Source: Patescibacteria group bacterium (GTDB lineage: Bacteria; Patescibacteriota; Saccharimonadia; Saccharimonadales; UBA4665). Taken from it: a DNA stretch of 64,000 nucleotides. Under the pieces are notes generated by a model that saw only the letters and a program-made list of their open reading frames with translations, ran no database searches and was not told the origin of the DNA. Each line of letters opens with the position of its first letter. Position 1 is the first letter of the stretch. Made by a program: the position numbers and the translations under genes. The stretch is taken from contig JBBTTE010000004.1 in NCBI GenBank assembly GCA_038064395.1, positions 37,342-101,341 of the forward strand, given 5' to 3'. Shown here piece by piece: positions 1 through 64,000 of this stretch.

Positions 1-29
1 ATCGAGGTCGTCCTAATCCGAGACCGATC

Positions 30-1595
30 ATGCCTGATTACCAGAGGCCAGTTGCTCACGTCGATGCACACCCGAGTCGAAGACCAATCTTTAAGGCTGC
101 CGTCCCTGAGCCTGCGCCAATTCAGACTCAAGCAGTCGCTCATAAGCGACCGCCGATTGATATGGATTTGCCAGGCAAGGACAGCATCTCAGCATTGCAA
201 ATGATCAAGCAGAAGGCCAAGCGTCGCAAGCTGCGCCGTCGCATGGCGCAAAGCATGGCGGTGGCCATGGTGCTTGTCATTACAATGGGAGGCTTATTGT
301 TCTCGCAGAGCTATCTCAAGTTGCACAAAGCTTTCAGGGGTGGAGCAGAGACAGCCGAAGCCCTTAAGCCAACCGTTAATCCTGATCTTCTTAAGGGTGA
401 AGGCCGTGGGCGTATCAATATCTTATTGTTAGGACGTGGTGGCGGCAGTCACGATGCTCCAGATCTGACAGATACGATAATGATTGCCAGCATCGATCCT
501 GTGAACCACACTTCGACGCTACTCAGCGTACCGCGCGATCTATGGGTAAATGTGCCCGACCACGGTGTTATGAAGATCAATGCTGCTTGGGAGACAGGCG
601 TATACAAATACCTGGGCAAAGTAACTAACAACACCAGTGACCCTAAGGCTGTGCAAGCTGGATTTGATGTCATAGACAAGACGATCACAGATGTTATGGG
701 CATTACTGTTGACTACAACATGCTTGTCGACTTCCAAGCCTTCAAGCAGGCCGTTGATACGGTCGGAGGGGTTACGGTCAACGTGCCAACTGATCTGATT
801 GATCCAACAATGGCCTGGGAAAATGCTGGCAATGCCACCCTGGCTACAGCAGGCATACATGACTTTGATGGTTCGCATGCCCTGACTTATGTGAGGTCTC
901 GCGAAACTACTAGTGACTTTGCCCGGGCAGAACGTCAGAGGTCTGTATTAGTGGCCCTGAAGGGCAGAGCAGAGAATCTCGGCACTCTGAGTAACCCACT
1001 TAAGCTGTCAGGCCTCATTAGCGCCTTCGGTGATAATGTCCAAACCGATCTGTCGCTCAAGAACGCCAGTCGTCTATTAAGTATTCTGAAGGCTATTAGT
1101 GACGTAAACGTAAACTCTATTGGTCTAGCTGGATCAGCCGACCAGAAGGCGCCTAACGCCACACCATCATATATTGCCACCGGTAACATTAACGGTCAGT
1201 CTGTAGTTTTGCCCAAGGCTGGTCTGTTCAAATACGACGCCATACAGCAGTACGTAAGGTCTCAACTCAAAGATCCTTATATAATGAAGGAAAAGGCCAA
1301 GATAATAGTTATTAACGGCACTGATATACCAAGTCTGGCGACCGCTAAGGCTGATGAACTAAAAAGCTATGGCTACAATGTCATAGGTGTCAGCAATGCC
1401 ACGAACGGCTGGACAACAACGACCCTAATCGATCTGACCCACAACAAGAAATATACCAAGAACTACCTCGAGCAACGCCTCGGTACAAGGGCTTCCCAGA
1501 GCTTAGCTGACACTAGTATTGCGACTAATGGCGCGGACTTTGCTATCATAATAGGTAGCAATGAGGCCAATTCTACAGTCAATCAAGCCAACTAG
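30..1595 (+). CDS. LytR-CpsA-Psr (LCP) family cell-envelope transferase with N-terminal TM anchor and LytR_C-like C-terminus
   Basis: Core motifs RINILLLGRGGG, DLTDTIMIASIDP and LLSVPRDLWV are present. The N-terminus is basic with one TM helix. The C-terminal KIIVINGT..ADELKSYGYNV resembles the LytR_C domain. Confidence 0.85.
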   Translation: MPDYQRPVAHVDAHPSRRPIFKAAVPEPAPIQTQAVAHKRPPIDMDLPGKDSISALQMIKQKAKRRKLRRRMAQSMAVAMVLVITMGGLLFSQSYLKLHKAFRGGAETAEALKPTVNPDLLKGEGRGRINILLLGRGGGSHDAPDLTDTIMIASIDPVNHTSTLLSVPRDLWVNVPDHGVMKINAAWETGVYKYLGKVTNNTSDPKAVQAGFDVIDKTITDVMGITVDYNMLVDFQAFKQAVDTVGGVTVNVPTDLIDPTMAWENAGNATLATAGIHDFDGSHALTYVRSRETTSDFARAERQRSVLVALKGRAENLGTLSNPLKLSGLISAFGDNVQTDLSLKNASRLLSILKAISDVNVNSIGLAGSADQKAPNATPSYIATGNINGQSVVLPKAGLFKYDAIQQYVRSQLKDPYIMKEKAKIIVINGTDIPSLATAKADELKSYGYNVIGVSNATNGWTTTTLIDLTHNKKYTKNYLEQRLGTRASQSLADTSIATNGADFAIIIGSNEANSTVNQAN

Positions 1596-2310
1596 CGGTA
1601 TAGCGCACTTTTTACACCTGTGTTTGGTGTTGGTGTTGCCGTTGATTGTATTCATCATGGTTCGCCTTAACTTCACCCAGTTAGCAGTGCTGGTGATCAT
1701 TCTTAGTAAGTGGCGTATGTTTGCAGTCAGACCTCGCTTCTGGGCGGCCAACATCAGGGCTAATGCCATCGACCTAATGGTGGGTCTATCAGCAGTGGTA
1801 TTCATGACACATGGCGAGAGCATAGGCGTTCAGGCGGTTTGGACTGTCTTGTACGCTATCTGGCTGTTGGCTCTTAAACCTCGCTCAGGCGTGCCTGCAG
1901 TAACCGCACAGGCCTTCATCGGTCAGTTATCAGCTCTCTCGGCTCTTTACTTAGTATGGGGTGATGGGCCAGTCTTCGGCCTAACTCTTCTGACAGGTCT
2001 ATTCTGTTTCTTGGCTGCCAGGCACTTCCTTGATGCCTTCGATGAGCCTTACGCCAAGATGCTGTCTTATATATGGGGTTACTTCGGCGCCTCACTAGCA
2101 TGGCTACTCAGCCACTGGTTGCTGTACTACCGTGGCGTGGCACAGACAACTTTATTACTCAGTACGATTGGCTACGGTATGGCGGTGCTGTATTATCTTG
2201 ATCACAACGACCGTTTGAGCAAGGGAATTCGTCGACAGTTCATCTTTATTATGGTCGCTATCGTGCTCGTAGTACTGGCTTTCTCCGACTGGGGTGATAA
2301 GGTAGTCTAG
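1561..2310 (+). CDS. polytopic integral membrane protein, unknown function
   Basis: Long ORF with about 7 hydrophobic segments. It overlaps the LCP gene end. No family motif was recognised. Confidence 0.5.
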   Translation: MRPILQSIKPTSGIAHFLHLCLVLVLPLIVFIMVRLNFTQLAVLVIILSKWRMFAVRPRFWAANIRANAIDLMVGLSAVVFMTHGESIGVQAVWTVLYAIWLLALKPRSGVPAVTAQAFIGQLSALSALYLVWGDGPVFGLTLLTGLFCFLAARHFLDAFDEPYAKMLSYIWGYFGASLAWLLSHWLLYYRGVAQTTLLLSTIGYGMAVLYYLDHNDRLSKGIRRQFIFIMVAIVLVVLAFSDWGDKVV

Positions 2311-2357
2311 GTTATTTGTCCGTTGTTTGTTCAGTTTTGCCCGTTGTAATTGTTATT

Positions 2358-3188
2358 TTACGTTGATTTGAATACTACGATGAAGTCTATAGTCTGCTCT
2401 AAGGTGTAGCCCTTAGCTTCGGCCATTTTTTGCAGTTCAGCATGTTGGTCAGGGAACGCCTCAATTAATAAATACAACGGCTTAATGTTCAATTTGCTAA
2501 TCTGGTCAAAAAGCTTACGGTAGAGATCCAGACCGTCTTGGCCAGCAAACAAGGCTATCTTGGGCTCATGCTGCGCCGCCTGATTAATCTTATGCTTATC
2601 TGGTACGTAGGGTAGGTTACACAGTAAGATGTCGTAATCCTTGGGTGATGACTTCAGCAGGTCGCTCTTGATGACGCTTATGCCTGGTGTAAGTTTATCT
2701 ACATTGATTTGGGCTATTTGTAGGGCTTTGTCATCTATCTCTATCAGGTCGACAGTGCAATTTGGTACTTCTAAGGCGGTAGTAATTCCGAGCGCTCCAG
2801 AGCCGGTTCCGACATCTGCGATACGTAGCTTATGGTCTGGGTTTTGCCACAACACCCTACTAGCGGCCAACTCCTTGAACAGGTCAATAATTGTCTCGGA
2901 CTCAGGCCTCGGCACAAGTACGCCAGGACCGACTACAAAATCACGACCATAGAACTCACAGTGTCCACGTATGTAGGCAAGGGGCTCGTGAGCCGCCCTA
3001 CGATTGAGCAAATTTGTGAGTTTTGCTTGTTGCTCGGTAGTTAGTTGGGCTTCTGGCTCAGCCAATAGGTGCGCGCGATCAAGGCCAAGCACGTCTTCCA
3101 GCAAAACCAAACAATCAAGTCTTGCCGTGGCAATACTCGCAGTCTGCAATAGCTTCGTGGCATCTTGTAGCCATTCTCTAATATTCAT
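2358..3188 (-). CDS. prmC: peptide chain release factor N5-glutamine methyltransferase PrmC/HemK
   Basis: SAM motif DVGTGSGALG. The catalytic motif position reads NLPY instead of NPPY. The HemK-like N-terminal helical domain is present and prfA is nearby. Confidence 0.85.
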   Translation of the reverse strand: MNIREWLQDATKLLQTASIATARLDCLVLLEDVLGLDRAHLLAEPEAQLTTEQQAKLTNLLNRRAAHEPLAYIRGHCEFYGRDFVVGPGVLVPRPESETIIDLFKELAASRVLWQNPDHKLRIADVGTGSGALGITTALEVPNCTVDLIEIDDKALQIAQINVDKLTPGISVIKSDLLKSSPKDYDILLCNLPYVPDKHKINQAAQHEPKIALFAGQDGLDLYRKLFDQISKLNIKPLYLLIEAFPDQHAELQKMAEAKGYTLEQTIDFIVVFKST

Positions 3189-3195
3189 TGTAGGT

Positions 3196-3201
3196 ATTAT
3201 A
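3196..3201 (-). promoter_or_regulatory. -10 box TATAAT for prmC, 7 nt upstream of its ATG (leaderless layout)
   Basis: The minus strand reads TATAAT-acctaca-ATG, with the ATG at 3188. Confidence 0.5.
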
Positions 3202-3246
3202 TGCCCAACGACGTGATCCGCGGCAGGTTTTGTGATTAGTTAATCC

Positions 3247-3306
3247 GTGACTATATAGAATCACTAGCGAATCCATATAAATTCTATATAGATTCGATAT
3301 GGTCAC
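3247..3306. repeat. palindromic intergenic element with 11-bp phased ATAT cores (family copy A)
   Basis: ATAT cores start at 3253, (3264 skipped), 3275, 3286 and 3297. Terminal inverted repeats are GTGACTATATAGAATC (3247-3262) and GATTCGATATGGTCAC (3291-3306), matching at 14 of 16 positions. Confidence 0.75.
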
Positions 3307-3342
3307 TGTTTTGGCAGAGAACAACGACAGAGGCTCTAGACA

Positions 3343-3371
3343 TTGACAAAACAGCAATAATTTGCTACAAT
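3343..3371 (+). promoter_or_regulatory. sigma70-type promoter TTGACA-17-TGcTACAAT for the 3407 gene
   Basis: TTGACA lies at 3343-3348, followed by a 17-nt spacer ending in TGc and TACAAT at 3366-3371. An AAGGA Shine-Dalgarno precedes the ATG at 3407. Confidence 0.7.
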
Positions 3372-3406
3372 ATTGTTTAGTTAAATCGTAACAACAAGGA
3401 TCGGCA

Positions 3407-4282
3407 ATGAGCTTCAACCCCAAATCCCACAACATGCTTGGTGACCAGTCTGGCTCAGGCTCGGTCGGTGCTATTAGAGGTGCGGCTCTGGTGCTTCTTG
3501 CTGCTGCAGTTGGTGGAGGCGCCATTCACATTAACGAGCACGACCAAAACGAACAAAAGAAAATGATAGAAGGTGCAGCACAACCTGTACTCGACGCCAA
3601 CAAAGAAGTTATAGACGACATTTATGCGATAGATGATGCCAAGGAGCTGGCAAAAGAAGGCATGTTCAAGCGAGTCGCACTTCATATGGAAACGCCCAAG
3701 CCATATCCTGTTGAAAAACTACGTGACGGCAAGGAAGGCCGTGTACTTCCGAGTAGCTTCGATATTCCTAAGAGCACCAGCGCTTCACTTAGGAAGCAGA
3801 TTTTCCGTGACGGCAAACACATTACTTGGACCGAGGCCAAAGAAGCTGCCAAGTTACGCGATACGACTCCTGCAAGTGAACGATATCGAACAGTAGCTGT
3901 GGATGCCAGCAATTCAAGCACCGACCCCAATAAGAGCATTAAATATGCCGCGAACGACAAGGAATTCCAGCGCTACATTAGATTGACAGATAGTATCACA
4001 CAGGCTGCGGCCGAATCGGTCAAACCACTAACTGCCGAATTAAAAAATGATTTCGATCAAGAACGTCAGAACCTCGATGGATACAAGAGGATAGCCAAGT
4101 TAATAGGCCTTCAATTCAATCCAAACTTTAGAGAGCTCAGAGAAAGCACCTCTGAAATAGATGCAGCAATTAATTCTATGAAGTACACAGCGGAGTTGAA
4201 CCACGTAGAGTTACCAACAGATAAGTCTAAGCAAGAGCAGTCCACCAAGCGACCGCTAACTCCCGAAACTACGCAATCTTAA
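3407..4282 (+). CDS. hypothetical protein, N-terminal TM anchor plus charged extracytoplasmic region (orphan)
   Basis: ORF with a near-consensus promoter and an SD. It has one hydrophobic helix (AALVLLAAAVGGGA). No family motif was recognised. Confidence 0.55.
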   Translation: MSFNPKSHNMLGDQSGSGSVGAIRGAALVLLAAAVGGGAIHINEHDQNEQKKMIEGAAQPVLDANKEVIDDIYAIDDAKELAKEGMFKRVALHMETPKPYPVEKLRDGKEGRVLPSSFDIPKSTSASLRKQIFRDGKHITWTEAKEAAKLRDTTPASERYRTVAVDASNSSTDPNKSIKYAANDKEFQRYIRLTDSITQAAAESVKPLTAELKNDFDQERQNLDGYKRIAKLIGLQFNPNFRELRESTSEIDAAINSMKYTAELNHVELPTDKSKQEQSTKRPLTPETTQS

Positions 4283-4297
4283 CAACCGTATAGTCTA

Positions 4298-4306
4298 TGG
4301 TACGAT
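4298..4306 (+). promoter_or_regulatory. extended -10 TGgTACGAT, 7 nt before the serC ATG at 4314
   Basis: Read directly from the sequence. Confidence 0.45.
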
Positions 4307-4313
4307 GGAGGTG

Positions 4314-5396
4314 ATGAGTAGGGTATATAACTTTAGTGCTGGTCCAAGCACGCTGCCGGAGGTTGTGCTCGAAAAGGCCAAGGCGCAGCTGGTCGACTAT
4401 GATGGCGCCGGTATGAGTGTCATGGAGATGAGCCACCGCAGCCCCGAGTTCTTGGGTATAGCGCGTCAGGCTGAGCAGGATCTGCGTGACCTGATGAAAA
4501 TCCCCGACAACTACAAAGTACTATTCTTACAAGGTGGCGCAACAGGGCAGTTTGCCGCTATTCCGCTCAACTTAGCTGAGCAAACAGACACGGCCGATTA
4601 TGTAATTACAGGCATGTGGGGCAAGAAGGCTCACAAAGAAGCCCAAAAGTACCTACAGAACGCCAATATTGCAGCTATGCCCGATCCTTATACGAGTATT
4701 CCAGATCAGTCTAGCTGGCATCTTAGCCCAGGCTCCAAATATCTCCACATAACTGTTAACGAGACTATTCATGGCGTGGCTTTCAATGATATTCCAGATA
4801 CTGGCGACGTGCCTCTAGTTGGTGACATTAGCTCTACGATCTGTAGCAGGCCACTTGATGTCAGCAAGTTCGGCGTGCTGTACGCCGGGGCGCAGAAGAA
4901 CCTCGGTCCAGCAGGTCTGACCGTAGTAGTCGTCCGTGATGATCTGCTAGACACAGCGCGTGGCCACACCCCAGCCGTCTGGCACTGGGCAGATAAGTCA
5001 GCTGCCGAGTCAATGCTCAATACTCCGCCGACTTATAGTTGGTACATGGCTGGTCTGATTCTAGACTGGCTCAAGAATGACATCGGTGGACTGGACAAGA
5101 TGGCTGCTATTAATAAGCGCAAGGCTGCCAAGTTATATAAGACAATTGATGATTCTGACTTCTATGCCAACCCTGTTGAGGTCAAGTCACGGTCGCTGAT
5201 GAATGTGCCTTTCACTCTTGCTAAGCCTGATCTGGATAAGACTTTCCTCGAGCAGGCCGCTGAGCAAGGCCTAGTAAATCTGGGCGGGCATAGAAGTGTT
5301 GGTGGTATGCGGGCTAGTATTTATAACGCGATACCTGAGGCTGGAGTCGATGCATTAATTAAGTTCATGAAGGAGTTCGAGGCAAAACATGGCTAA
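4314..5396 (+). CDS. serC: phosphoserine aminotransferase
   Basis: The N-terminus MSRVYNFSAGPSTLP matches the SerC start (E. coli MAQIFNFSSGP). It is a class V aminotransferase of about 360 aa. The ORF track begins at 4305, but the ATG at 4314 is preferred. Confidence 0.9.
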   Translation: MSRVYNFSAGPSTLPEVVLEKAKAQLVDYDGAGMSVMEMSHRSPEFLGIARQAEQDLRDLMKIPDNYKVLFLQGGATGQFAAIPLNLAEQTDTADYVITGMWGKKAHKEAQKYLQNANIAAMPDPYTSIPDQSSWHLSPGSKYLHITVNETIHGVAFNDIPDTGDVPLVGDISSTICSRPLDVSKFGVLYAGAQKNLGPAGLTVVVVRDDLLDTARGHTPAVWHWADKSAAESMLNTPPTYSWYMAGLILDWLKNDIGGLDKMAAINKRKAAKLYKTIDDSDFYANPVEVKSRSLMNVPFTLAKPDLDKTFLEQAAEQGLVNLGGHRSVGGMRASIYNAIPEAGVDALIKFMKEFEAKHG

Positions 5397-6552
5397 ATAC
5401 AAGATCAAAACCTACAATACTATTTCAGCAGTCGGTCTCGACAAATTTGGCTCAGATTACGAAGTTGGGCCTGAGTGCGCCGATCCAGATGCCATAATGC
5501 TGCGATCCTTTGATCTTCACAAGGAGAAACTTAGCGACAGTGTTCTGGCTGTTGGTCGCGCCGGTGCTGGAACAAATAACATTCCAGTTGATGAGCTAGC
5601 CAAGCAGGGCATAGTTGTCTTCAACGCCCCTGGTGCTAATGCGAACTCCGTCAAAGAACTAGTCATCGCCGGAATGCTACTCGCTGCCCGTAATTTGCCA
5701 GATGCCTTAAGTTACGTCAGCGGACTAGGTGAGGAAGGCATGAAAGAAGCCGTCGAAGCAGGCAAGAAGAAGTACGCTGGCGGCGAGCTTCACGGCAAAA
5801 CCCTCGGTGTTATCGGCCTTGGTGCAATTGGTTATCGCGTAGCTAATAGTGCGACTGACTTAGGTATGAAAGTGTTGGGTTACGATCCAGCTATGACCGT
5901 TAGTAACGCCTGGCAGCTTTCGCCAGACGTCGATAAGGTCGATGACCTTGATGCATTGCTAGCCCAGTGTGACTTCGTGACGATTCATGTGCCATTGCTT
6001 GATGCTACGCGTGGTTTGTTAAGCGCTGAGAAGTTGTCCAAGATGAAGCCGACAGCCGTTTTGCTTAATTTCTCTCGGGATGAACTGGTCGATGAGCCTG
6101 CTCTTATCGCTCAACTTGATTCTGATAAGTTGGGGCGATACGTGTCAGATTTCCCCAACAAGCTAACTCGTGGCCACGCCAAGATTATAGCTTTGCCGCA
6201 CCTTGGCGCCAGCACTGAGGAAGCCGAAGACAGCTGTGCAATTATGATTGCCGACCAATTGCAGGATTATCTGGAGAATGGCAATATCCAGCACTCTGTG
6301 AATTTCCCTGAGGCCAAGTTGTCACGCAAAGGTCCGACTCGATTGACGATAACTCACAAGAACGAAGCTGGCGTTGTGGCTCAGATTACCCAAATACTTG
6401 GCGTTACGGGGATTAATATAGTCGAGCTGCTGAACAAGAGTCGTGGTGAGCTAGCGTATACGATCCTCGATCTTGAAGTAGACAGCCTGGACGACAGTGT
6501 CCAAGAAGCGCTTAAGAAGATTCCGTCTATCCTTAAGCTGCGTGCTATCTAG
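5389..6552 (+). CDS. serA: D-3-phosphoglycerate dehydrogenase with C-terminal ACT domain
   Basis: The 2-hydroxyacid dehydrogenase NAD motif GVIGLGAIG is present, with an ACT-like C-terminal part (LTITHKNEAGVVAQITQILG). The gene is adjacent to serC. Confidence 0.85.
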   Translation: MAKYKIKTYNTISAVGLDKFGSDYEVGPECADPDAIMLRSFDLHKEKLSDSVLAVGRAGAGTNNIPVDELAKQGIVVFNAPGANANSVKELVIAGMLLAARNLPDALSYVSGLGEEGMKEAVEAGKKKYAGGELHGKTLGVIGLGAIGYRVANSATDLGMKVLGYDPAMTVSNAWQLSPDVDKVDDLDALLAQCDFVTIHVPLLDATRGLLSAEKLSKMKPTAVLLNFSRDELVDEPALIAQLDSDKLGRYVSDFPNKLTRGHAKIIALPHLGASTEEAEDSCAIMIADQLQDYLENGNIQHSVNFPEAKLSRKGPTRLTITHKNEAGVVAQITQILGVTGINIVELLNKSRGELAYTILDLEVDSLDDSVQEALKKIPSILKLRAI

Positions 6553-6553
6553 C

Positions 6554-7609
6554 TTATTCGCTACTGAGCAGTTCGTGTTCGGCCTTCTGCAAGGCTTCTA
6601 CTAGGTCGTCTATATCGCCAGCTAGCGCGGCAGGGATATTGCTGCGACTGTAGCCGATGCGGTGATCTGTGATGCGGTCTTGTGGGAAGTTGTAGGTTCT
6701 TATCTTCTCGGAGCGGTCGCCCGAGCCGATTAGCTTCTTTCGGGCTTCTGATGATTCTTTCTGTTCTTCGTCAATCTTCTGTTGGAGCAGTCTCGACCTA
6801 AGTACACTCATGGCTTTGGCCTTGTTCTTGATCTGAGATTTCTCATCCTGGTTACTGACAACTAGACCGCTTGGCAGGTGAGTTATTCTGACGGCTGAAT
6901 CGGTAGTGTTAACAGATTGGCCACCGTGGCCACCACTACGGTATACATCAATACGTAGATCACTAGGATTGATCTCAATATCTGATTCTTCGGCTTCAGG
7001 TAGAACCGCTACGGTGGTGGTGGAGGTGTGAATGCGGCCTTGGCTCTCAGTTACGGGTACGCGTTGGACGCGATGCACGCCGGCTTCGAACTTGAGGTTC
7101 TTATAAGCATCGACGCCACGGACGGCAAAGGTGATTTCATTGAAGCCACCGACTTCGTTAGGCGTTTCGTTGAGCAGCTCTAGCTTGTAGTCATGGGCTT
7201 CGGCCCAGCGGGCGTACATGCGATAAAGTTCACCAGCGAACAGGCTAGATTCGTCGCCACCAGCAGCGGCTCTTATCTCGATGATTACGTCGCGTTCATT
7301 GTTCGGATCAACAGGGGTTAGAGCTTCGATTAAGGCTTCTTCGTTGGCGGCGATCTTGGGCTCGAGTTCTTCGAGTTCTGTGGCGGCCATCTGTTGCATC
7401 TCGGCGTCCGAGTTGCTCTTGAGTTCTTCGGCTGAGGCTTTGGCATCGGCCAGCTTGGCTTTCTCGTCGAACAGCTTAACTATGTCTTCGACGTCGCTGC
7501 GGCGTTTGGCAAGTTTGGGGTAATTCTTGTCAGCAAAAACAGATGGATCTTGGAGCTTGGCTTCCAGATCTTGGAGTTCTTGGCGGAGTGATTGTTCCTT
7601 GTTGTCCAT
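6554..7609 (-). CDS. prfA: peptide chain release factor 1
   Basis: GGQ motif ([22 protein letters not shown]) and the RF1-type PxT tripeptide (PVT) are both present. Confidence 0.95.
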
Positions 7610-7642
7610 AATGGTTTCGCTTAGTTAGTATATATGGGAAAT

Positions 7643-7668
7643 AAAAAACACCCGAAAATTATCGAGTG
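7643..7668 (-). terminator. putative intrinsic terminator after rpmE
   Basis: The minus strand reads CACUCG-8 nt loop-CGGGUG (6-bp stem including one G-U pair), followed by UUUUUUAUUU. Confidence 0.5.
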
Positions 7669-7685
7669 CTAATAGCAGAACTTAG

Positions 7686-8048
7686 CTATTGCTTAGGAGT
7701 TGTAATGTCGTTGACGGCCTTGATTTCGGCCTTCTCGATCTTAGCAGCGACACGCTTGGCGTCCTTCTTGGCGGCAGAGGCACGCTTGTCCTTGTTGGCA
7801 GCACCGGCAGCGGCACGAGCCTTAAACTTATCGACGCGACCTTCGATGTCTAGAATTCGTTCTTCACCGGTGAAGAACGGGTGAGAAGCGCTGGTAATGT
7901 GTACCTTCATAAGTGGATATTCGTTGCCGTCTTCCCACTTGGTGGTTTCTTCGGTCTTAGCGGTTGAGCGCGTCAAGAATCGGAAGCCGTTGTTGAGGTC
8001 TTCGAATACCATTAGCTGGTAGCTGTCGGGGTGAATACTCTTCTTCAT
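7686..8048 (-). CDS. rpmE: 50S ribosomal protein L31 (type B, no CxxC) with Lys/Ala-rich C-terminal extension
   Basis: MKKSIHPD...ITSASHPFFTG is the L31 signature. The zinc-binding cysteines are absent. A roughly 40-aa KA-rich tail follows. The start is taken at the ATG at 8048; the ORF track extends to 8069. Confidence 0.9.
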   Translation of the reverse strand: MKKSIHPDSYQLMVFEDLNNGFRFLTRSTAKTEETTKWEDGNEYPLMKVHITSASHPFFTGEERILDIEGRVDKFKARAAAGAANKDKRASAAKKDAKRVAAKIEKAEIKAVNDITTPKQ

Positions 8049-8097
8049 AATCGAATTATTAGTATACACATCTGTTAGCCTTTGGTCAAGACGCTTG

Positions 8098-8126
8098 TTG
8101 CATAACTCCTTCTCATCTGTTACACT
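8098..8126 (+). promoter_or_regulatory. promoter TTGCAT-17-TGtTACACT for rpsB-tsf
   Basis: TTGCAT lies at 8098-8103, followed by a 17-nt spacer with TGt and TACACT at 8121-8126. This leaves a leader of about 90 nt. Confidence 0.6.
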
Positions 8127-8222
8127 GATTGAACAATTAATTAATCAGGTTGGGGTTTGATCCTCCTGTGCGGCACCTCCTAAGGACCACATGGGCTCCC
8201 AATCGAAGAGAAAGGACCTACC

Positions 8223-8978
8223 ATGGCGACAGATGTCGACATTAAGAAACTATTAGAAGCGGGCGCGCACTTTGGTCACAAAACCGAGCGTTGGCACCCT
8301 AAGATGGCACCTTACATCCACAGTAAGCGTGGCGGCACACACATTATTGACCTAGCTCAGACTGTAACTGGTCTTGAGACTGCTCTTAGCTTCATTACTA
8401 AGACTGCTAGTGAAGGCAAGCAGATCCTGCTAGTCGGCACCAAGCGACAGGCCCAGGACATTGTTAAGAAAGTCGCGCTTGAGACCAACATGCCTTACGT
8501 AACTGAGCGCTGGCTCGGTGGCATGATCACCAACTGGAATACCATTGGTGGCCGCGTGAAGCACATGGTTGACCTCGAGAACCGCATGGAATCTGGCGAA
8601 CTGGCTAACAAGTACAACAAGCTAGAAGTTCAGCGTTTCCAAGAGGAAATAGACCAGATGGAGGTCCTATACGGTGGCGTTAAGGAAATGAACAGCCGCG
8701 TCGGTGCAGTATTTGTTATCGATATCGTAAATGACGTCAACGCTGTTCGTGAAGCCAACAAGCTGAAGATTCCAATAGTAGCTCTAGTCGACACTAACGC
8801 TGACCCAAGTCAGGTAACATACCCAATTCCTGCTAACGACGACGCAATCAAGACGATCCAGCTGATCATGGACTACGTCCAAACTGCTATCGAAACCGGC
8901 AAGGCCAAAGCTAAGGCAACTCCTGATGCTAAGGCAGGTGAGAAGACTGACAAAATTGAAAAAGTGAAGGTAGGCTAA
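8223..8978 (+). CDS. rpsB: 30S ribosomal protein S2
   Basis: LLEAGAHFGHKTERWHPKM is the S2 signature, and tsf follows immediately. Confidence 0.97.
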   Translation: MATDVDIKKLLEAGAHFGHKTERWHPKMAPYIHSKRGGTHIIDLAQTVTGLETALSFITKTASEGKQILLVGTKRQAQDIVKKVALETNMPYVTERWLGGMITNWNTIGGRVKHMVDLENRMESGELANKYNKLEVQRFQEEIDQMEVLYGGVKEMNSRVGAVFVIDIVNDVNAVREANKLKIPIVALVDTNADPSQVTYPIPANDDAIKTIQLIMDYVQTAIETGKAKAKATPDAKAGEKTDKIEKVKVG

Positions 8979-8980
8979 AC

Positions 8981-9577
8981 ATGGCAATCGATATAGCAGA
9001 TATCAAGAGACTCAAAGATTTAACAGGCGTTGGCCTAACAGATGCCAAAGGCGCTCTAGAAGATGCCAAAGGTGACTTCGATAAGGCTCTAGCCGCTATG
9101 CGCAAAAAGGGCCTAACCAAGGCTGAGAAGCGCGGTGAGCGTGAAGCTCGTGCTGGTATTGTCGGTACTTACAACCACGACAGCCGCATTGGTGTAATTG
9201 TGGAAGTTAACTGCGAAACCGACTTCGTCGCTCGTAACGAAATCTTCACTGACCTAGTTAAGGACATAGCCATGCACATTGCTGCCACCAGTCCCGTCTA
9301 CGTTAGCTCCGACCAAATCCCAGCTGCAGACACTAAGAAAATCCGCGACGAATTCAGCGAGAAGGCTAAGGCCGACGGCAAGCCAGCCGAAATGGTCGCC
9401 AAGATCGTTGATGGCCAAGTCAGCAAGTACTTCGCAGAACGCTGCCTACTAGACCAACCTTTCGTCAAGAACCCCGACCAGACCGTAGCTGAATACGTCA
9501 AAGACCACGCCGCTCGTCTCGGCGAAAACGTCGTTGTTCGTCGTTTCTCCCGAATCGCTCTCGGCGAAATCAACTAA
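8981..9577 (+). CDS. tsf: elongation factor Ts (short form, about 198 aa)
   Basis: N-terminal UBA-like IKRLKDLTGVGLTDAKGALE and the motif VEVNCETDFVARN are present. Confidence 0.95.
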   Translation: MAIDIADIKRLKDLTGVGLTDAKGALEDAKGDFDKALAAMRKKGLTKAEKRGEREARAGIVGTYNHDSRIGVIVEVNCETDFVARNEIFTDLVKDIAMHIAATSPVYVSSDQIPAADTKKIRDEFSEKAKADGKPAEMVAKIVDGQVSKYFAERCLLDQPFVKNPDQTVAEYVKDHAARLGENVVVRRFSRIALGEIN

Positions 9578-9627
9578 AACGCTTAACGTTTACTCCGTAG
9601 AGCCAAGACACTATACTCGGATTTACG

Positions 9628-10236
9628 ATGACCGATATAACTGTTCCCGAATTTAGGCCACTTCGTCCAGAGGACTGCTTTGAAGTATCTACGGGGCGGA
9701 ATGGCTATGAGGTAGATGGGCATACTTGTAGTATTTTAATGATGGCACCCCAAACTGCACTCGTTATGGCTATTGTTGAGGCTGGGGAAGGCCATCGCAT
9801 TGATATTCCGCCGGCCGTGCAGAACATCAACGCATTGAACCAGAAATTATCGGAAAATGCCTACGGTTTTGGTTCAGATGAGCTGCACAAGGCAGCAGCT
9901 CGTGTTGTAGAGCTTACGAACACAGAAATGGTAGATAGCATATCTGCTAAGTTCGACATGCTAGTCAAACATTTTAATATGCACGAACAGAGTATTATCA
10001 GACTCCTCGGGAAAAACACTGAGCATGGAGATACAATGATCGCTGCCTATGTCGGAACTATCTTGCTAAAGGACGAAGTTGCCAAAGACTATTCCGAAGA
10101 CGCCAAACATCTAGAAGTGTTCACAAGTCTTGTTGATAGTCACGGTCAGGTCGGTGTGCAGCCTGAGGGCTATGGACTGGGACGACTTCTGGTTAGAGAT
10201 GATAAATTAGACACACTCGGTCTTACGCTTAGATAG
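9628..10236 (+). CDS. hypothetical soluble protein (orphan) at the position usually held by pyrH
   Basis: Clean 202-aa ORF with TATACT at 9612-9617, 10 nt upstream of the ATG. No family motif was recognised. Confidence 0.5.
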   Translation: MTDITVPEFRPLRPEDCFEVSTGRNGYEVDGHTCSILMMAPQTALVMAIVEAGEGHRIDIPPAVQNINALNQKLSENAYGFGSDELHKAAARVVELTNTEMVDSISAKFDMLVKHFNMHEQSIIRLLGKNTEHGDTMIAAYVGTILLKDEVAKDYSEDAKHLEVFTSLVDSHGQVGVQPEGYGLGRLLVRDDKLDTLGLTLR

Positions 10237-10318
10237 TGCGACTGAATTGGCTAGAGAGCAACTACATTCCTCGGCATGACTACACACACCGAGTGTGCCT
10301 ATGTGATACACTCAGTGT

Positions 10319-10531
10319 GTGAACCCCTTAACTACACGAATGCACATTACTATGCCTACGGGTTTTCTTGAAGATCTGGACCAGCACGCTAAGGCTTGTT
10401 ATATGTCGCGCAGTGACTACATCCGTATTGCATTGATGGAGAAGATGAACCGACAAAATATGGTAGACTACCCTCAAGCAGGACCAACCAATAACAAGGA
10501 TGATGATGGATTCGCAGCAAGTAGTAACTAA
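10319..10531 (+). CDS. ribbon-helix-helix (CopG/Arc/MetJ-like) DNA-binding protein
   Basis: MHITMPTGFLEDLDQHAKACYMSRSDYIRIALMEKM fits a beta-strand/helix/helix RHH pattern. The probable start is the ATG at 10340; a GTG at 10319 is an alternative. The 3' end overlaps the frr start. Confidence 0.6.
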   Translation: MNPLTTRMHITMPTGFLEDLDQHAKACYMSRSDYIRIALMEKMNRQNMVDYPQAGPTNNKDDDGFAASSN

Positions 10532-11069
10532 CGCCCAGACTAAGCTCAACCAAGCGGTTGAACGGTTTAAGGACACTCTTAAGACTCTAAGAACTGGACG
10601 CGCCAGTGCTAGCATGCTCGATGGTGTTACGGTTGAAGCATATGGTACACCGATGCCTCTAATTCAAGTTGCGACAATTACTGTTCCTGAGGCTCAGCTA
10701 CTACAAATAAATCCTTTTGATCCGAGCAACCTAGAAGCAATAGCTAATGCTATCAGGAACAACCCGAGCCTAGGTCTTAATCCATCGGATGATGGTCGAG
10801 TGATTAGAGTGCCGATTCCGCCACTAACAGAGGAGCGCCGCCGCGAATTATCCAAGCAAGTCGGTGAGAAGCAAGAAGATTGCATGATCGCCATGCGTAG
10901 TGTCAGACATGAGGCAATCGATCTACTAAACGAAGCCAAGAAGGACAAAGACATCGGCGAAGACGACGCTAAGCGCCTAACAACTCAAATCGAAGAAGCT
11001 ATGACTAAGTCTAAGAACGAAGTCGAAGGCATCGCTAAGGCCAAAGAACAAGAAATCCTAACTATCTAG
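10500..11069 (+). CDS. frr: ribosome recycling factor
   Basis: LRTGRASASMLDGVTVEAYGTPMPL and IRVPIPPLTEERRREL are close to the E. coli Frr motifs. Confidence 0.95.
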   Translation: MMMDSQQVVTNAQTKLNQAVERFKDTLKTLRTGRASASMLDGVTVEAYGTPMPLIQVATITVPEAQLLQINPFDPSNLEAIANAIRNNPSLGLNPSDDGRVIRVPIPPLTEERRRELSKQVGEKQEDCMIAMRSVRHEAIDLLNEAKKDKDIGEDDAKRLTTQIEEAMTKSKNEVEGIAKAKEQEILTI

Positions 11070-11083
11070 AAGTCAGTACGCAA

Positions 11084-12202
11084 TTAGGTGTGGGTGATGA
11101 CTGTAGTGCCAATAGGTGCCCAGTCGTAGACCCATTTGGCTTGATCGTCAGGTAGTGAGACACAGCCGTGAGAACTGTTAACCGCACCGAAGAAGCTAGT
11201 CGGGCGCCAGTAATTGCCGTGAACGGCATAGCCACCTGGTAAGAAGTAATTGATCCAACGAACATGTGGCTGGAAGTACTTAGTGCCGTTGGCGTTGAAG
11301 CCTTTCATGTCTTGAATGGCTAGTTTCTGATATATCTTGTACTGACCGATTGGAGTAGGTGTTTCTGGCGCACCGGCGCTGATGGGGAATTGACGCGTTA
11401 GTTGACCAGCATCGTATGCCCACATTTGCTTGGTAGTGACGTTGACCTCAAGTAGTTTGCCAATACTGGTGGCACTAACTGCGTTGAAGGGCAGTGTCTC
11501 TATCGGTAGCGTCATTTGCATACCTTTGGCGCTGAGAAGAGTCTTGCCTATTTGATTAGCCAGGTTCTTGGTGTCGCCGATCTGCGTGCCGTCACGACCT
11601 GCGGCAATTACTTGTGACGAGCCGTCTGTGTGAGTGAGCGTTACTTGATTAGATGGCTCTTTGACGTAGGGTGCGGCTGCTGAAGTCAGGGATTTGGCAA
11701 TAGCGTCGTTATTGACATGTATATATGTAGCTTGCTTATCCTTCACTACCTGTAACCAGCTATTGATGGTGTCTGAAGCAACAGGAACTGTCTTAGCGCC
11801 GATTGTTAGACTTAAAGGTTGAGTGGTGATGTTTTGCAGGGTGTCGGCGAGTTGATTGTTGGCGATAACGGCGTTAGGCCCTTGCTTGGCTTGAGTCAGA
11901 ACACGTGTGCTGGTGGCTGAGGCAAAAGTAATATGCGCTGACCAATAAGCTGCGCCAACTTGCGAGGCAGAACTGCCTACTAGCAAGAATAGCAGAGCAA
12001 ACGCACCTAGACTGTAGCGGTGGAATAACTCTGCAGGGTAAGACCAAGGAGAATGATGAGTATCGGCAGGAACCTCAAAGACAGCAGGCTCAACTGCTGG
12101 TACGGACACTGCTTGCCTAAGTCGCACCGCGGGTTGCGGCAGTGCAGCTGGTCGAGCAGTCTGCATCTTAGGGCGTGGCAGCACAAAATCGTTACCTACC
12201 AT
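11084..12202 (-). CDS. L,D-transpeptidase (YkuD domain) with N-terminal TM anchor
   Basis: The C-terminal YkuD catalytic motif HGNYW...SHGCVSL is present. The first ATG is at 12202; the ORF track begins at a TTG at 12211. Confidence 0.85.
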   Translation of the reverse strand: MVGNDFVLPRPKMQTARPAALPQPAVRLRQAVSVPAVEPAVFEVPADTHHSPWSYPAELFHRYSLGAFALLFLLVGSSASQVGAAYWSAHITFASATSTRVLTQAKQGPNAVIANNQLADTLQNITTQPLSLTIGAKTVPVASDTINSWLQVVKDKQATYIHVNNDAIAKSLTSAAAPYVKEPSNQVTLTHTDGSSQVIAAGRDGTQIGDTKNLANQIGKTLLSAKGMQMTLPIETLPFNAVSATSIGKLLEVNVTTKQMWAYDAGQLTRQFPISAGAPETPTPIGQYKIYQKLAIQDMKGFNANGTKYFQPHVRWINYFLPGGYAVHGNYWRPTSFFGAVNSSHGCVSLPDDQAKWVYDWAPIGTTVITHT

Positions 12203-12312
12203 GATGTACAACTCATTTTTAACTCTGTTTTTTCACACTTTTGGGTTTTTGTAGCCCTTACCAAGAATTATACGCTGCGTAAGCGGTTTGTAAAGAGTTT
12301 TGCCAACGTGTT

Positions 12313-12321
12313 TGCTACAAT
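12313..12321 (+). promoter_or_regulatory. extended -10 TGcTACAAT, 8 nt before the rseP ATG at 12330
   Basis: Read directly from the sequence. Confidence 0.5.
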
Positions 12322-12329
12322 GGATGTTA

Positions 12330-13499
12330 ATGTCGATTGCTTTGTTAGTTATTGGGCTCATCCTGTTTGTCGGTCTTGTGGTAGTCCATGAGTTCGGACA
12401 CTTCATTGTGGCGCGTCGTAATGGTGTTGAAGTTGAAGAGTTCGGTATATTCTTCCCACCAACTCTCTATAGACATAAGACTAAGGCTGGCTGGGACTTC
12501 ACCTTCAATCTGATACCTCTAGGTGGTTTCGTTAAGCTCAAGGGTGAACATGATAGCGACACCGAGAAGGGCACCTTCGGGGCGGCTACTCTCTGGGTGA
12601 AGAGCAAGATTATGGCGGCTGGCGTTGTCATGAACCTTCTGACCGCCTTAGTTATATTTACCTTTATAGCTCTTGTTGGCATGCCCAAGCTGGTCGATAA
12701 CCAGTTTAGCGTTAAAAGTGACGAACACCTCACGAGCCAAAAAGTCCTAGTGGGCTATGTTGAGCCAAGCTCGCCAGCAGGTAAGGCTGGACTCAAATCC
12801 AACGATGAAATAACGGGCATCAAGCAGCCTGGGTACAGTCCAGTAGGTATCGTTAGTGCCAAGGATCTACCGAGTATCACTAAGGAATTTGCTGGCAAAA
12901 CGGCCTACGTTTACTACGTTCGAGATGGTCAAGAAGACAAGGTTCAGGTCAAGATGTTGACTAGCGAACAAGTTGCCGCCAGCAAGAAGACCGATAACCC
13001 CAAAGGCTACCTCGGCATAATTCCAACCGACTACAGAGTCCAGCGCTACACATGGTCAGCGCCAGTGGTAGCTGTGGGCTTTAGTGCCCAAGTGACGGCT
13101 CTGACATTCCAAGGGCTTGGACACGCTCTGAGCGGCTTAGGCGGGCTAATAGCGGGTGGCCTGACGGGTAACACGACCGCCAGGCAAAACGGACAGGCTA
13201 GTGCCACAGAGCAGGTGGCGGGACCAGTGGGGATATTTGTAATATTGCAGAACGGTAGCTCATTGGGTTACCAGTTCGTGCTATTAATTATCGGAATAAT
13301 TTCTCTGACATTGGCGATTATGAACATTTTGCCTATTCCAGCGCTTGATGGTGGTAGGCTTTGGATTACGCTGGCCACTCGGGGGCTCAAACGGCCGTTA
13401 TCGGCCAAACGTGAAGAGGCGATTAATATGGCTGGCTTCATGCTGTTGCTAGGCCTAATCTTCTTAATCACCATAGTCGATGTCAAACGCTTCTTCTGA
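12330..13499 (+). CDS. rseP: RIP metalloprotease RseP/RasP (M50 site-2 protease with PDZ domain)
   Basis: HEFGHFIVAR (HExxH) sits at residue 20 and a PDZ-like segment (PAGKAGLKSNDEI) is present. The C-terminal motif NILPIPALDGG is also present. Alternative starts are at 12324 and 12300. Confidence 0.9.
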   Translation: MSIALLVIGLILFVGLVVVHEFGHFIVARRNGVEVEEFGIFFPPTLYRHKTKAGWDFTFNLIPLGGFVKLKGEHDSDTEKGTFGAATLWVKSKIMAAGVVMNLLTALVIFTFIALVGMPKLVDNQFSVKSDEHLTSQKVLVGYVEPSSPAGKAGLKSNDEITGIKQPGYSPVGIVSAKDLPSITKEFAGKTAYVYYVRDGQEDKVQVKMLTSEQVAASKKTDNPKGYLGIIPTDYRVQRYTWSAPVVAVGFSAQVTALTFQGLGHALSGLGGLIAGGLTGNTTARQNGQASATEQVAGPVGIFVILQNGSSLGYQFVLLIIGIISLTLAIMNILPIPALDGGRLWITLATRGLKRPLSAKREEAINMAGFMLLLGLIFLITIVDVKRFF

Positions 13500-14274
13500 C
13501 CCCAAGACAGATAAGACAGAACTGACCAAACACTTCATTGTGCCTTGGCACCCAATACTGGGGCTAGTATTCATAGTCGCGACTTATTACGCTGCTCAGA
13601 TTACGGCCAGCATAGTTCTGTACTTATACGCATTACTTAATCATTGGACTCAGGTAGAGGCTGCTTCTAAGCTCAACGGTTCGGTAACAGCCCAGTTCGT
13701 CTACATCTTAATTACAGAACTTCTCATAGTCGGTGCGATCTATCTCTTCCTGAGGATGTACAGACTTGGCTTTGCTTCTATAGGTCTCAAGAAGTTCCGT
13801 CTCAATGATTTGTTCTATGGTCTGGCAGCTGTGCCGGTGTACTTCATCCTATATCTGATAACCGTAGGCCTAATCAGTCATTTCGTGCCTGGACTCGACA
13901 TCAACCAAGAGCAACAGCTGGGCTTCAATAATGTTCATGGGTTATGGCCGCTAGCAATGACCTTTGTCGCTCTAGTGATTCTGCCGCCCCTAGTCGAAGA
14001 GATAATGGTTCGTGGCTTCCTCTACAGTACACTCAAGAAAGCCATGCCTACTATTGGTGCAGTGATTGCGACTAGTGCTGTATTCGCAGCAGCTCACCTG
14101 CCAGAGGGCGGGGCAGCCGGGCCTTTGTACATTGCGGCGCTTGATACCTTCGTGTTGAGTCTGGTGTTGATCTATCTAAGGGAAAAGACGGGTAGCCTGT
14201 GGGCTAGCATTACATTGCACGGTTTTAAGAACGGAATTGCGTTCGTAGCGCTATTTGTATTACACCTCAATTAA
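13480..14274 (+). CDS. CPBP family intramembrane glutamic endopeptidase (CAAX protease-like)
   Basis: Multi-TM protein with EEIMVRGFLY and FAAAHL motifs. Confidence 0.8.
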   Translation: MSNASSDPKTDKTELTKHFIVPWHPILGLVFIVATYYAAQITASIVLYLYALLNHWTQVEAASKLNGSVTAQFVYILITELLIVGAIYLFLRMYRLGFASIGLKKFRLNDLFYGLAAVPVYFILYLITVGLISHFVPGLDINQEQQLGFNNVHGLWPLAMTFVALVILPPLVEEIMVRGFLYSTLKKAMPTIGAVIATSAVFAAAHLPEGGAAGPLYIAALDTFVLSLVLIYLREKTGSLWASITLHGFKNGIAFVALFVLHLN

Positions 14275-14283
14275 TGTTATAAT
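14275..14283 (+). promoter_or_regulatory. extended -10 TGtTATAAT, 7 nt before the ATG at 14291
   Basis: Read directly from the sequence. Confidence 0.5.
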
Positions 14284-14290
14284 CATATAA

Positions 14291-15094
14291 ATGATAAGTA
14301 GTAATTCGAGAGAGCTAGTTGTATTAAAGCACGGTTCTTCTTCTGTCGAGAACTCTGATGGCATGGGCATTAATCAAGACCGTGTCAATTTCCATGTTGC
14401 ACAGCATCGCCTATTGCGCGCCAATGGTATGGATACCGTCGAAGTTAGTTCGGGTGGAACAGTTGATGGCAAGGAGTACGCTACAGAGCTAGGACTAGAT
14501 ATTGCTGACTATGAAAACAGCGAACTTGCCGCACTTGGTACATCTGGCCAGATTGCTCACTGGCGAGAAGCTGGGCGTCCTCATGCTCTACCTGTAGCCC
14601 AGGTTTTATCAACACATGAACAGATTGACGAAGAAGCTGCTGGCAAAAACATTACCGAAGGTATTCTTAGTCTGACACGCAAAGGGGCTTTGGTGGTCGT
14701 TAACGAAAGCGATATTGCTGCCTTTGAAGAAATGAACGAATACGAGAAGTCTGTAGTCGCCAAAGAACAAGGGGAGACTGATGTCGAACCTGACAACGAT
14801 TGGCTGGCAGCACATCTTGCTATATCACTTGGGGCTTCAAAGCTTCTATTGCTGGGCAAGATGCACGGGCTAACAGTCGAAGGCAAAATTGTTCGCGAGC
14901 TTCATGTCGACGATATACCTGAGATGCTTACGCATTGCGATGGATCAAGCCGATCTGGCACCGGTGGCATGGCAAGCAAGCTTCTGGCAGCCGAAAAGGC
15001 TGCTAGGGCAGGTATAGACGTTAGAATCGGCCATGCTTTTATAGACTTAAACTATCTGTTGAGTCACAATGACGCGACTAGAGTGGTACAATAA
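14291..15094 (+). CDS. glutamate 5-kinase-like amino-acid kinase (no PUA domain)
   Basis: VVLKHGSSSV and GTGGMASKLLAAEKAARAGIDVRIG parallel the E. coli ProB segments LVVKLGTSVL and [24 protein letters not shown]. An acidic insertion lies near the GDND region. Confidence 0.7.
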   Translation: MISSNSRELVVLKHGSSSVENSDGMGINQDRVNFHVAQHRLLRANGMDTVEVSSGGTVDGKEYATELGLDIADYENSELAALGTSGQIAHWREAGRPHALPVAQVLSTHEQIDEEAAGKNITEGILSLTRKGALVVVNESDIAAFEEMNEYEKSVVAKEQGETDVEPDNDWLAAHLAISLGASKLLLLGKMHGLTVEGKIVRELHVDDIPEMLTHCDGSSRSGTGGMASKLLAAEKAARAGIDVRIGHAFIDLNYLLSHNDATRVVQ

Positions 15095-15113
15095 TGTGCA
15101 GTTAACGCGCATT

Positions 15114-16370
15114 ATGAAACTTTCTAAACTATTCACTAAGACGAGCAAGAATGTACCAGCTGACGAGACGTCCAAGAACGCTCAGCTACTGATTCAGGCT
15201 GGCTTCATATATAAGGTGATGGCTGGCGTTTACGCCTATACGCCACTTGGCCTACGAGTTGTTGAGAATATCAAGCAGATTGTTCGCGAAGAGATGAATG
15301 CCATTAATGGTCAAGAGTTGATCATGACTAACTTGCAGCGCACTGAACCGTGGCAGACGACCGGACGATGGGATGATAAGGTTGTCGATATTTGGTTCAA
15401 GACCAAGTTGAAGGATGACACAGAGCTAGGTCTAGCTTGGTCGCACGAAGAGGCAATTATCGATATGATGAAGCACTTTGTAAGCAGCTACAAAGATCTG
15501 CCAATAAGTGTTTATCAGTTTCAGACTAAGCTTCGCAATGAGCTGCGAGCCAAGAGTGGGATTATGCGCGGACGCGAGTTCGTCATGAAGGATATGTACT
15601 CGTTGAGTGTTGATGCCGCCCAGCACGACGCCTACTACAACTCGGCAATTGAGGCGTATAAGAAGGTCTATGATCGATTAGGTTTGGGGGAAGACACTTA
15701 TGTGACTTTTGCTAGCGGTGGTGCGTTTACCCAGTTCAGTCATGAGTTCCAGACCGTTTGTGAAGCGGGTGAGGATGTTATTTATCTTCATAAGGGTAAG
15801 AACATTGCTATCAACGAAGAAGTTCTTAACGATGAGAGCCTCGCCAAGTTAGGCATCGCTCGCGACGAGCTAGAAGAAGTTAAGAGTAGTGAGGTTGGCA
15901 ATATCTTCAACTTCGGCACTGATAAGAGCGAACAGATGGACTTCGGCTTCACTAACGAAGCAGGCGAAAAGCAATTCATACATCTCGGATCTTACGGAAT
16001 CGGCATCACCAGAATAATGGGTGTTATCGCTGAGAAATTCAGTGACGACAAAGGTCTGGTTTGGCCCGAGAATGTCGCTCCAGCCAAGGTTTATTTGGCC
16101 AGATTGGGTGATTCCACCGAAGTTATTAAGCAGTCCGACGAACTTTACGAAAAATTAACAGCAGCCGGCGCAGAGACATTGTATGATGACCGTGATATGC
16201 GTCCTGGACAGAAGTTTGCGGACGCCGATCTGCTAGGTATTCCGTACCGTGTAGTGATCAGCGACAAGACAGTTGCCGTCAGCAAATACGAGCTAAAAGC
16301 TCGCACATCTGATGACTCCAAACAAGTCGATATCAACGAACTATTTAAAATACTAGGAATTACAGACTAA
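15114..16370 (+). CDS. proS: prolyl-tRNA synthetase, short bacterial-type lacking the INS editing domain
   Basis: Class II motifs (FRNELRAKSGIMRGREF, GSYGIGITR) and an anticodon-binding C-terminus are present. The protein is about 419 aa, against about 570 aa for INS-containing ProRS. The start is taken at MKLSKLF. Confidence 0.9.
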   Translation: MKLSKLFTKTSKNVPADETSKNAQLLIQAGFIYKVMAGVYAYTPLGLRVVENIKQIVREEMNAINGQELIMTNLQRTEPWQTTGRWDDKVVDIWFKTKLKDDTELGLAWSHEEAIIDMMKHFVSSYKDLPISVYQFQTKLRNELRAKSGIMRGREFVMKDMYSLSVDAAQHDAYYNSAIEAYKKVYDRLGLGEDTYVTFASGGAFTQFSHEFQTVCEAGEDVIYLHKGKNIAINEEVLNDESLAKLGIARDELEEVKSSEVGNIFNFGTDKSEQMDFGFTNEAGEKQFIHLGSYGIGITRIMGVIAEKFSDDKGLVWPENVAPAKVYLARLGDSTEVIKQSDELYEKLTAAGAETLYDDRDMRPGQKFADADLLGIPYRVVISDKTVAVSKYELKARTSDDSKQVDINELFKILGITD

Positions 16371-16374
16371 CCGT

Positions 16375-16383
16375 TGTTATAAT
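16375..16383 (+). promoter_or_regulatory. extended -10 TGtTATAAT for greA (leader with a strong SD)
   Basis: TGtTATAAT lies at 16375-16383, with AAGGAGGG at 16411-16418 and the ATG at 16426. Confidence 0.5.
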
Positions 16384-16425
16384 GGTGGTCTGATCCGTAG
16401 TCTGAATGAGAAGGAGGGAAGACCG

Positions 16426-16887
16426 ATGAAGAAGTTATTTCGATTGACCCAAGCGGGTGTGAACGAACTACAAGCCGAACTTGATACCCTAATTGGCAAG
16501 CGCACAGGTATTGCCGAGGCTATTCGCTATGCTCGTGAACTTGGTGACCTTAGCGAGAACGCTGAATACCAATCTGCTCGTGCCGAACAAGAACGTCACG
16601 AAGCGCGTATTAGTGAGATTGAGAACATACTGCAAAGCGTAGAAATCATCAAGAAGCCACGTGGTGACAGCAAAGTCCAGCTAGGCTCGGTTGTTAAGCT
16701 CAAGGGAGTTGGCGGTAAGGCTAAGGAGTTCCAAGTTGTTGGTACGGTCGAGGCTGATCCGCTTAATGGCAAGATTAGTGACGAATCACCAATTGGTCAA
16801 GCTCTACTAGGTCAAAAAGTCGGTGAAACGATCGAGATCGCTACTCCTAGTGACACTAGCGCCTACAAGATCGTCAGCATTAGCTAG
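16426..16887 (+). CDS. greA: transcription elongation factor GreA
   Basis: AREHGDLSENAEY-type motif (ARELGDLSENAEYQSAR), a coiled-coil N-terminus and a length of about 153 aa. Confidence 0.95.
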   Translation: MKKLFRLTQAGVNELQAELDTLIGKRTGIAEAIRYARELGDLSENAEYQSARAEQERHEARISEIENILQSVEIIKKPRGDSKVQLGSVVKLKGVGGKAKEFQVVGTVEADPLNGKISDESPIGQALLGQKVGETIEIATPSDTSAYKIVSIS

Positions 16888-16923
16888 GTAGCGCATAATT
16901 ATTTCGTTATACTTACGTTAAAG

Positions 16924-18456
16924 ATGCAGTGGCTCAATAAGATAGTTAATGATTTAATAGCGCGTCATCCAGACGGTGAAATTGTTGTGTCCTCTGGCGT
17001 GTCCCCATCTGGTACTTATCACTTAGGAACACTCAGGGAGGTGCTGACAGCCGAGGCAATAGCTTATGCTGTACGGCAAAAGGGGCGACAATCGCGTCAC
17101 ATACATGTGGCTGATGATCTAGACGTCTTCCGCAAAGTGCCCGCAGACGTACCAGAGGGCTTCAAGCAATATCTAGGTAGGCCACTTTGTGATATACCGG
17201 CACCAGATGGTTCGGAACAGTCGTATGCCGACTACTACCTCAGTGACCTCAATATTGCTGCTGATAAGATGCATACGGATATAGAAGTAATGCGGGCTCA
17301 CGAGAAGTATCGCGCAGGGTTTTTCGTTGAAGCAATCGAGAAGGCCTTGGCTAAGACGTCAGAAATCAAGCAAATTCTAGAGACAATCTCAGGGCACAAA
17401 GTCGACAATCAGTGGTCGCCGATTCAGGTAGTTGAGGATGGCTATCTCAAGAACCGGCAATTCATTAGCATGAACACCGACGACAAGACCTTGAACTTCA
17501 AGGACGGCGAAGGCAAGGAACGTCAGATCAGCTATGCCAAGGGCGAAGTGAAGCTCAATTGGCGGATTGACTGGCCAGCCCGTTGGTGGCTGCTTAATGT
17601 GGCAGGCGAGCCGTTTGGGCGCGATCACGCTACCAAGGGCGGATCTTATGACACAGGCTCAGAGATTGTTAAGCAGGTGTATGGCGGCGAACCACCACTG
17701 CCGATGCCGTATAACTTCATTAATCGTACTGGCGACACCAAGAAGATGAGCAAGAGCGCCGGCGACACTATAACTGCCTCGGCATTGCTCGAAATCCTGC
17801 CCGCCGAAGTTGTTTGGTTCTTCATACTGCGTTACGCACCTGATAAGCAGCTATTCTTCGACGAAGGCGAGACCTTAATGCGCCTAGTTGATGAGTTTGG
17901 TGAATTACTTGCCAAGACTGACAAGTCAGACGCTGACAAGCAGTTAATAGATATTTGCTTACATGGTGTAGAACAGCCGACAGTTAGTCGTGTGCCTTTC
18001 TCGCATCTCGTTGCGAGTTATCAAGCGGCACTGAGAGATGTGGACCGAACACTCGAGATCATTGGGCGCACCGAATATGCTCAAGTGGTGCAAGAAGATG
18101 CTGACATTATCAGTAATGAGCTACATTTCATCGATGCCTGGCTCGATAAGCACGCACCTGAGGAAGTTAAGTTTTCTCTGCTGGATGAAGTTGATCAATC
18201 TGAGTTCACAGCTGCTCAACTTACATTCCTAAAGGAGCTCGGCAACAAAGTAGCCGAAGCGCCAGAAGACGCCGATGGCGTGTGGTTCCATAATGCAATC
18301 TACGAGCTAAAGGACAGTACTGGGCTAGCTCCTAAGGAGTTATTTACTACTTTGTACAAGTTAATAATAGGCAAAACATCAGGTCCACGCGCCGGTTGGT
18401 TCCTCAGCATCTTGCCTAGAGACTGGCTGATCAAGAGACTGAAGCTAGAGGCCTAG
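16924..18456 (+). CDS. lysK: class I lysyl-tRNA synthetase
   Basis: Rossmann class I signatures are present: a HIGH-like PSGTYHLGTLRE and an exact KMSKS. The length of about 510 aa and overall layout match archaeal-type LysRS. Confidence 0.85.
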   Translation: MQWLNKIVNDLIARHPDGEIVVSSGVSPSGTYHLGTLREVLTAEAIAYAVRQKGRQSRHIHVADDLDVFRKVPADVPEGFKQYLGRPLCDIPAPDGSEQSYADYYLSDLNIAADKMHTDIEVMRAHEKYRAGFFVEAIEKALAKTSEIKQILETISGHKVDNQWSPIQVVEDGYLKNRQFISMNTDDKTLNFKDGEGKERQISYAKGEVKLNWRIDWPARWWLLNVAGEPFGRDHATKGGSYDTGSEIVKQVYGGEPPLPMPYNFINRTGDTKKMSKSAGDTITASALLEILPAEVVWFFILRYAPDKQLFFDEGETLMRLVDEFGELLAKTDKSDADKQLIDICLHGVEQPTVSRVPFSHLVASYQAALRDVDRTLEIIGRTEYAQVVQEDADIISNELHFIDAWLDKHAPEEVKFSLLDEVDQSEFTAAQLTFLKELGNKVAEAPEDADGVWFHNAIYELKDSTGLAPKELFTTLYKLIIGKTSGPRAGWFLSILPRDWLIKRLKLEA

Positions 18457-18825
18457 GTGGTAGAAGTCAGCGAAGAAGAGTTTCAGCGTCTGATCGATGA
18501 GGCGCTGGGCGAGTTGCCCAAGCAGCAAGTCGAAAACATCAAGAACGTCGCGATCCTGTACGAAGATTTGCCTACGGAGGATCAGCGAGCCAAAACTAAT
18601 CTGCATCCCAACCAAACTCTGCTAGGGCTGTACGAAGGTATTCCGCTAACTAAGCGTCAGGGTATGAGTACGACTTTGCCCGACAAGATAACTCTATTCA
18701 GGGTTCCGTTGCAGTACCAGTCTAATACTCCAGCCGAGCTCAAAGAGAATATTAAGCACACGCTGTGGCATGAAATAGCCCATTACTTTGGGCTAGATCA
18801 CGACCGAATTCACGAACTAGAGTAA
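18457..18825 (+). CDS. zincin-like metallopeptidase family protein (DUF1025-like)
   Basis: The C-terminal HEIAHYFG (HExxH) lies in a 122-aa acidic protein. The GTG start abuts the lysK stop. Confidence 0.7.
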   Translation: MVEVSEEEFQRLIDEALGELPKQQVENIKNVAILYEDLPTEDQRAKTNLHPNQTLLGLYEGIPLTKRQGMSTTLPDKITLFRVPLQYQSNTPAELKENIKHTLWHEIAHYFGLDHDRIHELE

Positions 18826-18828
18826 GCT

Positions 18829-19362
18829 CTAAGCTGCTTTCTTGGAAGCGGCCTTCTTGCCAGTATAGCTAGCACGAACCTGGAACAAGAAGTATGCACC
18901 AATAGCTGAGCCAATCAGTGAACCAATTAGGTTGCCGACACCGCCGTAGCTGGTGAATAGAACTACTACCCCATAAACTACGTTCAATAGTGCTGCGTAG
19001 AATAGCAAGTTCCAACCTGACTTCTTGCGATCACGCAAACCAGGGAAGGCGGCAATGTAGATCAATGCTTCAATTGTTAGTACTGCGAGACCAACCCAAA
19101 TACCAGCACTCAGTCTATTAACGTCTGCTACAGCAGGTCCGCCGTAAGCAGCGCTAAGAGTGTTAGCGTAATTGATCAAGCTACTGGCTGCGTGTGCCCA
19201 TGTCCAGACACCGTAAGCTGCCCAAAGGCTCAGAAGACCAAAAACAAGGCTCAACCAAGGGAGCCATTCCACTAACATTTTCTTACCACCTGCCGGTAAC
19301 GCCGGTGCGTTCTTAACGAATAAATCGTCCAGTGATTTTTCTATAGGTTCTAGAGCACTCAT
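18829..19362 (-). CDS. membrane protein, 4 predicted TM helices, unknown function
   Basis: Hydrophobic ORF with a Lys-rich C-terminus. The minus-strand TTGCAA-17-TACATT and a GGGAG SD lie upstream. Confidence 0.5.
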   Translation of the reverse strand: MSALEPIEKSLDDLFVKNAPALPAGGKKMLVEWLPWLSLVFGLLSLWAAYGVWTWAHAASSLINYANTLSAAYGGPAVADVNRLSAGIWVGLAVLTIEALIYIAAFPGLRDRKKSGWNLLFYAALLNVVYGVVVLFTSYGGVGNLIGSLIGSAIGAYFLFQVRASYTGKKAASKKAA

Positions 19363-19489
19363 ATTGATCTCCCAACTCGCTATTATCTTAATAAGCTTAA
19401 TGTATGCTTAATGAGTAAAGTTTGCAACACCTTATGCACAACTTCAGTAATTATTTTTACTTCCTAGGTTTGCCGTATAATGTAATCAC

Positions 19490-19789
19490 ATGACGAAAAC
19501 TCGCGAACATCGCAAAATCCAAAACATTTGGAACAAAATATGGAAGGACGAGAAAGGGCAAGTCGTTATCTGGCAAATGCCGAATAAGTGGCTGATTGGC
19601 TGGGCGGGATTTACGTGCCTGTCGTTGCTAGTTAGCGGGTGGACTGCCGATGTGTTGTCTTGGATTGCCTCGGGATCGTTGATTACTTGGGCTGCGCTTG
19701 AGATTACCCAAGGCGCTAACTACTTTCGTCGTGTCTTCGGTCTTGTAATTCTGGGCTTTTCTATCGCTACTGTGCTTAAGAGCCTATAA
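19490..19789 (+). CDS. small membrane protein, unknown function
   Basis: 99 aa with 2-3 hydrophobic helices. TATAAT at 19476-19481 ends 8 nt before the ATG. Confidence 0.45.
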   Translation: MTKTREHRKIQNIWNKIWKDEKGQVVIWQMPNKWLIGWAGFTCLSLLVSGWTADVLSWIASGSLITWAALEITQGANYFRRVFGLVILGFSIATVLKSL

Positions 19790-19814
19790 TCTAACTTAGA
19801 AAGAGGCTTTGATT

Positions 19815-20297
19815 ATGGAGAAGGCAATTTTTGCAGCTGGGTGTTTCTGGGGGGTTCAGTATTACTTCGACCAAGTACCAGGAGTCACCAAAAGCATTGT
19901 TGGTTACACGGGCGGTCATACAGACAACCCTAGTTACGAAGCTGTTTGTACTCATACAACCGGACATGCCGAAGCTGTTGAGTTAGAATTTGACCCCGAG
20001 CAGGTTAGTTACGAAGTTCTATGTAAGCAGTTCTTCCATATGCATGACCCAACCCAGCTGAATCGGCAAGGACCTGATGTCGGCGATAGCTATCGTACAG
20101 CTGTTTTTTATATGACAGAGCAACAAAAGACGATCGCTGAAGCTGTAAAGTTAGCCGAACAAGCTAACTTTGACAAACCGATAGTTACCGAGATAACAGA
20201 AGCCACTACGTTTTGGCCAGCCGAAGATTATCATCAAAAGTATGCGGAGAAAACGGGCAGAGGCATGTGCCACATTCCTTATGAGCCTGTAAACTAA
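19815..20297 (+). CDS. msrA: peptide methionine (S)-S-oxide reductase
   Basis: The GCFWG active-site motif is at the N-terminus (MEKAIFAAGCFWG). The ATG at 19815 is preceded by GAAAGAGG. Confidence 0.93.
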   Translation: MEKAIFAAGCFWGVQYYFDQVPGVTKSIVGYTGGHTDNPSYEAVCTHTTGHAEAVELEFDPEQVSYEVLCKQFFHMHDPTQLNRQGPDVGDSYRTAVFYMTEQQKTIAEAVKLAEQANFDKPIVTEITEATTFWPAEDYHQKYAEKTGRGMCHIPYEPVN

Positions 20298-20301
20298 TCT
20301 C

Positions 20302-20922
20302 ATGGCAGCAATTATCTTCGACATGGACGGCACGATAGCTGATAGCTTTGACTATGTGCTTGGGTTTTTGCTCAAGCAAGGCAAGCTGCCGCCACTTAAC
20401 GAACGCGACAAGGATAAGCTGCGTAACTTATCAATGGTAGGTATGGCTCATCACCTCGGCTTCCGTCGGTGGCAGCTGCTTTTTTTGTTCTTCAAAGGTA
20501 GGCGCTTAATGAGTCGGTCTATTGAGAAGGTTCAGCCTTTTGAGGGTACGCCTGAGATAATTCGCAAGCTTCAGGCCGAAGGACACGAATTATTCATCAT
20601 CAGTAGTAATAATTCACGAAATGTTAATCATTTTTTGCGTCATCACAAGCTGTATCAATACTTTACAAAAGTTTATGGCGGGGTGGGGTGGTTCGGCAAA
20701 GCACCTGCCTTACGCCGGCTGCTACGAGAGCAAAGCGTGGATGTCAAAGATGCCGTATATATTGGTGATGAATTACGAGATGTCGAAGCAGCCAAATCCG
20801 TTGGGATGAGAGTCGTGGCGGTAAGTTGGGGTTTTGCTAATCGCAGCAACTTGCAGGCTCTCAAGCCGACCGCCGTTGTCGATAATCGTGAAGAATTAAT
20901 GAAAATACTCGAAGAGATCTAG
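20302..20922 (+). CDS. HAD superfamily hydrolase (phosphoglycolate phosphatase-like)
   Basis: Motif I is IIFDMDGTIADS. A motif III/IV-like segment GDELRDVEAAKSVG is present. Confidence 0.8.
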   Translation: MAAIIFDMDGTIADSFDYVLGFLLKQGKLPPLNERDKDKLRNLSMVGMAHHLGFRRWQLLFLFFKGRRLMSRSIEKVQPFEGTPEIIRKLQAEGHELFIISSNNSRNVNHFLRHHKLYQYFTKVYGGVGWFGKAPALRRLLREQSVDVKDAVYIGDELRDVEAAKSVGMRVVAVSWGFANRSNLQALKPTAVVDNREELMKILEEI

Positions 20923-20941
20923 CAGTCTTCTGCCAAGCTGT

Positions 20942-20950
20942 TGCTATACT
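20942..20950 (+). promoter_or_regulatory. extended -10 TGcTATACT, 8 nt before the ATG at 20959
   Basis: Read directly from the sequence. Confidence 0.5.
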
Positions 20951-20958
20951 GTAGGCAT

Positions 20959-21735
20959 ATGGCATACACGAGACGGAGTTCAGCGCCCTACGCTCCAGGG
21001 CAGGCGACGGCCTTCAAGGTCAGTCGTTCCAAGATCGAATTATTCATGCAGTGTCCACGTTGCTTCTGGCTTGATACGCGGATGAAGATTAGGCGCCCGA
21101 GTGGTCCGCCGTTCAACATCAATAAGACAATTGATGAACTTTATAAGAAGGAATTCGATCGTCACCGAGCATCTGGTACGCCTCACCCGATTATGGCGGA
21201 TAATCAGATCAAGGCTGTGCCTTATCAGCACCAAGATCTCGATAAGTGGCGTTATAACTTCACAGGAATAGTGACTGTCCACGAACCGACTAATCTACAC
21301 GTTTTTGGTGCTCTAGATGATGTTTGGGTCGATGAAGACGGTGAGCTGATCGTTGTTGATTACAAGGCCACCTCCAAGAACAAAGAGGTGAGCATCGACT
21401 CCGATTGGCAAATCAGCTACAAGCGCCAGCTAGAGGTTTATCAATGGCTACTGCGCCAGAACGGTTTCCTTGTCAGCGACACTGGCTACTTCGTCTACAC
21501 GAATGCCCGTGTTGATGTTGACGCCTTCGGCGACAAGCTTGAGTTCTTCACTAAGCTCATTCCGTACACCGGTAACGATGCCTGGATTGAACCAACTCTG
21601 GTAAAAATGAAGGCCTGTATGGACAACGACACGATGCCACCAGTAGGTGATGCTGCTATGGGTGGTCCGTGTGATTTCTGCAGCTATGCTCGCTCACGTA
21701 CAGAACTCACGCTCAAAGCCCTCAGAAGTAAGTAA
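20959..21735 (+). CDS. PD-(D/E)XK nuclease superfamily protein (Cas4/RecB-nuclease-like, stand-alone)
   Basis: FMQCPRCFWL, GALDDVW..LIVVDYK (D..D/ExK) and QLEVYQWLL (QxxxY) are present, with C-terminal cysteines (KAC, CDFC). Confidence 0.7.
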   Translation: MAYTRRSSAPYAPGQATAFKVSRSKIELFMQCPRCFWLDTRMKIRRPSGPPFNINKTIDELYKKEFDRHRASGTPHPIMADNQIKAVPYQHQDLDKWRYNFTGIVTVHEPTNLHVFGALDDVWVDEDGELIVVDYKATSKNKEVSIDSDWQISYKRQLEVYQWLLRQNGFLVSDTGYFVYTNARVDVDAFGDKLEFFTKLIPYTGNDAWIEPTLVKMKACMDNDTMPPVGDAAMGGPCDFCSYARSRTELTLKALRSK

Positions 21736-21758
21736 TTTTATTATGTCTCGATAGGCAA

Positions 21759-21823
21759 GTATATCGATTAGATATACTTTTGATATCTTTTGCATATAGA
21801 ATTGATATGGTGGCCAAATTAGT
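21759..21823. repeat. 11-bp phased ATAT-core array (family copy C) with conserved tail ATATGGTnnnCAAATTAGT
   Basis: ATAT cores start at 21761, 21772, 21783, 21794 and 21805, an exact 11-bp spacing. The tail at 21805-21823 matches 32692-32710 at 16 of 19 positions. Confidence 0.75.
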
Positions 21824-21864
21824 AACGTAAATTCCAAACAGAACCCATTAGTAAACCGATAAGC

Positions 21865-21870
21865 TATAAT
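21865..21870 (+). promoter_or_regulatory. -10 TATAAT, 7 nt before the serS ATG at 21878
   Basis: Read directly from the sequence. Confidence 0.5.
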
Positions 21871-21877
21871 TATTATC

Positions 21878-23161
21878 ATGCTAGACATTCAATACATCCG
21901 TGACCACGCTGACGAAGTGGCTGAGAAGTCCAAGCAAAAGGGCTACGATGTCGATATTCAGCAATTGCTGGGCTTCGATAAGGAGCGCCGCGAGCTGATT
22001 GGCCAGGTCGAAGAATTACGCCAACAGCGCAACGAGCTGAACTCTCAGACCAAGGGCAGCAAGCCGAGCGAAGATCAGATAGCCAAAGGCAAGGCTCTAC
22101 GTGATCAAGTAACTGACCTAGAACACAAGCTAGCTTCGATCGAGAAGGAGTACACCATACTACTTAAGACCGTGCCGAACATGCCACTCCAAGAAGTACC
22201 TGTGGGCGCTAGCGAAGACCAAAACGTCGAGGTCAAGAAGCAAGGTGAGCCAACTAAGTTCGATTTCACACCCAAGAGTCACGCCGAAATAGCCGAGGCC
22301 AAGGGCTGGATAGACAAGGAGCGGGCGGCCAAAGTCGCTGGTTCAAGATTTGCATATCTCAAGGGCGACCTAGTTAAGCTGCAGTTCGCAATTATTCAAT
22401 TCGTAATGGACAAGCTGACAGACACTGAATTTCTTGATGCAATCATCAAAGAGAGCAACTTAAAGGTTAGCAATAAGGCATTCACGCCTGTGCTGCCTCC
22501 GTATATGATCCGAACTGAAGTTTACGATGCCATGGATCGCCTCGAGCCGCGTGAAGATCGCTACAAACTGGAGAATGATGATCAGTGGTTGCAGGGCAGT
22601 GCCGAGCATGTTCTTGGCAGCATGCATATGAAAGAGGACATTCCTTATGATGACCTACCTGTACGTTACCTAGGCTACGCTACAAGCTTCCGTCGTGAGG
22701 CTGGTACTTACGGCAAGGACACCGAGGGTATTTTTCGCATGCACCAGTTCGACAAGCTAGAGATGGAGAGCATAACAGATGAGACTACTGGCTTAGATGA
22801 GCACAAATTCCTTGTAGCCATTCAGGAAAAGCTCATGCAAGAGTTGCAAATACCGTACAGATTGTTAGAGAAATGCACCGCTGACATTGGTAAGCCCAAC
22901 GCCAAAGGCATGGACATCGATGCCTGGCTGCCAGGCCAGAACCAGTACCGCGAAACACACACCGCTGACTATATGACTGACTATCAGTCACGACGCATGA
23001 ACCTTACATACAGCAAAGGTTTAACACACACCAACGACGCCACAGCCTTCGCGCTAGGCCGCACTATGATAGCTGTCATAGAGAACTATCAAACAGCCGA
23101 AGGCGACGTCAAAATACCAATGGTACTGCAGCCCTTCATGGGTGGCAGAGCAGAAATTTAG
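21878..23161 (+). CDS. serS: seryl-tRNA synthetase
   Basis: N-terminal coiled coil (MLDIQYIRDH..), class II motifs (FRREAGTYGKDTEGIFRMHQF) and a length of 427 aa. Confidence 0.95.
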   Translation: MLDIQYIRDHADEVAEKSKQKGYDVDIQQLLGFDKERRELIGQVEELRQQRNELNSQTKGSKPSEDQIAKGKALRDQVTDLEHKLASIEKEYTILLKTVPNMPLQEVPVGASEDQNVEVKKQGEPTKFDFTPKSHAEIAEAKGWIDKERAAKVAGSRFAYLKGDLVKLQFAIIQFVMDKLTDTEFLDAIIKESNLKVSNKAFTPVLPPYMIRTEVYDAMDRLEPREDRYKLENDDQWLQGSAEHVLGSMHMKEDIPYDDLPVRYLGYATSFRREAGTYGKDTEGIFRMHQFDKLEMESITDETTGLDEHKFLVAIQEKLMQELQIPYRLLEKCTADIGKPNAKGMDIDAWLPGQNQYRETHTADYMTDYQSRRMNLTYSKGLTHTNDATAFALGRTMIAVIENYQTAEGDVKIPMVLQPFMGGRAEI

Positions 23162-23209
23162 CCAAGATCCAAGTTGTCGACAGAGCGTATAATGTAAGTA
23201 GGAGGACAA

Positions 23210-23572
23210 ATGATACAAAAATTTGAAATTAACGGTGTGCACACGGTAGTTGACGACAAGCTTAGGGCTTACGTGACTAAGAAGATTGGTGGCCTCGATC
23301 GCTACATATCTAAGCACAGCCGCGAGAGTGCTCACTGCGAAGTCCATCTTAAGGAAGGCAAGACCAAGAACAATAATCACTGCATATGTGAAGTCACATT
23401 AAGGCTGCCACACCAAACAATTGTTATCAAAGAGAGCGCTCTCAATATGTACGCTGCCGTTGATATTGTAGAGGCTAAGCTCAAACAACAACTCCAGAAG
23501 TACAAAGATCTCCATGGCAGCGGCAAGAGCCAGCGGCACTTGTTTGCGCGCTTCCGCCGTCGTTCAACATGA
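23210..23572 (+). CDS. hpf: ribosome hibernation/translation inhibition factor (short HPF/RaiA family)
   Basis: The sigma54-modulation/S30EA pattern is present (IQKFEINGVHTVVDDKLRAYVTKKI). An AGGAGG SD precedes the gene and its position upstream of secA matches Firmicutes. Confidence 0.85.
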   Translation: MIQKFEINGVHTVVDDKLRAYVTKKIGGLDRYISKHSRESAHCEVHLKEGKTKNNNHCICEVTLRLPHQTIVIKESALNMYAAVDIVEAKLKQQLQKYKDLHGSGKSQRHLFARFRRRST

Positions 23573-23685
23573 AGTAGAATATACGGCAAATAAAGGTCGC
23601 TTTTGGGCTGCAAAACAGCTATAATTTAAGTTATAAATTTGTTAGACATTCGTAACGGGGAGAGAAGGGTACAAACAGAGGGCTA

Positions 23686-26295
23686 ATGAATATTGTCTTT
23701 AAGAAAATTCTGGGTGATCCGCAGGCCAAGACGGTCAAGCGGTTGCGTAAGCGCGTCAAAGCCGTCAACGCTCTGGCCGATAAGTACTCTAAGATGAACG
23801 ACAAACAGCTTAAGGAACAGACAGAAGTTCTTAAGAAGCGCCTCAAGAAAGAAACTCTAGATCAAATCTTGCCCGATGCCTTTGCAGTCGTGCGTGAAGC
23901 CGCAACTCGCTCACTTGGCATGAGACACTTCGATGTTCAGTTGATTGGCGGCATGGTGCTGCACGAAGGCAACGTGGCCGAAATGAAAACCGGTGAAGGT
24001 AAGACTCTTGTGGCCACAGCACCACTTTATCTCAATGCCCTGACAGGAAAGGGTGCTCATGTCGTTACGGTTAACGATTATCTGGCCCAGCGTGATGCCG
24101 GTTGGATGGCGCAAGTTTATTACTTCCTAGGTCTCGACACCGGTGTTATTCTTGGTGATCAGAGCTACATTTATGACCCGGCCTTTACCAACAATGAGCA
24201 TGAGGATGAGCGTTTCCACCATCTTAAGCCAGCGACTCGTCAAGAGGCTTATGCAGCTGATGTAACATACGGAACCAATAATGAGTACGGATTCGACTAT
24301 CTAAGAGACAACATGGTTCGTGAAGAAGACCAGCTGCGCCAACGCGACTTGCATTATGCGATCGTTGACGAAGTTGACTCCATTCTAGTCGACGAAGCTC
24401 GAACACCGCTCATTATTAGTGCACCAAGTGTTACTAGCGGTAATGCTTACGCACAATTCTCCAAAGTCGTAATACAACTAGTGAAGGAGAAGCACTTCGA
24501 GACTGACGAGAAGCGCAAGACTGTTATCTTGAATGATGCTGGAGTAGAGAAAGTCCAGAAGATACTAGGTATCGACAATCTCTACGGCTCAGACAATATC
24601 AGGACGATTTATCACTTGCAGCAGGCGCTGCGAGCCCACGCATTGTTCACACGTGACAAAGATTACGTCGTAACTCAGGAAGGCGAAGTTGTTATTGTCG
24701 ATGAGTTCACAGGTCGTTTGCTAGCTGGTCGTCGCTACAACGAAGGTCTGCACCAAGCTATCGAGGCCAAAGAAGGTGTCGAAGTTCAGCAGGAGAGCAT
24801 GACACTGGCTACTATTTCTTTCCAGAACTATTTCCGTTTGTACAACAAGTTGGCAGGTATGACGGGTACGGCGCTAACCGAAGCCGAAGAATTCCACCAG
24901 ATATATAAGTTAGATGTGGTGGAAATCCCATCCAATCGTATCATTGCCCGAAACGACAAGACCGACCGCATTTACCGCACCGAAAAGGATAAGTTCAAAG
25001 CCATTGTTCGTGAGGTCAAAACTCTTCACACCAAGGGGCAGCCAGTCCTGATTGGTACCGTATCAATTGAGAAGAACGAAGCCCTAGGCTCAATGCTCAA
25101 GAAGGCCGCTGTTCCGCACCAAGTGCTTAACGCCAAGAACAACGAACGTGAAGCTAAGATCGTCTCACAAGCTGGTGAAAAGGGTGCCGTAACACTAGCC
25201 ACCAACATTGCTGGTCGTGGTACTGACATCGTTCTAGGCGATGGTGTCAAAGATCTTGGCGGTCTATTCGTACTAGGTTCGGAGCGTCACGAGTCACGCC
25301 GTATCGACAACCAGTTGCGTGGTCGTGCAGGTCGTCAGGGTGACCCTGGAGTAACCCAGTTCTTCGTTAGTACCGAAGATGACTTGATGCGTATATTCGG
25401 CGGCGACAAGATTGCCAACATTATGAACCGACTCAAGGTAGAGGGCGACGTACCGATCGAGAACCGCCTCATAAGTAAGTCACTAGAAGGTGCTCAGAAG
25501 AAGGTTGAAGGCTTCCACTTCGACCAACGTAAGAGCGTTGTGCAATACGACGATGTTATGAACCGACACCGTAAGGCTATCTATGCTATGCGCCGTGAAA
25601 TACTACGCTCTGAGAACATCAGCAAGCGTATCAAGATTATGGTCAGTGACCTTTGCCATGACTTGGCAACTTCATCTTTAGTAACAACTGACAAGTTCGA
25701 GGATGCTCTCCGTGAGGCATTTCCGTTTGATGAGTCTACGCTGGATCGTTTGTTCGATACCGATGCGACTAAGTTCGAGAAGGTTCTTAAGACCGAAGCT
25801 TCTGAGCTATACGAAGCTCGCGAAGTAGCATTTACCGAAGATATCCTGCACAAAGTCGAGCGTGATATTTACTTGCAAGTTCTCGATAATCTCTGGATGC
25901 AACACCTTGAGAACATGGATCACCTGAGGGAAGGAATCCACTGGATGAGCGTTGGCCAACAAGACCCATTGGTTGAATACCGCCGCCGTGGACAGCTACT
26001 GTTCGATGACCTTCAGAATAGTCTAAGACACGATGTCGTAAGGGCTCTATTCCACGCCCAGCCAGTTTCTCAAGAAGACCTGGATCGTGCTACCGAGACC
26101 GAACTAACCCTAGCTGCCCGTGGCTCAGTCAGCAACGCGGCGCAGATTACATCCAGCGAGACCGAATTCGAGGCCAAAGATTTCACTGACAAAGAAACAG
26201 CTAGGGCGACCCAGAAGCAGCAAACAACTAAGCGCAAGAAGTCTCGCAAGACTGAGCGTAAGCGCAAGACCGCTGCCAAGCGACGGAAGAAATAG
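23686..26295 (+). CDS. secA: preprotein translocase ATPase SecA (no C-terminal zinc-finger; Lys/Arg-rich tail)
   Basis: MKTGEGKTLVATAP, DEVDSILVDEARTPLIIS and TNIAGRGTDI are present. The protein ends ...KRKKSRKTERKRKTAAKRRKK with no Cys cluster. Confidence 0.97.
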   Translation: MNIVFKKILGDPQAKTVKRLRKRVKAVNALADKYSKMNDKQLKEQTEVLKKRLKKETLDQILPDAFAVVREAATRSLGMRHFDVQLIGGMVLHEGNVAEMKTGEGKTLVATAPLYLNALTGKGAHVVTVNDYLAQRDAGWMAQVYYFLGLDTGVILGDQSYIYDPAFTNNEHEDERFHHLKPATRQEAYAADVTYGTNNEYGFDYLRDNMVREEDQLRQRDLHYAIVDEVDSILVDEARTPLIISAPSVTSGNAYAQFSKVVIQLVKEKHFETDEKRKTVILNDAGVEKVQKILGIDNLYGSDNIRTIYHLQQALRAHALFTRDKDYVVTQEGEVVIVDEFTGRLLAGRRYNEGLHQAIEAKEGVEVQQESMTLATISFQNYFRLYNKLAGMTGTALTEAEEFHQIYKLDVVEIPSNRIIARNDKTDRIYRTEKDKFKAIVREVKTLHTKGQPVLIGTVSIEKNEALGSMLKKAAVPHQVLNAKNNEREAKIVSQAGEKGAVTLATNIAGRGTDIVLGDGVKDLGGLFVLGSERHESRRIDNQLRGRAGRQGDPGVTQFFVSTEDDLMRIFGGDKIANIMNRLKVEGDVPIENRLISKSLEGAQKKVEGFHFDQRKSVVQYDDVMNRHRKAIYAMRREILRSENISKRIKIMVSDLCHDLATSSLVTTDKFEDALREAFPFDESTLDRLFDTDATKFEKVLKTEASELYEAREVAFTEDILHKVERDIYLQVLDNLWMQHLENMDHLREGIHWMSVGQQDPLVEYRRRGQLLFDDLQNSLRHDVVRALFHAQPVSQEDLDRATETELTLAARGSVSNAAQITSSETEFEAKDFTDKETARATQKQQTTKRKKSRKTERKRKTAAKRRKK

Positions 26296-26303
26296 TACCG
26301 AGC

Positions 26304-27635
26304 ATGCGACACACGGTTTCCGAAGTCGGCCTTAAGAATGGTGCCAAAGGTCTGTTAATCAATATTCCTGATGCTTCGGTCATGACAATCGATATCAACT
26401 TCAGAGCTGGTGAATACCTAGTCGTACCTGATAAGTGGGAAGTGCCACATCTTATGGAACATGTGCTACTAGGTGCCAACGAGTTAATTCCCAAGGCTAG
26501 AGACTTCCAGGCTGAGCTAGAGAAGAACGGTGCTTACAGTAACGCTACGACTGGTGTTTATGACATTAACTATGAGGCCGAATGTGCTGACTTCGAATGG
26601 GATCGGGTGCTTGGACTGCTGCTGGCAGCGATTACCAAGCCATTATTCCTGGAGGAAGAGTTCAAGGCTGAATTCGGAAATGTCCAAGAAGAAATGACGG
26701 CTCGCAGCAACAACCATTTCCGTCGTCTGAGTCTGGAGATGCGTAAGGCGCTAGGCCTGATCGCTAAGACTGATACTGAGCGTCTAGAGTTGATGGCCAA
26801 TGTGAGTGTCGAAGACGTCCGTGAACACTACAAGCGAACTCACAATGCGCCTAACATGCGGTTTGTGATTGCTGGCAATCTGTCTGGCGGCCGACGTAAG
26901 TCAGTTACTAGTCTGTTAGAGAACATTGAATTGCCAACTGACGGCGAACGCTTTGCGCTACCTAGTGAGCAGGCTAGAAGTCTACTTAAGCCCGTTTATA
27001 TTACTAATGACACCGTAGAGAACCTATATTTCTACATAGATACCTTCACCAAGCGTCGCTTGGAAGATGCCGAGACAGACGCACTCAATCTAGTTAACAC
27101 AATGCTGACCGAAACACTTTATTCCAAGATTCTTGGTACTGCTCGCGAGCAGGGTCTGGTCTATGGCATGAACTCAGGCGTTAGCCAGACGCACGATTCC
27201 AGCAACTGGTGGTTCGGTGCCCAAGTCTCTGACAAGAATGCCAAGCCACTCTTGCACATAGTTGAGCATGAGCTGGTCAAAGTTCTCAAGGGTGATATAT
27301 CAGAGGAAGAAATCGAAGCTACCAAGCAGTACGCTCTAGGTCGTTTCCAACGTGGCGCCCAGACGGTGGGCGGTACGGCCGCAGGTTACGCTGGTCGCTA
27401 CTTCTTCGATGGCGTGATTGACGATTATTACCACATACCGCGCCGCATTAAGGCAGTCGATAAGCAGCAAATTGTTGATGTTGCCAAGTCCATGTTCGCC
27501 GATAATGTTTGGGGCTTCGGTGTCTTAGGTAATTGCGGGCCAGAGTTTGCAACCGAACTTAAGACGCAGCTTAAGCCGCTCTGGAGTAAGCCAGCCGTAG
27601 CCTCAAAAGGGGAAGGTCATGGACGACCGGCTTAA
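26304..27635 (+). CDS. M16 family (pitrilysin/insulinase-like) zinc peptidase
   Basis: The inverted zinc motif HxxEH is present as HLMEH near the N-terminus. The two-domain length is about 440 aa. Confidence 0.8.
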   Translation: MRHTVSEVGLKNGAKGLLINIPDASVMTIDINFRAGEYLVVPDKWEVPHLMEHVLLGANELIPKARDFQAELEKNGAYSNATTGVYDINYEAECADFEWDRVLGLLLAAITKPLFLEEEFKAEFGNVQEEMTARSNNHFRRLSLEMRKALGLIAKTDTERLELMANVSVEDVREHYKRTHNAPNMRFVIAGNLSGGRRKSVTSLLENIELPTDGERFALPSEQARSLLKPVYITNDTVENLYFYIDTFTKRRLEDAETDALNLVNTMLTETLYSKILGTAREQGLVYGMNSGVSQTHDSSNWWFGAQVSDKNAKPLLHIVEHELVKVLKGDISEEEIEATKQYALGRFQRGAQTVGGTAAGYAGRYFFDGVIDDYYHIPRRIKAVDKQQIVDVAKSMFADNVWGFGVLGNCGPEFATELKTQLKPLWSKPAVASKGEGHGRPA

Positions 27636-28704
27636 GCAAGCTGAAGACCTCAAGCAACAGATCGGCAAGGCCTTAGAGCAGCTCAAAATCCAGCAACTAA
27701 GCCAGCAACTCTCCGACTTACAGGCTACCAGCCAGCAAGCAGACTTCTGGGACAACTCAAGCCAAGCTCAAGAAACAATGAAGCAAATTGCTAAGCTAGA
27801 AGCTCGCGTTCAGCCGTGGGTCAAGCTAGAGCAGTCCATCATCGACCTAAGTGACATGATAGGTCTCCAAGACGCCACCCTACAGAACGAACTTAGCCAG
27901 CAACTAACCCAAATAACCGACAAGTTCTCGTCCCTAAAGGAAGAGCTTAAGCTCAATGGACACTACGATAACCACGATGCAATTCTGAGTATTTATGCGG
28001 GAGCTGGCGGTACCGATGCGCAGGACTGGACACAAATGTTACTCAGAATGTACACTCGATATTTCGAAAATAACAGATACAAGGTCACGACTGTAGACGA
28101 ATCAGCCGGTGAAGAGGCTGGTCTCAAGAGTATTACCATGGAAGTCGAAGGGCCTTTCGCTTACGGCAAACTCAAGAGCGAACATGGCGTTCACAGGCTA
28201 GTCAGACTTAGTCCGTTCAACAGTGACAACCTGCGCCAAACCAGCTTCGCCAAAGTCGAGGTAATGCCCAAGATCGACAAGCCTGACGAGCTGGACATAG
28301 ACGAAAAAGATTTGAAAATCGATGTTTACAGAAGCGGTGGCAAAGGTGGACAGTCAGTTAACACAACCGACTCGGCAGTAAGGGTAACGCACTTGCCAAC
28401 TGGGCTGACTGTGGCGATTCAGAATGAGCGCAGCCAGTTGCAGAACAAGGAAACCGCCATGACAATTCTAAGATCACGCTTAGCCCAGCTGCAGATAGAG
28501 CAACACGCCGAAAAACTAGGTGAACTCAAGGGACCCAACCAGTCAGCCGAGTGGGGTAATCAGATTCGCAGCTACGTGTTACATCCTTATAAGCAGGTCA
28601 AAGATCTGCGCACCAAGTACGAGACCAGTGATCCCGACAAAGTGTTAGACGGTGATCTTGAGCCGTTGATTAATGCCTACTTAGAAAACGTATTAAAAAC
28701 ATAG
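27619..28704 (+). CDS. prfB: peptide chain release factor 2, encoded in a single uninterrupted frame
   Basis: The SPF tripeptide (RLSPFNSDN) and GGQ ([22 protein letters not shown]) are present. The gene is full length from Met1 with no in-frame UGA, and an AGGGGAAGG SD lies upstream. Confidence 0.95.
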   Translation: MDDRLKQAEDLKQQIGKALEQLKIQQLSQQLSDLQATSQQADFWDNSSQAQETMKQIAKLEARVQPWVKLEQSIIDLSDMIGLQDATLQNELSQQLTQITDKFSSLKEELKLNGHYDNHDAILSIYAGAGGTDAQDWTQMLLRMYTRYFENNRYKVTTVDESAGEEAGLKSITMEVEGPFAYGKLKSEHGVHRLVRLSPFNSDNLRQTSFAKVEVMPKIDKPDELDIDEKDLKIDVYRSGGKGGQSVNTTDSAVRVTHLPTGLTVAIQNERSQLQNKETAMTILRSRLAQLQIEQHAEKLGELKGPNQSAEWGNQIRSYVLHPYKQVKDLRTKYETSDPDKVLDGDLEPLINAYLENVLKT

Positions 28705-28705
28705 T

Positions 28706-29581
28706 CTAAATGCTGGCTGCGAGAACTTCGAACACTCTCTTGTGATTGGCTATGGTATCAATAGCTTGTTGTCCTGATCTTTTTGATCCATGGACAACGC
28801 TAGAAGCCTCAACTCGATTTCTTAGCAATTGATGCATGGCGTCACTACCTACTAACACTTTGTTACGGTAGCCATTAGCTAACGAACTATCAATGATTTT
28901 GTGGGGCAGTTCGGTTTCGTCTGTGTCGTCGTTTGCGGATTGTGCTTCTGGGTTAGCTGGCTCAATCATGCTAATAAGTGGCAAAAGCTTATGTTTGTGT
29001 ATGGTCAAACTACCATACTTAATAGCTCGGTCTATATCTAGTCCGGTATCAAATTCTCCTCTTAGATAATTTTGGCCATAGACATCGACGTCAATCATAG
29101 CCGAAGGTGTTTTAATCCCAAAGACACGCCTAACTAGTGGTGAAGACGAGGGGTGCATGAATTCAGGCTTTGCTTCTGGATCAATCGGCCTTACTACAGA
29201 GACAAATGCCAGACTGGAAAGGTCTACTATAGACATCGAGGTTCGTCGGCGACATTCTGTTACGTCACGAAAACGCAAAAACGATGCCCCTGTTGTTAAC
29301 ACAGGTGTTTCGTGATGACCTACACCGTCAGTCTCGCGGTGCTTATCTAATACGCCCATAAATCGATCAAATTTATCAGCATGTTTAGATGTGAAGGCGC
29401 TTGTACCCAAGAAATGAACAAATGCAGGTGCAGCAGCTCCTTCGAAGTCTGTGTCACGTTCAGCTCCGTTCAACGCCAGCATTCGCTGAGCCACCGTATC
29501 ATAGGCGTTATGCCGCTGAGCCTCTGCAAGCTCGACGTCACCGCTAAATTGAGATTCTAACGCAGTTCTCCTTATGGACAT
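28706..29581 (-). CDS. hypothetical soluble protein (orphan), opposite strand to all neighbours
   Basis: Clean 291-aa ORF. On the minus strand, TTGCAT and an AT-rich -10 region are followed by an AAAGG SD. No family motif was recognised. Confidence 0.5.
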   Translation of the reverse strand: MSIRRTALESQFSGDVELAEAQRHNAYDTVAQRMLALNGAERDTDFEGAAAPAFVHFLGTSAFTSKHADKFDRFMGVLDKHRETDGVGHHETPVLTTGASFLRFRDVTECRRRTSMSIVDLSSLAFVSVVRPIDPEAKPEFMHPSSSPLVRRVFGIKTPSAMIDVDVYGQNYLRGEFDTGLDIDRAIKYGSLTIHKHKLLPLISMIEPANPEAQSANDDTDETELPHKIIDSSLANGYRNKVLVGSDAMHQLLRNRVEASSVVHGSKRSGQQAIDTIANHKRVFEVLAASI

Positions 29582-29659
29582 ATGATTAACCTTTAATTCC
29601 TAGAGGTTTCATTATTTATGAAGCTACCAACGGATGCAAGCACAAGTAATATGACAATT

Positions 29660-29668
29660 TGCTATAAT
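29660..29668 (+). promoter_or_regulatory. extended -10 TGcTATAAT, 7 nt before the ftsE ATG at 29676
   Basis: Read directly from the sequence. The in-frame ATGs at 29667 and 29670 lie inside or next to the -10. Confidence 0.5.
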
Positions 29669-29675
29669 GATGATA

Positions 29676-30359
29676 ATGATTCTCTTAGACAGGGTAACCA
29701 AAACCTACAACAAAGACCTAGGCTCAGCTCTAGATCGCATCACATTACATGTTGAACCAAAGGAATTCGTGATTGTTATCGGCCAATCCGGCGCCGGCAA
29801 GACGACTCTACTCAAGCTTCTAACTAGAGAAGAACGCCCAACCAGCGGTAAGATCATCATCGGTGGAATAGATTATGACAAACTCAAGGACAAAGATATT
29901 CCAATGCTGCGCCGCAAGATTGGCGTTGTGTTCCAAGACTTCAAGCTACTACCTAACCGTAACGTCTTCGAGAACGTAGCCTACGCCCTAGAAATCGTCG
30001 GCATCAGCAACCGCGAAATCCGCCACACTGTGCCCAAGGTGCTAGACATCGTAAACCTGAAGGGCAAAGAGAAGCGTATGCCCCAAGAATTAAGCGGCGG
30101 TGAGCGTCAACGTGTAGCCATAGCACGGGCTATTGTACGACAGCCAAGAATTCTGATTGCCGATGAGCCAACAGGTAACTTAGACCCCAAACACGCTTGG
30201 GATGTAATCAAAGTTCTCGAGAAGATTAACAGATACGGCACAACTGTTCTACTGACAACTCACAACCAAGACATAGTTAACAAGCTCAAGCGTCGTGTAG
30301 TCACCATCCAAGGCGGCAAGATCAGCAGTGACCGCGCTAACGCAGGCTATAAGGTCTAG
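29676..30359 (+). CDS. ftsE: cell division ABC transporter ATP-binding protein FtsE
   Basis: Walker A GQSGAGKTT, the signature LSGGERQR and Walker B ILIADEPTGNLD are present. The N-terminus MILLDRVTKTY resembles FtsE starts and ftsX follows. Confidence 0.93.
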   Translation: MILLDRVTKTYNKDLGSALDRITLHVEPKEFVIVIGQSGAGKTTLLKLLTREERPTSGKIIIGGIDYDKLKDKDIPMLRRKIGVVFQDFKLLPNRNVFENVAYALEIVGISNREIRHTVPKVLDIVNLKGKEKRMPQELSGGERQRVAIARAIVRQPRILIADEPTGNLDPKHAWDVIKVLEKINRYGTTVLLTTHNQDIVNKLKRRVVTIQGGKISSDRANAGYKV

Positions 30360-30362
30360 CAG

Positions 30363-31307
30363 ATGGAACGGCGACTGATAACAATTTGGCGTATCATTCA
30401 CACTGGTATCGTCAACTTTATGCGAAGCATCAGTCTGGCTGTTGCCGCAATGGCTGTGATGGCTGTAACGCTGACGATCGTGCTTTTCTCAATTATTGCT
30501 AATGCTACCTTCGCCAACACTATCAATGACATTACTAGTAAGATAACCGTTTCGGCCTATCTTAAGGATGAGACTACCGATACCCAAGCCAAGAAGCTAG
30601 TGTCCGAACTCAAGAAACACCCCAATGTTACCAAGGTAGTTTATCTCAATAAGGAACAGGCTACACAAGCATATATAAGGCAGAACCTCGACAACAAAGA
30701 GCTGGTGGCTGCGATTACCCAAGCTGATAACCCTATTCCGCCAACGATTCAGATATCCCCAAGGAATCTTAATCAAGTGGACGAGATCAAAAACTTCCTA
30801 ACAGAACCCGACAATAAGAGTTTGCAAACAGCTGACTCGCCATCCTACAACGACAAGCGCAGGGAGGCCATCGATAACATTGCTCATGCTACCAATGTAC
30901 TGCGTAAGCTAGGTATTATCAGCGTCGCCGTCTTTGCCTTGACCTGTATTCTGACCATTTTCAATACCATCCAGATGGCCATATTCAACCGTCGGGACGA
31001 GATCCAGATTATGCGTTTACTCGGTGCTAGCACGAGTTATATAAGAGGGCCGTTCATTGTGGAGAGCGCTATCTACGGCTTGTTGTCGGCGGTGTTCTCA
31101 ATACTGATCGTGAACTCGGCATTTCTAGCATCTAGCACAGCGCTACAAGCCAGCAGTCTAGGTCTGTTAGACATCAATTATGCCAACGAGTTCTTTGACG
31201 AACATTTCTTGCAGCTTTTGCTGTTCCAAATCGCTACTGGTATAATCATAGGTACCGTCTCTTCTGTCATAGCGACCGCACGGTACCTCAAATTCAAGAC
31301 AAAGTAA
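30363..31307 (+). CDS. ftsX: cell division permease-like protein FtsX
   Basis: Four TM helices with a large first extracellular loop. The gene is immediately downstream of ftsE. Confidence 0.88.
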   Translation: MERRLITIWRIIHTGIVNFMRSISLAVAAMAVMAVTLTIVLFSIIANATFANTINDITSKITVSAYLKDETTDTQAKKLVSELKKHPNVTKVVYLNKEQATQAYIRQNLDNKELVAAITQADNPIPPTIQISPRNLNQVDEIKNFLTEPDNKSLQTADSPSYNDKRREAIDNIAHATNVLRKLGIISVAVFALTCILTIFNTIQMAIFNRRDEIQIMRLLGASTSYIRGPFIVESAIYGLLSAVFSILIVNSAFLASSTALQASSLGLLDINYANEFFDEHFLQLLLFQIATGIIIGTVSSVIATARYLKFKTK

Positions 31308-31394
31308 GCATCGAGAAACAAACAGCAACTTAAGCGGCGAGGGGGCTTGATGCGATGTGCTATAATATATCCAGCGCATAAAAATACAAAAACA

Positions 31395-32522
31395 ATGCCA
31401 AAAATACAAAAAACGTTCAAACACTATTATAAGACACGGGCTTTTCTAGCAGCCCTGACCTTGATGATGCTTGTGAGCGGTGCAGTCGCAGTTCATGCTG
31501 ATCAGTTCGACGTTCAGATCAATGCTTTGCAGCAGCAGAATCAAGCTGCCCGAGGCGTGCTTAGCGGTCTAACTTCCGAGGCCAGCAGCTACCAACAGGT
31601 GATTGACCAGCTGCAGACTCAGATTAATGATATTCAGACCAAGATTGCTGCCAATGTGGCGCAACAGGAGGCTTTGCAGACCAAGATTACTGAGGCTAAG
31701 GCCAAGATCGCTCAGCAGAAGAAGTTCCTAGGACAAGACATTAAGTCTATGTATATTGACGGTCAATTGACGACGATCGAGGAGCTGGCGACTAGCAAGA
31801 ACCTTAGCGAATACGTCGACAAGCAAGAGTACCGCGTTGCAGCCCAGAGCAAACTCGACACCACAATCAAGCAGATCGCTGCCTTGCAGTCTGAACTTCA
31901 GAAGCAAAAGGTCGAACTAGATACTCTCGTCGACTCACAGAAGCAACAAAACGACCAACTGGGCAGTGCTCAGTCGCAGCAGCAGAACCTGTTGTCGTAC
32001 AACCAAGGCCAGCAGAATGCCTTTAACCAGCAGATCGGTGCTAACTCAAGCAAGATCGGTGACTTGCGTCGCCAGCAAGCCATCCTTAACTCTAGGTACA
32101 ATGTCGGTAACTTCAGAGGTGACCCAGGCAATGGTGGCTATCCGAACTACTGGGCCAATGCGGCTCAAGACAGTCTGATCGACAGTTGGGGTATGTATAA
32201 CCGAGAATGTGTCAGTTACACAGCCTACAAAGTTCACGAAGATTACCTAGCAGGCAGGAACAGTCGCGACATGCCTTACTGGGGCGGCATTGGTAACGCC
32301 AACCAATGGGATGACAATGCGCGCGCCTCAGGTATCCCTGTAGACACCAACCCAACCCCAGGTTCAATCGCTATCAGTAACTCTGGCTTCTATGGACACG
32401 CTATGTATGTCTCAGCCGTTAACGGCAACCAGATCTATATTCAGCAGTACAACGCCTCTCTTAACGGCACGTATTCTGAAGGTTGGCGCTATACAACTGG
32501 TCTAGTCTTCCTCCACTTCTAG
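31395..32522 (+). CDS. secreted coiled-coil plus C-terminal CHAP domain peptidoglycan hydrolase (PcsB-like architecture)
   Basis: A signal/TM segment (FLAALTLMMLVSGAVAV) and a Q-rich coiled coil of about 200 aa precede the CHAP motifs NRECVSYTAYKV (Cys) and GHAMYVSAV (His). The start is taken at the ATG at 31395, downstream of TGcTATAAT at 31358-31366. Confidence 0.8.
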   Translation: MPKIQKTFKHYYKTRAFLAALTLMMLVSGAVAVHADQFDVQINALQQQNQAARGVLSGLTSEASSYQQVIDQLQTQINDIQTKIAANVAQQEALQTKITEAKAKIAQQKKFLGQDIKSMYIDGQLTTIEELATSKNLSEYVDKQEYRVAAQSKLDTTIKQIAALQSELQKQKVELDTLVDSQKQQNDQLGSAQSQQQNLLSYNQGQQNAFNQQIGANSSKIGDLRRQQAILNSRYNVGNFRGDPGNGGYPNYWANAAQDSLIDSWGMYNRECVSYTAYKVHEDYLAGRNSRDMPYWGGIGNANQWDDNARASGIPVDTNPTPGSIAISNSGFYGHAMYVSAVNGNQIYIQQYNASLNGTYSEGWRYTTGLVFLHF

Positions 32523-32533
32523 TACGTTTAAAC

Positions 32534-32598
32534 GGCAATTCAGCCATTGTTCTCCCTCGGGCACAGAACGGCCGTCGGGAGAAAATGGCCGAATCGCC
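32534..32598 (+). other. 65-nt extended imperfect hairpin directly after the CHAP gene stop
   Basis: The arms are GGCAATTCAGCCATTGTTCTCCC (32534-32556) and GGGAGAAAATGGCCGAATCGCC (32577-32598). They form about 20 pairs with 2 mismatches and 1 bulge around a 20-nt loop. No U-tract follows. Confidence 0.6.
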
Positions 32599-32618
32599 TC
32601 AAGCGCACTTAGGAATTT

Positions 32619-32710
32619 GACCACCATATAGAAAACATATCTATTCTATATGGATTCTATATGCATCTAGTACGAAATCTATATAAGTTCTATATGGTCA
32701 TCAAATTAGT
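32619..32710. repeat. 11-bp phased ATAT-core palindromic array (family copy B, longest)
   Basis: ATAT cores start at 32626, 32637, 32648, 32659, (32670 skipped), 32681 and 32692. The ends are inverted: GACCA(CCA)TATAGAA versus TTCTATATGGTC. The tail CAAATTAGT is shared with copy C. Confidence 0.8.
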
Positions 32711-32792
32711 GAAGGCGCCTAAGTCAGATTACTTGATGGGTGCCCGCAAAGACGACAAAGCCAAAGCCTAAAACCTCAAGCGTAAGCACAAA

Positions 32793-32801
32793 TGGTATAA
32801 T
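32793..32801 (+). promoter_or_regulatory. extended -10 TGgTATAAT, 8 nt before the ATG at 32810
   Basis: Read directly from the sequence. Confidence 0.55.
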
Positions 32802-32809
32802 AGACAGCA

Positions 32810-34021
32810 ATGAACTTGAGACCAAAAGTGAACGGCCGCAAAATCGCGCGTAGCCTAGTCAATATCTTTATCCTGCTGGCTATCTTCATGGTAGGTGTCA
32901 ATGTCGGTAATGGACGTCTGGAATGGCAACGTCATAAGTCGGTTTCTCAGGAGTTGCCGTCCAAGCTCAACTACAGTAGCGTCGACAGCGTTTATCAGGC
33001 ACTGAAGGCCAATTACGACGGCAAGCTAACCCAGAAGCAGCTCGAAGACGGCCTCAAGCACGGTCTAGCCGAAGCTACCAAGGACCCTTACACTAGCTAC
33101 TTTACGGCCAAGGAGGCTAAGGACTTCAACTCGCAGCTTAACAACAGCTTCAGCGGCATTGGTGCACAGCTGGGCAAGGATGCTGACGGCAATCTTGAGG
33201 TTATATCGCCAATTGATGGTTTGCCAGCCGACAAGGCAGGCCTTAAGGCCAAGGATATAATCGTCTACGTTAACGGGACAAGTACCAGTGGTATGTCTGT
33301 AGATGACGCTGTCAGTCGAATTCGCGGACCCAAGGATACCAAGGTTAAGCTACAAGTTGTGCGCAACAGGGCCGAAACTCTAAACTTCACAATCACCAGA
33401 CAAGATATCAACCTCCCAAGTGTGAAGACCAAGATTCTTGATGGCAACATCGGTTATCTACAGATCACCAGCTTTTCCAACGATACCAACGAGCTAGTTC
33501 AGAAAGCAGCTCAAGACTTCAAGCAGAAGAACGTCAAAGGCATAATTCTAGACATGCGTGATGATCCAGGCGGCTTGCTGGATGCAGCCATCAAAGTTTC
33601 TAGCCTATGGTTGCCGCAAGGTACGAAGATTCTAGATGAGAAGCAGGGCAACACCGTAATTGATAGCAGCTCAGCGACAGGCGGAGACATCCTTAACGGT
33701 ATCCCAACCGTAGTTCTGGTTAATTCAGGCAGCGCTAGTGCCAGCGAAATCACCGCCGGCGCCCTCCGCGACAACAAGGCGGCCTACATAATAGGCGAAA
33801 AGAGCTATGGTAAGGGCGTCGTTCAGCAGCTAATTAACTTCGGTGACGGCAGCCAACTTAAGGTAACTGTAGCTAGCTGGTACCGACCCAACGGACAGAA
33901 CATTAATCACCGTGGCATCACGCCTGACAAGGTTATCAAGATCACTCCAGAAGAAGCCAAGACTGGCAACGACACGCAGCTGAAGGCCGCCGAGGCCTAC
34001 CTGACAGCTAAGCAGCAGTAG
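32810..34021 (+). CDS. S41 family C-terminal processing (tail-specific) peptidase with PDZ domain
   Basis: An N-terminal TM helix, a PDZ segment (PADKAGLKAKDII), the catalytic Ser context GSASASEI and a downstream YGKG Lys motif are all present. Confidence 0.9.
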   Translation: MNLRPKVNGRKIARSLVNIFILLAIFMVGVNVGNGRLEWQRHKSVSQELPSKLNYSSVDSVYQALKANYDGKLTQKQLEDGLKHGLAEATKDPYTSYFTAKEAKDFNSQLNNSFSGIGAQLGKDADGNLEVISPIDGLPADKAGLKAKDIIVYVNGTSTSGMSVDDAVSRIRGPKDTKVKLQVVRNRAETLNFTITRQDINLPSVKTKILDGNIGYLQITSFSNDTNELVQKAAQDFKQKNVKGIILDMRDDPGGLLDAAIKVSSLWLPQGTKILDEKQGNTVIDSSSATGGDILNGIPTVVLVNSGSASASEITAGALRDNKAAYIIGEKSYGKGVVQQLINFGDGSQLKVTVASWYRPNGQNINHRGITPDKVIKITPEEAKTGNDTQLKAAEAYLTAKQQ

Positions 34022-34022
34022 A

Positions 34023-35594
34023 CTACAGCAGCTCTTGGGCTAGCGCTAGAGCCTTGCTAGCTGGTCGGCGTTGTTCGATCTTGCGTCGCTTGTCAGCGAG
34101 AGCTTCAAGACTGTCTTCAATGACTTGCTTGAGCTTCGGGTCGCCAACATGATCTTGAAGTCTTTGGAAGCCACGATTGCTGCGCTCAGTAGAGTATCGA
34201 GCTGACATAGCTACAGCTTTCTCAGCAAAAGGGCGATCGATTTTGTCAAAGTTAGTGTCTTCTGGAATATCAAGATTGCTTCGGTCTAAGTAATGAATGA
34301 ATTGGTGCACGCTGCTAGAATCGGCGACATCATCAGTACCTGTTGCGTGCTTCTCCTCTAGGCCTTGGGCGAACAAGTAGATCCTAAATGCTTCTTCCGC
34401 AGTTGGTTGAATAAAAGCATGTCCATGAATAGAACGTATAAGCTCGAACTCCAATGCATTATTTGCTGCGATTGCCATGTCATAGGCTATCTCAAACAGA
34501 CGAAGGCCAGCTTCGAGGTCGACTTTGATAAGTTGATCGGCAGACTTGGTGGCATAGAAGGGACCCATGAGTCCAGCGCCCTTAACTGGTGATGCAGGGC
34601 TTTTGACTAGTGCGCCGACCTTAGCGGTGTAAGTATTAGCAGCCTCAAACACTTTGACAGCCTGTTCTATAAGCTGTTTTTGACTGTAAGAAGCTACGTC
34701 CTCAGAGGATTTCTGACCAATAGTCTCTACTAAATTAGCACCAAATTCTGCCAGACTGTAGGCCTTTCTTATTGGGTCAGGTCTAGATTCGCCACCAAAG
34801 TCCTCGTAAGTAGCTATAATTTCATCGACTTGTACTTGCATCATGTGCACTAAGGCTTCTTCTAGTTCGGTATTTGTGTCAATTGCTGCAACGTCAAGTA
34901 TAGCTTCAGTAACAGATACCGCCAGCATTTCTTTACGATCTAATCTGTCGTAGGTCGCTGGTATCGAATTGGCTAGCTCAAAAGCCTTTTCATAAATCAT
35001 AAGTGGCTGGTTGGCTGAGTTAGGCTGCTCGGCTAGACCAAGGTAAGTAGCGTTCGTCGCAGATACCTCAGCTACACGAGCGATAGTATCAAATCCAAAG
35101 AAATGCCGACTTTTCTTACTCGCGGCACTTTCAAATAAAGCAGCAGCCGATTGCTCTAAGTAGGACGAGCCCTGAGCCATTAGAGACACCTCTTGCTGGC
35201 CAGTTTCTGTCTCTACTATGGATTGAGCCATCCATGTCAAAGCGTTAGCTTTAGCTCCGGAGCTCTCTATACCATCGGCCAAATGACTAGCACGCTCAGT
35301 CAGCTCTGCAATGCCCATAGCGTCATCACGAGCACGAATGCCGAATCCAACGGCTCGCACCATGCCATCAAGTAATATTTCTCTTGAGCGTTCATCCTCG
35401 AGTCCGGCTACGGAGCCTTCTATGACGTCTAGCATTTCAAGCACCGGCGGAACATCGCCGACCCTAACTAATCTAGCCATAGCCCCACGTTCTTCATAGT
35501 CCAACATCGGACGAAGCTCCCCATTAAGTTCTTCGGGTTGTAAACCAATAATGTGTTGAGTGAGCGTTTCAAACTCCGGTACTTGGCTAGTCAT
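34023..35594 (-). CDS. large all-helical acidic hypothetical protein (orphan)
   Basis: 523-aa ORF with no TM helix or signal peptide and a helix-rich, repeat-like composition. An AGAGGAAG SD lies upstream on the minus strand. No family motif was recognised. Confidence 0.5.
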   Translation of the reverse strand: MTSQVPEFETLTQHIIGLQPEELNGELRPMLDYEERGAMARLVRVGDVPPVLEMLDVIEGSVAGLEDERSREILLDGMVRAVGFGIRARDDAMGIAELTERASHLADGIESSGAKANALTWMAQSIVETETGQQEVSLMAQGSSYLEQSAAALFESAASKKSRHFFGFDTIARVAEVSATNATYLGLAEQPNSANQPLMIYEKAFELANSIPATYDRLDRKEMLAVSVTEAILDVAAIDTNTELEEALVHMMQVQVDEIIATYEDFGGESRPDPIRKAYSLAEFGANLVETIGQKSSEDVASYSQKQLIEQAVKVFEAANTYTAKVGALVKSPASPVKGAGLMGPFYATKSADQLIKVDLEAGLRLFEIAYDMAIAANNALEFELIRSIHGHAFIQPTAEEAFRIYLFAQGLEEKHATGTDDVADSSSVHQFIHYLDRSNLDIPEDTNFDKIDRPFAEKAVAMSARYSTERSNRGFQRLQDHVGDPKLKQVIEDSLEALADKRRKIEQRRPASKALALAQELL

Positions 35595-35696
35595 GCTGTG
35601 AGGCTTCCTCTTGAATTAAATTATGCCTATCATACGACATTATTTATTGTTTTTCAAGCTTGGTGAGTCACATCTGTAATATTGCCGATCAAAAAC

Positions 35697-35725
35697 TTGC
35701 CATACAGATAGAAGTAAGGTAGCAT
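35697..35725 (+). promoter_or_regulatory. promoter TTGCCA-17-TAGCAT for pyrG
   Basis: TTGCCA lies at 35697-35702 and TAGCAT at 35720-35725. A GAGAGG SD precedes the GTG start at 35751. Confidence 0.5.
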
Positions 35726-35750
35726 AGAACGATTAAGAGAGGTGTTATAA

Positions 35751-37355
35751 GTGGCTGCCAAAGCGACTAAATATGTGTTTGTGACAGGAGGCGTGCTTTC
35801 CGGATTAGGAAAGGGTATCACCGCCGCCTCGATCGGCAACCTCCTCAAAGCTCGTGGCCTCAAGGTCAACCTCCAGAAATGCGATCCTTACCTGAACGTA
35901 GACGCCGGGCTACTTAACCCTCGTGAGCACGGCGAATGCTTTGTGACGAAGGACGGTGCCGAGACTGATCTCGATCTCGGTCACTACGAACGTTTCGTCG
36001 ACGAAGAAATGACCACTCGTAGCTCACTAATGAGCGGCCGTGTATTACTCAAGCTTATCCAAGACGAACGGGCCGGCAAATTCGACGGCGAAGACGTTCA
36101 GATTATTCCGCATTTAACAGGGGCGATTCAGGACTGGATTATCAAGGCTGGTGAAGGCTTTGATGTTCATATTGTCGAAATCGGCGGCACTGTCGGTGAC
36201 TACGAATCACTATCATTTGTCGAAGCTATCCGCGAATTAGGCGTGAAGGTTGGTCTAGAGAACTGTGCTTATGTCCACGTTGTTTACTTGCCGTACCTAG
36301 GTGCCAGTAACGAAACCAAGACTAAGCCAGCTCAGAACTCCGTACGTGAGCTACGTGGCCTCGGTATTGCGCCAGACATCCTAGTAGGACGCAGCGAGAA
36401 GCCTGCGAACGCGGCTGTTAAGACTAAGCTAGCCCTATTCAGCGGTGTCGACGAGAGCGCGATCGCATTGCTACCCAACGCGGCTAGCATTTACCAAGTG
36501 CCGCTAACTATCGAAGACACTGGTATTGCCGACGTAATTCTTGATCACTTAGGCCTCAAGGCTACCAAGAAGCCTGACCTGACAGATTGGCGTGCTGTGG
36601 TTGAGTTAGCCACCAAGAAGCACGATAAGCCGCTGAAGATTGGTTTTGTCGCTAAGTACATGGACAACACCGACACCTACATGTCCGTCTTCGAAGCGCT
36701 GAAGGCAGCAGCCTGGCACAATGACAGTGCAGTCGATATTCAATGGATCGATGCTTCGCAGTTTGACGAGCCAGGCGCAGACATTGCCTCAACGCTTGAT
36801 GAGTACGACGGCATAGTCGTACCTGGCGGATTTGGCACGCGCGGACTTGAGGGCAAGATTAAGGCAGCCCAGTACGCTCTCAAGAATAAGAAGCCATACC
36901 TTGGACTATGTCTAGGCCTACAGATGGCTGTCGTGGCTGCCGCTCGTAACTCAGGCATCAAAGGCGCTACTACCTTCGAGCTTGATGCCGATGCTAAGGA
37001 TTTGATCATCACGACTATGGCTGACCAGAAGGAAAAGTTAATGACAGGCGGCACAATGCGCCTAGGTGACTACAACTGTGAGCTAGAGAAGGGCAGCATT
37101 GCCGCCAAACTCTACGGCACAACTAAGATTGTAGAGCGTCACCGCCACCGCGGCGAATGTAATAATGAGTATCGTGACCAATTCGAGTCGTGGGGCATCC
37201 ACGCTAGCGGAATTAACCCCGACAACAACCTAGTTGAAGTCATTGAAGGCACAGACCACCCATTCTTCGTAGCCTCCCAATTCCACCCAGAATTCAAGAG
37301 CCGTCCTAACCGTCCACACCCAATGTTTGCTGGTTTTATCCAGTCTTTGCTCTAG
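35751..37355 (+). CDS. pyrG: CTP synthase
   Basis: TKYVFVTGGVLSGLGKG is at the N-terminus, and the glutamine amidotransferase motifs GLCLGLQ and HRHRGE are present. Confidence 0.97.
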   Translation: MAAKATKYVFVTGGVLSGLGKGITAASIGNLLKARGLKVNLQKCDPYLNVDAGLLNPREHGECFVTKDGAETDLDLGHYERFVDEEMTTRSSLMSGRVLLKLIQDERAGKFDGEDVQIIPHLTGAIQDWIIKAGEGFDVHIVEIGGTVGDYESLSFVEAIRELGVKVGLENCAYVHVVYLPYLGASNETKTKPAQNSVRELRGLGIAPDILVGRSEKPANAAVKTKLALFSGVDESAIALLPNAASIYQVPLTIEDTGIADVILDHLGLKATKKPDLTDWRAVVELATKKHDKPLKIGFVAKYMDNTDTYMSVFEALKAAAWHNDSAVDIQWIDASQFDEPGADIASTLDEYDGIVVPGGFGTRGLEGKIKAAQYALKNKKPYLGLCLGLQMAVVAAARNSGIKGATTFELDADAKDLIITTMADQKEKLMTGGTMRLGDYNCELEKGSIAAKLYGTTKIVERHRHRGECNNEYRDQFESWGIHASGINPDNNLVEVIEGTDHPFFVASQFHPEFKSRPNRPHPMFAGFIQSLL

Positions 37356-37405
37356 ATCTGTCAAACCTGTTGCCATGCGCTGAGTTATGAGTTAACATAA
37401 GCGTT

Positions 37406-37807
37406 ATGCAACCAACACAAACAACACCATCAGGCCGACCCAAGCGAATTCTACTAGTTGAAGACGATGATGCTTTAGCAAATGTTTATGTAACGCGTCT
37501 GCAGGCCGAAGGCTTTGATATCCGCCGCATGAACAATGGCGAAGAGGCACTTGCCGCAGCTATCAACTACAAGCCTGACCTTATCCTGCTCGATGTCATG
37601 ATGCCCAAGGTGAGCGGCTTCGACGCCCTAGACATCCTCCGCAACACTCCAGAGACTGCCAACATTAAGGTGATCATGCTGACAGCCCTGTCTCAAGACA
37701 GTGACCAAGAACGCGCCAAAACTCTCGGCGCCGACGACTATCTAGTCAAGTCACAAGTAGTAATCTCTGACGTTATCGATCGCATTCGTTTCCACCTCGG
37801 CAGCTAG
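37406..37807 (+). CDS. single-domain response regulator (CheY-like receiver), canonical residues intact
   Basis: The acidic pocket VEDDD, phospho-acceptor LLDVMMP, MLTA and YLVKS are all present. There is no output domain and no kinase gene is adjacent. Confidence 0.85.
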   Translation: MQPTQTTPSGRPKRILLVEDDDALANVYVTRLQAEGFDIRRMNNGEEALAAAINYKPDLILLDVMMPKVSGFDALDILRNTPETANIKVIMLTALSQDSDQERAKTLGADDYLVKSQVVISDVIDRIRFHLGS

Positions 37808-37824
37808 CAAGCCGCTACATAGAG

Positions 37825-37853
37825 TTGACTTTTTATAAAGCTTATGCTATGAT
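37825..37853 (+). promoter_or_regulatory. promoter TTGACT-17-TGcTATGAT for the 37880 gene
   Basis: TTGACT lies at 37825-37830, followed by a 17-nt spacer and TGcTATGAT at 37845-37853. The leader is A/C-rich with no SD. Confidence 0.6.
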
Positions 37854-37879
37854 TTGGTATAGTTAATAGCAAAACAAAA

Positions 37880-38710
37880 ATGCCAGAACAAGCAACACAT
37901 AATCCGCAAGTATTAGACGTAGAAGGCCAGGCTAATCAGTTGGCTGCCTTCGAAGACATAGTCAGTCCACAGGCTATTGAAGCCTTCGCTACGCGTATTG
38001 AAGATGAAGCCAATACTTTCTTTTATCCAACAGAGATAGCAGAGATCAACGCTGCCGTAAGGTCAGTAGGCGACCAAGAAGCTGCTGTTCGTGCAGATGA
38101 ATCAATAAGTGAGACTGAGCGCGATGTTCGATTATCCGATGTGAATAGTCGATACAATGAGCTAGATGATAGAGAGCGAACAGTCGGAAAGCACAAAACC
38201 TTCTTGGAAGAACGACAGTATGAATGGCTCAATAATGGGCGTATTACCATAAAAGGTCAGGAACCAGAGGCCACTAAGCTTGTAAGTGAACTCCAGACCA
38301 AGGCCGCAAACACCGAAACAAGCTTCATACCCAATGAATCATTCCAAGCACTTATTGATCGAACAGGGCCGTCTGTATTAATAAAGTCTAGAGATAATCC
38401 AATGGAGTTTCCGCTGGCATCGATCGTATCGGCTCAAAGCTTTGAATCTTGGGAAACAGGACGTGGTCCAAACGCCATCAAGGACGGCAAAACTAGCCCC
38501 GAATTAATTAAGGATTACGCAGAGCGTAGCACTGAAATACCTCCAGTCGTCGATGCAACCGCTGTCATTCTACCGACAGGCGAAGTAGTTTTAAGCAGTG
38601 ACGAGGCGCACAGAGTTGCGGCTGCAAAACTAAAGGGGCAAGAAACAATTAAGATCGAGAACTTGAAAGTCTATCGAGGTGTTCCGGTTGGCCAAGAGCA
38701 GAATTACTGA
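37880..38710 (+). CDS. acidic hypothetical protein with possible C-terminal ParB/Srx-like motif (orphan)
   Basis: The C-terminal PPVVDATAVILPTGEVVLSSDEAHRVAAAKLKGQETIKI resembles the ParB N-terminal domain pattern (..G.HRv.AAk.lG...i). The 3' end overlaps convergent rpmA by 7 nt. Confidence 0.45.
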   Translation: MPEQATHNPQVLDVEGQANQLAAFEDIVSPQAIEAFATRIEDEANTFFYPTEIAEINAAVRSVGDQEAAVRADESISETERDVRLSDVNSRYNELDDRERTVGKHKTFLEERQYEWLNNGRITIKGQEPEATKLVSELQTKAANTETSFIPNESFQALIDRTGPSVLIKSRDNPMEFPLASIVSAQSFESWETGRGPNAIKDGKTSPELIKDYAERSTEIPPVVDATAVILPTGEVVLSSDEAHRVAAAKLKGQETIKIENLKVYRGVPVGQEQNY

Positions 38711-38976
38711 ACAGTAACTTCGGTGCGAGGGACTGAGCGACCACTGAATGTGCGGAAACGACGAGTCTTGAAGGCTACGACACCATCACGAGCAGCGTGA
38801 ATAGTGAAGTTGCGGCTGACCTTGGTGCCAACGCCACCGCGCTTAGTCATACCAACTTGGCGGACAATAACTTGGCCTACTTTGACCTTTTGGCCGCCAA
38901 ATAGCTTAACACCTAGGCGTTGACCAGGACTATCATGTACGTTTTTGGCGGTACCGCCTGCTTTTACGTGGGACAT
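38704..38976 (-). CDS. rpmA: 50S ribosomal protein L27
   Basis: MSHVKAGGTAKNVHDSPGQRLGVKLFGGQ is the L27 signature. Confidence 0.95.
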   Translation of the reverse strand: MSHVKAGGTAKNVHDSPGQRLGVKLFGGQKVKVGQVIVRQVGMTKRGGVGTKVSRNFTIHAARDGVVAFKTRRFRTFSGRSVPRTEVTVQ

Positions 38977-38977
38977 A

Positions 38978-40216
38978 TTACTTCCTTGTTATTACTATGA
39001 GCTCTCGGGCGACGATTTGATCTGATCTGTAATAAATCAGTTGATCATCCCGAATGTGCTCAAATCTCACTCGATTATAGCCCAAATCTTCAATCTGGTC
39101 AATAAGGGGTAGGTGCTTGAAGTGGTTTGGCTTGGTCTGCCAGGCGGGAACGGCTAGGCAAAGGCGGGTGTCCTCGGCGAGTTGGGTGTGGATGTTCTTG
39201 AGGAATTTCTTGATGATTAGGTTGCAGTCGGATGCCGTTTGAGCCAAAACTTCAGGGGTTGGCGTACTCGTGAAGGGACGACCCAGATAAAGTTCGGCAG
39301 CGACCATGTCGATTGGCGCAGTCCACTGGTGAGTCGTGGCGTCGCCAGTCTCTAAACGGTATTTGTTAGTCTCCATACCGTACAACTCAGCCAGCCAGTC
39401 GAGGTTGTCCTCTGTGTAGTCAGTCATGCGTGATTCGAGGTCGCTGCCGTAGACTTCATAACCCATCAGCGAGGCCTCCTGAAGGACTACGCCCGTGCCG
39501 CAGAAGGGGTCGAGGACGGTTTGGCCTAGGACTTTGCGGGGGATTGGCTGGCCAGCTGGAATGTCGCAGATTGATTCAAGCTTGTCGACGGCGATGGGGC
39601 CAGAGGCGAGATTGATCAGGATCTGGGCGAGCTTAGGGGGTAGCATGCCGACTTTGGCATCGCGCTTGGGGCGTTCGCGGTCGCGACGGGTGTAGGCTTC
39701 GATATCTTGGACCTTGACGGTTTGGGCGACTACTGTCTGGTTACCAGCTTTGACGAAGATGAGTTCCCAGCCGTTGGTGCCGGTTAGCTTGTTGTGGATG
39801 ACTTGGGCGCTATTGAGTTCAGTCTCCTTGTTGGGGATTAGACGAACAGGGCGGCCTGTCTTGCGAATGGCTTTTTTGAGACTTAGGCCGGTGGCTTCGA
39901 TGCGTCTGACGCCTTCTGAGAAGCCGTAGAGGCTGAGGCCGAGTAGCATTTTGCCCTCGGGCATGGCTTGGCTCTGGGCGGGGGAGGCCCCCAGCAGGAA
40001 CTTCTCGACTTGACCCCAGTTGGTGGTATCGAGAGTGGTTAGGATTTTGCAGAATTTGATACTGCCGCCGAGACGATCAAAGGCCAGCAGACAGGGGTCG
40101 ACGTCAACGATTACGGCTTGGTCGCCGACTGTCGTGAGCTTGTCAGCGCCATAGAGGCTCTCAAGCTCGGCGAGGCCGAGCTCGGGTTGGCGGCCGAGGA
40201 TTAACAAACTTTGCAT
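38978..40216 (-). CDS. THUMP-like plus UPF0020-type SAM-dependent RNA methyltransferase (Trm11/Trm14/TrmN-like)
   Basis: MLPPKLAQILINLA and VLDPFCGTGVVLQEA..GSDL are present. The start is taken at MQSLLILG (40216), because the longer ORF to 40327 would overlap the divergent gene. Confidence 0.65.
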   Translation of the reverse strand: MQSLLILGRQPELGLAELESLYGADKLTTVGDQAVIVDVDPCLLAFDRLGGSIKFCKILTTLDTTNWGQVEKFLLGASPAQSQAMPEGKMLLGLSLYGFSEGVRRIEATGLSLKKAIRKTGRPVRLIPNKETELNSAQVIHNKLTGTNGWELIFVKAGNQTVVAQTVKVQDIEAYTRRDRERPKRDAKVGMLPPKLAQILINLASGPIAVDKLESICDIPAGQPIPRKVLGQTVLDPFCGTGVVLQEASLMGYEVYGSDLESRMTDYTEDNLDWLAELYGMETNKYRLETGDATTHQWTAPIDMVAAELYLGRPFTSTPTPEVLAQTASDCNLIIKKFLKNIHTQLAEDTRLCLAVPAWQTKPNHFKHLPLIDQIEDLGYNRVRFEHIRDDQLIYYRSDQIVARELIVITRK

Positions 40217-40222
40217 GCTCCC

Positions 40223-40245
40223 ATTGTAACTCGCCTTGGTATAAT
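40223..40245. promoter_or_regulatory. back-to-back -10 boxes of two divergent leaderless genes in a 37-bp intergenic region
   Basis: The minus-strand TACAAT (40228..40223) lies 6 nt from the ATG at 40216. The plus-strand TGgTATAAT (40237-40245) lies 8 nt from the ATG at 40254. Confidence 0.5.
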
Positions 40246-40253
40246 AGTGAGCA

Positions 40254-41297
40254 ATGAGCAAAAACAGTTGGTTATGGCGGCGCTGGAAACTAGTGCTGAA
40301 CTTGGTGACTTTGGCAGCGCTTGCCATCTTGATTTACGCATTGCGTGATCAGTTAGCAGATACTCTATCTAATCTGACCCGGGTGAATGCCTATGCGCTG
40401 CTGTTAATTATTCCAGTCGAAATCCTGAACTATCACTCACAGGCCAAGCTCTACCAAGGCTTATTCAAGATCGTTGGCAATAAGTTGTCGTATAAGTTCT
40501 TGTACAAGACTTCGCTGGAGCTGAACTTCGTTAATCATGTTTTCCCGAGTGGTGGTGTGACTGGTATTTCGTACTTCGGGCTGCGTATGCGCGATGGCGG
40601 ATCGATTACTGGCGGCAAGGCGACCTTGGTGCAGGTTATGAAGCTGGGGCTGACATTCTTGTCGTTTGAAGTTTTGATTTTGTTTGGCCTGATTAGTCTG
40701 GCGGTGATGGGTAATGTCAACAACCTGACGATTATGGTGGCGGCAATGCTTTCGACTCTGCTACTAGTTGGTACTGGAGCGTTTGTTTATATCGTAGGCA
40801 GTAAGGCACGGATAAATGCTTTCTTCGGGACGGTTACCAAGATTCTTAATCGCCTAATTCAGATTCTAAGACCGAATCATCCAGAGACAATTAACATTCG
40901 GGGTACACGTAAGCTGTTTGATGACTTCCATGATAACTATAAGGAAATTAAAGACAACTCTCACGAGTTGCGGTGGCCGTTCTTCTGGGCTCTGCTAACC
41001 AATATTACTGAAGTTGGAGCGTTGTATGTGGTCTATATCGCATTCGGTGAATTCGTAAACATTGGTGCGGTTATCTTGGCATATGCGGTGGCTAATTTCG
41101 CGGGGCTGATCTCTGTCTTGCCAGGCGGTATTGGGATCTACGAAGCGTTGATGACTACAGTGCTGGTCAGTGCTGGTGTTCCAGCCGCCGTCAGCTTGCC
41201 TGTGACTGTCATGTACCGCGTGATCAATACTGTGATTCAATTGCCGCCAGGCTACTACCTGTATCACAAGAATCTAACTCGCGAACCGGACAATTAA
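40254..41297 (+). CDS. UPF0104 / lysylphosphatidylglycerol-synthase-TM-region-like (flippase-like) membrane protein
   Basis: About 8 TM helices with a basic N-terminus. The overall pattern resembles the PF03706 family, from memory. Confidence 0.55.
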   Translation: MSKNSWLWRRWKLVLNLVTLAALAILIYALRDQLADTLSNLTRVNAYALLLIIPVEILNYHSQAKLYQGLFKIVGNKLSYKFLYKTSLELNFVNHVFPSGGVTGISYFGLRMRDGGSITGGKATLVQVMKLGLTFLSFEVLILFGLISLAVMGNVNNLTIMVAAMLSTLLLVGTGAFVYIVGSKARINAFFGTVTKILNRLIQILRPNHPETINIRGTRKLFDDFHDNYKEIKDNSHELRWPFFWALLTNITEVGALYVVYIAFGEFVNIGAVILAYAVANFAGLISVLPGGIGIYEALMTTVLVSAGVPAAVSLPVTVMYRVINTVIQLPPGYYLYHKNLTREPDN

Positions 41298-41298
41298 T

Positions 41299-42438
41299 AT
41301 GGTAGTGGGCGAGGCACTTGAGCTCAGTGTCAGCCAGTTCGTTGCGCTGCTTAATCAGACACTTGATTACGCCTATCCCGACGTGACGATAGTTGGTGAG
41401 TTGGCTAACTTCCGAGTAAGCAAGAATCGCTGGGTGTACTTCGATCTTAAGGATGAAGGCTCGACCGTTAAGTTCTTCGGAACGGTCTATCAACTATCCA
41501 GTCCGCTAGAAGACGGCATGGTGCTCAAAGTTCGGGGTACGCCGCGGCTGCACAATCTCTACGGCTTCAGTGTCAACGTCACTAGTATCCAGTTAGCAGG
41601 TGAAGGTAGCATTAAGCGCGCCGCCGAACTACTGAAGGCCAAGTTAACAGTTGAAGGCTTATTCGACCCAGCGCGTAAGCGGCAGCTGCCTTATCCGCCG
41701 ACACGGATTGGTCTAGTCGCATCTAAGCAGTCAGCGGCTTACGCCGACTTTATCAAGATTATCAATGCCCGCTGGCAAGGACTTGTGGTTGAATTCATCG
41801 ATGTCCAAGTGCAGGGTGAGATAGCGCCAGAACAGATCGCAAGCGCACTAGCACAGTTCAATGCACAGGCTGAGCCACCAGAGGTATTGGTGCTGATTCG
41901 TGGTGGTGGTAGTGCTGAGGATTTGGCGGCCTTCAGTACTGAGCTGGTCACACGGGCAGTGGCTACTAGTCGCGTTCCAACCCTTGTGGCTATTGGTCAC
42001 GAAATCGACTTGTCGCTAGCCGAGCTAGCGGCGGATAGGCAGGCCAGTACGCCTAGTAATGCGGCCGAGTTATTAGTGCCTGATCGAGTCCAGGCTCTGG
42101 ATGCTTTGGTAGCCGTGACGGCGCATTTGCAGCAAGCTGGCCAGTTGAGGCTGCAGTCAGCCAGACAGGGTCTGCTTGGACGGCAAGAGGCCTTAGGGCA
42201 GGCTCTGGGTCGTTTGCTGGATAGTTCGCGCGCCGATCTGCGTAGCCGGCATGAGCTACTAGGAGCGCTTAATCCAGAAGCCATTCTACGGCGGGGCTAT
42301 GCAATTGTTCGTAGTGGCAACAAGTCGCTGCGGAGCATCAAAGGCTTGAATAAGAATGATATAGTAAACGTACAATTGTCTGATGGTAGCTTCGAGGCTA
42401 CTGCAGTCAAAATAACAGGGAAGAAGAACGCCAAATGA
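41299..42438 (+). CDS. xseA: exodeoxyribonuclease VII large subunit
   Basis: An N-terminal OB-fold (VSQFVALLNQTLDYAYPDVTIVGELANF) and RIGLVAS...GGGSAEDL are present. xseB follows, with overlapping stop and start codons. Confidence 0.9.
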   Translation: MVVGEALELSVSQFVALLNQTLDYAYPDVTIVGELANFRVSKNRWVYFDLKDEGSTVKFFGTVYQLSSPLEDGMVLKVRGTPRLHNLYGFSVNVTSIQLAGEGSIKRAAELLKAKLTVEGLFDPARKRQLPYPPTRIGLVASKQSAAYADFIKIINARWQGLVVEFIDVQVQGEIAPEQIASALAQFNAQAEPPEVLVLIRGGGSAEDLAAFSTELVTRAVATSRVPTLVAIGHEIDLSLAELAADRQASTPSNAAELLVPDRVQALDALVAVTAHLQQAGQLRLQSARQGLLGRQEALGQALGRLLDSSRADLRSRHELLGALNPEAILRRGYAIVRSGNKSLRSIKGLNKNDIVNVQLSDGSFEATAVKITGKKNAK

Positions 42439-42650
42439 CTAAGTCCGCACAGCCAACTTACCAAGATCTTAAGACCGAACTAGATGACGTCATGTCCGAA
42501 CTCAGCCGCGAAGATCTGGATATAGACAAAGCCTTGCAATACTATCAACGCGGTATCGAGCTGGTGAAGCAACTCGAAACATACCTCAAGACAGCCGAGA
42601 ACAAAGTTCAAGAACTCCAGGCAACCCTTAAGACCGCCAAGACCAAATGA
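42435..42650 (+). CDS. xseB: exodeoxyribonuclease VII small subunit
   Basis: 71-aa helical protein (LEDALKLYERG-like segment DKALQYYQRGIELVK) placed after xseA. Confidence 0.9.
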   Translation: MTKSAQPTYQDLKTELDDVMSELSREDLDIDKALQYYQRGIELVKQLETYLKTAENKVQELQATLKTAKTK

Positions 42651-43135
42651 TCTGGCTAGTAGCCGCACTAACGCTGTTAGTTATCTGCTTCAGCGGTGTT
42701 CTGCTGTTCGGTGCACCATACCTGCCAACCCTGAAACCGCAGGTTGAAGCAGCACTCAAGCTGGCCGATCTTAAGCCTGGCGAGACACTGCTAGAACTGG
42801 GCTGCGGTGACGGCAAAGTTCTGATCGCTGCCGCCAAGCAGGGTATCAACGTTGTTGGCTATGAGCTCAACCCCGTATTAGTAGTTATTGCTTGGCTGAG
42901 AACTCGCCGATACCGCAGAAACGTCAAGATTATATGGGGTGACTTCTGGAATAAACCGTGGCCAGAGGCCGAAGCGATATTCACATTCTTATTACCAAGA
43001 TATATGTCTAAGCTGAATAAAAAAGTTATACAATATGACAGCAAACCGGTCAAGCTAATCAGTTTTGCGTTCGAGATTCCTGAGCTTAAGCCCACCAAGC
43101 AGGAGCAGGGCGTCTTTCGCTACGACTACAGATAG
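42647..43135 (+). CDS. class I SAM-dependent methyltransferase with N-terminal TM helix
   Basis: A TM helix is followed by GAPYLPT and the SAM motif LLELGCGDGKVLIAAAKQG. It resembles membrane-anchored lysine methyltransferase-like proteins, with low certainty. Confidence 0.65.
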   Translation: MIWLVAALTLLVICFSGVLLFGAPYLPTLKPQVEAALKLADLKPGETLLELGCGDGKVLIAAAKQGINVVGYELNPVLVVIAWLRTRRYRRNVKIIWGDFWNKPWPEAEAIFTFLLPRYMSKLNKKVIQYDSKPVKLISFAFEIPELKPTKQEQGVFRYDYR

Positions 43136-43147
43136 AGGTTAGAGGTG

Positions 43148-43176
43148 TTGCCAGTCACTAATATCTAGGGTAAGAT
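43148..43176 (+). promoter_or_regulatory. promoter TTGCCA-17-TAAGAT, 7 nt before the ATG at 43184
   Basis: Read directly from the sequence. Confidence 0.5.
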
Positions 43177-43183
43177 TGACCCT

Positions 43184-43849
43184 ATGAACAAGCATAACCA
43201 AGATGGCGCAATTAACGGCGTAGTGGTTTCTCTAGTCTTAACTGTACTACTGCTATTTGGCGCAATCGGCTTCGGCGCTTGGGCTTATACTAGCCAGCAA
43301 GATTACAAGAATAACTCCGATGAGAAGGCGGCTGTGGCGGCCGAGGCTGCCAAGAAGGAAGAGAGTATCAAGAAGGACAAGCAGTTCGCCGAAGAGATCA
43401 AGAATCCACTCAAGACTTATGTAGGGCCTGAGGCTTACGGAAGCTTGGTAGTTAGTTTTCCCAAGACTTGGAGTGGCTATGTCGACGATACTGGTCGTAG
43501 CAGTGGCCTAGTTGATGGTTACTTCGCCCAGGGTACTGTGCCTTCCAAGGATGACATAAATTCCGTATTTGCTCTGAGGTTCAGAGTTAATAGTCAGCCT
43601 TATGCTTCATTTATCAAGAATTATAGTGCTCTCCAGAAGTCTGGCAAGATAACAGTTAGTGCCTACGCATTGCCCAAGTTGCCTAAGACCGTCGGCATCA
43701 AGTTAACGGGCACTCTCAATGACAAGACAAATGTAACCATGGTAGTTCTGCCACTAAGATCACAGACCCTCCAAGTCTGGACAGAGGGCTCTCAGTACGT
43801 CAACGACTTCAACAACAGTATTCTTCCGAACTTTACCTTTTCCCCTTAA
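43184..43849 (+). CDS. hypothetical membrane-anchored extracytoplasmic protein (orphan)
   Basis: An N-terminal TM helix (VVVSLVLTVLLLFGAIGFGAWAY) precedes a soluble domain of about 170 aa. No family motif was recognised. Confidence 0.5.
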   Translation: MNKHNQDGAINGVVVSLVLTVLLLFGAIGFGAWAYTSQQDYKNNSDEKAAVAAEAAKKEESIKKDKQFAEEIKNPLKTYVGPEAYGSLVVSFPKTWSGYVDDTGRSSGLVDGYFAQGTVPSKDDINSVFALRFRVNSQPYASFIKNYSALQKSGKITVSAYALPKLPKTVGIKLTGTLNDKTNVTMVVLPLRSQTLQVWTEGSQYVNDFNNSILPNFTFSP

Positions 43850-43940
43850 GCTTGGCCTAGTTTCGCCACAAAAAACTAACTATTGCTAGTCAACTTGAGC
43901 TATACTTGAATCAGCAGGTAAGTGAGGGTAACAACTGTCC

Positions 43941-44657
43941 ATGGCGCAGCAACACGACACGGATTCGACAATTTTGTCACAGGAGCTACTCTTAAGTGTC
44001 GCCGAAGAACTCAAGCTACCTTTATTACAGATCGCTCGTCGCATTGAGCAGTACGAATTAACTGGTGAGGGTGATATATCATCGATTCGCACCACGGCTG
44101 ATTCAGCACTTAGATTATTAGATAACTACGCCCTTGGGGTTAGATTGGCTCTGGAGCAAGGAACATTGGATACGGAGTCGGTTTCGGTTTCGTCGGTTCT
44201 GTATGATGCTGGTCAGCAACTAGATTCGATGGCCAAGAATTATGGTGTTGAATTGGAGCTTTCGATAGCTGGTCGTTATGGTCCAGTCTTGGCCAATCGT
44301 CAGGGGTTGCAGGCGGCGCTGGTTAGTCTCGGTAGCGCGCTAATAGAAGCTCTGCCAGCTCAAGGAAGTCCGCAACTTAAGTTGCAACTCGCAACTCACC
44401 GTAGCCGTTATGGAATTGTAGCTGGCCTGTACGCCGAGACCAAGCAACTTAGCAATGATGCCTTGCAGAAGGGACGTCAGCTTAAGCGCCACAGCCGTCA
44501 GCCGCTCACGAGCATGTCTCACACCAGCGGAGCAGGCGTCTTCGTAGCGGATACGATCCTAAGTGCTATGAATCTGCACCTGACAGCCTCACGTCACAAT
44601 CGTCTCTACGGTCTTGGTATCGTCATGCAACCTAATCATCAACTTCACTTGGTCTAG
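43941..44657 (+). CDS. degenerate histidine-kinase-like protein (DHp plus HATPase-like layout, H-box His replaced by Glu, N-box Asn missing)
   Basis: SVAEELKLPLLQI aligns with the H-box hSHELRTPL. LQAALVSLGSALIEAL sits at the N-box position and SGAGVFVADTIL at the G2 position. No TM segments are present. Confidence 0.55.
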   Translation: MAQQHDTDSTILSQELLLSVAEELKLPLLQIARRIEQYELTGEGDISSIRTTADSALRLLDNYALGVRLALEQGTLDTESVSVSSVLYDAGQQLDSMAKNYGVELELSIAGRYGPVLANRQGLQAALVSLGSALIEALPAQGSPQLKLQLATHRSRYGIVAGLYAETKQLSNDALQKGRQLKRHSRQPLTSMSHTSGAGVFVADTILSAMNLHLTASRHNRLYGLGIVMQPNHQLHLV

Positions 44658-44659
44658 CA

Positions 44660-45046
44660 ATGTCTAAGATTCTCTTGATTGAACCTGACCGCATGTTGAC
44701 CGAAACTTACGGTCGTTCACTAGTGTCGGCTGGCCATCAGGTAATGGCTTGCTTCACAGCTCAAGCTGGCATTCAGGCCGCTGACAAGCAACAGCCTGAC
44801 GTTGTGATTCTAGAACTACAGCTTGTCGAGCACTCAGGGATCGAGTTCTTATACGAATTCCGTTCTTATTCTGAGTGGCAGAACATACCAGTAATAATTC
44901 AGACTACCGTGCCACCCAGCGAGTTTCATGATAACTGGGAGCTGCTCAAGCAAGAACTAAATGTGCAAACATACTTATATAAGCCAGAGACCAGCCTTGC
45001 TCAATTAATCGATGTCGTAGCTGAACAGCTCTCAGTACCAGCGTGA
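44660..45046 (+). CDS. receiver-like single-domain protein with Glu at the phospho-acceptor position (pseudo-receiver)
   Basis: ILLIEPD (acidic pocket E8/D10), VVILELQL (E52 where Asp is expected), IIQTT (Thr) and YLYKP (Lys) are present. Confidence 0.65.
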   Translation: MSKILLIEPDRMLTETYGRSLVSAGHQVMACFTAQAGIQAADKQQPDVVILELQLVEHSGIEFLYEFRSYSEWQNIPVIIQTTVPPSEFHDNWELLKQELNVQTYLYKPETSLAQLIDVVAEQLSVPA

Positions 45047-45735
45047 AGCAGCTACTAACTAGAGGTATTATCCTCAGTCGAACAGATTATGGCGAGGCCG
45101 ATCGCATTATCACAGTTCTAACTCCAGAGCAGGGTAAGCTTAGTCTGATGGCGCGCGGTGTACGCAAACCCAAGAGTCGTTTGGCGGGGGGAATAGAGCT
45201 CTTCAGCACCACAGAGATCACATATATGAATGGGCGTGGTGCTATAGGAACGCTAGTCTCGGCTCGGCTGATTAAGTATTATTCATCAATTGTTAAGGAT
45301 ATTGATCGAGTTCAGCTGGGCTATGAACTTATCAAGAAGCTGCACCGCGCTACCGAGGATCAGCCAGAAGAGGACTATTATGATCTGTTGGAAGCGGGGT
45401 TTGCAGCTCTCGATACACCTTCGATTCGTGTAGAGCTAATCCGTATTTGGTTCGAGGCTCAACTTTTGCGCTATGCGGGTCATTCACCCAATCTCAAGAC
45501 AGACACCGAAGGGCGCAAGCTCGACGCCTCGTTGGTCTACAACTTCGACTTCGACGAAATGGCTTTTGCTGACCACAAGGCAGGACAGTTCGGTGCAGAT
45601 CAAATCAAGTTCCTAAGACTAGTCTTCAGCGGCAACTTGCCCAAAGTCCTATCGCAAGTAGAGGGTCACGAATCACTAGCCCAAAACTGCCAACCTTTGG
45701 TCGGTGCTATGCTCCAGACCCACATTCGGATATAA
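45043..45735 (+). CDS. recO: DNA repair protein RecO
   Basis: An N-terminal OB-fold pattern (GIILSRTDYGEADRIITVLTPEQGKLSLMARGVRK) is present. The position upstream of glycyl-tRNA synthetase matches the Firmicute era-recO-glyQS order. Confidence 0.85.
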   Translation: MKQLLTRGIILSRTDYGEADRIITVLTPEQGKLSLMARGVRKPKSRLAGGIELFSTTEITYMNGRGAIGTLVSARLIKYYSSIVKDIDRVQLGYELIKKLHRATEDQPEEDYYDLLEAGFAALDTPSIRVELIRIWFEAQLLRYAGHSPNLKTDTEGRKLDASLVYNFDFDEMAFADHKAGQFGADQIKFLRLVFSGNLPKVLSQVEGHESLAQNCQPLVGAMLQTHIRI

Positions 45736-45747
45736 TCTGTAGATAAT

Positions 45748-47151
45748 ATGAGCGAAGTAAAACTAGAAGACATTGTTAGCCTATGCAAGCGCCGCGGATT
45801 TATCTACCAAGGCAGTGAAATTTATGGCGGCCTAGCAGGTACATGGGACTACGGTCCACTTGGCGTTGCTCTCAAGAAGAACATTATGAACCTCTGGTGG
45901 AAGACCTTCGTAGAAGACCGTGACGACATGTACGGCGTCGACGCCGCAATCCTGATGAACCAGAAGGTCTGGCAGGCTAGCGGTCACGTTGATACTTTCA
46001 CAGACCCATTAGTAGAATGTTCCAACTGTCATGCGCGTTTGAGAGCGGATCACATTAAAGACAACAAATGCCCAAATTGTGGCAAGGAAAACACTTTTAG
46101 TGAGCCACGCAAGTTCAATATGATGTTCAAAACGCATATCGGACCAGTGGAAGAGTCTTCCATAAATTCATTTGGTGTAAGCGTAAGCGAAGCTAGTGAC
46201 GACGAAGTAAGGACTGAGTTGATTGAGAGAACAGAAACAAAGATGAATGCCCAGTCGGGACTGGTTTATCTACGTCCGGAAACCGCTCAAGGTATCTTCA
46301 CCAATTACAAGAATGTTGTCGACAGCTTCTACCCTGATTTGCCGTTCGGTATGGCTCAGCAGGGCAAAGCCTTCCGTAATGAGATTAGTCCGCGCGACTT
46401 TGTGTTTCGAAGTCGTGAGTTCGAACAGATGGAAATCGAGTATTTCGTCGATCCTAAGGATTGGGAAGCTCAGTTCGAGAAGTGGGTCAGCGACATTGAG
46501 TCATTCCTACGCGAGCTCGGTTTGCCAGATGACAAAGTCCACAAGCTAGAAGTCCCCGACGACGACCGTGCCCACTACAGCAAGCGCACCATCGACTTCG
46601 AGTTTGATTTTCCAATCGGCAAGGAAGAGCTCCTAGGTCTTGCGTACCGCACTGACTTCGACCTTATGAACATTCAGAATGCTTCTGGCAAGAACATGGA
46701 ATACCGACCTAAGGACAGCAGCACACCATTTGTGCCGCATGTTATCGAACCAAGCTTCGGCGTCGAGCGCGCCATCATGGCCGTCCTAACATCCGCCTAC
46801 ACAGAAGATGAAGTGAACGGTGAGAAGCGCAGCTATCTCAAGCTGCCAACACAGCTTGCCCCTGTAAAAGTAGCTGTATCACCACTCCTTAAGAACAAGC
46901 CAGAACTAGTCGAGAAGGCTCGCGAAGTCTATAAGACACTGAAGGCAGAATTCGGCAACGTCATGTGGGACGACAACGGCAACATTGGCAAGAGGTACCG
47001 CCGCCAAGACGAAATCGGCACCCCATACTGCGTAGTAATCGACTTCGACACCCTAGAAGGCGACACAAAGGATACTGTTACTGTGCGCAACCGTGACACT
47101 ACCGAGCAGAGGCGTGTGAACATTAACGAGCTTATCGGCACAATACGCTAA
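45748..47151 (+). CDS. glyQS: glycyl-tRNA synthetase, alpha2 dimeric type
   Basis: LCKRRGFIYQGSEIYGGLAGTWDYGPLG and YLRPETAQGIF are present, with an anticodon-binding C-terminus. A Cys-rich insertion (CSNCH..CPNCG) is also present. Confidence 0.95.
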   Translation: MSEVKLEDIVSLCKRRGFIYQGSEIYGGLAGTWDYGPLGVALKKNIMNLWWKTFVEDRDDMYGVDAAILMNQKVWQASGHVDTFTDPLVECSNCHARLRADHIKDNKCPNCGKENTFSEPRKFNMMFKTHIGPVEESSINSFGVSVSEASDDEVRTELIERTETKMNAQSGLVYLRPETAQGIFTNYKNVVDSFYPDLPFGMAQQGKAFRNEISPRDFVFRSREFEQMEIEYFVDPKDWEAQFEKWVSDIESFLRELGLPDDKVHKLEVPDDDRAHYSKRTIDFEFDFPIGKEELLGLAYRTDFDLMNIQNASGKNMEYRPKDSSTPFVPHVIEPSFGVERAIMAVLTSAYTEDEVNGEKRSYLKLPTQLAPVKVAVSPLLKNKPELVEKAREVYKTLKAEFGNVMWDDNGNIGKRYRRQDEIGTPYCVVIDFDTLEGDTKDTVTVRNRDTTEQRRVNINELIGTIR

Positions 47152-47161
47152 GCCTGTAGCT

Positions 47162-47773
47162 ATGAAGATAGTAGACCTCTCAGTTACGGTTGACCAAGAT
47201 ACTCCAGCCTACCCAGGCGATCCAAAGATCAATATTGAACAGATCGGTGATTTTGACGCAGTTGGTTATAACGATCATCAGGTGACATTCGGTATACATT
47301 CATCTGGCACACATATTGATGCACCGTGGCATATGGTTAAGGATGGCAAGAAGCTTGATGAACTTGCTGTAGAGCAGTTTGTTGGGCGTGGTCGTTATGT
47401 GAAAGCCGCGATGATAGATCTAGAAGTTATTAAGCAGGCAGACATAGAAGAGGGGGACATTGTCTTACTAGATACGGGTATGGGTAATGTCTATGGCCAA
47501 GACGAATACTACACTGGATACAGGCCGGTAATGAGCGAGGAAATCGCCGAATATCTTGTCAGCAAGAAGATAAAGATGGTCGGTGTGGACATGTGCAGTC
47601 CTGACCAAGAGCCGTTTGCAGTTCATCGTATTCTGCTCGGGGCGGGCGTATTGATCATTGAGAACATGACTAATCTATCTCAGCTCGAGGGCCAAGACTT
47701 TACAGTCTATGCGTTGCCGACCAAGCTTAGACTTGATGGTGCGCCAGCCCGCGTGATTGCGGTCATTAATTAG
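47162..47773 (+). CDS. cyclase family protein (kynurenine formamidase-like, PF04199-type)
   Basis: The HxGTHxDxPxH motif is present as HSSGTHIDAPWH. The length is about 200 aa. Confidence 0.8.
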   Translation: MKIVDLSVTVDQDTPAYPGDPKINIEQIGDFDAVGYNDHQVTFGIHSSGTHIDAPWHMVKDGKKLDELAVEQFVGRGRYVKAAMIDLEVIKQADIEEGDIVLLDTGMGNVYGQDEYYTGYRPVMSEEIAEYLVSKKIKMVGVDMCSPDQEPFAVHRILLGAGVLIIENMTNLSQLEGQDFTVYALPTKLRLDGAPARVIAVIN

Positions 47774-47832
47774 GCTACAACCAAGCCGCTACTGCTTGCA
47801 AAAACGACAAATAAGTATAGTATTTGTGTCAT

Positions 47833-48378
47833 ATGAAGATTAGTAAAGGCGAGGATCGGATAGCTTTTGTCGGCGAAAGGCTCACCGTTAAGGTGGCAAG
47901 AACTCATCCGCTTAAGTTCGGCAAGCAAGCGATTCAGCTAACGCAGAGGTACGGCATAAGGACGGCGATCAATTTTTGGACGGATTTTGACCCTGACCAA
48001 CACAAAAGCCTGCAGAACAGATTATTGCACGGAGTTAATGCAAATCGACGCGAAGAACGACTTGCTAGAGGTGCTGGCAGTGTAGTTGTTCCGACGGTTT
48101 CTATACTCGGCGGTATTGCCAATGTGCAACTTACGGCTGAGGCACCAGAACTTTCGGGTCGAGATATTCGTGGTACGTTTACTGATCACCTAGGCACAGT
48201 ACCTGTGGCACAACTGAGTCACATGTTAGAGAACCCCAATAATTTGGGTGTAGACGATGGCGTGATCAAGTTTGTTGATGGGGGCAGTAAAGCTCTCGAA
48301 GAGCTTATAGGGTCTAGGCCAACAGAAATCCAAGACTCGCTAGCCGAGATTGCCGCAAACTATAACCAACCTAGCTAG
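47833..48378 (+). CDS. hypothetical soluble protein (orphan)
   Basis: The ORF starts at the ATG at 47833, with TATAGT at 47816-47821 upstream. No secure family motif was found. Confidence 0.45.
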   Translation: MKISKGEDRIAFVGERLTVKVARTHPLKFGKQAIQLTQRYGIRTAINFWTDFDPDQHKSLQNRLLHGVNANRREERLARGAGSVVVPTVSILGGIANVQLTAEAPELSGRDIRGTFTDHLGTVPVAQLSHMLENPNNLGVDDGVIKFVDGGSKALEELIGSRPTEIQDSLAEIAANYNQPS

Positions 48379-48384
48379 TACAAA

Positions 48385-48393
48385 TGCTATGAT
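48385..48393 (+). promoter_or_regulatory. extended -10 TGcTATGAT, 6 nt before the ATG at 48400
   Basis: Read directly from the sequence. Confidence 0.5.
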
Positions 48394-48399
48394 TAAAGT

Positions 48400-48789
48400 A
48401 TGGAATTCTTGAAGCATTACTTGGTGGCGGCAGCGGTGTTTGTGGCTCTTGATGCTGTGTGGCTGAAGTTCGTAGCCAATTCGTTTTACAAGCGGGAGCT
48501 AGGTGGCTTGCTAGCCAAGAAGCCGAACTTTGTCGCAGCGGCAGTCTTCTATCTGCTCTATATTGTGGGAATTATTGTCTTTGTTGTTAATCCGGCGCTC
48601 GATGGTGAGTCGGCAGCTTGGGCCCTCGGTCACGGAGCCTTACTAGGTCTCCTAATGTACGCTACCTACGACTTGACCAATCATGCGACACTCAAGAATT
48701 GGCCCGCCAAGATTACTTATGTCGACATGGCTTGGGGAACATTTGCCACAGCCACAGTAAGTACCATAACGTATCTATCGGTAAGCTAG
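48400..48789 (+). CDS. DUF2177-like small membrane protein
   Basis: 129 aa with 4 TM helices and a YATYDLTN motif, recalled from the DUF2177 family. Confidence 0.6.
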   Translation: MEFLKHYLVAAAVFVALDAVWLKFVANSFYKRELGGLLAKKPNFVAAAVFYLLYIVGIIVFVVNPALDGESAAWALGHGALLGLLMYATYDLTNHATLKNWPAKITYVDMAWGTFATATVSTITYLSVS

Positions 48790-48906
48790 TGGCTGACATT
48801 CCAGCCTAGAAGCCGGACCAAGCCCAGACAGAGTTCGTACCTTATTTCGGCTGGATTATTGATTAGGACGGGTCTATAATCCCAAGCATAACTTAAGGGG
48901 GATACC

Positions 48907-49326
48907 ATGGACGGCGTAAACATTAATCTCTGGGCTGTTTTGCTCGGTGGTGTTTCTAGTATGGCGATCGGAATGCTTTATTACTCTGATAATGCCTTCG
49001 GTAAGGAGTGGAAGAAGCTAGCTAAGATAGATGAGAAACGACTTAAGACGGAGATGAACAAGTACTTGCCATGGGTGTTTGCGTCGGCTCTAGTCACGGC
49101 TCTTGTAGTAGCCTATTTTGCATTCTTGTACCAAGCCTATACCCAAGCTTCATGGATAAGTTCAGCACTAATCATATCCACTGTTGTCTGGCTGGCCGTA
49201 TCTGCAACTGTCTATGCGCACAACGCGTTCGACCAAAGACCAATTCGGCTGACAGCAATTTCTGTCGGTAACCGACTATTAGTTTTGTTAGCTATCGGCC
49301 TAATAATCGGCTGGCTACACCCATAG
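48907..49326 (+). CDS. DUF1761-like membrane protein
   Basis: The N-terminus INLWAVLLGGVSSMAIGMLYYSDNAFGKEW matches the DUF1761 pattern. TATAAT lies at 48875-48880 and an AAGGGGG SD is upstream. Confidence 0.6.
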   Translation: MDGVNINLWAVLLGGVSSMAIGMLYYSDNAFGKEWKKLAKIDEKRLKTEMNKYLPWVFASALVTALVVAYFAFLYQAYTQASWISSALIISTVVWLAVSATVYAHNAFDQRPIRLTAISVGNRLLVLLAIGLIIGWLHP

Positions 49327-49331
49327 ATACT

Positions 49332-49340
49332 TGATACAAT
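49332..49340 (+). promoter_or_regulatory. extended -10 TGaTACAAT, 8 nt before the ATG at 49349
   Basis: Read directly from the sequence. Confidence 0.5.
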
Positions 49341-49348
49341 CGGAGTCT

Positions 49349-50881
49349 ATGCGACAAAAACAGGCTCTGAGGGTAATGATTGATGGTGGAAATGTTTTCC
49401 TGACGGGAGCACCGGGTGCGGGCAAGACATATGTCCTCAACCAGTTCGTGAAGCGAGCTCGAAACGCCGGCAAGCGCGTGGCTGTGACGGCAAGCACCGG
49501 CATCGCCGCTAGCCATATTAGCGGCACAACTATTCATTCATGGTCGGGACTGGGTATTCTGGATCACTTGAGTGAAGAAGACCTTGATAGGCTATCCAAG
49601 GCCGATCGTTTAGTTAAGCGTTACAACAGCACTGACATTCTTATTATTGATGAGGTCTCCATGTTGCACGGCAAGCGTCTCGACATGGTCAACCAGCTGG
49701 CCAAGGTGCTGCGCCAGAGTGAAGAACCCTTCGGTGGTATGCAGATTATCCTAGTGGGCGACTTGTTCCAGTTGCCACCTATAAGTCGCGGTACTCGCGA
49801 GTTTGACTTCATACATCTCTCGGCGGCATGGGCCGAGCTTAATCCGCAGATTTGTTATCTGACCGAGCAGCATCGCCAGCAGGGCAACGACGAGCTACTG
49901 CAAATCCTAGAGGCCATGCGTCTAGGCCAAGTCGATGATACGCATGGCGACTTATTGCAGGAGAGTCTGGCCAAGGATGTGCCCGAGGGTCTAGTCGTGA
50001 CCAAACTCTATTCTCACAATATAGATGTTGACGCTATCAATCAGAGACACTTAGACGAACTGGATGGCCGTAGCTACAACTTCCAAATGCGCACCAAAGG
50101 CAGCAGGGCCAAACTCGATCAGCTAGCCAAAAGCTTACTCGCTCCTGAGATATTGGAACTAAAAGTCGGAGCAGAAGTGATGTTCGTGGCTAACAACTTT
50201 GCCGATGGCTTCGTGAACGGTAGTCGTGGCAAAGTAGTGGAGCTGGATGCCGAAGGCCCAACCGTTAAGCTTCATAATGGCAAGAAGATTACGGTAGAGC
50301 CGCACAGCTGGAGTCTAAGCGAGGATGGCAAAGTCCGCGCCGAAGTCACGCAACTGCCACTGCGACTAGCCTGGGCTATCACGATCCACAAGAGCCAAGG
50401 CATGAGCCTAGACGCAGCTGAGATCGATCTATCACGGGCCTTCACACCAGGTATGGGGTATGTGGCATTGAGTCGTGTTCGTAGTCTCGATGGTCTATAT
50501 CTCAAAGGCGTCAATAATACTGCCATGGCCATGCACTCACAGATTTATGACTTGGACTCGCTGCTCCGTAGTGCCTCATCAGAACTTGGCGGCAGCGTTG
50601 AAGACATAGCTGACGAGGTAATAATTGCCAAGACCGAGCCAATTGTTGATGAAGCTCTGTTCGTCAAGCTCAAGGACTGGCGGCACAAAAGAGCCGCTGC
50701 CGACAAGCTTCCAGCTTTCATGATCGCCCACGATGCAGCCCTTAGTGCGGTGGCCTCGGACAAGCCAACCACGCCGCAGCAACTACTTGGCTTGAGTGGA
50801 TTTGGCGCCCGCAAAGTCGAAGCCTACGGAACCGACATACTACAAATCGTCGCCGCTCACAGCGCCTCTCGAGCAGCCTAG
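49349..50881 (+). CDS. PIF1/RecD-like SF1 helicase with C-terminal HRDC-like domain
   Basis: Walker A LTGAPGAGKTY, Walker B ILIIDEVSM and the motifs LVGDLFQLPP and AITIHKSQG are present. The C-terminal LFVKLKDWRHKRAAADKLPAFMIAHDAAL..LLGLSGFGARKVEAYG resembles an HRDC domain. Confidence 0.8.
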   Translation: MRQKQALRVMIDGGNVFLTGAPGAGKTYVLNQFVKRARNAGKRVAVTASTGIAASHISGTTIHSWSGLGILDHLSEEDLDRLSKADRLVKRYNSTDILIIDEVSMLHGKRLDMVNQLAKVLRQSEEPFGGMQIILVGDLFQLPPISRGTREFDFIHLSAAWAELNPQICYLTEQHRQQGNDELLQILEAMRLGQVDDTHGDLLQESLAKDVPEGLVVTKLYSHNIDVDAINQRHLDELDGRSYNFQMRTKGSRAKLDQLAKSLLAPEILELKVGAEVMFVANNFADGFVNGSRGKVVELDAEGPTVKLHNGKKITVEPHSWSLSEDGKVRAEVTQLPLRLAWAITIHKSQGMSLDAAEIDLSRAFTPGMGYVALSRVRSLDGLYLKGVNNTAMAMHSQIYDLDSLLRSASSELGGSVEDIADEVIIAKTEPIVDEALFVKLKDWRHKRAAADKLPAFMIAHDAALSAVASDKPTTPQQLLGLSGFGARKVEAYGTDILQIVAAHSASRAA

Positions 50882-51042
50882 TTATTAAATAAACATTAAT
50901 TGTTCAAATTTCGCTAATCTCCAAATAACAGAGAAAGAATAGCCATACACAAGGCCGAAACCGTACAAAAAATGGTGTTAAAACCTTGACCGCAGCAGCC
51001 ACCAAACGCCATCATGAGCCCACTAATATTTAGGAGGCCATG

Positions 51043-51624
51043 ATGCGCAAACCCCAAAAACCCAGACTAATTCTAAGCTCGCTAGGCGTTATGATGTTGG
51101 CAATAATTGCAGTTAGTGGCGTGACATTCGCAGCCCTGCAGAGCCAACAGAATGTCCTAACTGGCAACACGGTTGAGACTGCCACGGCTAATCTAGGGCT
51201 GAGCACGGACGGCATTAATTATGGTGATTCGAGGGTCGGCTTCGACTTCAATAATCTAATGCCAGGTGGAGCGGCCATGCCGATTGCGGGGCACGGCTTC
51301 TATCTCAAGAATGCTGGTGGCACTGCCTTGGCCCTCAAGCTCATGGTCAGTAGTACGCCCAGCAACCCCAATGGCATAGATCTGAGCAAGGTAAATATTC
51401 TACTGACTACCGTTGGTAGTGGCAACCCAGCGCAGAGCTTCAGTCTTCAATCTTTGGCAACAGCTGCGTCGAGTGGCGGTCTGCCAATCACTGGAAGTAT
51501 CGCTAGTGGCACAACAGGGCAGTACAAGCTACAGATACAGATGGCAGCAGACGCCGTAACTGGACAGGGTGCTCAGCTAGGTGGTATCGACTTCGCCTTC
51601 GGAGGCGTAGCCCAGAGCAACTAA
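51043..51624 (+). CDS. secreted protein with SipW-type (TasA/camelysin-like) signal-peptide region
   Basis: The protein begins MRKPQKPR, followed by a TM helix and SGVTFAALQSQQNVLTGNTVETATANLGLS. This matches the G-x-T-F/Y-A-x-F/L ... GN-x-F/V-x-A/T-G/A-x-L pattern of TasA-class proteins. An AGGAGG SD lies at 51032-51037. Confidence 0.55.
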   Translation: MRKPQKPRLILSSLGVMMLAIIAVSGVTFAALQSQQNVLTGNTVETATANLGLSTDGINYGDSRVGFDFNNLMPGGAAMPIAGHGFYLKNAGGTALALKLMVSSTPSNPNGIDLSKVNILLTTVGSGNPAQSFSLQSLATAASSGGLPITGSIASGTTGQYKLQIQMAADAVTGQGAQLGGIDFAFGGVAQSN

Positions 51625-51646
51625 GCTATGCCCGCAGGATCGGCAG

Positions 51647-51655
51647 TGTTAGACT
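51647..51655 (+). promoter_or_regulatory. extended -10 TGtTAGACT, 6 nt before the ATG at 51662
   Basis: Read directly from the sequence. Confidence 0.45.
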
Positions 51656-51661
51656 ATAGGC

Positions 51662-52231
51662 ATGAGACGGAAGAGTCAGAAGACCAATAACTACGCCTTT
51701 ATAGACAGCCAGAACCTTAACCTCGGAACTCAGCGCATGGGTTGGAAGCTGGATTGGCGCAAATTCCGCCAATTCCTAGAGGATAAGTACGGTGTTACGC
51801 ATGCCTACACCTTCATCGGCTACATGAGCGAGAACGAGTCTATGTACGAGTACATGCACGAGCTAGGCTATCTGGTTGTGCTCAAACCGACAATCGATGT
51901 CACGGCTCAGCACGAAGCCGAGAATCCCTCGGACAAACCCAAGCCCGCTGGCGATAAGGACAAGGACAAGCCAATCATCAAGGGCAACGTAGACGCCGAG
52001 CTAGTGCTCTACGCTATGAAAGAGCTGCCCAACTACGACCAAGCCATAATTGTCAGTGGTGACGGCGACTTCTTCAGCCTAGCCGAATACCTAGAAGAAC
52101 AGGGCAAACTATCCCAAATCCTAACCCCCAACTGGCAATACTCTAGTCTACTTAAGACCTTCGATGACAAGATCACTAGACTAGATCAATTAAGGCGTCA
52201 GCTCAGCTACCACGATCGGAAGAAGAAATGA
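51662..52231 (+). CDS. NYN domain (LabA/DUF88-like, PIN-fold) protein
   Basis: YAFIDSQNLNLG, GNVDAELVL and IIVSGDGDF are present. A K/D/P-rich insertion is also present. Confidence 0.75.
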   Translation: MRRKSQKTNNYAFIDSQNLNLGTQRMGWKLDWRKFRQFLEDKYGVTHAYTFIGYMSENESMYEYMHELGYLVVLKPTIDVTAQHEAENPSDKPKPAGDKDKDKPIIKGNVDAELVLYAMKELPNYDQAIIVSGDGDFFSLAEYLEEQGKLSQILTPNWQYSSLLKTFDDKITRLDQLRRQLSYHDRKKK

Positions 52232-52824
52232 GAGATATACTACTTTTCCTCAGCGGGTTGTTGACCATAGTTTGTGTGATTCCGTATTGCATAGATATTG
52301 TTAAACGCCAGACTAAGCCGCGCATCGTATCTTGGTTCAATTGGACTCTATTAACAGGTATTGCCACGGCTGCTGCCATCGCAGACAAGCAATGGCCAAG
52401 TGTTGTTCTGACCGGGTCTGCAACGGCAGCCACAATGATGATCGTTATTCTTGGCATCAAGTATGGCGACACCAAGATCGAGCCCCTAGACGTCGTTTGC
52501 CAGATAGGTGCTGTGATCGGATTGGTCCTGTGGCTAGTTTTCAACAGCCCACTGATCGCCATCATAATGAGTGTCGGTATCGACTTCTTGGTCGGTTTAC
52601 CAACTTATAAGCACGCCTATAAGAAGCCCCATGAGGAGACCAAGCTGACTTTTATAATTGCTTTTGTCGCGGCATTATTGGCGCTACTGGCTATTGATGA
52701 TCCGCAGGCCTCAGGGTTGATTTTCCCGATATATCTCTCGCTAGCTAATCTTCTTATTATCAGCATACTCCAGTTCAGCCCCAATATTGTATCAGCAAAA
52801 CCTAAGGCCAAAGCCCAAGCATAG
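52228..52824 (+). CDS. membrane protein with an internally repeated 3-TM layout (possible PQ-loop/SWEET-like, weak)
   Basis: 6-7 TM helices. Two similar loop motifs (VIPYCIDIVKRQTKP and GLPTYKHAYKKPHEE) are present. The start overlaps the NYN gene stop (ATGA). Confidence 0.45.
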   Translation: MRDILLFLSGLLTIVCVIPYCIDIVKRQTKPRIVSWFNWTLLTGIATAAAIADKQWPSVVLTGSATAATMMIVILGIKYGDTKIEPLDVVCQIGAVIGLVLWLVFNSPLIAIIMSVGIDFLVGLPTYKHAYKKPHEETKLTFIIAFVAALLALLAIDDPQASGLIFPIYLSLANLLIISILQFSPNIVSAKPKAKAQA

Positions 52825-52881
52825 CTTGTCTATAAGGCGTATACTAAAACAAGTACAAAACTAACCTAACCTCTATTATTA

Positions 52882-53511
52882 ATGAAGATTACCAAATACA
52901 TGCACTCTTGTTTGCTTGTCGAGACTCCAGATAGAGTCGCAATCTTTGACCCTGGCGTAATGAGCGTCGAAGCTCTCAGCGGCGTCAAGCTCGATCGACT
53001 CGACGACATTTTCATAACCCACGTTCATCATGATCACTTTGATATTGGCCTTGTTAAGGGCTTTGTCGCTCAATTCCCAGACGTCCGAATCACGAGCACA
53101 CCAGAGGTTGTAGCCAAGCTGGAGGCTGAAGGCATCAAGGCCACCGACCAACCATCAGATGGACTTGCATTCTTTGACTCGCCGCATGAGCAGATCCATG
53201 ACCCAACAGCTACGCCTCAACAAGTCGGAATTCACTACCTAGGCCAGCTCAGTCACCCCGGTGACAGCCACAGCTTCACAGAGACCAAAGCCATCTTAGC
53301 CCTACCAATGCAAGCGCCATGGGGCAGTAACGTTCGTGCCTACAATCTGGCACTCGAGCTTAAGCCCCAGCACGTTCTACCTATTCACGATTGGCATTGG
53401 AATGACACCGCCCGCCAGCAGGCTTACGATCGTTGCGAGCAGCTCCTAAGCGCGCAGGGCATTAAGTTCCATCAACTTAAAACCGGCCAGCCAGTCACAA
53501 TCGACCTCTAG
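52882..53511 (+). CDS. MBL-fold metallo-hydrolase
   Basis: The HxHxDH motif is present as THVHHDHF, with downstream His/Asp ligands. The length is 209 aa. Confidence 0.8.
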   Translation: MKITKYMHSCLLVETPDRVAIFDPGVMSVEALSGVKLDRLDDIFITHVHHDHFDIGLVKGFVAQFPDVRITSTPEVVAKLEAEGIKATDQPSDGLAFFDSPHEQIHDPTATPQQVGIHYLGQLSHPGDSHSFTETKAILALPMQAPWGSNVRAYNLALELKPQHVLPIHDWHWNDTARQQAYDRCEQLLSAQGIKFHQLKTGQPVTIDL

Positions 53512-53538
53512 TCACGCGCATTCCACCAAAGCATAACC

Positions 53539-53567
53539 TTGACAAAAAGCATAATTCTTGCTAGAGT
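53539..53567 (+). promoter_or_regulatory. near-consensus promoter TTGACA-17-TGcTAGAGT, 8 nt before the ATG at 53576
   Basis: Read directly from the sequence. Confidence 0.6.
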
Positions 53568-53575
53568 ACTAAGTG

Positions 53576-53860
53576 ATGTCAATCAAAAATAAAAACACTA
53601 AAACAATCGACAGGCTAGCTGAAACAGCTCAGCAAGCTGGTCTTGTCCTAATGGCCGCCGCAGTTACCATCGGTATGGTAGAAGTCAGCGAACACCTTAG
53701 GAAGGTAGTCGTGCCAACTTCAGCGACCTTTGCCGTAGAGGCAAATGCACCACAGGGCGGCCACGATAATCCAATTCGCCGTGACCGTGAAGAGACCGGT
53801 CCGCACTACGTAAGTTATAGTGCATTCCAACGAACACCAGCTCGCAGCGGTAAGATTTAA
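53576..53860 (+). CDS. small single-TM hypothetical protein (orphan)
   Basis: 94 aa with one hydrophobic helix (AGLVLMAAAVTIGMV) and its own strong promoter. Confidence 0.45.
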   Translation: MSIKNKNTKTIDRLAETAQQAGLVLMAAAVTIGMVEVSEHLRKVVVPTSATFAVEANAPQGGHDNPIRRDREETGPHYVSYSAFQRTPARSGKI

Positions 53861-53863
53861 CCA

Positions 53864-53892
53864 TTGACAAAAATAAGCATATAAGGTATGAT
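53864..53892 (+). promoter_or_regulatory. near-consensus promoter TTGACA-17-TATGAT, 6 nt before the ATG at 53899
   Basis: Read directly from the sequence. Confidence 0.6.
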
Positions 53893-53898
53893 ACAACT

Positions 53899-54480
53899 AT
53901 GAACACAACAGCCCAAGAACTACCATCCGACGCATCTAACGAAGCAATTGCTCAGGCCTTCGACAGGTCAAAGGCCGAATCTGATGCCAAGCGTGCCCAA
54001 GCCGAGTCTAAGGGTCTGGCGCGTGCTGGAGAGATAGGACTTAAGTTCTTAGGAGGCGCAGTCATGGCTGGCCTAGCCGTTGCTGCTATAGCACATGGCG
54101 TGAAGGGCAACAGTGAATACTACGACCGAGCCAACGGCGACCTTGCTGCTAATGTAGCCGCCCAGACTGCATCGAACAAGGCATCCTACGCAAGCAGCGA
54201 GGCTAGCAAGAAGGTGGACTACAGCCTACCTGTGATTAAGGGTGAAGGAATTAACGCCGTAACCCAAGAAGTTAATGAGGCCGGCGGCCACGTGGCAGGG
54301 CCCGAAGCCATTGTTTATAGCGATGGCACTGTAACTGACACGACTGAGATGTCAGCTGATGACTTGCGGGCTCGATCAGCGGCTCTACCTGCCGACAGTC
54401 AGTTGGTATATCCTGTTTTGCCTCAGGTTGGCCAGAAGGCCGAACAAGCCATAGCCCAGCAAACAGCACAATCTGAATAG
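53899..54480 (+). CDS. single-TM hypothetical protein, Ala/Ser/Gln-rich (orphan)
   Basis: 193 aa with one central hydrophobic helix (LGGAVMAGLAVAAIAHGV). A clear terminator follows. Confidence 0.5.
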   Translation: MNTTAQELPSDASNEAIAQAFDRSKAESDAKRAQAESKGLARAGEIGLKFLGGAVMAGLAVAAIAHGVKGNSEYYDRANGDLAANVAAQTASNKASYASSEASKKVDYSLPVIKGEGINAVTQEVNEAGGHVAGPEAIVYSDGTVTDTTEMSADDLRARSAALPADSQLVYPVLPQVGQKAEQAIAQQTAQSE

Positions 54481-54518
54481 AACAATCTAGATAGCTCAAT
54501 AGCGCCCCGCGCGCGGCT

Positions 54519-54547
54519 AACCACGCTACATAGCGTGGTTTTTGGTT
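54519..54547 (+). terminator. rho-independent terminator
   Basis: AACCACGCT-ACAT-AGCGTGGTT forms a perfect 9-bp stem, followed by TTTGGTT. Confidence 0.8.
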
Positions 54548-54607
54548 CTTATCTGTAAAACCTGTGGATAAGTGGTGTCAGAATCGCTGCGTTTTTATTA
54601 TTTGTAG

Positions 54608-54636
54608 TTGCAGGGGGTGATTGTGGGTAGTACACT
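54608..54636 (+). promoter_or_regulatory. candidate Pmra promoter TTGCAG-17-TACACT upstream of mraZ
   Basis: TTGCAG lies at 54608-54613 and TACACT at 54631-54636. It overlaps the TGGG repeats. Confidence 0.5.
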
Positions 54637-54661
54637 CAGTTCAGTGGGTAGAAATGGTAAG
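54612..54661 (+). promoter_or_regulatory. direct GTGGGTAG repeats (candidate MraZ operator)
   Basis: GTGGGTAG occurs at 54623-54630 and 54644-54651, 21 bp apart. Degenerate copies GGGGTGA (54613-54619) and ATGGTAAG (54654-54661) lie about 10 bp from them. Confidence 0.5.
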
Positions 54662-54719
54662 GCAAAACAGCTTACCAGATCGAAAAATAAAAAAACCACT
54701 AGCAGCTTAAGGGACATCA

Positions 54720-55097
54720 ATGGCAACGGTAGATTACTTCGAACGCAAGCTTGACGACAAGCGAAGGCTGACTATTCCGCCTGAACTTCGTGATAAGTTC
54801 GCGAGCGGGGCAGTAGTTACCAGAGGCTTTGGCCAATACCTGCATCTTTATCCCAAGGATGTATGGGAAAACTTGGTTGAGCCACGACTTGCTGGCGATA
54901 TCCTCGACGAGCGCATAGCAGACCTGAACATCCAATTCCGGATGGGCAAGGTCGACATGCAGCCCGACGGTAAACAGGGGCGCATCACGCTCGAGCAACA
55001 TTTGCTCGATTACTCCGGCATTAGCCGCGATGTGGTCGCTGTAGGAGTCGGACAGTACTGGCGTTTGATGGCTCCCGAGGCCGCAACTACCAAGTAA
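54720..55097 (+). CDS. mraZ: transcriptional regulator MraZ
   Basis: Two SpoVT/AbrB-like half-domains are present (DDKRRLTIPPELR and DGKQGRITLEQHL). It is the first gene of the dcw cluster. Confidence 0.85.
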   Translation: MATVDYFERKLDDKRRLTIPPELRDKFASGAVVTRGFGQYLHLYPKDVWENLVEPRLAGDILDERIADLNIQFRMGKVDMQPDGKQGRITLEQHLLDYSGISRDVVAVGVGQYWRLMAPEAATTK

Positions 55098-55356
55098 GCT
55101 CGCAGCTCATTAACAATTCAGACGAATAGTTACTATCCTCAATCGAGGCCAGCTATTCGACAATCAACAAGTGGAAATAGATAGCAAACCACTATAAAAA
55201 AGGGCTTTGCACCTTTCAAAAACACCTCCCAAAACTCCACCTCACACATAAGTCTCTCAAAACTTAGATTCTCGGCGAAAAGTATTTATACATTTGGCTT
55301 AGAATCAAACAAAAACAAAAATTTCTCAAAAAACAAAAAGTTGATTGTCGATTAGG

Positions 55357-55380
55357 TGACCTTGCATGTAAGCAAGGTCA
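55357..55380 (+). other. stable hairpin in the mraZ-rsmH spacer
   Basis: TGACCTTGC-ATGTAA-GCAAGGTCA forms a perfect 9-bp stem. Confidence 0.55.
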
Positions 55381-55391
55381 AGCTAATACAA

Positions 55392-55406
55392 GGGCGCGCA
55401 AGCCCC
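55392..55406 (+). other. GNRA (GCAA) tetraloop hairpin in the mraZ-rsmH spacer
   Basis: GGGCGC-GCAA-GCCCC forms a 5-bp stem with one bulged C. Confidence 0.45.
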
Positions 55407-55450
55407 ATGGATCAGCTTGAACCTTGTAAAACAAAAACAAACAAGACAAG

Positions 55451-56365
55451 ATGCACCAAAACAAACACCAAAATAAACACAAACAGCACGTACCAGTATT
55501 ACTAGAGGAAGTTCTACAGTATCTGGATCCGAAGGCAGGGGAATCATACCTCGATCTGACGGCCGGTTACGGTGGACACGCCAAGGAAATACTAGAACGG
55601 ACTGGAAGCCTCACACAATCAGTGCTGGTTGACCGCGATAATAATGCGATCAACGTTCTCCGCGAGGAGTTCGGACCGGACACTGTGGACTTGCGGCAAT
55701 CAGACTTTCTGACTGTCACACAAGAGTTGATCGCCGAAGGGCGGCAATTCGACCTTATTTTGGCTGATTTGGGCGTATCGTCACCGCACCTTAACGAGGG
55801 CAAACGTGGTTTTGCCATTAACCAGAACGGTCCACTCGACATGCGAATGGACCAATCGCAGGAACTAACTGCCGAAACTATAGTTAATACTTATAGCGAG
55901 GCAGCTTTAGTCGATATTCTGCAGCGTTACGGCGAAGAACCGAAGGCTAAGCAGATCGCCAATCTGATTGTGACTAACCGACCATTCGGTAGCACAGATG
56001 AGCTGGCAGCGATTGGTAGCAAGGCATGGACGGGATATAGTCGGGTTCATCCGGCGACCAGAACTTTTCAGGCGCTGCGTATTGCAGTCAATGACGAGCT
56101 AGGGTTGCTTGAGAAGAGCTTGCCTCTGTGGTTTGATCTGTTAGCAGACGGTGGTCGCATCGCCATCATCAGCTTTCACAGCCTAGAGGATCGATTGGTT
56201 AAGCAAGCCTTGCAGGAAGTCGCCGGCGAACGTTACGACGCAGATCTACGATTACTTACCAAGCGTCCGGCTACTGCTAGCCCCTCAGAATTAGTTTTTA
56301 ATCCGCGAGCTCGTAGTGCTAAACTACGCGCCGCAGTGAAAATAAAAAAGAAAGGGAACAACTAA
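55451..56365 (+). CDS. rsmH: 16S rRNA (cytosine1402-N4)-methyltransferase RsmH (MraW)
   Basis: HVPVLLEEVL, LDLTAGYGGHA and ADLGVSSPHL are present. An N-terminal HQNK repeat is encoded by the A/C-rich leader-like sequence. Confidence 0.95.
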   Translation: MHQNKHQNKHKQHVPVLLEEVLQYLDPKAGESYLDLTAGYGGHAKEILERTGSLTQSVLVDRDNNAINVLREEFGPDTVDLRQSDFLTVTQELIAEGRQFDLILADLGVSSPHLNEGKRGFAINQNGPLDMRMDQSQELTAETIVNTYSEAALVDILQRYGEEPKAKQIANLIVTNRPFGSTDELAAIGSKAWTGYSRVHPATRTFQALRIAVNDELGLLEKSLPLWFDLLADGGRIAIISFHSLEDRLVKQALQEVAGERYDADLRLLTKRPATASPSELVFNPRARSAKLRAAVKIKKKGNN

Positions 56366-56441
56366 TGCCTATCCAGGTAAAAAGTAGCTCCCGTGCTTAC
56401 AAAATCCACGTCAAAGTGGTTTAAGTAAGCAAGTAGCGGAT

Positions 56442-56464
56442 CCAGCCTCCCAAACAGAGGCTGG
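56442..56464 (+). other. hairpin between rsmH and ftsL
   Basis: CCAGCCTC-CCAAACA-GAGGCTGG forms a perfect 8-bp stem. No U-tract follows. Confidence 0.45.
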
Positions 56465-56505
56465 ACCTAAGATCATCTCACAAACTTAAAAACAAAAATA
56501 AACAA

Positions 56506-56853
56506 ATGACATACTCAAGTTCCTTAGCCATGAATCGTACTCGATATCAGGGCCGCAACCAGAACTCAGTTAGCTTCCAAGCCACAACACGGACGCTTGG
56601 ACCAATCAGCAATACCATTACGCTGATCGTTCTAGCATGCCTACTTGGCCTGTTGTATCTGACTCAGGTAACCAAGACTAACGCCTACGGTTACCAGATC
56701 AATACATTGCAGCAGAAGCAGGCTAGTCTCAAGACCCAGCACGACGACCTGGAAGTCGATTCGGCACGCTTACAATCCCTTAGCCGTGTCAGCGAAAGTC
56801 CAGTAGCCAAGAGTCTGGTATCAGTTGCGCCTTCAGCCACCGCCAAAAACTAA
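56506..56853 (+). CDS. ftsL: cell division protein FtsL-like (single TM plus coiled coil)
   Basis: The position between rsmH and ftsI, one TM helix (ITLIVLACLLGLLYL) and a short coiled coil support the call. Confidence 0.7.
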   Translation: MTYSSSLAMNRTRYQGRNQNSVSFQATTRTLGPISNTITLIVLACLLGLLYLTQVTKTNAYGYQINTLQQKQASLKTQHDDLEVDSARLQSLSRVSESPVAKSLVSVAPSATAKN

Positions 56854-56913
56854 AGCCCTATTATTGGTCACTTCGACATCTCGGGGCCAAAGTTTTATAA
56901 TTAAGGGGTAAAT

Positions 56914-58680
56914 ATGGCTTTGCCAAAAACAAACGACGTCAGCCAAGCAGTTACTCGAATCCGTATCTGGTACGGACTACTTATTCTTGTGCTGGCGATC
57001 TTTGGCCTTCGATTGTTCTACATCCAAATTATCCATTACAACCACTATCGTAACGCTGCGCTGAGCGATCAGCTCAAGCAATACGAGATTCCAGCCCGAC
57101 GGGGAATTATAAGGGCTCATGATGGCGCACAAGAGCTGCCAATTGTTCTCAACCAGCAACTATTTACCTTATATGCTGACCCAGTTTATATTAAGCACGC
57201 TGATCAGGCGGCCGCCAAGGTAGTGTCGGTTATGGGTGGTGACGCTTCCAAGTACGAGCAGCAAATGAAGACCAAGGATACGCGTTACGTGATACTAGCT
57301 AAGAAGTTAAGTCGTGAACAGCAGGATAAGATAGTCGCCCTCAAGATACCTGGCGTAGGAACGCAGGAGCAAGATTATCGTACTTACCCGCAAGGCAGCT
57401 TGGTGTCCCAGGTGCTAGGCTTCGTTAACGATGAGAACATCGGCAAGTACGGCATTGAGCAAGCACTTAACAAGCAACTTAGGGGCACGCCAGGCGAACT
57501 AAAGGCGATTACTGATGCCAGCGGTGTGCCGCTAGCTGCTAGCCGTGATAATACGCGAACTGCACCCAAGAATGGTGACGACATAACTCTAACAATTGAC
57601 TTGGCCTTGCAGCAACAGTTGGAAACTATCCTAGCCAAGGGTGTTAAGGACTACAAGGCCACGGCCGCCAGCGCGCTCATTATGGACACTAAGACTGGCG
57701 CCATCAAGGCCATGGCCAATGCGCCGACCTATGATCCAAGCAAGTATTCCCAGGTTGAAGACCCAAGCGTCTTCCAGAATGCTTCCGTATCGCACCCCAT
57801 AGAAGTCGGTTCATCGATGAAGACTCTAACTACGGCGGCAGCCCTAGATCAAGGAGTGATTAAGCCGACTACGACTTACTATGATCCTTCTAAGTGGAGG
57901 GTCGATGACTTCACAATTACCAACATTGAAGAAGATGGCGGGGCAGGTACTCGCAGTGTGACCGATATTCTTAACTTATCGCTTAACACTGGTGCGACGT
58001 GGGAGTTAATGCAAATGGGCGGAGGCGACATTAATTCCAAGGCTCGTAACGCTTGGTATGAGTACATGGCCAATCACTACATGTTCGGTAAGTTGACAGG
58101 CATTGAGCAGGGCTATGAGGCAAGTGGCTACGTCCCGGCACCTAAGGATAATGGCGCCGGTATTGACCTGACCTACGCCAACACATCATTCGGTCAGGCC
58201 ATGACAGCTACGCCGGTGCAAATGGCAGCAGCGTTGGCCTCGGTTGTTAATGGCGGCACTTACTATCAACCATACTTAGTCGATAAGACTACTCATTCTG
58301 ACGGCCAGACCACCGATACTAAGCCGAAGGTGATCAAGAAACACGTGGTTAGCCAATCTACGACCCAAGCAATAGTTCCGATGATGCAGTACGTTGTTGA
58401 TCATCACAACTTCACGCCCAAATTCGATCAGTCAGCCTACGTTGTCGGTGGCAAAACCGGCACGGCCCAGATAGCCAAGCCTGGCGGAGGCTACTATGAC
58501 CACCTGTTCAACGGTACCTATGCTGGCTTCGTCGGTGGCAACGTTCCACAGTACGTCATTGTAGTGTTCGTCAACAAACCAACCAACGGCGGCTATGCTG
58601 GTACCGCTGCCGCTCAACCTATCTTTGGCGCCTTGGCGCACCTGTTGATAAATAATGCTTATGTAATACCCAAAAACTGA
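56914..58680 (+). CDS. ftsI: class B penicillin-binding protein (FtsI-type transpeptidase)
   Basis: A TM anchor, a PBP dimerisation domain, and the motifs SxxK (GSSMK), SxN (SLN) and KTG (GKTGTA) are present. Confidence 0.92.
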   Translation: MALPKTNDVSQAVTRIRIWYGLLILVLAIFGLRLFYIQIIHYNHYRNAALSDQLKQYEIPARRGIIRAHDGAQELPIVLNQQLFTLYADPVYIKHADQAAAKVVSVMGGDASKYEQQMKTKDTRYVILAKKLSREQQDKIVALKIPGVGTQEQDYRTYPQGSLVSQVLGFVNDENIGKYGIEQALNKQLRGTPGELKAITDASGVPLAASRDNTRTAPKNGDDITLTIDLALQQQLETILAKGVKDYKATAASALIMDTKTGAIKAMANAPTYDPSKYSQVEDPSVFQNASVSHPIEVGSSMKTLTTAAALDQGVIKPTTTYYDPSKWRVDDFTITNIEEDGGAGTRSVTDILNLSLNTGATWELMQMGGGDINSKARNAWYEYMANHYMFGKLTGIEQGYEASGYVPAPKDNGAGIDLTYANTSFGQAMTATPVQMAAALASVVNGGTYYQPYLVDKTTHSDGQTTDTKPKVIKKHVVSQSTTQAIVPMMQYVVDHHNFTPKFDQSAYVVGGKTGTAQIAKPGGGYYDHLFNGTYAGFVGGNVPQYVIVVFVNKPTNGGYAGTAAAQPIFGALAHLLINNAYVIPKN

Positions 58681-58697
58681 GCGCAAATCACCAGAAA

Positions 58698-58706
58698 TGA
58701 TATAAT
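58698..58706 (+). promoter_or_regulatory. extended -10 TGaTATAAT upstream of mraY (short A-rich leader, no SD)
   Basis: The ATG at 58725 lies 18 nt after the -10. Confidence 0.4.
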
Positions 58707-58724
58707 AAAACAAAAAGAACACCT

Positions 58725-59765
58725 ATGAATACCTTGCACCTTGCTATCACAACCCACGAACTAACTCGCATACTGTCGTTAGGCTTCTTCGGCTTTGTTC
58801 TGAGCATGCTGATTACGCCGATATATACGAGTATCGCTTATAAATACCAGTGGTGGAAACGCCAACGTACTGAGGCTTGGTCGGGCGGGGCAGCGACTGT
58901 CTATCAGAAACTCCACGCAGCTAAGCACAAACGCAACATTCCGACGATGGCAGGACTAATCTTTGTCTTCTCTATTTCACTTGTCACTCTGGCCCTTAAT
59001 CTAAGCCGTGGAGAGACGTGGTTGCCGCTAGCTGGACTGGTCGCTGCGTCCGGGATTGGCTTACTTGATGATCTTATGAATATTAGGGGTGAAGGTGGCG
59101 GCGTGGCAGGTATGAGCGCGCGGGTTAAGTTTGCTCTATATAGTCTGATTGTGTTGATTGGTGGCTGGTGGTTCTACGCTAAGCTAGGGGTCAACACTAT
59201 ATATTTGCCTTGGATTCATCACTGGCATGTCGGCATATTTGTGATTGCTATCTTCTGGCTGGTGGTTGTATCGACAGCAATTTCGGTTAATATCAGCGAC
59301 GGCTTAGATGGTTTGGCTGGCGGGCTGCTGACTTCTTCGTTCATGGCCTATGCCATTATCGCCGCTGTTGACCATAAGTTTGCGCTAGCTGGCTTCTGTC
59401 TTACTGTCGTTGGAGCTCTGCTGAGCTACACTTGGTTCAATATCTATCCGGCGCGTTTCTTCATGGGGGATACGGGTTCTTTTGCCTTAGGCACGGCGCT
59501 CGGAATAATTGCGCTCCAAACGGATACAGTCTATATATTGCCAGTTATTGGTGCGGTATATGTCATGGAAACAGGCTCAGTCATTATCAACCGCACATCA
59601 CGTAAGCTTCGAAACGGTAAGAAAGTCTTCTTGTCGTCACCAATTCATCACCACTTCGAGGCGATTGGTTGGCCAGAGACTAAGGTTACCATGCGTTTTT
59701 GGATTCTTGGACAGATAGCTAGTGTGATCGGGCTAATTATCTTTCTAACTAGCGGTCAGGTTTAG
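58725..59765 (+). CDS. mraY: phospho-N-acetylmuramoyl-pentapeptide transferase
   Basis: GLLDDLMNIRG and NISDGLDGLAGG are present, with 10 TM helices. Confidence 0.95.
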   Translation: MNTLHLAITTHELTRILSLGFFGFVLSMLITPIYTSIAYKYQWWKRQRTEAWSGGAATVYQKLHAAKHKRNIPTMAGLIFVFSISLVTLALNLSRGETWLPLAGLVAASGIGLLDDLMNIRGEGGGVAGMSARVKFALYSLIVLIGGWWFYAKLGVNTIYLPWIHHWHVGIFVIAIFWLVVVSTAISVNISDGLDGLAGGLLTSSFMAYAIIAAVDHKFALAGFCLTVVGALLSYTWFNIYPARFFMGDTGSFALGTALGIIALQTDTVYILPVIGAVYVMETGSVIINRTSRKLRNGKKVFLSSPIHHHFEAIGWPETKVTMRFWILGQIASVIGLIIFLTSGQV

Positions 59766-59769
59766 TCTA

Positions 59770-61005
59770 ATGAGACCGCAAGCCGCAGAACGACGTCGGC
59801 CACCTGGGCTTGCTAACCTTAGCCTGGGTCGCAAGCATCGACCTGACTACTGGCTGATGATCTGGTGCGCGGCGCTCCTAGCGATCGGCCTGATTGTTGT
59901 TTATGCCATAAGTCCAGCGCTTAGTGCGGCTCACCACGTTACTGGTAACTACTATGTCGGTAAGCAATTACTGGCTATTGGCTTGAGTATCATAGCTTTT
60001 ATCGTAACGGCCAATGTGCCATTACAGTGGTGGCGTCAGGCGTATAAGCCATTACTGATTGCGGCCGCCATCGCGACTTTCCTAGCGCTTATTATCCCAG
60101 TTAATCCAGCTTATCCAGCCCATCGTTGGGTTCGCTTGGGTAGCTTGTCCTTCCAGTCGGTGGAGTTAGTGAAGTTCGCCATGATGATCTGGATGGCAGG
60201 TTTCTTGTCCCAGAGAATCAAGCAGGGCACTATAAGCAGTACCAATTTGACCCTCAAACCGATTCTAATAGCCCTAGGAGCGATTGGAGTGATAGTTGTG
60301 GGCGTTCAGAGCGATCTTGGCTCAACGGGCGTTATGGTGGCTATGATGGCGACTATGGCATTTGTGGCAGGACTACCGATGGGGCGCATCTTCTTGATAG
60401 GTGGGGTTGTAGCCATTGGTCTAATCATGGCAGTCTCAGCCACCCCCTATCGGCGCGAAAGACTACAGAGCTTCATACATCCTGATGCACATTGTCAGAC
60501 CAGTGGTTATCAGGCTTGTCAGGCTCTCATTGCGGTTGGCTCGGGTGGAATAATTGGCTTGGGTCTTGGTAGTAGCGTGCAAGCCTATGGCTATCTACCA
60601 GAGGCGGCCAATGACTCGATCTTCGCTATTTATGCTGAGAAATTCGGCTTTATCGGCAGCATTATTCTACTTGCCGTTTTCATTGCTTTCTTCTCTCGGC
60701 TTAAGAGTATTGCCGAGCGTTTACCAGATGACTTTAGTAGACTATTGGTAGTCGGCGTCTTGGCCTGGCTGAGCATCCAGACAATTATTAATGTTGGTGC
60801 GATGATCGGTCTATTACCGCTCAAAGGTATTACCTTGCCATTTATCAGTTACGGCGGTACCAGTGTGGTGTTCGCGGCAGCTGCAGTCGGATTGGCGTTC
60901 CAAGCCTCGCAATATGCAGCTTATGACACGCCACGTATTCGTGATCGCCTAGGTGATGGAAGTGGCAGCCGGCGCAACAACAATCTCAGGAGGGTAGAGT
61001 ATTGA
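59770..61005 (+). CDS. ftsW: SEDS family peptidoglycan polymerase FtsW/RodA
   Basis: 10 TM helices, the motifs PEAANDSIFA and LPLKGITLPFISYGGTS, and the position in the dcw cluster support the call. Confidence 0.92.
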   Translation: MRPQAAERRRPPGLANLSLGRKHRPDYWLMIWCAALLAIGLIVVYAISPALSAAHHVTGNYYVGKQLLAIGLSIIAFIVTANVPLQWWRQAYKPLLIAAAIATFLALIIPVNPAYPAHRWVRLGSLSFQSVELVKFAMMIWMAGFLSQRIKQGTISSTNLTLKPILIALGAIGVIVVGVQSDLGSTGVMVAMMATMAFVAGLPMGRIFLIGGVVAIGLIMAVSATPYRRERLQSFIHPDAHCQTSGYQACQALIAVGSGGIIGLGLGSSVQAYGYLPEAANDSIFAIYAEKFGFIGSIILLAVFIAFFSRLKSIAERLPDDFSRLLVVGVLAWLSIQTIINVGAMIGLLPLKGITLPFISYGGTSVVFAAAAVGLAFQASQYAAYDTPRIRDRLGDGSGSRRNNNLRRVEY

Positions 61006-62168
61006 GTACCATAGTTCTAACTGGCGGCGGATCAGGCGGACACATTACGCCGCTCTTAGCCATAGCTACAGAACTAAAGCGTCTCGAGCCCGACACTAAG
61101 ATTGTCTACATCGGTCAGCGCGGTGATAACCTCGGTGATATACCTGCTGCACACAAAGCAATTGATCAGGTTCTGACTGTCAGAGCTGGTAAGTTTCGGC
61201 GCTATCATGGCGAAAGCTTACTTAGGCAATTGCTCGACGTTCCGACTATGTTCAAGAATATACGCGACCTCTTCTATGTCTTGATCGGTACCGTACAGAG
61301 TTGGCGCTTACTACGCGAGTTACGACCACAAGTGATATTCATTAAGGGCGGCTTCGTCGGGGTGCCGGTTGGCTTGGCTGCTGCTGCGCTGAATATTCCA
61401 TATGTCACGCATGATTCTGACGCTATACCAGGGCTAGCTAACCGTATTATCAGTCCCTGGGCTGATAAGCATGCCGTTGCGCTCCCGATAGACAATTACA
61501 AATACCCATCGTCCAAAGCTGTAATGACTGGTATTCCGTTGCAGGCCGACTTCAAGCCAGTTGCAGATGACCTTAAGCAAAAGTATCGGGAGTCACTCAA
61601 GTTGCCAGCCGCTGCCAAGGTGCTGTTTATCATTGGTGGTGGCCTGGGGTCACAGCGCGTTAATCAAGCTGTTGGAGAGGCTGTGCCACATCTGTTACAT
61701 GAGTTCCGGGACCTGTATGTTATTCACGCCGTAGGTCGAGCAAATCAGACCGATATGAAGCAGCTTTATGCCAAGCTACCTGAGGCAGAGCAGGGGAGGC
61801 TACAGGTGCACGACTACCTCAACGATGTCTATCGCTACAGTGGTGCCGCCGATGTAATTATAACTAGGGCAGGGGCGACTAATCTGGCCGAATTCGCACT
61901 GCAGGGTAAGGCTTGTATAGTTGTGCCTAGTCCGTTCTTGGCAGGTGGTCATCAACTCAAGAACGCCCAGTATTTATCTGACAAAGGCGCCGCCGTGGTG
62001 CTGGACGAAACCGACCTAGCCAACGACCCCAACAGATTAGCCAAACAAGTCAGTGATCTGCTCAGTGATCCCAAGGAGCGCCAAAGCCTGGGCGCTGAGC
62101 TATCCAAGTTCGCTAAGCCCAATGCAACTCAAGAGCTGGCTCAATTAATCTTAGAGCAGAAGGCATGA
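61002..62168 (+). CDS. murG: undecaprenyldiphospho-muramoylpentapeptide beta-N-acetylglucosaminyltransferase
   Basis: LTGGGSGGHITPLLAIA and ITRAGATNLAEF are present. Confidence 0.93.
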   Translation: MSTIVLTGGGSGGHITPLLAIATELKRLEPDTKIVYIGQRGDNLGDIPAAHKAIDQVLTVRAGKFRRYHGESLLRQLLDVPTMFKNIRDLFYVLIGTVQSWRLLRELRPQVIFIKGGFVGVPVGLAAAALNIPYVTHDSDAIPGLANRIISPWADKHAVALPIDNYKYPSSKAVMTGIPLQADFKPVADDLKQKYRESLKLPAAAKVLFIIGGGLGSQRVNQAVGEAVPHLLHEFRDLYVIHAVGRANQTDMKQLYAKLPEAEQGRLQVHDYLNDVYRYSGAADVIITRAGATNLAEFALQGKACIVVPSPFLAGGHQLKNAQYLSDKGAAVVLDETDLANDPNRLAKQVSDLLSDPKERQSLGAELSKFAKPNATQELAQLILEQKA

Positions 62169-63091
62169 GATTACGCCGTAGCCAGCCCCAAACTCGTCGC
62201 CAAAGGCTCCAGAGCGAAGAACCAAGCCGACCATCAAGCAGTTTTTCTTATCGTTCCCGTAGATCTGATAGATCACGCGAAAATGGACGTCAGAAGCAGT
62301 ACGAGAACACGAAGCGGCAGACCGCCAGACTAGGCCGTTACTGGTTGCAGCGTTTCGGTCTGTTGGCCTTGTTATTGGCTATTATTGTCTCGGCTTTTAA
62401 CGTCCTGAGTCTTTCTACTAATGCCCGCGTCTTACCACTTACAACCGATAGTAGCCGTTCGTTCTTACGATCGACTGAGGACTATGAGGCAGCCGCCAGC
62501 AAACTACTTGGCTCATCACTGTGGAATCACAACAAAGTAACAGTCAATACGGCGCAGATTAGCGGTGCTATGCTCAAGCAGTTCCCAGAATTAACAGATG
62601 TAACTGTGACAGTACCGCTGTTCTCGCACAGGCCAATAGTGTATGTTGAGCCTGCCCAGCCGGCTCTGATATTGGTGGCCAAGAATGGCTCGTTTGTCGT
62701 TGATAACAAAGGCAAAGCCCTGCTACTAGGCAGTAGCCCAGCCTCTCTTAATCAGCCCAAGCTACCTGTTATCAATGATCAAGGCGGACTTACCATTAAG
62801 CTGAACCGCCAAGCCCTATCTGCGGCCAATGTCGACTTCATACAAACTGTACTAGGCCAGCTGAATGCTAAGAAGCTGGCGATAACAGGTATGACGCTAC
62901 CTGCAGCTACCAGTGAGCTAGATGTCGTGGTTGCAGGGCAGCCCTTCGTAGCGAAGTTCAATCTCCAGAGCAATAACGCAAGAGGGCAGGCAGGTACTCT
63001 ACTGGCTACGCTAGATACTCTCAAGAAGCAGAACATAGTACCGACTAAGTACATCGACGTGCGGGTCGATGGCCGCGCGTATTACCAATAG
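62165..63091 (+). CDS. ftsQ: cell division protein FtsQ/DivIB-like with Arg/Ser-rich N-terminal extension
   Basis: The position after murG, a single TM helix (FGLLALLLAIIVSAF) and a POTRA-like extracytoplasmic domain support the call. Confidence 0.7.
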   Translation: MRLRRSQPQTRRQRLQSEEPSRPSSSFSYRSRRSDRSRENGRQKQYENTKRQTARLGRYWLQRFGLLALLLAIIVSAFNVLSLSTNARVLPLTTDSSRSFLRSTEDYEAAASKLLGSSLWNHNKVTVNTAQISGAMLKQFPELTDVTVTVPLFSHRPIVYVEPAQPALILVAKNGSFVVDNKGKALLLGSSPASLNQPKLPVINDQGGLTIKLNRQALSAANVDFIQTVLGQLNAKKLAITGMTLPAATSELDVVVAGQPFVAKFNLQSNNARGQAGTLLATLDTLKKQNIVPTKYIDVRVDGRAYYQ

Positions 63092-63113
63092 TCCCCCTGT
63101 TCTACTACCCCGC

Positions 63114-63128
63114 TTGTTCGTATTTTGT
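63114..63128 (+). repeat. left copy of the exact 15-bp direct repeat TTGTTCGTATTTTGT
   Basis: It is identical to 63673-63687. Confidence 0.85.
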
Positions 63129-63137
63129 TCGGCATTC

Positions 63138-63177
63138 TTATATCTTCGTAATATCAAAAAAACTATATAAACATATC
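63138..63177. repeat. weak phased ATAT array (family copy E)
   Basis: ATAT cores start at 63140, 63151 and 63173 on an 11-bp lattice. CTATATAA at 63163-63170 is slightly off-phase. Confidence 0.4.
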
Positions 63178-63322
63178 ACAATGCCAAAAAGTCAAATTTT
63201 TGCAAAATTGTCGGACGTGCAGGGAAGTTAAATATTTATAACAATATGGCGAAAAAGCAATAGTTTCACGGCAATACTGTGGAAAAGTCAAATAGTGCTA
63301 CAAATCACATTCAAGCACTAGG

Positions 63323-63368
63323 CCTATATAGGGGGCTATATAGTGGCATGATCTATATGAAGGCATAG
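63323..63368. repeat. cluster of CTATATAG palindromes (family copy D, imperfect phasing)
   Basis: CCTATATAG lies at 63323-63331, GCTATATAG at 63335-63343 and TCTATATGA at 63352-63360. The spacings are 12 and 17 bp. Confidence 0.45.
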
Positions 63369-63672
63369 AGCGCCGGCGTAGTGCAGCGTTAAACAGCAAA
63401 CGTGCAAATCGTAGCCGTAACCCCTAAATACTTCCCTACAGCAGGGGTACACGAACTCATCTATTAATCAGATATGCGAGTCGCAAAATATACATTGTGC
63501 GACACGATGTCTATAGCTCGAACTTGCAACCTAACCCGCCCGCACTCACTGATTTATTTATCGCCTGCGCGTTTTTGGTTTGATAATTTTGTCGCGTGCC
63601 TGCTCCACTGCCATAGTCCTGCTACATTGCCGTACTTCACAAATGCCTATCCAACAATCACCCACACTATGT

Positions 63673-63687
63673 TTGTTCGTATTTTGT
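63673..63687 (+). repeat. right copy of the exact 15-bp direct repeat TTGTTCGTATTTTGT
   Basis: It is identical to 63114-63128. Confidence 0.85.
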
Positions 63688-63699
63688 ACAGTTTATATA

Positions 63700-63981
63700 T
63701 TATTGATGACGAGCCAGCTGCTCAATAAATACAGCTGCCTTCTCGAGCTTCTTACGGGCTTTCTGGGTGTGAGGAGTTAGCCGAACATTCTCTGATTCTT
63801 GGATATAGCTCTCCTTGCCGAACTTGGTCGATAAACTGTCTTCTCCGTGGAGCTTTGGCTTTCCTAGATAAAGCGTGTGTCGCTTGCTTTGGCCGTTGAC
63901 CGTGATTTCGAAGAAGGCTTGGTTGGCTTGCAAGAAGTAAAGTTGTCTTTGGCGGCGGTCTTCGTAGCCATTTGCAGACAT
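63700..63981 (-). CDS. hypothetical 93-aa basic protein
   Basis: Complete ORF running from the ATG at 63981 to its stop at 63700. No family was recognised. It lies next to the window edge. Confidence 0.4.
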   Translation of the reverse strand: MSANGYEDRRQRQLYFLQANQAFFEITVNGQSKRHTLYLGKPKLHGEDSLSTKFGKESYIQESENVRLTPHTQKARKKLEKAAVFIEQLARHQ

Positions 63982-64000
63982 TCTTCCGATTGTAGGAATC

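Follow-up and report, generated by a model that had tools for sequence, protein, structure and literature searches.

The 64,000-nt stretch of DNA analysed here (the window), which belongs to a groundwater Saccharibacteria MAG (Hainich), contains three intergenic arrays of ATAT cores set on an exact 11-bp lattice. The S41 protein and its neighbours place the stretch on contig CAYINA010000002.1 of assembly GCA_964364755.1, and gene context was taken from Pfam tables of this contig and of syntenic relatives. The lattice was confirmed to be real and not a product of chance, and the arrays, termed A, B and C and comprising 5, 5 and 7 units, respectively, all lie upstream of promoters within the approximately 4 kb of intergenic DNA of the window. 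Phased-repeat, palindromic intergenic elements are represented here by a variant not described before, in an uncultivated CPR bacterium. The initial annotation, which took array C as its starting point, had described a non-coding, dispersed intergenic family, and the three arrays agree with that description. It had not noted the insertion signature at array C, the conservation of array A in a relative with an indel of exactly one 11-bp unit, or the narrow lineage range of the family.

The 11-bp lattice and its three occurrences

Period 11 was the sole period at which chains of at least three ATAT cores occurred in the window (chain lengths 3, 4, 5 and 6); periods 8-10 and 12-14 yielded none. 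Among 500 dinucleotide-preserving shuffles of the window, 5 reached a chain of 3 and none a chain of 4 or more; when the intergenic region alone was shuffled, a chain of 4 was reached once in 5000 trials. TRF called period 11 independently at all three loci and a repeat finder likewise returned period 11. In CRISPR arrays, repeats of 24-48 bp alternate with unique spacers of about that length; the period of 11 bp and lack of spacers exclude such an array here, as had been claimed. No further arrays were found in approximately 16 kb of extra flank on the same contig, and there were no other dispersed repeats in the window or in the related genome L102.

Array C (32619..32699, plus strand) sits between a CHAP-domain gene, part of an FtsE-FtsX-CHAP cluster, and a leaderless S41 protease gene. 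Its seven units, in register from 32624, read in order CCATATAGAAA, ACATATCTATT, CTATATGGATT, CTATATGCATC, TAGTACGAAAT (a core-less spacer), CTATATAAGTT and CTATATGGTCA. Reading of the sequence recovered the ATAT starts originally listed (32626, 32637, 32648, 32659, 32681 and 32692), the one skipped lattice point at 32670, where TCTAGTACGAAA stands, and the inverted ends, GACCA(CCA)TATAGAA versus TTCTATATGGTC, which give the array its inverted termini GACCA..TGGTC. Around the array lies an extended imperfect palindrome (32606..32725, no strand assigned) with 48-nt arms that are 71% complementary, CACTTAGG-AATTTGA-CCATATAGAA and TTCTATATGG-TCAAATT-CCTAAGTC, and its fold z is -3.9 on the plus strand and -4.8 on the minus strand. 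A ATTAGTGA box, representing a second motif common to the family, lies 5 nt past the array end (32705..32712, plus strand). The S41 gene has an extended -10 at 32796-32801 and a leaderless ATG at 32810, within and after TAAGCACAAATGGTATAAT (plus strand), so that the TATAAT at 32796 is 96 nt past the array end, in agreement with the distance of about 95 bp given initially. A separate conserved hairpin (32534-32598) lies behind the upstream CHAP gene, and the public annotation places a 36-aa ORF, MHLVRNLYKFYMVIKLVKAPKSDYLMGARKDDKAKA, at 32661-32771, inside array C and its tail.

The recurrence of parts of array C elsewhere in the window was also reproduced, its module order being found again at 3251-3305, in array A, and its tail ATATGGTnnnCAAATTAGT (32692-32710) at 21805-21823. 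Array A (3246..3306, plus strand; GTGAC...GTCAC) has five units from 3251, namely CTATATAGAAT, the spacer CACTAGCGAAT, CCATATAAATT, CTATATAGATT and CGATATGGTCA, and is adjoined by a ATTAGTTA box (3235..3242, plus strand). It lies between divergent promoters, that of prmC on the minus strand (-10 at 3196-3201) and that of orf291-serC-serA (TTGACA at 3343, TACAAT at 3366). Array B (21759..21813, plus strand), located between a PDDEXK-nuclease gene and the leaderless serS, has five units on an exact lattice with diverged unit flanks (GTATATCGATT, AGATATACTTT, TGATATCTTTT, GCATATAGAAT and TGATATGGTGG) and is not palindromic; two ATTAGTAA boxes lie downstream of it (21818-21825 and 21847-21854, plus strand), and the serS -10 (21865-21870) follows 52 nt past the array, with the leaderless ATG at 21878. 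A leaderless layout of TATAAT, 7-8 nt and ATG is common to prmC (3186-3201), serS (21865-21880) and the S41 gene (32796-32812), none of which has a -35 box or a Shine-Dalgarno sequence, and the TGn or GC-TATAAT context is kept in relatives.

When the 17 units of the three arrays were placed in register, the consensus was CTATATAGATT, with 1.3-1.5 bits per position in the ATAT core versus 0.3-0.5 bits in the flanks. Unit orientation is the same in A, B and C, the plus strand being the strand of the downstream gene in each. The initial wording of palindromic units was too strong: conservation is limited to the ATAT core, and the units behave as direct repeats in a single orientation. Core-less spacer units stay in phase, both in array A (CACTAGCGAAT at 3262) and in array C (TAGTACGAAAT at 32668), and the perfect lattice of array B despite its diverged unit flanks indicates that core and spacing are constrained, rather than that the array arose by recent tandem duplication. 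The proposal that the 11-bp period puts every site on one face of the helix holds approximately, but a unit of 11.0 bp against 10.5 bp per turn causes the face to drift by about 120 degrees across seven units. Conservation of position relative to the promoter, by comparison, was not borne out: the array end is 61 nt from the -10 in A, 52 nt in B and 96 nt in C (66 nt in copy C' of the related genome L106), and this variation means that neither position nor helical phase is conserved.

At the level of the whole array, A, C, C' and the L102 counterpart of array B (B') are significant palindromes relative to shuffles, with fold z from -3 to -8.6 (-3 to -7.6 for A, C and C'); array B is no palindrome (z = -0.8). 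Terminal inverted repeats of the form GTGAC(C)ATAT...ATATGGTCAC are present in A, in its counterpart A' on contig L114 and in C, and are weak or absent in B. Of the 8 plus-strand copies of the second family motif, ATTAGTNA, 4 fall in the spacers that carry the three arrays, and these spacers account for 1% of the window. Each array terminates in ATGGTC or ATGGTG, opening ORFs of 7-25 aa, and no coding-type conservation was seen for the 7-25 aa ORFs starting from the terminal ATGGTC.

Presence, absence and conservation in related genomes

Four relatives from two lineages (L001, L104 and L116, which share 98-99.7% mutual identity in S41, and L102) have a short CHAP-S41 spacer, and the window has this spacer with 177 bp added, the 9-bp direct repeat CCTCAAGCG marking both ends of the addition. 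The left copy of the repeat, at the edge of the inserted block, lies at 32597..32605 (p=0.021) and the right copy, followed directly by TAAGCACAAATGGTATAAT, at 32774..32782, both on the plus strand; in a shuffle test the occurrence of a 9-mer common to both flanks had p = 0.02. Removing the block together with one repeat copy restores the ...ATCGCC..AAGC.TAAGCA..AATG.TATAAT of the relatives. The block is composed of a 120-bp palindrome adjoining the left repeat copy and then a 48-nt A/C-rich tail (32726..32773, plus strand), which is absent from L001, L104, L116 and L102. L106, an outgroup in the S41 tree, has a different member of the family at the same site, with a perfect 18-bp inverted repeat, GACCATATATAAACGCTA...TAGCGTTTATATATGGTC. 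At locus C, DNA was either inserted twice, independently, at the same site, or gained once and then precisely lost; both histories are the behaviour of inserted DNA. Among 80 relatives, ATAT/TATA lattices before S41 were confined to one or two, and an analogous 11-bp array there was found only in the distant Saccharibacteria L031 (~2895-2945) and L040 (~2905-2950), in which GTGATATA/GTATATAC units stand at 11-bp spacing in the CHAP-S41 spacer. A palindromic array, GGTGATACAC...GTGTATCAC, occupies the same spacer in the likewise distant L010 (~2905-2960). Palindromic arrays seem to settle repeatedly in the CHAP-S41 spacer.

At locus A, a single pairwise comparison between the window and a 1.5-kb metagenome contig from another sample (L114; PrmC 78% identical) indicates that the array is under purifying selection. 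The array is kept at 59 of 61 positions, and its sole length change is one extra 11-bp unit, ATGGATAGATT. The 218-bp spacer that contains it is 92% identical between the two, the corresponding figures for third codon positions being 62% in prmC and 71% in orf291, and the identity of the array has P ~3e-7 under a neutral identity of 0.71. Its conservation is not significantly higher than that of its own promoter-bearing flanks (90-91%), and the short contig may be chimeric. Neither array A nor orf291 is present in L113 and L115. The membrane-anchored product of orf291 (3407-4282) has no Pfam match and occurs only in the window genome and L114, and the neighbour of prmC is serC directly in L115 and a 92-aa gene in L113. 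It may be that orf291 and array A arrived together.

At locus B, the serS spacers of L104 and L106 span 28-48 nt and contain no array, and the spacer of L102 has homologous flanks (TTTTATTGTCT... and ...GGTGGCCAA) between which the lattice is largely lost. In the place of array B, L102 carries a perfect 20-bp inverted repeat, CACCACACCTATTAGGCATA/TATGCCTAATAGGTGTGGTG (9876-9931; fold z = -8.6), and the perfection of this palindrome implies recent formation or active maintenance. In the same species as L102, an array-like stretch, AATATCGAAAAGATATCGTTTCTATATGGTGGC (L113 12603-12640), with three ATAT cores at 11 bp and a GGTGGC end as in array B, lies upstream of parA in an extended stretch of non-coding DNA.

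Outside these loci, scans of metagenomes, plasmids, phages and relatives were mostly empty, which indicates that the family is narrow in lineage range. A metagenome pattern scan with TCTATATNNNTTCNATATGGTC gave 19 chance-like matches, none of them a Saccharibacteria-type array, and the same pattern had no match in the viral contigs scanned. BLAST of the array C block against plasmids and phages returned nothing meaningful, and 629 kb of related Saccharibacteria showed no enrichment of period-11 self-similarity. Other samples held the identical strain, leaving no strain polymorphism to compare. An ATAT lattice ending in GGT had 37 matches in viral contigs, and CTATAT in these contigs gave, at each of the periods 10, 11 and 12 and among the matches listed, generic tandem repeats of AT-rich viruses, so that no period preference can be read from them.

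Within the window, a possible off-lattice relative (63324..63359, no strand assigned) has CTATATAG at 63324 and 63336 and CTATATG at 63353, with spacings of 12 and 17, and shares a 608-bp non-coding gap with a weak 3-point lattice at 63140-63176. A perfect 15-bp direct repeat, TTGTTCGTATTTTGT, at 63114-63128 and 63673-63687 surrounds 544 bp of non-coding DNA, and the resulting segment (63114-63687), which lies between convergent genes and holds the two copies of CTATATAG, the single CTATATG and the weak ATAT lattice, looks like a small inserted, att-flanked remnant. Rfam gave only noise on 62.9-63.8 kb at an E-value threshold of 1. Two phage contigs, L206 and L217 (IMG/VR 3300036951_000480 and 3300036958_000584), each contain a palindromic array, CTCCTATATAGGCTCTATATAGTCCCTATATAGGCTCCTATATG, built from CCTATATAGG-type units at an 11-bp period, and it resembles the 63.3-kb cluster.

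Known systems and alternative explanations

Several identities were rejected. There were no Rfam matches at the gathering threshold across the whole window, and array C at an E-value threshold of 1 gave sub-threshold miRNA noise. The arrays are unlike parS, the 16-bp palindrome TGTTNCACGTGAAACA being unmatched within 3 mismatches in the window and L110, and no canonical parS was found within approximately 72 kb around parAB. An 18-24-bp palindrome that is faintly parS-like, (CG)TTCTTCACCGGTGAAGAA(CG), is present in rpmE (7860-7877), and also at L113 2008-2029 and L115 2340-2357; it may merely encode the conserved L31 peptide FFTGEE by self-complementary codons. A replication origin was dismissed because the cumulative GC skew has no switch. 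Promoter and terminator scans detected no internal promoter or terminator in the arrays, and tandem promoters or a leaderless mini-ORF were rejected as the unit-derived TAnnnT hexamers are just 4 nt away from the terminal ATG and TATATA lacks the -7 T.

The arrays resemble several described systems, but membership of the parC, PHO-box or MITE classes is not claimed, at least one defining feature of each having been tested and not found. REP/BIME sequences are, like the arrays, dispersed intergenic imperfect palindromes and are able to bind nucleoid proteins, but REP units are ~35 bp long, follow genes, occur in hundreds of copies with a RAYT transposase and lack the 11-bp lattice. The 'bind' locus of pMV158 RepB has three 11-bp direct repeats, and replication iterons, onto which an oligomeric protein is loaded, sit by the rep gene in the origin; the arrays share the helically spaced short repeats, but occupy three chromosomal sites with no rep gene and no GC-skew switch. 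Two protein-loading sites serve as precedents. In parC of plasmid R1, the 11-bp iterons come in sets of five, about one ParR dimer binds to each iteron, and the site doubles as an operator; binding is cooperative and the DNA is bent (PMC2241845). The arrays are alike in having in-phase 11-bp direct repeats by a promoter, 5, 5 and 7 of them where an operator of the parC type has at least 4-5 repeats of about 10-11 bp. However, parC has two sets around the core promoter of its own plasmid parMR operon, whereas the arrays are single sets located 50-110 bp upstream of unrelated chromosomal genes, with inverted ends and another sequence; their neighbours are prmC, orf291-serC-serA, serS, CHAP and S41, with no parR or parM, and the chromosomal ParAB genes are elsewhere. 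Streptomyces PhoP operators contain up to six 11-nt units, of which even poorly conserved ones are protected, and shortening of a unit from 11 to 10 nt drastically lowers binding (PMC2275107). PHO boxes are thus similar in their head-to-tail 11-nt units of variable number with weak units strictly in phase, and binding to them spreads cooperatively from core units and is affected when the unit length is altered by 1 nt (PMC2275107). They differ in that their unit is G/C-rich, compared with the ATAT core of the arrays, and in that they usually overlap the -35 of a conserved phosphate regulon, while the arrays are further upstream, lineage-specific and show signs of insertion. A PHO-box-like fixed position relative to the -35/-10 was not found, given distances of 52, 61 and 96 nt, and 66 nt in L106.

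Of the three explanations initially put forward, an operator array and a MITE-like element lead, and an intrinsically bent module is not supported. MITEs, for example the Correia elements of Neisseria, are short, non-coding and intergenic, have inverted termini, a target-site duplication and a patchy distribution, and now and then take on a role as promoter or protein-binding modules, with the copies in one genome normally numerous and near-identical along their length. As the main rival to an operator array, it is possible, if somewhat unlikely, that the arrays are MITE-like non-autonomous elements, in which case the termini GTGACCATAT...ATATGGTCAC would be TIRs and the phased units subterminal transposase-binding sites, with the placing upstream of promoters reflecting the only permissive place in a compact genome and any host function being secondary. 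Such an origin is consistent with the 177-bp block and 9-bp repeat of array C, whose removal yields the sequence of L001, L104, L116 and L102, with the other family member and its perfect 18-bp inverted repeat at the same site in L106, with the patchy presence and absence at all three loci, with the significant palindromes of A, C and C' and with the lineage restriction of the family. The direct repeats flanking A, B and C also exceed those of shuffles in length, if marginally (combined p ~0.005), measuring 9 bp at C, 8 bp at A (p=0.056) and 7 bp at B (p=0.08), with none in L106; however, these putative duplications are inconsistent in both length and position, and at C the 48-nt tail separates the palindrome from the right repeat copy. 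The three copies cannot be aligned beyond the unit level and have only stretches of 12-21 nt in common, so that what they share is common motifs and the lattice; array B is not palindromic, and we know of no described MITE with an exact internal 11-bp periodicity. Further against a MITE, no transposase was found in approximately 80 kb, no parent insertion sequence was seen, the metagenome, viral, plasmid and phage searches gave no other copies, and array A appears to be under purifying selection.

A protein-independent structure, in which phased flexible TpA steps would make the segment anisotropically bendable and supercoil-sensitive and so favour looping or wrapping of the upstream DNA around RNA polymerase or a nucleoid protein, is improbable. 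The conservation of little beyond the TpA-centred ATAT core and its spacing, and a period near the helical repeat of underwound DNA, would suit it, and an exploratory wedge model predicts curvature for array B, at the 0.3 percentile among segments of 80 bp. By the same model A and C are not predicted to be curved (17th and 24th percentiles), the helical phase relative to the promoter varies, and flexibility leaves the termini GTGACC/GGTCAC and the ATTAGTNA box unexplained. A role as nucleic-acid hairpins, in the form of a cruciform, of a small RNA or of a terminator or insulator for the upstream gene, is very improbable. In its favour, shuffles fold significantly less well than A, C, L106-C' and L102-B', and B and C come after same-strand genes. 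Against it, array A lies between divergent promoters where a terminator is needless, array B gives no fold (z = -0.8), scans for terminators with a T-tract found none, the hairpin at 32534-32598 already lies behind the CHAP gene, there are no Rfam matches, and hairpins leave the exact lattice unexplained. Equally remote, and largely refuted, is an origin as functionless 11-bp minisatellites formed by local tandem duplication, or as an accident of composition: slippage does predict the change in unit number between array A and L114, and CTATAT tandem repeats at periods 10/11/12 are common in AT-rich viral contigs, but the shuffles rule out chance, termini, spacer unit and tail are common to three dispersed loci, unit flanks have diverged while cores have not, and array A is conserved well above synonymous sites.

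A candidate docking platform and its implications

The best explanation, which we hold tentatively and at somewhat less than even confidence, is that the arrays are cooperative protein-binding, probably regulatory, arrays, akin to the 11-bp iterons of parC or the units of PhoP operators, that were delivered by insertion. This docking reading is favoured because the short core, the exact 11-bp spacing, the in-register weak units and the length change by a whole unit are traits of arrays that cooperatively load one subunit or dimer per turn. The common orientation of the units, the selection on array A and the company of the ATTAGTNA box also speak for it. The arrays would serve as cis-acting docking platforms, with a TpA-centred ATAT in each 11-bp unit about one turn apart. 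A small DNA-binding protein would nucleate on the best units, CTATATRG and the inverted terminal pair GACCATAT/ATATGGTC, either as one dimer per unit (as ParR on parC) or as head-to-tail monomers (as in OmpR/PhoB-type proteins), and would then spread cooperatively over the weak, core-less spacer units. The outcome would be a nucleoprotein segment of 55-80 bp upstream of extended -10 promoters, which may modulate prmC, orf291-serC-serA, serS and the S41 protease, with the modules having come to at least some sites through insertion of a DNA block. We infer here the protein binding, the binder's identity and any regulatory effect. Serine genes lie behind two of the three arrays (serC-serA and serS; post-hoc probability 0.014), a link that hints at a regulon.

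No candidate binder was found in approximately 80 kb of the genome, a stretch with receiver-only proteins and no OmpR-type effector domain. The RHH protein at 10319-10531 that had been suggested as a binder did not hold up, as this 63-aa product (10340-10531) is a sub-threshold RHH match with unrelated palindromes of its own upstream. The inverted repeats concerned, ACACACCGAGTGTG and ACACTCAGTGTGT (10284-10320), immediately precede the RHH-like gene and are probably its own operator. Also against docking, the orthologous promoters of close relatives lack arrays, array B is unconserved in L102, and both promoter distance and helical phase vary. Since the period-11 architecture is not general in the 629 kb of relatives, any regulon would have to be very young. 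The docking and MITE explanations are compatible with each other if insertion-derived modules were co-opted.

A broader form of the docking explanation, which we regard as doubtful at present, is that the arrays are portable operators of an undescribed kind in CPR bacteria, whose insertion would rewire housekeeping promoters in one step. Short blocks of DNA would arrive immediately in front of promoters of the extended -10 type, many of them leaderless, with the 11-bp lattice ready-made, and an oligomerising protein would read the lattice mainly through TpA/ATAT minor-groove geometry. The promoters rewired in this way would be those of serine biosynthesis, serS and a cell-envelope protease, with the number of units tuned in 11-bp quanta.

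Almost nothing is known of transcriptional control in CPR bacteria and Saccharibacteria, which combine tiny genomes and few regulators with many leaderless genes. Should the arrays prove to be only a decaying MITE, they still document mobile DNA where little of it was expected for the lineage. A conserved, exactly phased family of cis-elements with signs of both mobility and selection offers a handle for finding a DNA-binding protein, and allows one to test whether regulatory sites spread as mobile modules in these genomes.

Follow-up and report, generated by a model that had tools for sequence, protein, structure and literature searches.

A predicted single-Xer dif locus within a conserved non-coding module of Saccharimonadales chromosomes

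The XerCD/dif system with FtsK-KOPS guidance, described in E. coli and Vibrio and, as CodV/RipX, in B. subtilis, offers one model for the locus analysed here. In both cases there is a 28-bp single-copy site with 11-bp arms and a 6-bp centre, an FtsK gamma domain, a G-rich polar word that converges on the site (GCAGGG; GGGCAGGG fits GGGNAGGG) and exploitation by integrase-less (IMEX-like) elements. Unlike XerCD/dif, the present locus goes with one recombinase rather than two, its arms are distinct (GTCGYAAAA / TTGTRCGAC), and the site lies 33-131 kb off the GC-skew shift, inside a conserved module of ~600 bp.

A second model is the XerA/dif system of Thermococcales and other archaea, which likewise combines a single recombinase with a dif site away from the xer gene. 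The archaeal site is also off the 180-degree position (120-142 degrees from oriC in Thermococcales, compared with 116-143 here), occupies the peak of a polar-word skew and is flanked by conserved sequence (PMC2958812). In contrast to the present genome, with its FtsK gamma domain and KOPS-like word, these archaea are without FtsK and use 4-mer polar words, and their conserved flanks measure ~23 bp instead of ~600 bp.

Single recombinases that depend on FtsK are also found in the XerS/difSL system of streptococci and lactococci and the XerH/difH system of Helicobacter and Campylobacter, in which xer lies beside the site, as it does in 10 other Patescibacteria lineages. The present genome differs from both in having its xer gene on another contig; moreover, difSL is 31 bp long with an 11-bp centre, XerS scores the genome's own Xer poorly, and the arms of difH are different. 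Finally, the plasmid sites cer and psi (PepA/ArgR or PepA/ArcA) resemble the present locus in joining an Xer core to a few hundred bp of conserved non-coding, here putatively accessory, DNA. At cer and psi, however, the accessory DNA (~180 bp) abuts one side of the core, whereas here the boxes lie on both sides, 35-365 bp away, and the site is chromosomal, with FtsK/KOPS guidance evidently present.

The dif/Xer/FtsK-KOPS machinery is central to chromosome maintenance, but a full-text literature search found no description of it in Saccharibacteria or other CPR bacteria. The locus described below supplies a precisely located predicted site, a candidate for the guide word and a system in which one recombinase goes together with FtsK, a combination that stands between bacterial XerCD and archaeal XerA. 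We consider it very probable that the island at the end of the analysed DNA is the dif locus of the chromosome, served by a single Xer, guided by FtsK/KOPS and embedded in a lineage-specific module of ~600 bp.

The intergenic island and its 28-bp core

The source genome comprises 942,914 bp in 8 contigs; the window, meaning the whole stretch of 64,000 nucleotides that was analysed, corresponds to C4:37342-101341. The island (63092-63699) has a G+C content of 41.1% against 48.8% for the window, is flanked by convergent ORFs and holds no ORF longer than 84 aa, in agreement with an earlier sequence-only reading that had described it as AT-rich and non-coding. Promoter and terminator scans of the island were uninformative, with no terminator-like site in the region. 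The island and its flanking genes are delimited by two features:

62165 to 63091, plus strand: last gene of the dcw-like cluster (ftsQ position, 308 aa), with its stop codon 22 bp before the left repeat
63700 to 64000, minus strand: 3' part of a convergent 177-aa ORF, a variable neighbour of the island

To the left, the 308-aa gene follows a dcw-like cluster of ftsI-mraY-ftsW-murG. It had been named ftsQ, and its place after murG agrees with that name, while Pfam and NCBIfam returned no match even at E<=5; because no model matches, we use ftsQ as a label of position only. To the right, the minus-strand 177-aa ORF runs past the end of the window, its stop codon 10 bp past the end of the right repeat, and a profile search gave no family match for it. 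The small basic orphan previously placed at 63700-63981 may be the 3' part of this longer ORF. The next gene downstream, already outside the window, encodes a 349-aa protein with Sigma70_r4 and HARE-HTH domains and is followed by topA and dprA.

Two inverted repeats that had been listed as hairpins were both found: CCCCT...AGGGG at 63421-63446 and GTCGCA-12 nt-TGCGAC at 63480-63503. The second was thus correctly located in the earlier reading, but taken for a hairpin, whereas it forms most of the predicted Xer/dif site:

63478 to 63505, plus strand: dif core GAGTCGCAAAA-TATACA-TTGTGCGACAC, a 28-bp imperfect palindrome of 11-6-11 layout

The two 11-bp arms match as an inverted repeat at 9 of 11 positions around the 6-bp centre. 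By script count, 17-18 of the 28 positions are identical to E. coli dif (NC_000913.3, 1,590,750-1,590,777); archaeal dif sites have 14-18 of 28 positions in common with the bacterial consensus (PMC2958812). The core is unique in its own genome at up to 8 mismatches, and is also single copy in G013 and G027, two complete relatives belonging to other genera and families. Searched with a 24-nt degenerate pattern for the core, a species-level genome collection gave at least 119 records, where ~1 would be expected by chance. These records include Saccharibacteria, Paceibacterota, Woese-, Shapiro-, Campbell- and Nomurabacteria as well as Minisyncoccia, with one copy per stretch, and outside Saccharimonadales the core is conserved and the flanks are not. 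In each of the four loci with ORFs listed the core is intergenic: convergent genes flank it in the own genome, L036 and L041, whereas in L085 it is found upstream of xer.

The protein complement is consistent with a single-recombinase system. The genome encodes one PF00589 tyrosine recombinase, of 306 aa, which scores at the level of XerC, XerD and XerA but passes the curated NCBIfam cut-off for XerA only; against the XerS model it reaches 124 bits, where the cut-off is 267. Its gene is on another contig than the core. FtsK has 4TM, alpha, motor and gamma domains, the last (PF09397) at 97.8 bits. Among 95 loci of the non-island type, an Xer homologue lies 0.36-1.04 kb from the core in 10, each from another lineage, and in nine of those ten the core-linked homologues are 49-52% identical.

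Core architecture, a single conserved intergenic copy, the presence of Xer and of the FtsK gamma domain, the reversal of a polar word and use by IMEX-like elements all point to a dif site; position by GC skew, which does not place the core at the replication terminus, is the one property that departs from it. These sequence comparisons strongly support 63478-63505 as the predicted recombination site for the one tyrosine recombinase of Xer type in the genome. In the mechanism that we propose, FtsK, with its KOPS-reading gamma domain, would be steered to the core by (A)GCAGGG(Y), a polar word that switches its preferred strand there. Xer, on the two arms, would exchange strands across the 6-bp centre, and this exchange would resolve dimers of the chromosome when the cell divides. 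The surrounding module adds an A/T block, a pair of TTGACT boxes, a nonamer that resembles a DnaA box, and KOPS-like words that face the core from either side; these would act as accessory DNA.

The outer repeats and mobile elements at the core

The feature that first drew attention to the island was an exact 15-bp direct repeat, and this repeat is real: TTGTTCGTATTTTGT occurs at 63114-63128 and 63673-63687, with starts 559 bp apart and 544 bp between the copies. It is not a common genomic word, the finding that would have removed its interest, since these are its only two sites on either strand of the 942,914-bp genome, and each 12-mer inside it is likewise confined to them. Shuffles of the window gave 0.12 repeat matches on average with up to 2 mismatches allowed. 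The two copies form part of longer boxes:

63114 to 63131, plus strand: R-left, TTGTTCGTATTTTGTTCG, containing 15-mer copy 1, an instance of GTTCG-N5-TGTTC
63673 to 63689, plus strand: R-right, TTGTTCGTATTTTGTAC, containing 15-mer copy 2, with the motif GTTCG-N5-TGTAC

Both boxes are versions of one conserved motif, GTTCG-N5-TGT(T/A)C, located ~364 bp to the left and ~195 bp to the right of the 28-bp palindrome. A DNA search recovered the island in 38 of 41 related genomes, from 17 families of one order. Every island-type genome has R-left at 320-400 bp to the left of the core, and its GTTC and TGTTC elements are conserved at 90% or more (41 genomes); for R-right the distance is 181-237 bp to the right, as measured in the 35 distinct genomes in which both copies could be paired. 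In relatives the two copies mostly differ in the A/T spacer, with 10-19 of 23 positions in common. Copies co-vary within genomes, sharing 15.2 positions against 14.06 of 23 (permutation p = 2e-4).

The exact 15-mer of this genome is, by these alignments, a conserved motif whose spacers happen to match, which rules out a recent insertion scar. The earlier proposal had been that the 15-mers are attL/attR, or the target-site duplication of an inserted or decayed mobile element spanning the 544 bp, and the exactness of the repeat, its restriction to two genomic sites and the AT-rich, non-coding character of the island would fit such a history. We nevertheless regard it as extremely improbable. Relatives across the order keep the island with both copies at the same locus, after the same gene, in 38 of 41 genomes; no empty site with a single 15-mer was seen among them; the copies differ in most relatives; and the ORF list shows no mobile-element genes within the island. 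Actual insertions in relatives, moreover, hit the central core and not the R boxes. The idea of a site-specific locus therefore survives in its first part, a recombination site being predicted at the Xer/dif core, but not in its second, a scar of insertion or excision between the 15-mers.

Locus L230 shows such an insertion in full: an ftsQ homologue comes first, then R-left, TGTGGAAAA and a full core; a 5.5-kb element separates this core from a hybrid one, and R-right comes last. The element is integrase-less and inserted exactly at the core; the hybrid core AATATCGCAATATACATTGTGCGACAT has the same centre and right arm as the full core, and R-right follows 197 bp further on. This is the IMEX pattern and, read from the junction sequences, would place strand exchange within the core. 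The core pattern is also carried by 29 IMG/VR contigs, among which there was one integrase match, a weak one, and two small contigs encode an inovirus-type Zot-like assembly ATPase. Mobile elements in relatives, as judged from these sequences, use the predicted Xer/dif core as their attachment site; for phages of these bacteria that have no integrase, this core would be a hotspot of integration.

The R boxes might instead serve neighbouring transcription. The stop codon on the left precedes R-left by 22 bp, the one on the right follows R-right by 10 bp, and no terminator-like site came up when the region was scanned, all of which would suit a role, together with the neighbouring blocks, as Xer-unrelated roadblocks or insulators ending two convergent terminator-less transcription units. 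This alternative is unlikely in our view: the two R copies point the same way in spite of the convergent transcripts, and R-right is conserved while the downstream gene varies. In L230 the hybrid core, the second of the two, has R-right at the usual distance of 197 bp, indicating that R-right travels with the core side and not with the neighbouring gene.

As outer boxes of a module around the dif core, the R motifs may rather be bound by a protein. R-left consists of two TGTTCG-type hexamers 11 bp apart, a layout suggestive of a tandem-dimer site, and the motif TGTTC-N6-TGTTC presumably resembles a response-regulator direct-repeat site (cf. ArcA boxes). Use as the site of a genome-wide regulon was rejected, with 27 occurrences of GTTC-N7-GTTC in the genome against 31.6 expected; the AT-spacer version of that motif was found by genome-wide search in the island only. 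Since R-type motifs are not enriched elsewhere, there is no regulon pointing to their binder. Flanking direct repeats were also rejected as a general feature of CPR dif sites, their distribution around dif in 75 other CPR loci being equal to that of the control.

Conserved blocks between the repeats

Alignment of 19 and then 41 island-type genomes resolved sharply conserved blocks separated by variable DNA. Their order is GTTCG-N5-TGTTC, AAAAAAACTATATAAACATA, AAAAGTCAAAT, GCAGGG(G/A)A, GAAAAAGC..TTTCACG and TGTGGA(A/T)AAGTCAAATAGTG, followed by CCCCTGC-A-GCAGGGG, the palindrome GAGTCGCAAAATATACATTGTGCGACAT, CCTGCTCTGCC and TGTTCGTATTTTGTAC, the last being the second copy of the 15-mer. Within the window these blocks are represented as follows:

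63156 to 63175, no strand assigned: A/T block AAAAAAACTATATAAACATA, conserved, at ~42 bp from R-left, with ~120 bp between it and the TGTGGAAAA box
63187 to 63197, minus strand: box AAAAGTCAAAT, copy 1, conserved, its reverse complement holding TTGACT
63219 to 63225, plus strand: polar word GCAGGGA (KOPS-like), conserved, pointing towards the core
63251 to 63270, no strand assigned: conserved block GAAAAAGCAATAGTTTCACG, unique in the genome
63278 to 63297, no strand assigned: conserved block TGTGGAAAAGTCAAATAGTG, opening with the DnaA-box-like nonamer and including AAAAGTCAAAT copy 2
63430 to 63447, plus strand: ACTTCCCTACAGCAGGGG, order consensus CCCCTGC-A-GCAGGGG, a 7-1-7 palindrome
63506 to 63516, no strand assigned: right flank of the core, GATGTCTATAG (consensus ATCATGTCTATG), conserved
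63599 to 63612, minus strand: CCTGCTCCACTGCC, moderately conserved, its reverse complement holding GCAG(N)GG-type words that point left to the core

Spacings are conserved as well, at ~163 bp from R-left to the TGTGGA box, ~120 bp from the A/T block to the same box and ~190-200 bp from the core to R-right. Outside the island the genome has no further copy of the R boxes, the pair of AAAAGTCAAAT boxes, the TGTGGA(A/T)AA block or the A/T block, the last of which stays unique even at up to 4 mismatches. The AAAAGTCAAAT boxes constitute a second direct repeat, D2, with a spacing of 96 bp (copy 2 at 63283-63293), and AAAGTCAAAT occurs twice in the genome, both times inside the island. In island-type loci the ftsQ-position homologue is directly upstream in 38 of 43, murG/ftsQ homologues are present in 43 of 43, and a homologue of the 349-aa Sigma70_r4/HARE-HTH protein is downstream in 32 of 43.

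These patterns suggest that the 15-mers are the outer boxes, R-left and R-right, of a module of ~600 bp around the core that is conserved in Saccharimonadales. Its boxes are most likely protein-binding DNA that may aid or control the Xer reaction, and the conserved neighbouring Sigma70_r4/HARE-HTH protein is a candidate binder of the TTGACT boxes. A role as parS was rejected for the fifth conserved block, which holds a half-site only; a better parS-like site lies near the origin.

Conservation of long non-coding blocks between convergent genes, together with two short conserved hairpins, could also reflect a structured non-coding RNA of ~450-600 nt, a suggestion made when the island was first noticed. 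The comparisons speak against it and leave it very improbable. An Rfam scan by E-value returned two chance-level eukaryotic matches only, and RNAalifold on 34 genomes predicted zero consensus pairs for either strand of the left half; across three segments and both strands, its only helices were the dif palindrome and the opposed-KOPS palindrome, both of them palindromes of DNA. At the one variable pair of the core stem, the left arm alone changes from C to T in 4 genomes and the right arm alone from G to A in 4, so that there is no preference for one strand. The core, moreover, spans Patescibacteria without conserved flanks. The palindrome CCCCTGC-A-GCAGGGG can be described as two opposed KOPS-like heptamers.

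The left half of the module invites comparison with replication elements. Its DnaA-box-like nonamer is TGTGGAAAA here and TGTGGATAA in other genera, one mismatch from TTATCCACA; TGTGGA.AA is invariant in 19 genomes and lies 179-243 bp left of the core. The invariance of this nonamer, a perfect box in several genera, an A/T-rich block at a fixed distance of ~120 bp from the box and the occurrence of the same box variant, TTTTCCACA, in the rpmH-dnaA spacer could all indicate a second origin, or a datA/DARS-like DnaA locus beside dif. We judge this improbable. There is a single box in the island; dnaA on contig C3, and not the island, is where GC skew has its minimum and gene orientation diverges; and G013 and G027 have one skew minimum each. 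The island as oriC itself was rejected on similar grounds, dnaA and a three-box rpmH-dnaA spacer being found at the skew minimum on C3. In the dif module as we interpret it, the nonamer would be one of the accessory boxes.

Polar words, GC skew and chromosome polarity

Classical bacterial dif sites coincide with the GC-skew shift. In the present genome the sign of the GC skew is the same across the island and over at least the next 83 kb, and a terminus at the island was at first rejected on skew alone, there being no flip; polar words then separated dif from the skew terminus. The hexamer GCAGGG is distributed 38:2 between plus and minus strands before the island (C4:1-100.4 kb) and 5:26 after it (the tail of C4 plus contig C1, which was placed after C4 by synteny with a congener). 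This reversal has a Fisher p of 2.9e-12 in the own genome, 1.4e-8 in G013 and 9.3e-6 in G027. An unbiased scan for words directed towards the island returned GCAGGG as the top 6-mer (64:7), with the related words AGCAGGG at 33:2 and AGGGCAG at 28:1. The bias holds inside genes of either orientation, at 27:2 and 8:0 before the island and 1:11 and 2:13 after it.

The reversal is also sharply placed. The cumulative maximum of GCAGGG is at 63441, 39 nt from the first palindrome base (63480), and falls 99 bp from the core in G013 and 243 bp from it in G027. The last plus-strand GCAGGG (63441-63446) stands 31 nt before the core, and conserved blocks on both sides of the core contain GCAGGG-type words that face it.

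The skew maximum behaves differently. In G013 (805,326 bp) the positions are 295 kb for this maximum and 426 kb for the core, an offset of 131 kb or 16.3% of the chromosome, with the core 116-119 degrees from the origin. In G027 (669,327 bp) the maximum is 33 kb from the core, which is 134-143 degrees from the origin. Throughout the zone between skew maximum and core in G013, the skew is of the short-arm type in genes of both orientations, whereas GCAGGG polarity and the gene-orientation bias are of the long-arm type. The dif locus and the skew terminus are different places, an uncoupling that is unusual for a bacterium with FtsK. Two properties that normally coincide are separated here: dif is the point of convergence for polar words and gene orientation, and the flip of GC skew is at another place. 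This separation allows replication and segregation to be tested against each other as the setter of chromosome polarity.

A broader reading, which we advance tentatively and hold to be possible rather than probable, is that in Saccharimonadales the dif core centres a dedicated nucleoprotein module of ~600 bp controlling the single-Xer, FtsK-guided reaction, and that the segregation axis is stably uncoupled from the point where forks meet. The module would then comprise the R boxes at its edges, the TTGACT boxes possibly bound by the Sigma70_r4/HARE-HTH protein, the DnaA box and the opposed-KOPS palindrome, and the axis would consist of dif, the polarity of KOPS-like words and the gene-orientation bias, offset by up to ~16% of the chromosome. 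If this uncoupling is genuine, arm polarity in these reduced genomes would be set by segregation and not by replication.

The guide word itself compares closely with that of a described system: GGGCAGGG is a subset of (A)GCAGGG(Y) and fits the E. coli KOPS consensus GGGNAGGG (PMC5357621). Together with the core pattern, the polar word can help in orienting CPR genome assemblies and in checking them. Words directed towards the core in 95 other CPR loci include AGGGAAG (147:9), AGGGGAG (169:21) and GGGCAGGG (25:1).

The dcw cluster and its neighbours at dif

The position of the dif core relative to the dcw cluster is a consistent trait of loci carrying the whole island, the ~600-bp module edged by R boxes. 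In all 43 of these island-type loci, murG lies upstream of the core in the same orientation and within 1–6 kb, an arrangement also found at 29 of the 95 other Patescibacteria (CPR) loci (loci L024–L142). The link of dif to the end of the dcw cluster would seem to be an old one in the phylum. Conserved in relatives, the gene in the ftsQ position (window 62165–63091) matches none of the Pfam or NCBIfam models; at E ≤ 5 neither POTRA nor FtsQ hits it. Across the island, just past the window end, a 349-aa protein (L002:3599–4648, minus strand) combines an N-terminal Sigma70 region 4 with a HARE-HTH (RNAP delta-like) domain, and this protein is a conserved neighbour at 32 of the 43 island-type loci.

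A candidate FtsK guide word and its convergence point

(A)GCAGGG(C/T), with AGGGCAG overlapping it, is the candidate FtsK guide word of Saccharimonadales; its distribution is genome-wide, and window 49879–63446 (plus strand) provides an example stretch. Other CPR lineages have AGGGAAG and AGGGGAG in its place. All of these candidate words share their AGGG core with the KOPS of E. coli. The SRS of B. subtilis has the same core. The order consensus 35–55 bp left of the dif core, CCCCTGC-A-GCAGGGG, pairs two opposed KOPS-like heptamers in a perfect 7-1-7 palindrome, the left arm of which has decayed (CCCTAC) in our genome (window 63430–63447).

The terminus defined by GC skew does not coincide with the dif/KOPS convergence point: the two lie 131 kb apart in the complete genome of one relative (G013:C1 295–426 kb), 33 kb apart in that of another (G027:C1 226–260 kb), and at least 83 kb apart in our genome (tail of contig C4 plus contig C1). 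It is dif, not the skew maximum, that marks the flip in gene-orientation bias, so that most genes between the two points run head-on to the inferred fork. At the other end of replication, the rpmH–dnaA spacer (G000:C3:102560–103100) holds only three DnaA-box-like nonamers and no 600-bp window in our whole genome holds four or more; thus, the origin appears to be box-poor.

CPR-type cores and repeats in other contigs

CPR-type dif cores also occur in MAG contigs labelled Gammaproteobacteria, Pseudomonadales or Bdellovibrionales (L031, L047, L051, L055, L074, L083, L084 and L089). These probably come from CPR bacteria and were binned or labelled wrongly; L051, L083 and L084 additionally encode an Xer ~50% identical to that of Saccharibacteria.

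The dif core of L060 (Candidatus Nanosyncoccus), whose lineage lacks R boxes, lies between copies of a 40-bp exact direct repeat, ACCACATCGCGCAGCTTCCGAAATGCAGTGAATGAAGTAA, at about −255 and +273 relative to the core. In an IMG/VR contig (L231), three identical R copies (GTTCTATTTTTGTTC; positions 1805, 2536 and 7782) surround a dif core, and 5.3 kb from this core lies a second one, a hybrid. The inserted element may bring an R box of its own.
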